A stretch of 10,759 bases of DNA from Candidatus Thorarchaeota archaeon (lineage in GTDB: Archaea; Asgardarchaeota; Thorarchaeia; Thorarchaeales; Thorarchaeaceae): contig JAEORO010000205.1 of NCBI GenBank assembly GCA_016840855.1, positions 1 through 10,759 on the forward strand, written 5' to 3'. The notes beneath the pieces are model-generated. The model had not been told where the DNA came from and searched no databases. It saw nothing but the letters and a program-made list of their open reading frames with translations. The stretch's first letter is position 1. Each line of letters starts with the position of its first letter. Both the position numbers and the translations under genes were made by a program. Shown piece by piece: positions 1 through 10,759 of the stretch.

Positions 1-1710
1 CATCCATCGACACGATTGAATCAGTTTCATTTAGTGATATCCGGGTTTTCAAGTAATGCAAGAATAACGAAGGATGTTCTAAAATATCAGATATGACCCT
101 GAAATCGTTGAGGTATACGAACCAAGGCCACTCTTTTCCTGAAAGAAGATTCAATCTTTGTGCAGATGACAGATGTGCACTTATTTCGTATATTGGTTCA
201 AAACTAACTAGTATTATGAATATGTGCTTGAATTTCGCATTTTCAATAGAAATTACATGCTCTCCTTTCTCGTTATAGAATGGAACTACTTTATCCGATT
301 TGATATAATGTATAGCACGCGTTGCCTGATTATGTGCTGATTTTAAAATGTCCTTCAAATTATCTCTTAATTTTGTTATAGATCCTCTTTTTGCCGAGAT
401 TGGAATTGAACCTGCCTTTGCTTCAACAATTACCAAACAATCATCATATTCTATCAATCCATCCAGTTCAAAGGGACTCTCTCCTTCCAACATACTATAG
501 TAGAGGTTTCTATGTACTTTAGACTCTGGACGTAATTTACTACTTATATCAAGCGAAGTATTTTCGACGTATTTTGATCTGCTTGGTAGATAACTTCTAT
601 TGTAATAACGAGAAGAATGTTTCTCTAGAAGGTTTTCGAAGAGTTGTATTCTATTCATTGATAGAAGCCAAGGATAAAATAGATAATATTTCTCTTTGAA
701 TTTGATAAAGGGTCTACTATTTATGATTGTATCGTTCGTTGGCCATCCTCTCCATTTTTGTAATCCTAAAAGAAATTCTTCATTATCTCCGAAGATGCAA
801 CTCATTTTTTCGAGTATGGCTCTGTCAGAATCACTATGAGGTTGAATTTTGAAAACATCGTAGTCACCTAGAGTGTTTCTGAATGAATTCTCAATATCTT
901 CCATTGAGGGTGTTCCTTGGCTGTCTTTATGTTTATGTGAATCAGGTTCTTTCACATCTTTTTGCTCTGTATTTATCAATTGCTTCATTTTTTCTTGAAA
1001 TTCAACTAACTTACTATGATACTTTTGATTCTCTTTTCTAAATGCAGAAGTAATGGATTCCTCGATACGACCTAGAAATTCATTATAATCAGTAGATGAG
1101 AATGATATAATTTTCTGCAGGTGACTATTATGAGGTTTAAATAAATCCAGAAATGTTTGTTCTATATGACTTGTGTAGTCATTTCCTCTTACGAACAGAA
1201 AACGTACTATCAAGGCGCCTCGAAGTAACTCCTCAGACATGTTTTCTTTTTTAGTAGAACTAATGGGTCCAAAATACATTTCCAAGCTGAGTTTCAACAT
1301 ATTCCACAAAAGAGGAACTTTTGTGATTGCTTCGAATGTTGGTTGTTTTAGTGATTCTTTATAGGGCTTAGCTAAGGCAAGACTTGCGAAGTATTCAACA
1401 ATGGTTAGACTAACTGTGATTTGTGATTCAACATATGTTTCTGCATTTAATAATCCCACATTCTTCGATAACCAAGAAATAAGATCTAATGGATTATATT
1501 CATCTAATATCTGTTCGATTTCCTTGATATTTTTATTAATCCCATCATACAATCTTTTTTGGGATTTGTTTTCGCGTTTCACCATGAGTAACCGCTTCCC
1601 TCAACTACATTAGCATTTTCACTTAGAATCATTAATTGGATACTCGCAATACAATTTCAAATCTCTGTATTGATTGCTTGTAAATTCTTAGATAGAAAAT
1701 ATAATCCCCA
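1..1710. mobile_element. Probable end of an AT-rich integrated element or island abutting the tRNA-Phe fragment
   Basis: Composition shifts at the tRNA fragment: hand counts give 16/60 G+C for line 661 and 21/60 for line 421, against 27/60 for line 1861 and 33/60 for line 3781. The cargo is nuclease-like. No integrase or transposase is visible in the window. Confidence 0.5.
2..1585 (-). CDS. Large PD-(D/E)XK / NERD-like nuclease domain protein, 3'-partial (at least 528 aa, runs off the left edge)
   Basis: Manual translation of the minus strand from ATG at 1585 (MVKRENKSQKRLYDGINKNIKEIEQILDEYNPLDLISWLS...) stays open to base 2. It contains YVE...ELDGLIEYDDCLVIVEAK (469->416)...SAHNQATRAIHYI, matching the E...D...ExK plus Q-helix pattern of PD-(D/E)XK/NERD folds. 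Purine-rich GAGGGAAG lies upstream. Absent from the ORF track because no stop falls inside the window. Confidence 0.85.
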   Translation of the reverse strand, partial: MVKRENKSQKRLYDGINKNIKEIEQILDEYNPLDLISWLSKNVGLLNAETYVESQITVSLTIVEYFASLALAKPYKESLKQPTFEAITKVPLLWNMLKLSLEMYFGPISSTKKENMSEELLRGALIVRFLFVRGNDYTSHIEQTFLDLFKPHNSHLQKIISFSSTDYNEFLGRIEESITSAFRKENQKYHSKLVEFQEKMKQLINTEQKDVKEPDSHKHKDSQGTPSMEDIENSFRNTLGDYDVFKIQPHSDSDRAILEKMSCIFGDNEEFLLGLQKWRGWPTNDTIINSRPFIKFKEKYYLFYPWLLSMNRIQLFENLLEKHSSRYYNRSYLPSRSKYVENTSLDISSKLRPESKVHRNLYYSMLEGESPFELDGLIEYDDCLVIVEAKAGSIPISAKRGSITKLRDNLKDILKSAHNQATRAIHYIKSDKVVPFYNEKGEHVISIENAKFKHIFIILVSFEPIYEISAHLSSAQRLNLLSGKEWPWFVYLNDFRVISDILEHPSLFLHYLKTRISLNETDSIVSMD

Positions 1711-1712
1711 AA

Positions 1713-1756
1713 CACGGTCTTCAGCCGTGCGATCTCCCAGGCTGATCTACCGCGGC
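1713..1756 (-). tRNA. tRNA-Phe(GAA), 5' portion only (positions 1-43); T-arm and 3' acceptor strand absent
   Basis: Minus strand reads GCCGCGG TA GATC AGCCTGGGA GATC G CACGG CTGAAGA CCGTG: acceptor 5' strand, U8-A9, 4-bp D stem with GG in the loop, perfect 5-bp anticodon stem, CU-GAA-GA loop with G37. It then continues TTTGGGGATTATATTTTC..., with no GTTCRAATC and no CCGCGGC. Confidence 0.88.
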
Positions 1757-1788
1757 ATAGCCTGCAATTCGTTTTCCTAGGCTTTTGT

Positions 1789-1797
1789 GATATAAAG
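1789..1797 (-). promoter_or_regulatory. TATA box of the tRNA-Phe gene
   Basis: Minus strand CTTTATATC lies about 35-40 nt upstream of tRNA position 1, consistent with an archaeal promoter and a short 5' leader. Confidence 0.6.
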
Positions 1798-1814
1798 ATA
1801 GCGCCATGGTGTGA

Positions 1815-2288
1815 TTATTGCAATTTCTCAACAGCCATCTTCACTTCATCAAAAGGCGGGAGCTTGCCTGGATTATCACTCACCCACGCATAGACAACTG
1901 TTTGGTCCACATCAATGACAAATACAGCTCTCTTTGCGACGTCTTTCATACCTGCTAAATCTGGATGGACTACTTCATAGCTCCTGATGACTGTTTTTTC
2001 CCAATCTGAAAGGAGAGGGAACTGAATGTCATTGACTTCCTTGAATGCCTTATGGCTGAAAATTCCATCGACCGAGATTCCCAGTACATTTGCTCCCATG
2101 TCATTATAATCTGCCAACACATCTCTAAACCTGCAGAGCTCTTCCTGACAAACAGAACTGAAATCTGCTGGGTAGAATACAAGCACAACAGGACCCTTTT
2201 GGAGTTCCTCACTCAAGGTAACAGTTTTTCCCGGGGCTTCTAAGAGTGTAAAATCTGGAGCTTCACTTCCTACATCCAATCTTGTCAA
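1815..2288 (-). CDS. Peroxiredoxin (AhpC/TSA family; BCP/PrxQ- or AhpE-like)
   Basis: FYPADFSSVCQEELC contains the PxxxSxxC peroxidatic motif with a second Cys 5 residues downstream. Also APDFTL, VLGISVD, FPLLSD and KRAVFVID. Start placed at TTG 2288 behind a GAGGTG RBS; the track's GTG at 2297 is itself part of that RBS. Confidence 0.92.
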   Translation of the reverse strand: MTRLDVGSEAPDFTLLEAPGKTVTLSEELQKGPVVLVFYPADFSSVCQEELCRFRDVLADYNDMGANVLGISVDGIFSHKAFKEVNDIQFPLLSDWEKTVIRSYEVVHPDLAGMKDVAKRAVFVIDVDQTVVYAWVSDNPGKLPPFDEVKMAVEKLQ

Positions 2289-2356
2289 AACAAGCACCTC
2301 ACAATGAATCGCTCTGAATTTGATTTTTAAGATTTGAGATGCTGCAATATCTCTCT

Positions 2357-2878
2357 TTACTTAATTTTGTAATTCATATAACTTGCAACAAAGGCAGTCG
2401 CGATTGCTGCTGCGTTTACCCCAAGAATGTAAACAAATAACGGATCAAGAAATGCAAGGGTGGCTAGCCATGATGGCAGACTTCCTGCGTCTGCAAATCC
2501 GAACGGGACGAAGTAAAACAAGAAAAACACACAAGTCAAGAGACCTACGCCCAAAAACACAGGCATGTCTGATGTGGAACGAGCAAATGCTGATAACCTA
2601 CCAATCCAGTTTGTCTGGCCTCTCTGTCTTCTACGTGTCTTTCTCTTCGCTAAGATATGTGCCCATCGATACATTGCTTCAGCCATGAGTATGTATGAGC
2701 CTCCAAGCACCACCATTACTCCAATTGACACAAGTAGTTGGAGTTCTGCGCTGAGAACGTTGACATAGAGCTGTGCATGCCAGATTATTGGTATCTGAAC
2801 AAAACCTGCAATACCTAATAGTATTAGAACAAGACCGGGTTTGCTGCCACGTCTCCACCATACTGCAAGGCTCATCAT
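2357..2878 (-). CDS. Hypothetical integral membrane protein (about 4 TM segments)
   Basis: Four hydrophobic stretches with a basic loop (KRKTRRRQR) between the second and third. AGGTGA RBS upstream of the ATG. Confidence 0.75.
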   Translation of the reverse strand: MMSLAVWWRRGSKPGLVLILLGIAGFVQIPIIWHAQLYVNVLSAELQLLVSIGVMVVLGGSYILMAEAMYRWAHILAKRKTRRRQRGQTNWIGRLSAFARSTSDMPVFLGVGLLTCVFFLFYFVPFGFADAGSLPSWLATLAFLDPLFVYILGVNAAAIATAFVASYMNYKIK

Positions 2879-2944
2879 TTTTCACCTATCTTGTAACTGG
2901 CCGCTCAAATTTGAGTCTGCACTTTAAGGTTTTGGAATAAATAA

Positions 2945-3460
2945 TTACAACTTCAGTGACTCAACTTTGAACCACTCGCCATGGTCTTCAGAATAGTGTT
3001 GTCCAAATCCGATATCTGTGATTAATTCCATTACTCTTGGGAGTGTCTGATTCTGGCTTCCCCTAACGCCATATCCCGTCTTAGATAATGTTCCGTCAGG
3101 GAACGTGAATGTAGCCCAGAATATTAGACTGTCGCCGTGATTTGGAATAAGACTCGCCATGATGGATAATTTTCCATTCTTTTTGAGTACACGATGAGCT
3201 GCTTCAAGGACTGCGCGCTTTGTGCTCCAAGTACTCATAAAACCAAGTGAGAACCATAAGGTCACCGAATCGAAAATCTCGTCTTTGAAACAAGGATACC
3301 TACCATCTGCGACAAACCAGTTTGATGAGTGACTATGAATTTGAGCCTCTCTGATTTCACTCATTCTTATATCCAAAACACAGACTTTGTTTCCTTCAAT
3401 CCTTGATACGAGGCCCTCTCCTCCTCCACCAATATCTAGAATCAGACCATCATCAATCAC
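2945..3460 (-). CDS. Class I SAM-dependent methyltransferase (start uncertain)
   Basis: Motif I ILDIGGGGEG, acidic VCVLDI, ADGRYPCFKDEIFDSV, and AHRVLKKNGKL. The frame stays open for 20 more codons upstream, to the TAG at 3521-3523. Confidence 0.85.
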   Translation of the reverse strand: MIDDGLILDIGGGGEGLVSRIEGNKVCVLDIRMSEIREAQIHSHSSNWFVADGRYPCFKDEIFDSVTLWFSLGFMSTWSTKRAVLEAAHRVLKKNGKLSIMASLIPNHGDSLIFWATFTFPDGTLSKTGYGVRGSQNQTLPRVMELITDIGFGQHYSEDHGEWFKVESLKL

Positions 3461-3520
3461 GTGTTCAAGGTTAATCTTCTGAGGTAGAGTCTCGATATGT
3501 GTTTGAGCTTCAGGCGAGGT

Positions 3521-4150
3521 CTATCCCTCCTCAGCATCCTCTACAAAATCCGTAATATCCTCTAGAATTTGATCAAAGTTTGGTATTTGTTCTAATGCGT
3601 GCTCATGAGTTCTCATAGCATCTTTTGTTCTCCCCTCTTCCTCATAATAACTGATTAGATTTAGCCATCCAACGAAATGCTCTGGTCGAATCTCTATTGC
3701 CTTCTTTAGCGCTTGTTCAGCCTCTTCACGTCTTCCAAGAGTTGCTAGTACCACTCCTAGATTACACCAAGTGTCAGAATCCTCCGGATCCAGCTCGGAT
3801 GCTCTCCTAAATGCGAGTTCTGCATCTTCAAGTTGGTCCGTCGCGTTGTAGACACATCCGAGATTGTACCACACATCTGATTCTTCATCGTTGTGTTCCA
3901 GTGCTCCCTTGAGTGCTTGTTCTGCTTCGTCAAATCTGTTCTGTACGAACAACACAGCTCCTAAGTCACGCCAAGCATCAATAGAACTAGGATTCAGATT
4001 TAGAACAGTCTGGAATGCAATTTCTGCACCCCTAAGGTCACCTTCCTCATAGAGCAATCCACCTAACTCATACCAACTCTCTGGGTTTCTTGTGTCCTTT
4101 CCTCTCTCTTCTAGCTGTCTACTGAGGTTTTTTTGAATCGATTTGGTCAT
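3521..4150 (-). CDS. Tetratricopeptide repeat protein (5 TPRs)
   Basis: Five 34-aa repeats of W..LG......G/N...A......AL...P (WYELG, WRDLG, WYNLG, WCNLG, WLNLI). GAGGA RBS upstream. Ends in TAG. Confidence 0.92.
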   Translation of the reverse strand: MTKSIQKNLSRQLEERGKDTRNPESWYELGGLLYEEGDLRGAEIAFQTVLNLNPSSIDAWRDLGAVLFVQNRFDEAEQALKGALEHNDEESDVWYNLGCVYNATDQLEDAELAFRRASELDPEDSDTWCNLGVVLATLGRREEAEQALKKAIEIRPEHFVGWLNLISYYEEEGRTKDAMRTHEHALEQIPNFDQILEDITDFVEDAEEG

Positions 4151-4287
4151 ATCTGGTCCTCGAAAGATGATACCTAATATATTCTTGATTATGTGTCTCT
4201 CTTTTGAAGATCTTGAGAAAGCGACAGAAAATAAGGAATATTACGTTGTTTGACACTCTTTTTCAATGAACATGGAGCAGAATATCA

Positions 4288-4917
4288 ATGGATCTCACAG
4301 ATATCACAAACATGATTGTCGAGCTTGACATCGATAATGTAGCGAACGCTGTTCAGCAGCAAATCAACGCTGGCGCAAACCCACAAGACATTCTAAAAGC
4401 GCTTACAATGGGAATGGAAGAAGTCGGCAGAAGATATGAAGCAGATGAGTATTTTCTTGCTGAACTTGTTCTAGCTGGTGATACCATGAAAACAGCATTT
4501 GAGGTCCTTAAGCCACACCTGAAGTCAGAAGACACTGGTGACAAGACCCCTATCATCGCAGCCACTGTCAAAGGAGACAACCATGATATCGGGAAAAATA
4601 TTCTCATCTCAATGTTGGTATCAGCTGGATTTGAAGTGGTTGATCTTGGAACCGACTGCCCCGCAGAGAAGATTGTTGATGCTGTTAGAAACACAAGCAC
4701 CAAAATTGTTGCTCTCAGTGCGCTACTTACGATGACAATGAGAGAGATATCTACTGTTGACAAGGCCCTCCAAGAGGCTGGTCTGCGAAACAATGTGAAG
4801 ATAATAGTGGGTGGAGCCCCGCTCTCTATGGAGCTAGCCAAAGAGTTAGGTGCAGATGATTATGGTCCAGACGCTATTGATGGTGTGAAACGGATCAGGG
4901 CTCTATTGGAAAGCTGA
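4288..4917 (+). CDS. Methyltransferase cognate corrinoid (cobalamin-binding) protein, MtmC/MttC/MtaC-like
   Basis: N-terminal cap domain GMEEVGRRYEADEYFLAEL and B12-binding signature GDNHDIGKN...SALLT...IVGGAP (DxHxxG-SxL-GG). GGAG RBS upstream. Confidence 0.93.
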   Translation: MDLTDITNMIVELDIDNVANAVQQQINAGANPQDILKALTMGMEEVGRRYEADEYFLAELVLAGDTMKTAFEVLKPHLKSEDTGDKTPIIAATVKGDNHDIGKNILISMLVSAGFEVVDLGTDCPAEKIVDAVRNTSTKIVALSALLTMTMREISTVDKALQEAGLRNNVKIIVGGAPLSMELAKELGADDYGPDAIDGVKRIRALLES

Positions 4918-4926
4918 TTTAGTTCA

Positions 4927-4949
4927 GTGACTTCGAAAATGCGTCACTA
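4927..4949 (+). terminator. Short hairpin just after the corrinoid gene (possible terminator or stability element)
   Basis: AGTGAC-TTCGAAAATGC-GTCACT, a 6-bp stem about 10 nt after the TGA. No strong U-tract follows. Confidence 0.25.
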
Positions 4950-5065
4950 AGTTCCTTATACTAGCTGCAACAAATATATTGGTATAGATACGCAATCATT
5001 ATGTCCTTTAGAAACCATTGATTATCCACTGGAGATTATATGTCCATTCCTAGGTGTGAATATTT

Positions 5066-5230
5066 TTGGAAGAAGATGAATCTGCCCTCGAAACAGGTTT
5101 CAAGGTAGTTGCAATCATGCAGACCATAACAGAGGATTTGGATGAATCCGGGAAGAAGGCTTGGCGCAAGATGCTTGGACTGGATAAGACTGAGTCTAGT
5201 AAGAGCAAGAATTCTAAAAGAAAGAAATGA
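5066..5230 (+). CDS. Small hypothetical protein (54 aa) with acidic N-terminus and basic tail
   Basis: TTG start after an AGGTG RBS: MEEDESALETGFKVVAIMQTITEDLDESGKKAWRKMLGLDKTESSKSKNSKRKK*. Shorter than any ORF in the track. Confidence 0.55.
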   Translation: MEEDESALETGFKVVAIMQTITEDLDESGKKAWRKMLGLDKTESSKSKNSKRKK

Positions 5231-5401
5231 TTGTCTTGAAACTATGATATATGTGGTTGAGTCATCTTACATGTATGACATGCTAAAATGCAGTAATTAT
5301 CATCTATAAGTTAAGCAGATAATATCTAATCCATCTAGTAAATTAAAATGAGCACAAGTTTGAAAGGTTAGAACTCTCAGGTCATAAAGAGGAGTAGAAC
5401 C

Positions 5402-5821
5402 ATGTTTATAGTCAGGCCTGTGAATGTCGAACGTTGTATCTCTTGCTACTCCTGTGTATTTGCGTGCAGCCGTCGGACAGGACATGTTGATATCGGACAT
5501 GCGGCACTTCGAATCAAATCAACTCCTCCACCCACTGCTGGGGGGTCGGGAGGAAATTATGTAGTAATCATGTGCAGAGCTTGCACAGAACCAGTCTGCC
5601 TTGAAGCATGTCAGTATGATGCAATCAAACAAAAACCCGGCGGCGGAATTATAATCAATCAAGTAAAATGTATTGGCTGTGGCGATTGCGCTGATGTGTG
5701 CCCTCTTACTGCTATCTTCATCGACTCATTTCGAAAGAAAGCTGTTGTGTGTATACATTGTGGTGAATGTACTGACTGGTGTCCGCATAACATTTTGATA
5801 AAGGAGGACATAGGAAAATGA
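5402..5821 (+). CDS. 4x[4Fe-4S] polyferredoxin-type small subunit of the AOR-family enzyme
   Basis: 16 Cys in four groups: CISCYSCVFAC, CRACTEPVCLEAC, CIGCGDCADVC, CIHCGECTDWC. GAGGAG RBS. ATGA overlap with the next gene. Confidence 0.93.
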   Translation: MFIVRPVNVERCISCYSCVFACSRRTGHVDIGHAALRIKSTPPPTAGGSGGNYVVIMCRACTEPVCLEACQYDAIKQKPGGGIIINQVKCIGCGDCADVCPLTAIFIDSFRKKAVVCIHCGECTDWCPHNILIKEDIGK

Positions 5822-7551
5822 ATCAAGGAAAAGTCCTCCATATCGACTTATCATCTCAGACTTCTGAAACAATGGAGAGGTACGATCTTTTTGAGAAATA
5901 CATAGGTGGTGTTGGAGTTGCTTCAAAACTGCTCCTTGATAACACTCCTCCCAACACAAATTACGAGGATGCCCCAATCATTTTTGCAACAGGTCCATTG
6001 AACATGTTTTACCCATGTTGCGCAAAGACTGTTGCACTTTTCAAATCCCCCCTGACTGACAATCTTGGAGAGAGTTATGCAGGTGGCAAACTAAGCATGG
6101 CAATGCGACTAGCTGGTCATGATGTTATTATGATTACTGGCAAACTCGAGAAACCTCATTACCTTCTAATTCAAGATGACAGCGTGGAATTTCGCAACGC
6201 CCACGCATTATGGGGATTGTCAACCAGAGCAACAGGACGAATACTAAAAGAAAAATCACCTGGGGAAGGAAAACGTTCCATACTCCGTATAGGAGTTGCT
6301 GGAGAAAATCAAGTACGATATGCAATGGTCGTGGTAGACACAATTCGTCATTTCGGTAGACTAGGTCTTGGTTGCGTTATGGGGGCAAAGAAGCTAAAGG
6401 GTCTTGTCATAACCGGAACTCGGAATTATAAAGTACCATCAGTCAAGAGCTATCGGACAGAGTATATGAAAATCCATGAACTGGTGATGCGTACTGGCCG
6501 AATGGATAAATACGACATTCTTGGAACATCTGTGAATATACTAACGCTCAATGAGATGCAGGCACTTCCTACGCGCAATTTCAGTTCCTTCACCTTTGAA
6601 GGTGCGGAAGGGATCTCTGGGGAACAATTTGCAGACAATGTTCTTGTGGGGAAGAGTGCTTGTGTTCCTTGCCCAATAGGATGTATCCATATTGCACAGC
6701 TTCGTGTCCAGTTCGATTCAAAACATCGAGATTATGGAACTATTTACGTTCCTTATGACTACGAACTAATCTACGCGTTTGGCTCAAATCTTGGTATTGG
6801 TGGAACCGAAGATGTTCTTCAGATGATAGAAAGAGCAGATGTCAGAGGACTTGATGCAATAAGTTCTGGTGTTGTATTAGGGTGGACAACTGAAGCATAC
6901 AACAAGGGTCTTGTTACAACCGAAGAACTTGATGGCCTAATCCCACGCTGGGGCGATACGAGTGTGTATCTGAAGATGCTAGACAATATCACAACTCATC
7001 CGAATGAGTTCTATCGTATTGCTGGTCTGGGTATACATGCTCTTGAGAAAAGATATGGAGGTAGTGAGTTCGCTGTCCACTTCGAAGGGAATGAAGCAAC
7101 AGGGTATCATACTGGACCAGCGAATATCGTAGGTCATATGGTTGGAATTCGTCATAGCCACTTAGACAATGCGGGCTATAGTATCGACCAAAAAACCTTG
7201 TCTAAACCCCTTACCAATGTTGAGGTAGGGAAGCTTCTTGCTGAAGAAGACACTTGGCGAACTGTTCTTAATTCATTGATCATTTGTTTATTTGCGAGAC
7301 CTGTTTTTACCCCAGATGTGGTCCTGAGTGCTCTGAAGATATTAGGTGAGGAACGAACTGTTGAGGAGTTGAATAGGATAGGAGAAGAAGTATTTCATCT
7401 TAAGGTGCAGTTCAAGTCTCAGGAAGGATTTAGTCTTGACACATTATCTCCTCCTGCTCGTTTATTAGAGAGACTGTCGCCCCACGGGAGAGTAGAGAAG
7501 AGTACAGTTGAAGAAATTATTAGTTCTTGGAGAAACTCACACGATTTATGA
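5818..7551 (+). CDS. Aldehyde:ferredoxin oxidoreductase family (tungstopterin) large subunit
   Basis: YIGGVGVA, IFATGPL, KSPLT..LGESYAGG, IGVAGEN, GRLGLGCVMGAKKLKG, LPTRNF, CVPCPIGC, DYE, GLDAISSG and the fourth cluster Cys in SLIICLF. GGAGG RBS. Confidence 0.95.
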   Translation: MNQGKVLHIDLSSQTSETMERYDLFEKYIGGVGVASKLLLDNTPPNTNYEDAPIIFATGPLNMFYPCCAKTVALFKSPLTDNLGESYAGGKLSMAMRLAGHDVIMITGKLEKPHYLLIQDDSVEFRNAHALWGLSTRATGRILKEKSPGEGKRSILRIGVAGENQVRYAMVVVDTIRHFGRLGLGCVMGAKKLKGLVITGTRNYKVPSVKSYRTEYMKIHELVMRTGRMDKYDILGTSVNILTLNEMQALPTRNFSSFTFEGAEGISGEQFADNVLVGKSACVPCPIGCIHIAQLRVQFDSKHRDYGTIYVPYDYELIYAFGSNLGIGGTEDVLQMIERADVRGLDAISSGVVLGWTTEAYNKGLVTTEELDGLIPRWGDTSVYLKMLDNITTHPNEFYRIAGLGIHALEKRYGGSEFAVHFEGNEATGYHTGPANIVGHMVGIRHSHLDNAGYSIDQKTLSKPLTNVEVGKLLAEEDTWRTVLNSLIICLFARPVFTPDVVLSALKILGEERTVEELNRIGEEVFHLKVQFKSQEGFSLDTLSPPARLLERLSPHGRVEKSTVEEIISSWRNSHDL

Positions 7552-7628
7552 GAATGATTCATAGACATGTTTCTCTTTTCAATCTTTAAACATAAGTAGC
7601 AGAAGAGTATTTGAAAAGCGTGTGAGGA

Positions 7629-8612
7629 TTGGAAAAAATGAATAAAGTAGGTGTACCAATGGAATTGGATAGCAGCACATCAACTATTGACATTGGATAT
7701 TTCCATGTTGCTGGCGCTAGTTCGATTTACCTGATCCAAGGAGAGAAATCCTGTATTATAGACACAGGAACAGCTGCTGAAGTACCTACATTATGCAAGG
7801 GACTCAGAGCTGCTAATGCCTATCCTCCTGATATCATTGCACTTACTCACTCTCATTTTGACCATTGCCAAGGTGTTCCAAAGCTCAGAGAGCTTGCCGC
7901 GAAAGAAGGGAAAGAGATAGACGTTGTAGCATCTGAAACTGGCGTCGAATTATTAGCTGACCAGTCCTACAACAGGGTATTTGACAAAAAGGGACGTTAC
8001 GAGGACATCCCTGATGTGAATCCGTTGAAGGAAGGAGATGTGATTGATCTGGGTGGTGAAACACTCAAGGTGATCAACACACCTGGTCATTCAGATGACC
8101 AGATTTCCTTTCTACATCAAGAAACAGGACGACTATACGTTGGAGACACATTGGGTTTACATTTGAGCGAAGAAAGCTATGTTCCACCATTTTTCCCTGC
8201 AAACTGGGACCTTGAGGCTTTCCGAGCAACAATCAAGAAGTTGAAACAAATTGATTTCAAGCAGATCTGTTTCGCCCATTTTGGACCTTTATCAGAAACG
8301 AAATCTCAAGAGTTTCTTGATTTTGCATTAGAACAGACCAATCTATGGTGGTCCCTCTTCGGACAGGCAGACGAAGCTGGGAAAGTCAGGGATTATGACT
8401 ATCTCCTAGAGAACATATTGAATGAATCAGGACTAGTATTTCCACGCCTTGAACTATTGAGTGCAAAACTAAGGATTGGATTGAAGCTATTGAACGGCGT
8501 CAGAAAAGTCAGAGGGAAGAGTTCTCTCTTGGCATCGCAAGTACTGATGCATGATTATATCATCCCTTGGTTGTCAAGGGGGTACAGGATTTACAAGGAA
8601 CACAAAACGTGA
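7629..8612 (+). CDS. Metallo-beta-lactamase fold hydrolase
   Basis: IIDTG, THSHFDH (HxHxDH), TPGHS, YVGD and FAHFG metal-ligand motifs. Start could instead be ATG 7638 or 7659. Confidence 0.9.
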   Translation: MEKMNKVGVPMELDSSTSTIDIGYFHVAGASSIYLIQGEKSCIIDTGTAAEVPTLCKGLRAANAYPPDIIALTHSHFDHCQGVPKLRELAAKEGKEIDVVASETGVELLADQSYNRVFDKKGRYEDIPDVNPLKEGDVIDLGGETLKVINTPGHSDDQISFLHQETGRLYVGDTLGLHLSEESYVPPFFPANWDLEAFRATIKKLKQIDFKQICFAHFGPLSETKSQEFLDFALEQTNLWWSLFGQADEAGKVRDYDYLLENILNESGLVFPRLELLSAKLRIGLKLLNGVRKVRGKSSLLASQVLMHDYIIPWLSRGYRIYKEHKT

Positions 8613-8649
8613 CACCGAATCTTGAATCACTAATGCGTAGAATAGACAA

Positions 8650-8683
8650 TTTATATATCGGACATCCTATATATCGGGTATCC
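8650..8683 (+). promoter_or_regulatory. TATA box overlapping a tandem 16-bp direct repeat (candidate operator)
   Basis: TTTATATA at 8650-8657. TATATATCGGACATCC (8652-8667) is followed directly by TATATATCGGGTATCC (8668-8683), 14/16 identical. Confidence 0.55.
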
Positions 8684-8749
8684 AATACTTAAGTGATTTG
8701 TATGATAGGTGGAAATGATTGCACCTCAACAGTAAATGACGAACTCAAG

Positions 8750-9301
8750 ATGAGCAATTTTTTCGATGTTGTCGAGAAACGAAGGAGTATTCGAAAATAC
8801 AAGGACATAGAGATTCCAGATGAGCATATCACTCGAATGCTTGAAGCAGCTCGGCTTGCCCCCTCAACGAACAACACTCAATCATGGCGGTATATAGTAG
8901 TGAAAGATCCTGATACAATACGTCTTCTTTCACTGGTCGCAGGTCGACAGAAGTTCATTGAAAATTCTAAAGCAGTGATTATAGCTACAGCTAATCGAGC
9001 AGCCTCATGTTGTCCCAACAATGCATCCATGTGGCATGTTCAAGACACAATGATCGCAACTGAACACCTAGTACTAGCAGCAACAGCTCTTGGCTATGGT
9101 TCATGTTGGGTAGCCATGTTAGATTCGAGGAACAGTCAGAATATAGCTGAAGTCAAACAAGCTCTTCGAATCCCGGAAACCGTTGATGTTGTTGCTCTGG
9201 TGACTCTTGGAGTACCAGATGAGATACCCTCTTCCAGATTCACAAAAGAGCTGAATGAGATTGCTTTCTCTGAAGCATATGGTTTCAGCTGGAATACATA
9301 G
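8750..9301 (+). CDS. Nitroreductase family protein
   Basis: RRSIRKY, LEAARLAPSTNNTQSWRYIVV, LAATALGYGSCWV. Likely start is ATG 8750 (MSNFFDVVEKRRS) rather than the track's GTG 8693. Ends in TAG. Confidence 0.92.
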   Translation: MSNFFDVVEKRRSIRKYKDIEIPDEHITRMLEAARLAPSTNNTQSWRYIVVKDPDTIRLLSLVAGRQKFIENSKAVIIATANRAASCCPNNASMWHVQDTMIATEHLVLAATALGYGSCWVAMLDSRNSQNIAEVKQALRIPETVDVVALVTLGVPDEIPSSRFTKELNEIAFSEAYGFSWNT

Positions 9302-9333
9302 GATTTCAAGTCCATGATAAAGAGTTGGAAAAA

Positions 9334-9861
9334 ATGAAAGCAGAGATCAAGGGAAACATTCTCAATCCCTTACCAGTTGCGCTTGTTGGAGCTTTAGTAA
9401 ATGGCAAGCCTAATTATCTCGTAATTGGATATATCTCACCCTTCAATTTTGGTAAACATGTCTTCTTTAGTCTGTTCAAAAAACGATATACGACTGTTGG
9501 GATACATGAGAACATGACCTTCAGTGTCAATATCCCCTCAATATCCCTTCTTCAGGAAACTAAACTGTGTGGAAGTAAATCCGGTCGCGATTATGACAAG
9601 ACTTCTCTTTTTGATACATTTTTTGGAGATTTGAAAACAGCTCCGATGATAAGAGAGTGCCCATTAAACATGGAATGTGAGGTCGAACAGATAATCGATT
9701 ATGATCTTAATGAAGGAATCATCGGGAAGGTTGTCAAATCATATGCTGATTCTAATACTGTCTTCGATGGAAAATTGGATATCAGAAAAGTGCAACCAAT
9801 AATATGGGCCACTTGTGGTGACTTCAACTACTACAATATTGGGGCTCGGGTCGATGAATGA
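9334..9861 (+). CDS. Flavin reductase-like (flavoredoxin-type, FMN split-barrel) protein
   Basis: PLPVALVG, GKPN, FSVNIPS, CGSKSGRDYDK, APMIRECPLNMECEV. Start is ATG 9334 or TTG 9325. Confidence 0.9.
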   Translation: MKAEIKGNILNPLPVALVGALVNGKPNYLVIGYISPFNFGKHVFFSLFKKRYTTVGIHENMTFSVNIPSISLLQETKLCGSKSGRDYDKTSLFDTFFGDLKTAPMIRECPLNMECEVEQIIDYDLNEGIIGKVVKSYADSNTVFDGKLDIRKVQPIIWATCGDFNYYNIGARVDE

Positions 9862-9973
9862 CGACACCAACTGGAACCTGTGGATAGTTAATTGAGATGG
9901 GGTTAATCGAGATTTTGTTGCTTCGACGCATCATCTTTTACTTTGGTTTTTAATTTTCAACGATTGTGATTGC

Positions 9974-10300
9974 ATGTGGAAAGTAAAGATAACAATCATC
10001 AAGACATTTAGTCCTGAAGATGTATTTGGTCATGAGCTCTTTCTACCATCAACCGGTCAAAAAATCAACAAATGCGGTTTGTTTAACGAAGGTGATGAGT
10101 TCATTATTGAAAGCGTGATGCAACAACCCGAGGGTTTCTGTGGTTGGGCATGGAGGGATATCTACAAGGACCTATCGGTATTATTCTTTGGTGGCGACTT
10201 TGCAATGGGTCCGGGGATTCAATATACATCCTGTTCAGACGGGAAAAAACCTGTCTGCTTCAAGCTTGAACGATTAGATAGTGAAAAAGTTAGTTCGTGA
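9974..10300 (+). CDS. TIGR04076-like small Cys-containing protein
   Basis: VKITII...C..F.EGDEF...PEGFCGWAW.DI...GG...SCSDG..PV.FKLERL matches my recollection of this family's pattern. Confidence 0.8.
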   Translation: MWKVKITIIKTFSPEDVFGHELFLPSTGQKINKCGLFNEGDEFIIESVMQQPEGFCGWAWRDIYKDLSVLFFGGDFAMGPGIQYTSCSDGKKPVCFKLERLDSEKVSS

Positions 10301-10517
10301 TATTATCCTCAAAACCACAATATGATACATGGTCGTCTTTTACACCATATTTAACCTTAAATCAAATTGTGGAACACGCTGTTCGAAATCTGTGTCATCC
10401 AGCACAGAAAGACTATGATGACAAGACAATCCATTTGGCAAGCCAGAATTTGATGAAATGCACTCTTACGAAAATATGAAATCGCAATTTATCCAAGATA
10501 TAGTTGGAGATTTCTGA

Positions 10518-10759
10518 ATGATGAGGGAGAAGCTTTATCGTCTGTTTGGTAAAGTAGTTGCAGTGATTGGAGCTATCATATTCTTTTTCAACATCTTACT
10601 CATTATTCATTTGCTTGGATTGAATCAAGGCGAATATCTCCCCCAATTTTCCGACTTAATCCCATCATTTTTGGTTGTCACAGCTCTTGGATTAAGTCTA
10701 GTTTGCATTGGAGCGGCAATCAGTAATCAGTTCATCGAAACTAAACCCATGGTTGCAAA
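10518..10759 (+). CDS. Hypothetical membrane protein, 3'-partial
   Basis: GGAG RBS then MMREKLYRLFGKVVAVIGAIIFFFNILLIIHLLG...LIPSFLVVTALGLSLVCIGAAIS..., two TM helices, open to the window end. Not in the ORF track. Confidence 0.65.
   Translation, partial: MMREKLYRLFGKVVAVIGAIIFFFNILLIIHLLGLNQGEYLPQFSDLIPSFLVVTALGLSLVCIGAAISNQFIETKPMVA

Follow-up and report, generated by a model that had tools for sequence, protein, structure and literature searches.

A promoter-bearing 5' half of tRNA-Phe beside a predicted nuclease gene in a Thorarchaeota genome, a probable insertion scar with the abutting 3' half on a second contig

The window, i.e., the whole stretch of DNA that was analysed (10,759 nt), is one entire contig (C168) of a Thorarchaeota genome that was assembled to 3.36 Mb in 259 contigs and is 92% complete and 6.3% contaminated. 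Its left part carries a truncated cargo gene, the promoter and 5' piece of a tRNA-Phe(GAA) gene and the genes that usually lie upstream of tRNA-Phe in the genus (Table 1). Exact matches to the 5' piece among species genomes were restricted to Thorarchaeota (9/9). The gene order in relatives is membrane-protein gene, peroxiredoxin gene (Prx), tRNA-Phe and FTR1, and here Prx and the 5' piece are found on C168, while a 3' piece and FTR1, identified by Pfam, are found on a second contig, C153; based on the order in relatives, the two contigs represent the two shores of one locus.

Table 1 Features at the left end of the window
Feature	Position	Strand	Basis
Cargo gene, predicted NERD-like PD-(D/E)XK nuclease, codirectional with the tRNA promoter	2..1585	-	cut by contig end
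AT-rich left end of the insert, between piece and cargo gene	1586..1710	-	sequence
5' piece of tRNA-Phe(GAA)	1711..1756	-	nt 1-45 (1756-1712) as in the gene of the closest relative; nt 46 (1711) is the other common allele
Spacer and predicted 5' leader, from TATA box to tRNA start	1757..1788	-	sequence and G026 alignment; start site inferred
Native tRNA-Phe promoter, BRE-like CGCTA motif and TATA box (TATA start 1796)	1789..1805	-	matrix score 13.0; similarity to G026 upstream region
Peroxiredoxin (AhpC/TSA) gene, usual upstream neighbour of tRNA-Phe in the genus	1815..2297	-	synteny
Gene for a conserved membrane protein without Pfam family, upstream of the locus	2357..2878	-	synteny

The preliminary description of this DNA had reported a 44-nt 5' portion of tRNA-Phe(GAA), which proved to be a real 5' piece with a length of 45-46 nt. 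On the minus strand it comprises the acceptor 5' strand (1756-1750), the D stem GATC/GATC (1747-1744 and 1734-1731), the anticodon stem-loop (1729-1713, with GAA at 1722-1720) and TT at 1712-1711, and its nt 1-45 show no mismatch to the intact tRNA-Phe of the closest relative (G026), the first difference being nt 46 (E 4e-17). The TATA box starts 40 nt upstream of the tRNA start at 1756, and 50 of 55 upstream bases are identical to those before the intact G026 gene. Scored with a matrix trained on 24 promoter sites of tRNA genes in this genome, the promoter resembles the genome's other tRNA promoters (training median about 13). The described TATA box followed by an abrupt change to AT-rich DNA without a T arm could thus be confirmed, with a GC content of 33% to the left of the junction versus 42% to the right, the latter being the genome mean. 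ARAGORN called no tRNA in the window, Rfam gave no tRNA match, and folding the piece together with its trailer yielded neither a cloverleaf nor a substitute for the T arm. The D stem had also been taken as a compensatory change marking a real tRNA, a reading that we abandon, since among 78 tRNA-Phe starts in the family the spelling is GATC in 56 and GATT in 22, and GATC occurs in truncated pieces as well, so that it says nothing on whether this copy works.

The cargo gene, on the strand of the tRNA, is an open frame of 528 aa that starts at 1585 and is cut off by the contig end, with the last 110-190 codons missing and not found elsewhere in the assembly. Eight homologues of 641-720 aa share 39-72% identity with its product, two of them named Thorarchaeota hypothetical proteins, and of seven distant homologues two carry a SEC-C motif. 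E341, D375, E388 and K390 (E...D...ExK) are invariant in all 15 aligned proteins, and we take this motif to be that of PD-(D/E)XK nucleases. The Pfam family NERD gave weak matches in six of the 15 members (best E 0.0024) and no match for the cargo protein itself; in the Atlas, NERD-bearing clusters were found at 0.97, with NERD on 14-34% of members, and a search by sequence returned no solved relative. Together, these data point weakly to a NERD-like PD-(D/E)XK nuclease as the predicted product, and the nuclease-carrying island proposed earlier finds support in the catalytic motif, though none in a NERD match of the protein itself. Homologues of the cargo gene occur in four of 60 genomes of the family, all at other loci, which indicates a wandering cargo rather than a part of the tRNA site. 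The AT-rich stretch between piece and cargo gene matched no other fetched locus. The cargo gene lies downstream of the stranded native promoter in the same orientation and could be driven by it; this orientation is no rule, as the cargo gene of a relative (G008) lies on the other strand.

No whole tRNA-Phe was found in the assembly with ARAGORN or Rfam. A pattern search detected one isolated 3' piece, comprising the end of the variable loop, the T arm, the acceptor 3' strand and CCA, at C153:208-239, i.e., 207 nt from the contig start and 17 nt from the end of the FTR1 gene; it is among the longest 3' pieces found. The two pieces correspond to nt 1-45 and 46-77 of the G026 gene and abut without gap or overlap (nt 45|46 or 46|47). 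Apart from one 14-mer of another tRNA, they alone share 14-mers with tRNA-Phe in this genome. Of the outcomes that had been foreseen for a genome-wide search with the piece, the isolated 3' piece was therefore found, and a full tRNA-Phe with a direct repeat was not present in the assembly. The smallest contig kept in this assembly has 2,037 nt, contigs below about 2 kb having been dropped, and at the gap the ends of C168 and C153 overlap with no other contig and are continued by none in the whole assembly. That a whole gene can drop out where pieces multiply has a precedent in the same assembly, in which tRNA-Glu(CTC) is represented by three near-whole pieces and no intact copy.

Searching the family gave matches in 79 of 85 genomes, from which 74 tRNA-Phe loci of 69 genomes were examined, the remainder being short matches to other tRNAs; at four of the 74 loci a contig edge lies inside the tRNA-Phe gene. 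A 5' piece at the first promoter of the locus was observed in five of the 69 genomes, and in all five a whole tRNA-Phe with a different promoter, resembling ordinary tRNA promoters, is located 0.18-8.8 kb away. In G008 the piece extends to nt 48 and forms a 48-nt direct repeat with a whole gene 1,200 nt away, with one gene between them. In G010 it also extends to nt 48 and has an altered anticodon, and the whole gene, 177 nt away, has an acceptor stem unlike that of the piece and contains an intron. The pieces of G032 and G080 run into a T-loop intron, with the whole gene 179 and 176 nt away, and probably go back to one event; in these two genomes and in G010 no cargo gene lies between piece and whole gene. 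In G001 a decayed piece is accompanied by a whole gene 8.8 kb off, on the opposite strand and beside an integrase remnant, with another promoter and another intron set, and FTR1 has been lost at the locus. Beyond the whole gene, none of the five relatives retains a leftover 3' piece, the contig of G010 stopping about 35 nt after the gene.

Clear 3' pieces behind one or few cargo genes were more common, with 12 of 69 genomes and starts from nt 46 to 57, a count that omits the near-whole second tRNA-Phe copy of G076, a degenerate match (G078), a likely chance match (G102) and a gene at a contig start (G021b). Both 5' and 3' pieces cluster near nt 45-51, and introns in the tRNA-Phe genes of the family are situated in the D arm, the anticodon loop, at 43/44 and in the T loop. 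A 5' half that is not followed directly by the normal variable loop was found in three of 86 family genomes, namely the present one, G008 and G022, the last being a whole gene with an intron. The same pattern in metagenomes gave four loci, all of which were rejected as whole genes with a 43/44 intron; among viral contigs the 5' pattern had no match and the 3' pattern six, all of them unrelated tRNA ends.

Contigs from public sequencing runs provided further views of the locus. Contigs with the cargo gene reach 30 letters into the tRNA piece in three of the seven runs examined (X1, X2 and X3, from two studies), one letter short of the 31 letters that count as a bridge; X1 is possibly the source sample. 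The public contigs end within the repeat, 30 letters being the maximum reach of a contig into it; the junction of cargo and tRNA is absent in the other four runs, and in none of the seven does a contig cover promoter, piece and cargo gene together. Run X6 contains an 86-nt contig in which eight upstream bases and nt 1-45 continue into an intact 3' half with the sequence of the C153 piece, and also the native promoter without a difference, so that the empty site is present in this or a sister population, as it is, intact, in the close relative G026. The cargo contigs have depths of 2-6 and identical Prx-side contigs of 13-33, which is a hint, considering that depth does not equal the share of cells.

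Profiles for recombinases (PF00589, PF16795 and PF00239) had no match in this genome, 92% complete as it is, including the assembled part of the insert, and no integrase ORF was found at the tRNA piece. PF16795 was likewise not detected in any of 28 genomes of the genus. PF00589 is present in 23 of 61 family genomes, with a tRNA gene called within about 1.5 kb at only one of 30 fetched loci. When 79 tRNA-Phe loci were searched with 24 frames from PF00589 loci, integrase-like sequence was detected only at G001 and beyond FTR1 in locus L071. The remnant in G001 may belong to an unrelated element, since close homologues have a tRNA nearby at none of 15 loci according to ARAGORN, which missed the intron-bearing gene of G001.

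Taking these observations together, our preferred explanation, with a probability of roughly 0.6, is the insertion of a 5'-half cassette and of a separate 3'-type cassette, with a whole tRNA-Phe under its own promoter lying in the gap between C168 and C153. According to this model, a small circular cassette consisting of cargo, a tRNA promoter and a copy of the tRNA 5' half would have recombined into the region of the anticodon and variable loop of the resident tRNA-Phe, leaving the old promoter with a dead 5' piece that points into the cargo, and the gene would have been rebuilt downstream under the incoming promoter. Considering that the piece is the 5' half at the promoter side, the new promoter has to come with such an insert. 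The native 3' end would have been shifted to C153 by another cassette, of the common 3' type, and the recombinase would act in trans or would since have been lost. The whole gene in the gap, the two events, the circular intermediate and the recombinase are all inferred. Of the readings offered in the preliminary description, an insertion edge with the whole gene under another promoter is thus supported by analogy with all five relatives that have a 5' piece, while in this genome the whole gene itself was not seen.

The strongest point against two cassettes is the exact abutment of the pieces when measured on the G026 and run X6 allele, which two independent events would give only now and then and one clean cut always; it therefore counts against two events and is explained more simply by a single insertion that cut the gene at nt 45|46 without duplication and brought along a complete tRNA-Phe, both pieces being native halves. 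The spacing of 17 nt between the 3' piece and the FTR1 stop, which is the native one, is consistent with such a cut, as are the whole copy of G010, unlike its piece in the acceptor stem and bearing an intron, and that of G001, which differs from its piece in promoter and intron set and lies on the opposite strand at a locus that lost FTR1. The inverted gene of G001, which simple direct-repeat integration does not yield, suggests that replacement of this kind can occur, and inversion after integration would look the same. However, no 3' piece was left past the whole gene in any of the five relatives (within about 35 nt in G010), and breaks near nt 45-51 are usual for pieces of either kind in any case, so that we regard a clean cut as unlikely, albeit as the alternative to be taken most seriously. 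Under the two-cassette and the clean-cut reading alike, the 5' piece represents a scar and the cell has a whole gene. Decidedly improbable is a mosaic of strains, in which the cargo junction, the promoter and the C153 junction would stem from different cells with whole genes, or a chimera across the 46-nt repeat. The contamination and the duplicated tRNA genes of the assembly would fit, and the lower depth on the cargo than on the Prx side, public contigs that end inside the repeat and the four runs without the junction point in the same direction, but the same layout was assembled independently in five relatives, and overlaps of 127 nt between 87 contig pairs of the assembly imply that the assembly word exceeded the repeat in length, which speaks against a join by repeat collapse. 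A tandem duplication of promoter and gene, after which the first copy lost its 3' half and the cargo arrived separately, is brought to mind by the 176-179 nt without a cargo gene between the copies of G010, G032 and G080 and by the near-whole second copy of G076. We consider such a decayed duplicate very improbable, because the second promoter differs from the first in all five relatives and is thus no local copy, and because a piece without mismatch over 45 nt is not decayed.

The remaining alternatives would make a functional tRNA from the two pieces. The preliminary description had put forward splicing across a giant intron or in trans, as in Nanoarchaeum, Caldivirga and Staphylothermus, and named an isolated 3' piece with a bulge-helix-bulge between the flanks as its hallmark. 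The C153 piece exists and together with the 5' piece sums to exactly one tRNA, the whole gene is absent from the assembly, and the introns of the family occupy many positions, including 43/44 beside the break. Nevertheless, the flanks form no bulge-helix-bulge: in none of 12 registers did the central 4-bp helix and the adjoining intron stem occur together, the best partial registers having three of four pairs with a run of two (after nt 40) and two of four with a run of three (after nt 45). At 43/44, one of four pairs and a run of zero were obtained here versus two to three of four and runs of 2-8 in all eight intron-bearing relatives, pairing between the flanks was no better than in shuffles (80% and 60% of 300 as good), and the 3' piece is preceded by a weak TATA-like word with a score of 1.0 versus 13.0 for the native promoter. 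Without bulge-helix-bulge, with pairing at the level of shuffles and without a tRNA-grade promoter, neither a giant intron nor trans-splicing is likely, and we give the pair of them hardly any weight. Exact abutment would also suit halves that are transcribed separately, trimmed and held together unspliced by an acceptor stem of seven G-C pairs, so that the tRNA would carry a nick in its variable loop. For such a tRNA, the word TTTAAA 30 nt before the 3' piece is close to the position of a leaderless promoter, where 6% of random matched windows score as well. Over a wider range, 23% of random windows equal this score, and the word lacks the upstream motif of the genome's tRNA promoters; moreover, the 207-nt flank of the C153 piece matched none of 85 relatives and a whole gene is present in all five relatives with a 5' piece, which makes the nicked tRNA the least credible of the readings considered. 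Slightly better than for splicing, although still slim, are the odds that the gap holds no whole gene at all, and equally slim those of a strain without a whole tRNA-Phe, whose two-piece tRNA, broken in the variable loop, would join a 5' half from the native promoter and a 3' half expressed leaderless from the weak TATA word through an all-G-C acceptor stem, with no bulge-helix-bulge splicing.

The two-cassette reading has parallels in known systems. In Caldiarchaeum subterraneum, a tRNA-Thr(GGU) locus was described with a 5' fragment, a 1.8-kb insert and a rebuilt gene, varying within the population (PMC3293823, as far as the accessible portion of that report goes). The present locus is similar in its 5' fragment at the native upstream side, the foreign composition of the insert, intact and interrupted forms in the population and intron-rich tRNA genes. 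The Caldiarchaeum insert is small, with the whole gene further on, and a whole gene likewise accompanies the 5' piece in the relatives of the present genome (5/5). According to the same portion, the Caldiarchaeum fragment comprises nt 1-27 and the insert encodes a putative recombinase, compared with nt 1-45/46, a predicted NERD-like cargo, no recombinase in the assembled part and a 3' piece at the far side. According to the available text on pTN3-like, SSV-type integrases of Thermococcales, they use the tRNA 5' half, and the element provides for expression of the rebuilt gene (PMC8371274); for pTN3, a 41-bp shared site and a minimal site of nt 2-44 of tRNA-Leu are given in the accessible part of a second report (PMC5495485). 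In extent, the core of about nt 2-44 compares well with the piece of nt 1-45/46 and the 48-nt repeat of G008, and the rebuilt gene is, or in the present genome would be, separated from its original promoter. The pTN3 site, as outlined there, is internal to the integrase gene, so that integration splits this gene and the tRNA comes under the integrase promoter, whereas no integrase fragment follows the piece here; lacking a split integrase, the locus is not a member of this group, though it works alike. With trans-spliced split tRNAs (Nanoarchaeum, Caldivirga, Aeropyrum/Thermosphaera and Staphylothermus) the locus shares two halves that make up one tRNA and no whole gene assembled. Split tRNAs covered by the accessible part of one description have a bulge-helix-bulge and complementary stems of 13-14 bp (PMC3218864); by that account the locus differs from them in showing no bulge-helix-bulge, no complementary G+C-rich flanks and no tRNA-grade promoter of the 3' half.

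Our literature search retrieved no report on Thorarchaeota tRNA islands and, judged by titles and the opening of abstracts, none on Asgard split tRNAs. The addition made here is the rarer 5'-half geometry of insertion in Asgard archaea, previously described for pTN3 elements of Thermococcales and one Caldiarchaeum locus. For genome mining, it is important to point out that tRNA halves on two contigs that abut exactly need not represent a split tRNA. Should the gap nevertheless hold no whole gene, the locus would show an essential tRNA being produced in a new manner, as a split tRNA at the very start of its evolution in an Asgard archaeon. Overall, this is a modest extension, revealing the tRNA-Phe locus as a hot spot at which 5' and 3' pieces, swapped promoters and introns at several positions vary among close relatives, with no recombinase seen, and thereby offering a natural setting in which to test whether mobile DNA, as has been proposed, drives the gain of introns and the splitting of genes in archaeal tRNAs.

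In the window, the bases directly 3' of the anticodon stem are similar to a word of 7 bases that lies close to where the intron at 43/44, one of the tRNA-Phe intron positions, begins in the related genome G010 and at the relative's locus L071; these bases are possibly an intron remnant, and possibly the likeness is due to chance. Among close Thorarchaeota relatives, tRNA-Phe introns have been gained or lost at at least four positions (D arm, anticodon loop, 43/44 and T loop), with at most two introns per gene, the varying loci including L043, L045, L060, L063, L131 and L156, among others.

Other tRNA pieces were found in the genome under study, G000 (table below), including a second promoter-bearing 5' piece, which is decayed, tRNA-Ala-like and devoid of a T arm, and whose upstream sequence is similar to the one preceding the whole tRNA-Ala(GGC) of contig C201. 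No intact tRNA-Glu(CTC) was found in the G000 assembly, in which three near-whole 3' pieces of it are present; a long tRNA-Arg piece is of a similar kind. ARAGORN additionally called a SeC(TCA) tRNA. The window itself also carries ordinary metabolic genes.

Coordinates of tRNA pieces, calls and loci in G000 and in relatives
Feature	Location	Strand	Remark
Bases 3' of anticodon stem	window 1704-1712	-	
tRNA-Ala-like 5' piece	G000 C63:3587-3645	+	
tRNA-Glu(CTC) near-whole 3' piece	G000 C49:4432-4507		about first 9 bases missing
tRNA-Glu(CTC) near-whole 3' piece	G000 C189:8661-8719		about first 9 bases missing
tRNA-Glu(CTC) near-whole 3' piece	G000 C236:7401-7467		about first 9 bases missing
tRNA-Arg long piece	G000 C45:1871		
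SeC(TCA) tRNA	G000 C72:35074-35164		
Metabolic genes	window 4288-7551		corrinoid (B12-binding) protein, ferredoxin, aldehyde:ferredoxin oxidoreductase
L165	G001 C18:4300-13845		
L125	G076 C47:2167-2322		

In four relatives (G034, G072, G015 and G017), a small tyrosine-recombinase element (L168-L171) occurs in copies 84-87% identical at non-tRNA sites unrelated to each other; an end of about 70 nt is conserved among them, and the element looks transposon-like.

Altered tRNA-Phe loci were also observed among the relatives. At L165 in G001, the whole tRNA-Phe and its cassette stand in inverted orientation to the native promoter, FTR1 is absent from the locus and a broken tyrosine-recombinase remnant adjoins. 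At L125 in G076, no more than 10 nt separate the whole tRNA-Phe from a second copy downstream, which is near-whole and represents another allele missing its first 7 bases. In several genomes of the genus (L051, L055-L058 and L060), tRNA-Phe is preceded by an opposite-strand double zinc-ribbon gene and a different promoter, and the peroxiredoxin gene is sometimes lost; this layout is perhaps an older replacement of the 5' type, in which the insertion would leave the tRNA 5' piece at the native promoter and the whole gene would be rebuilt further on under another promoter, the piece having since been deleted.
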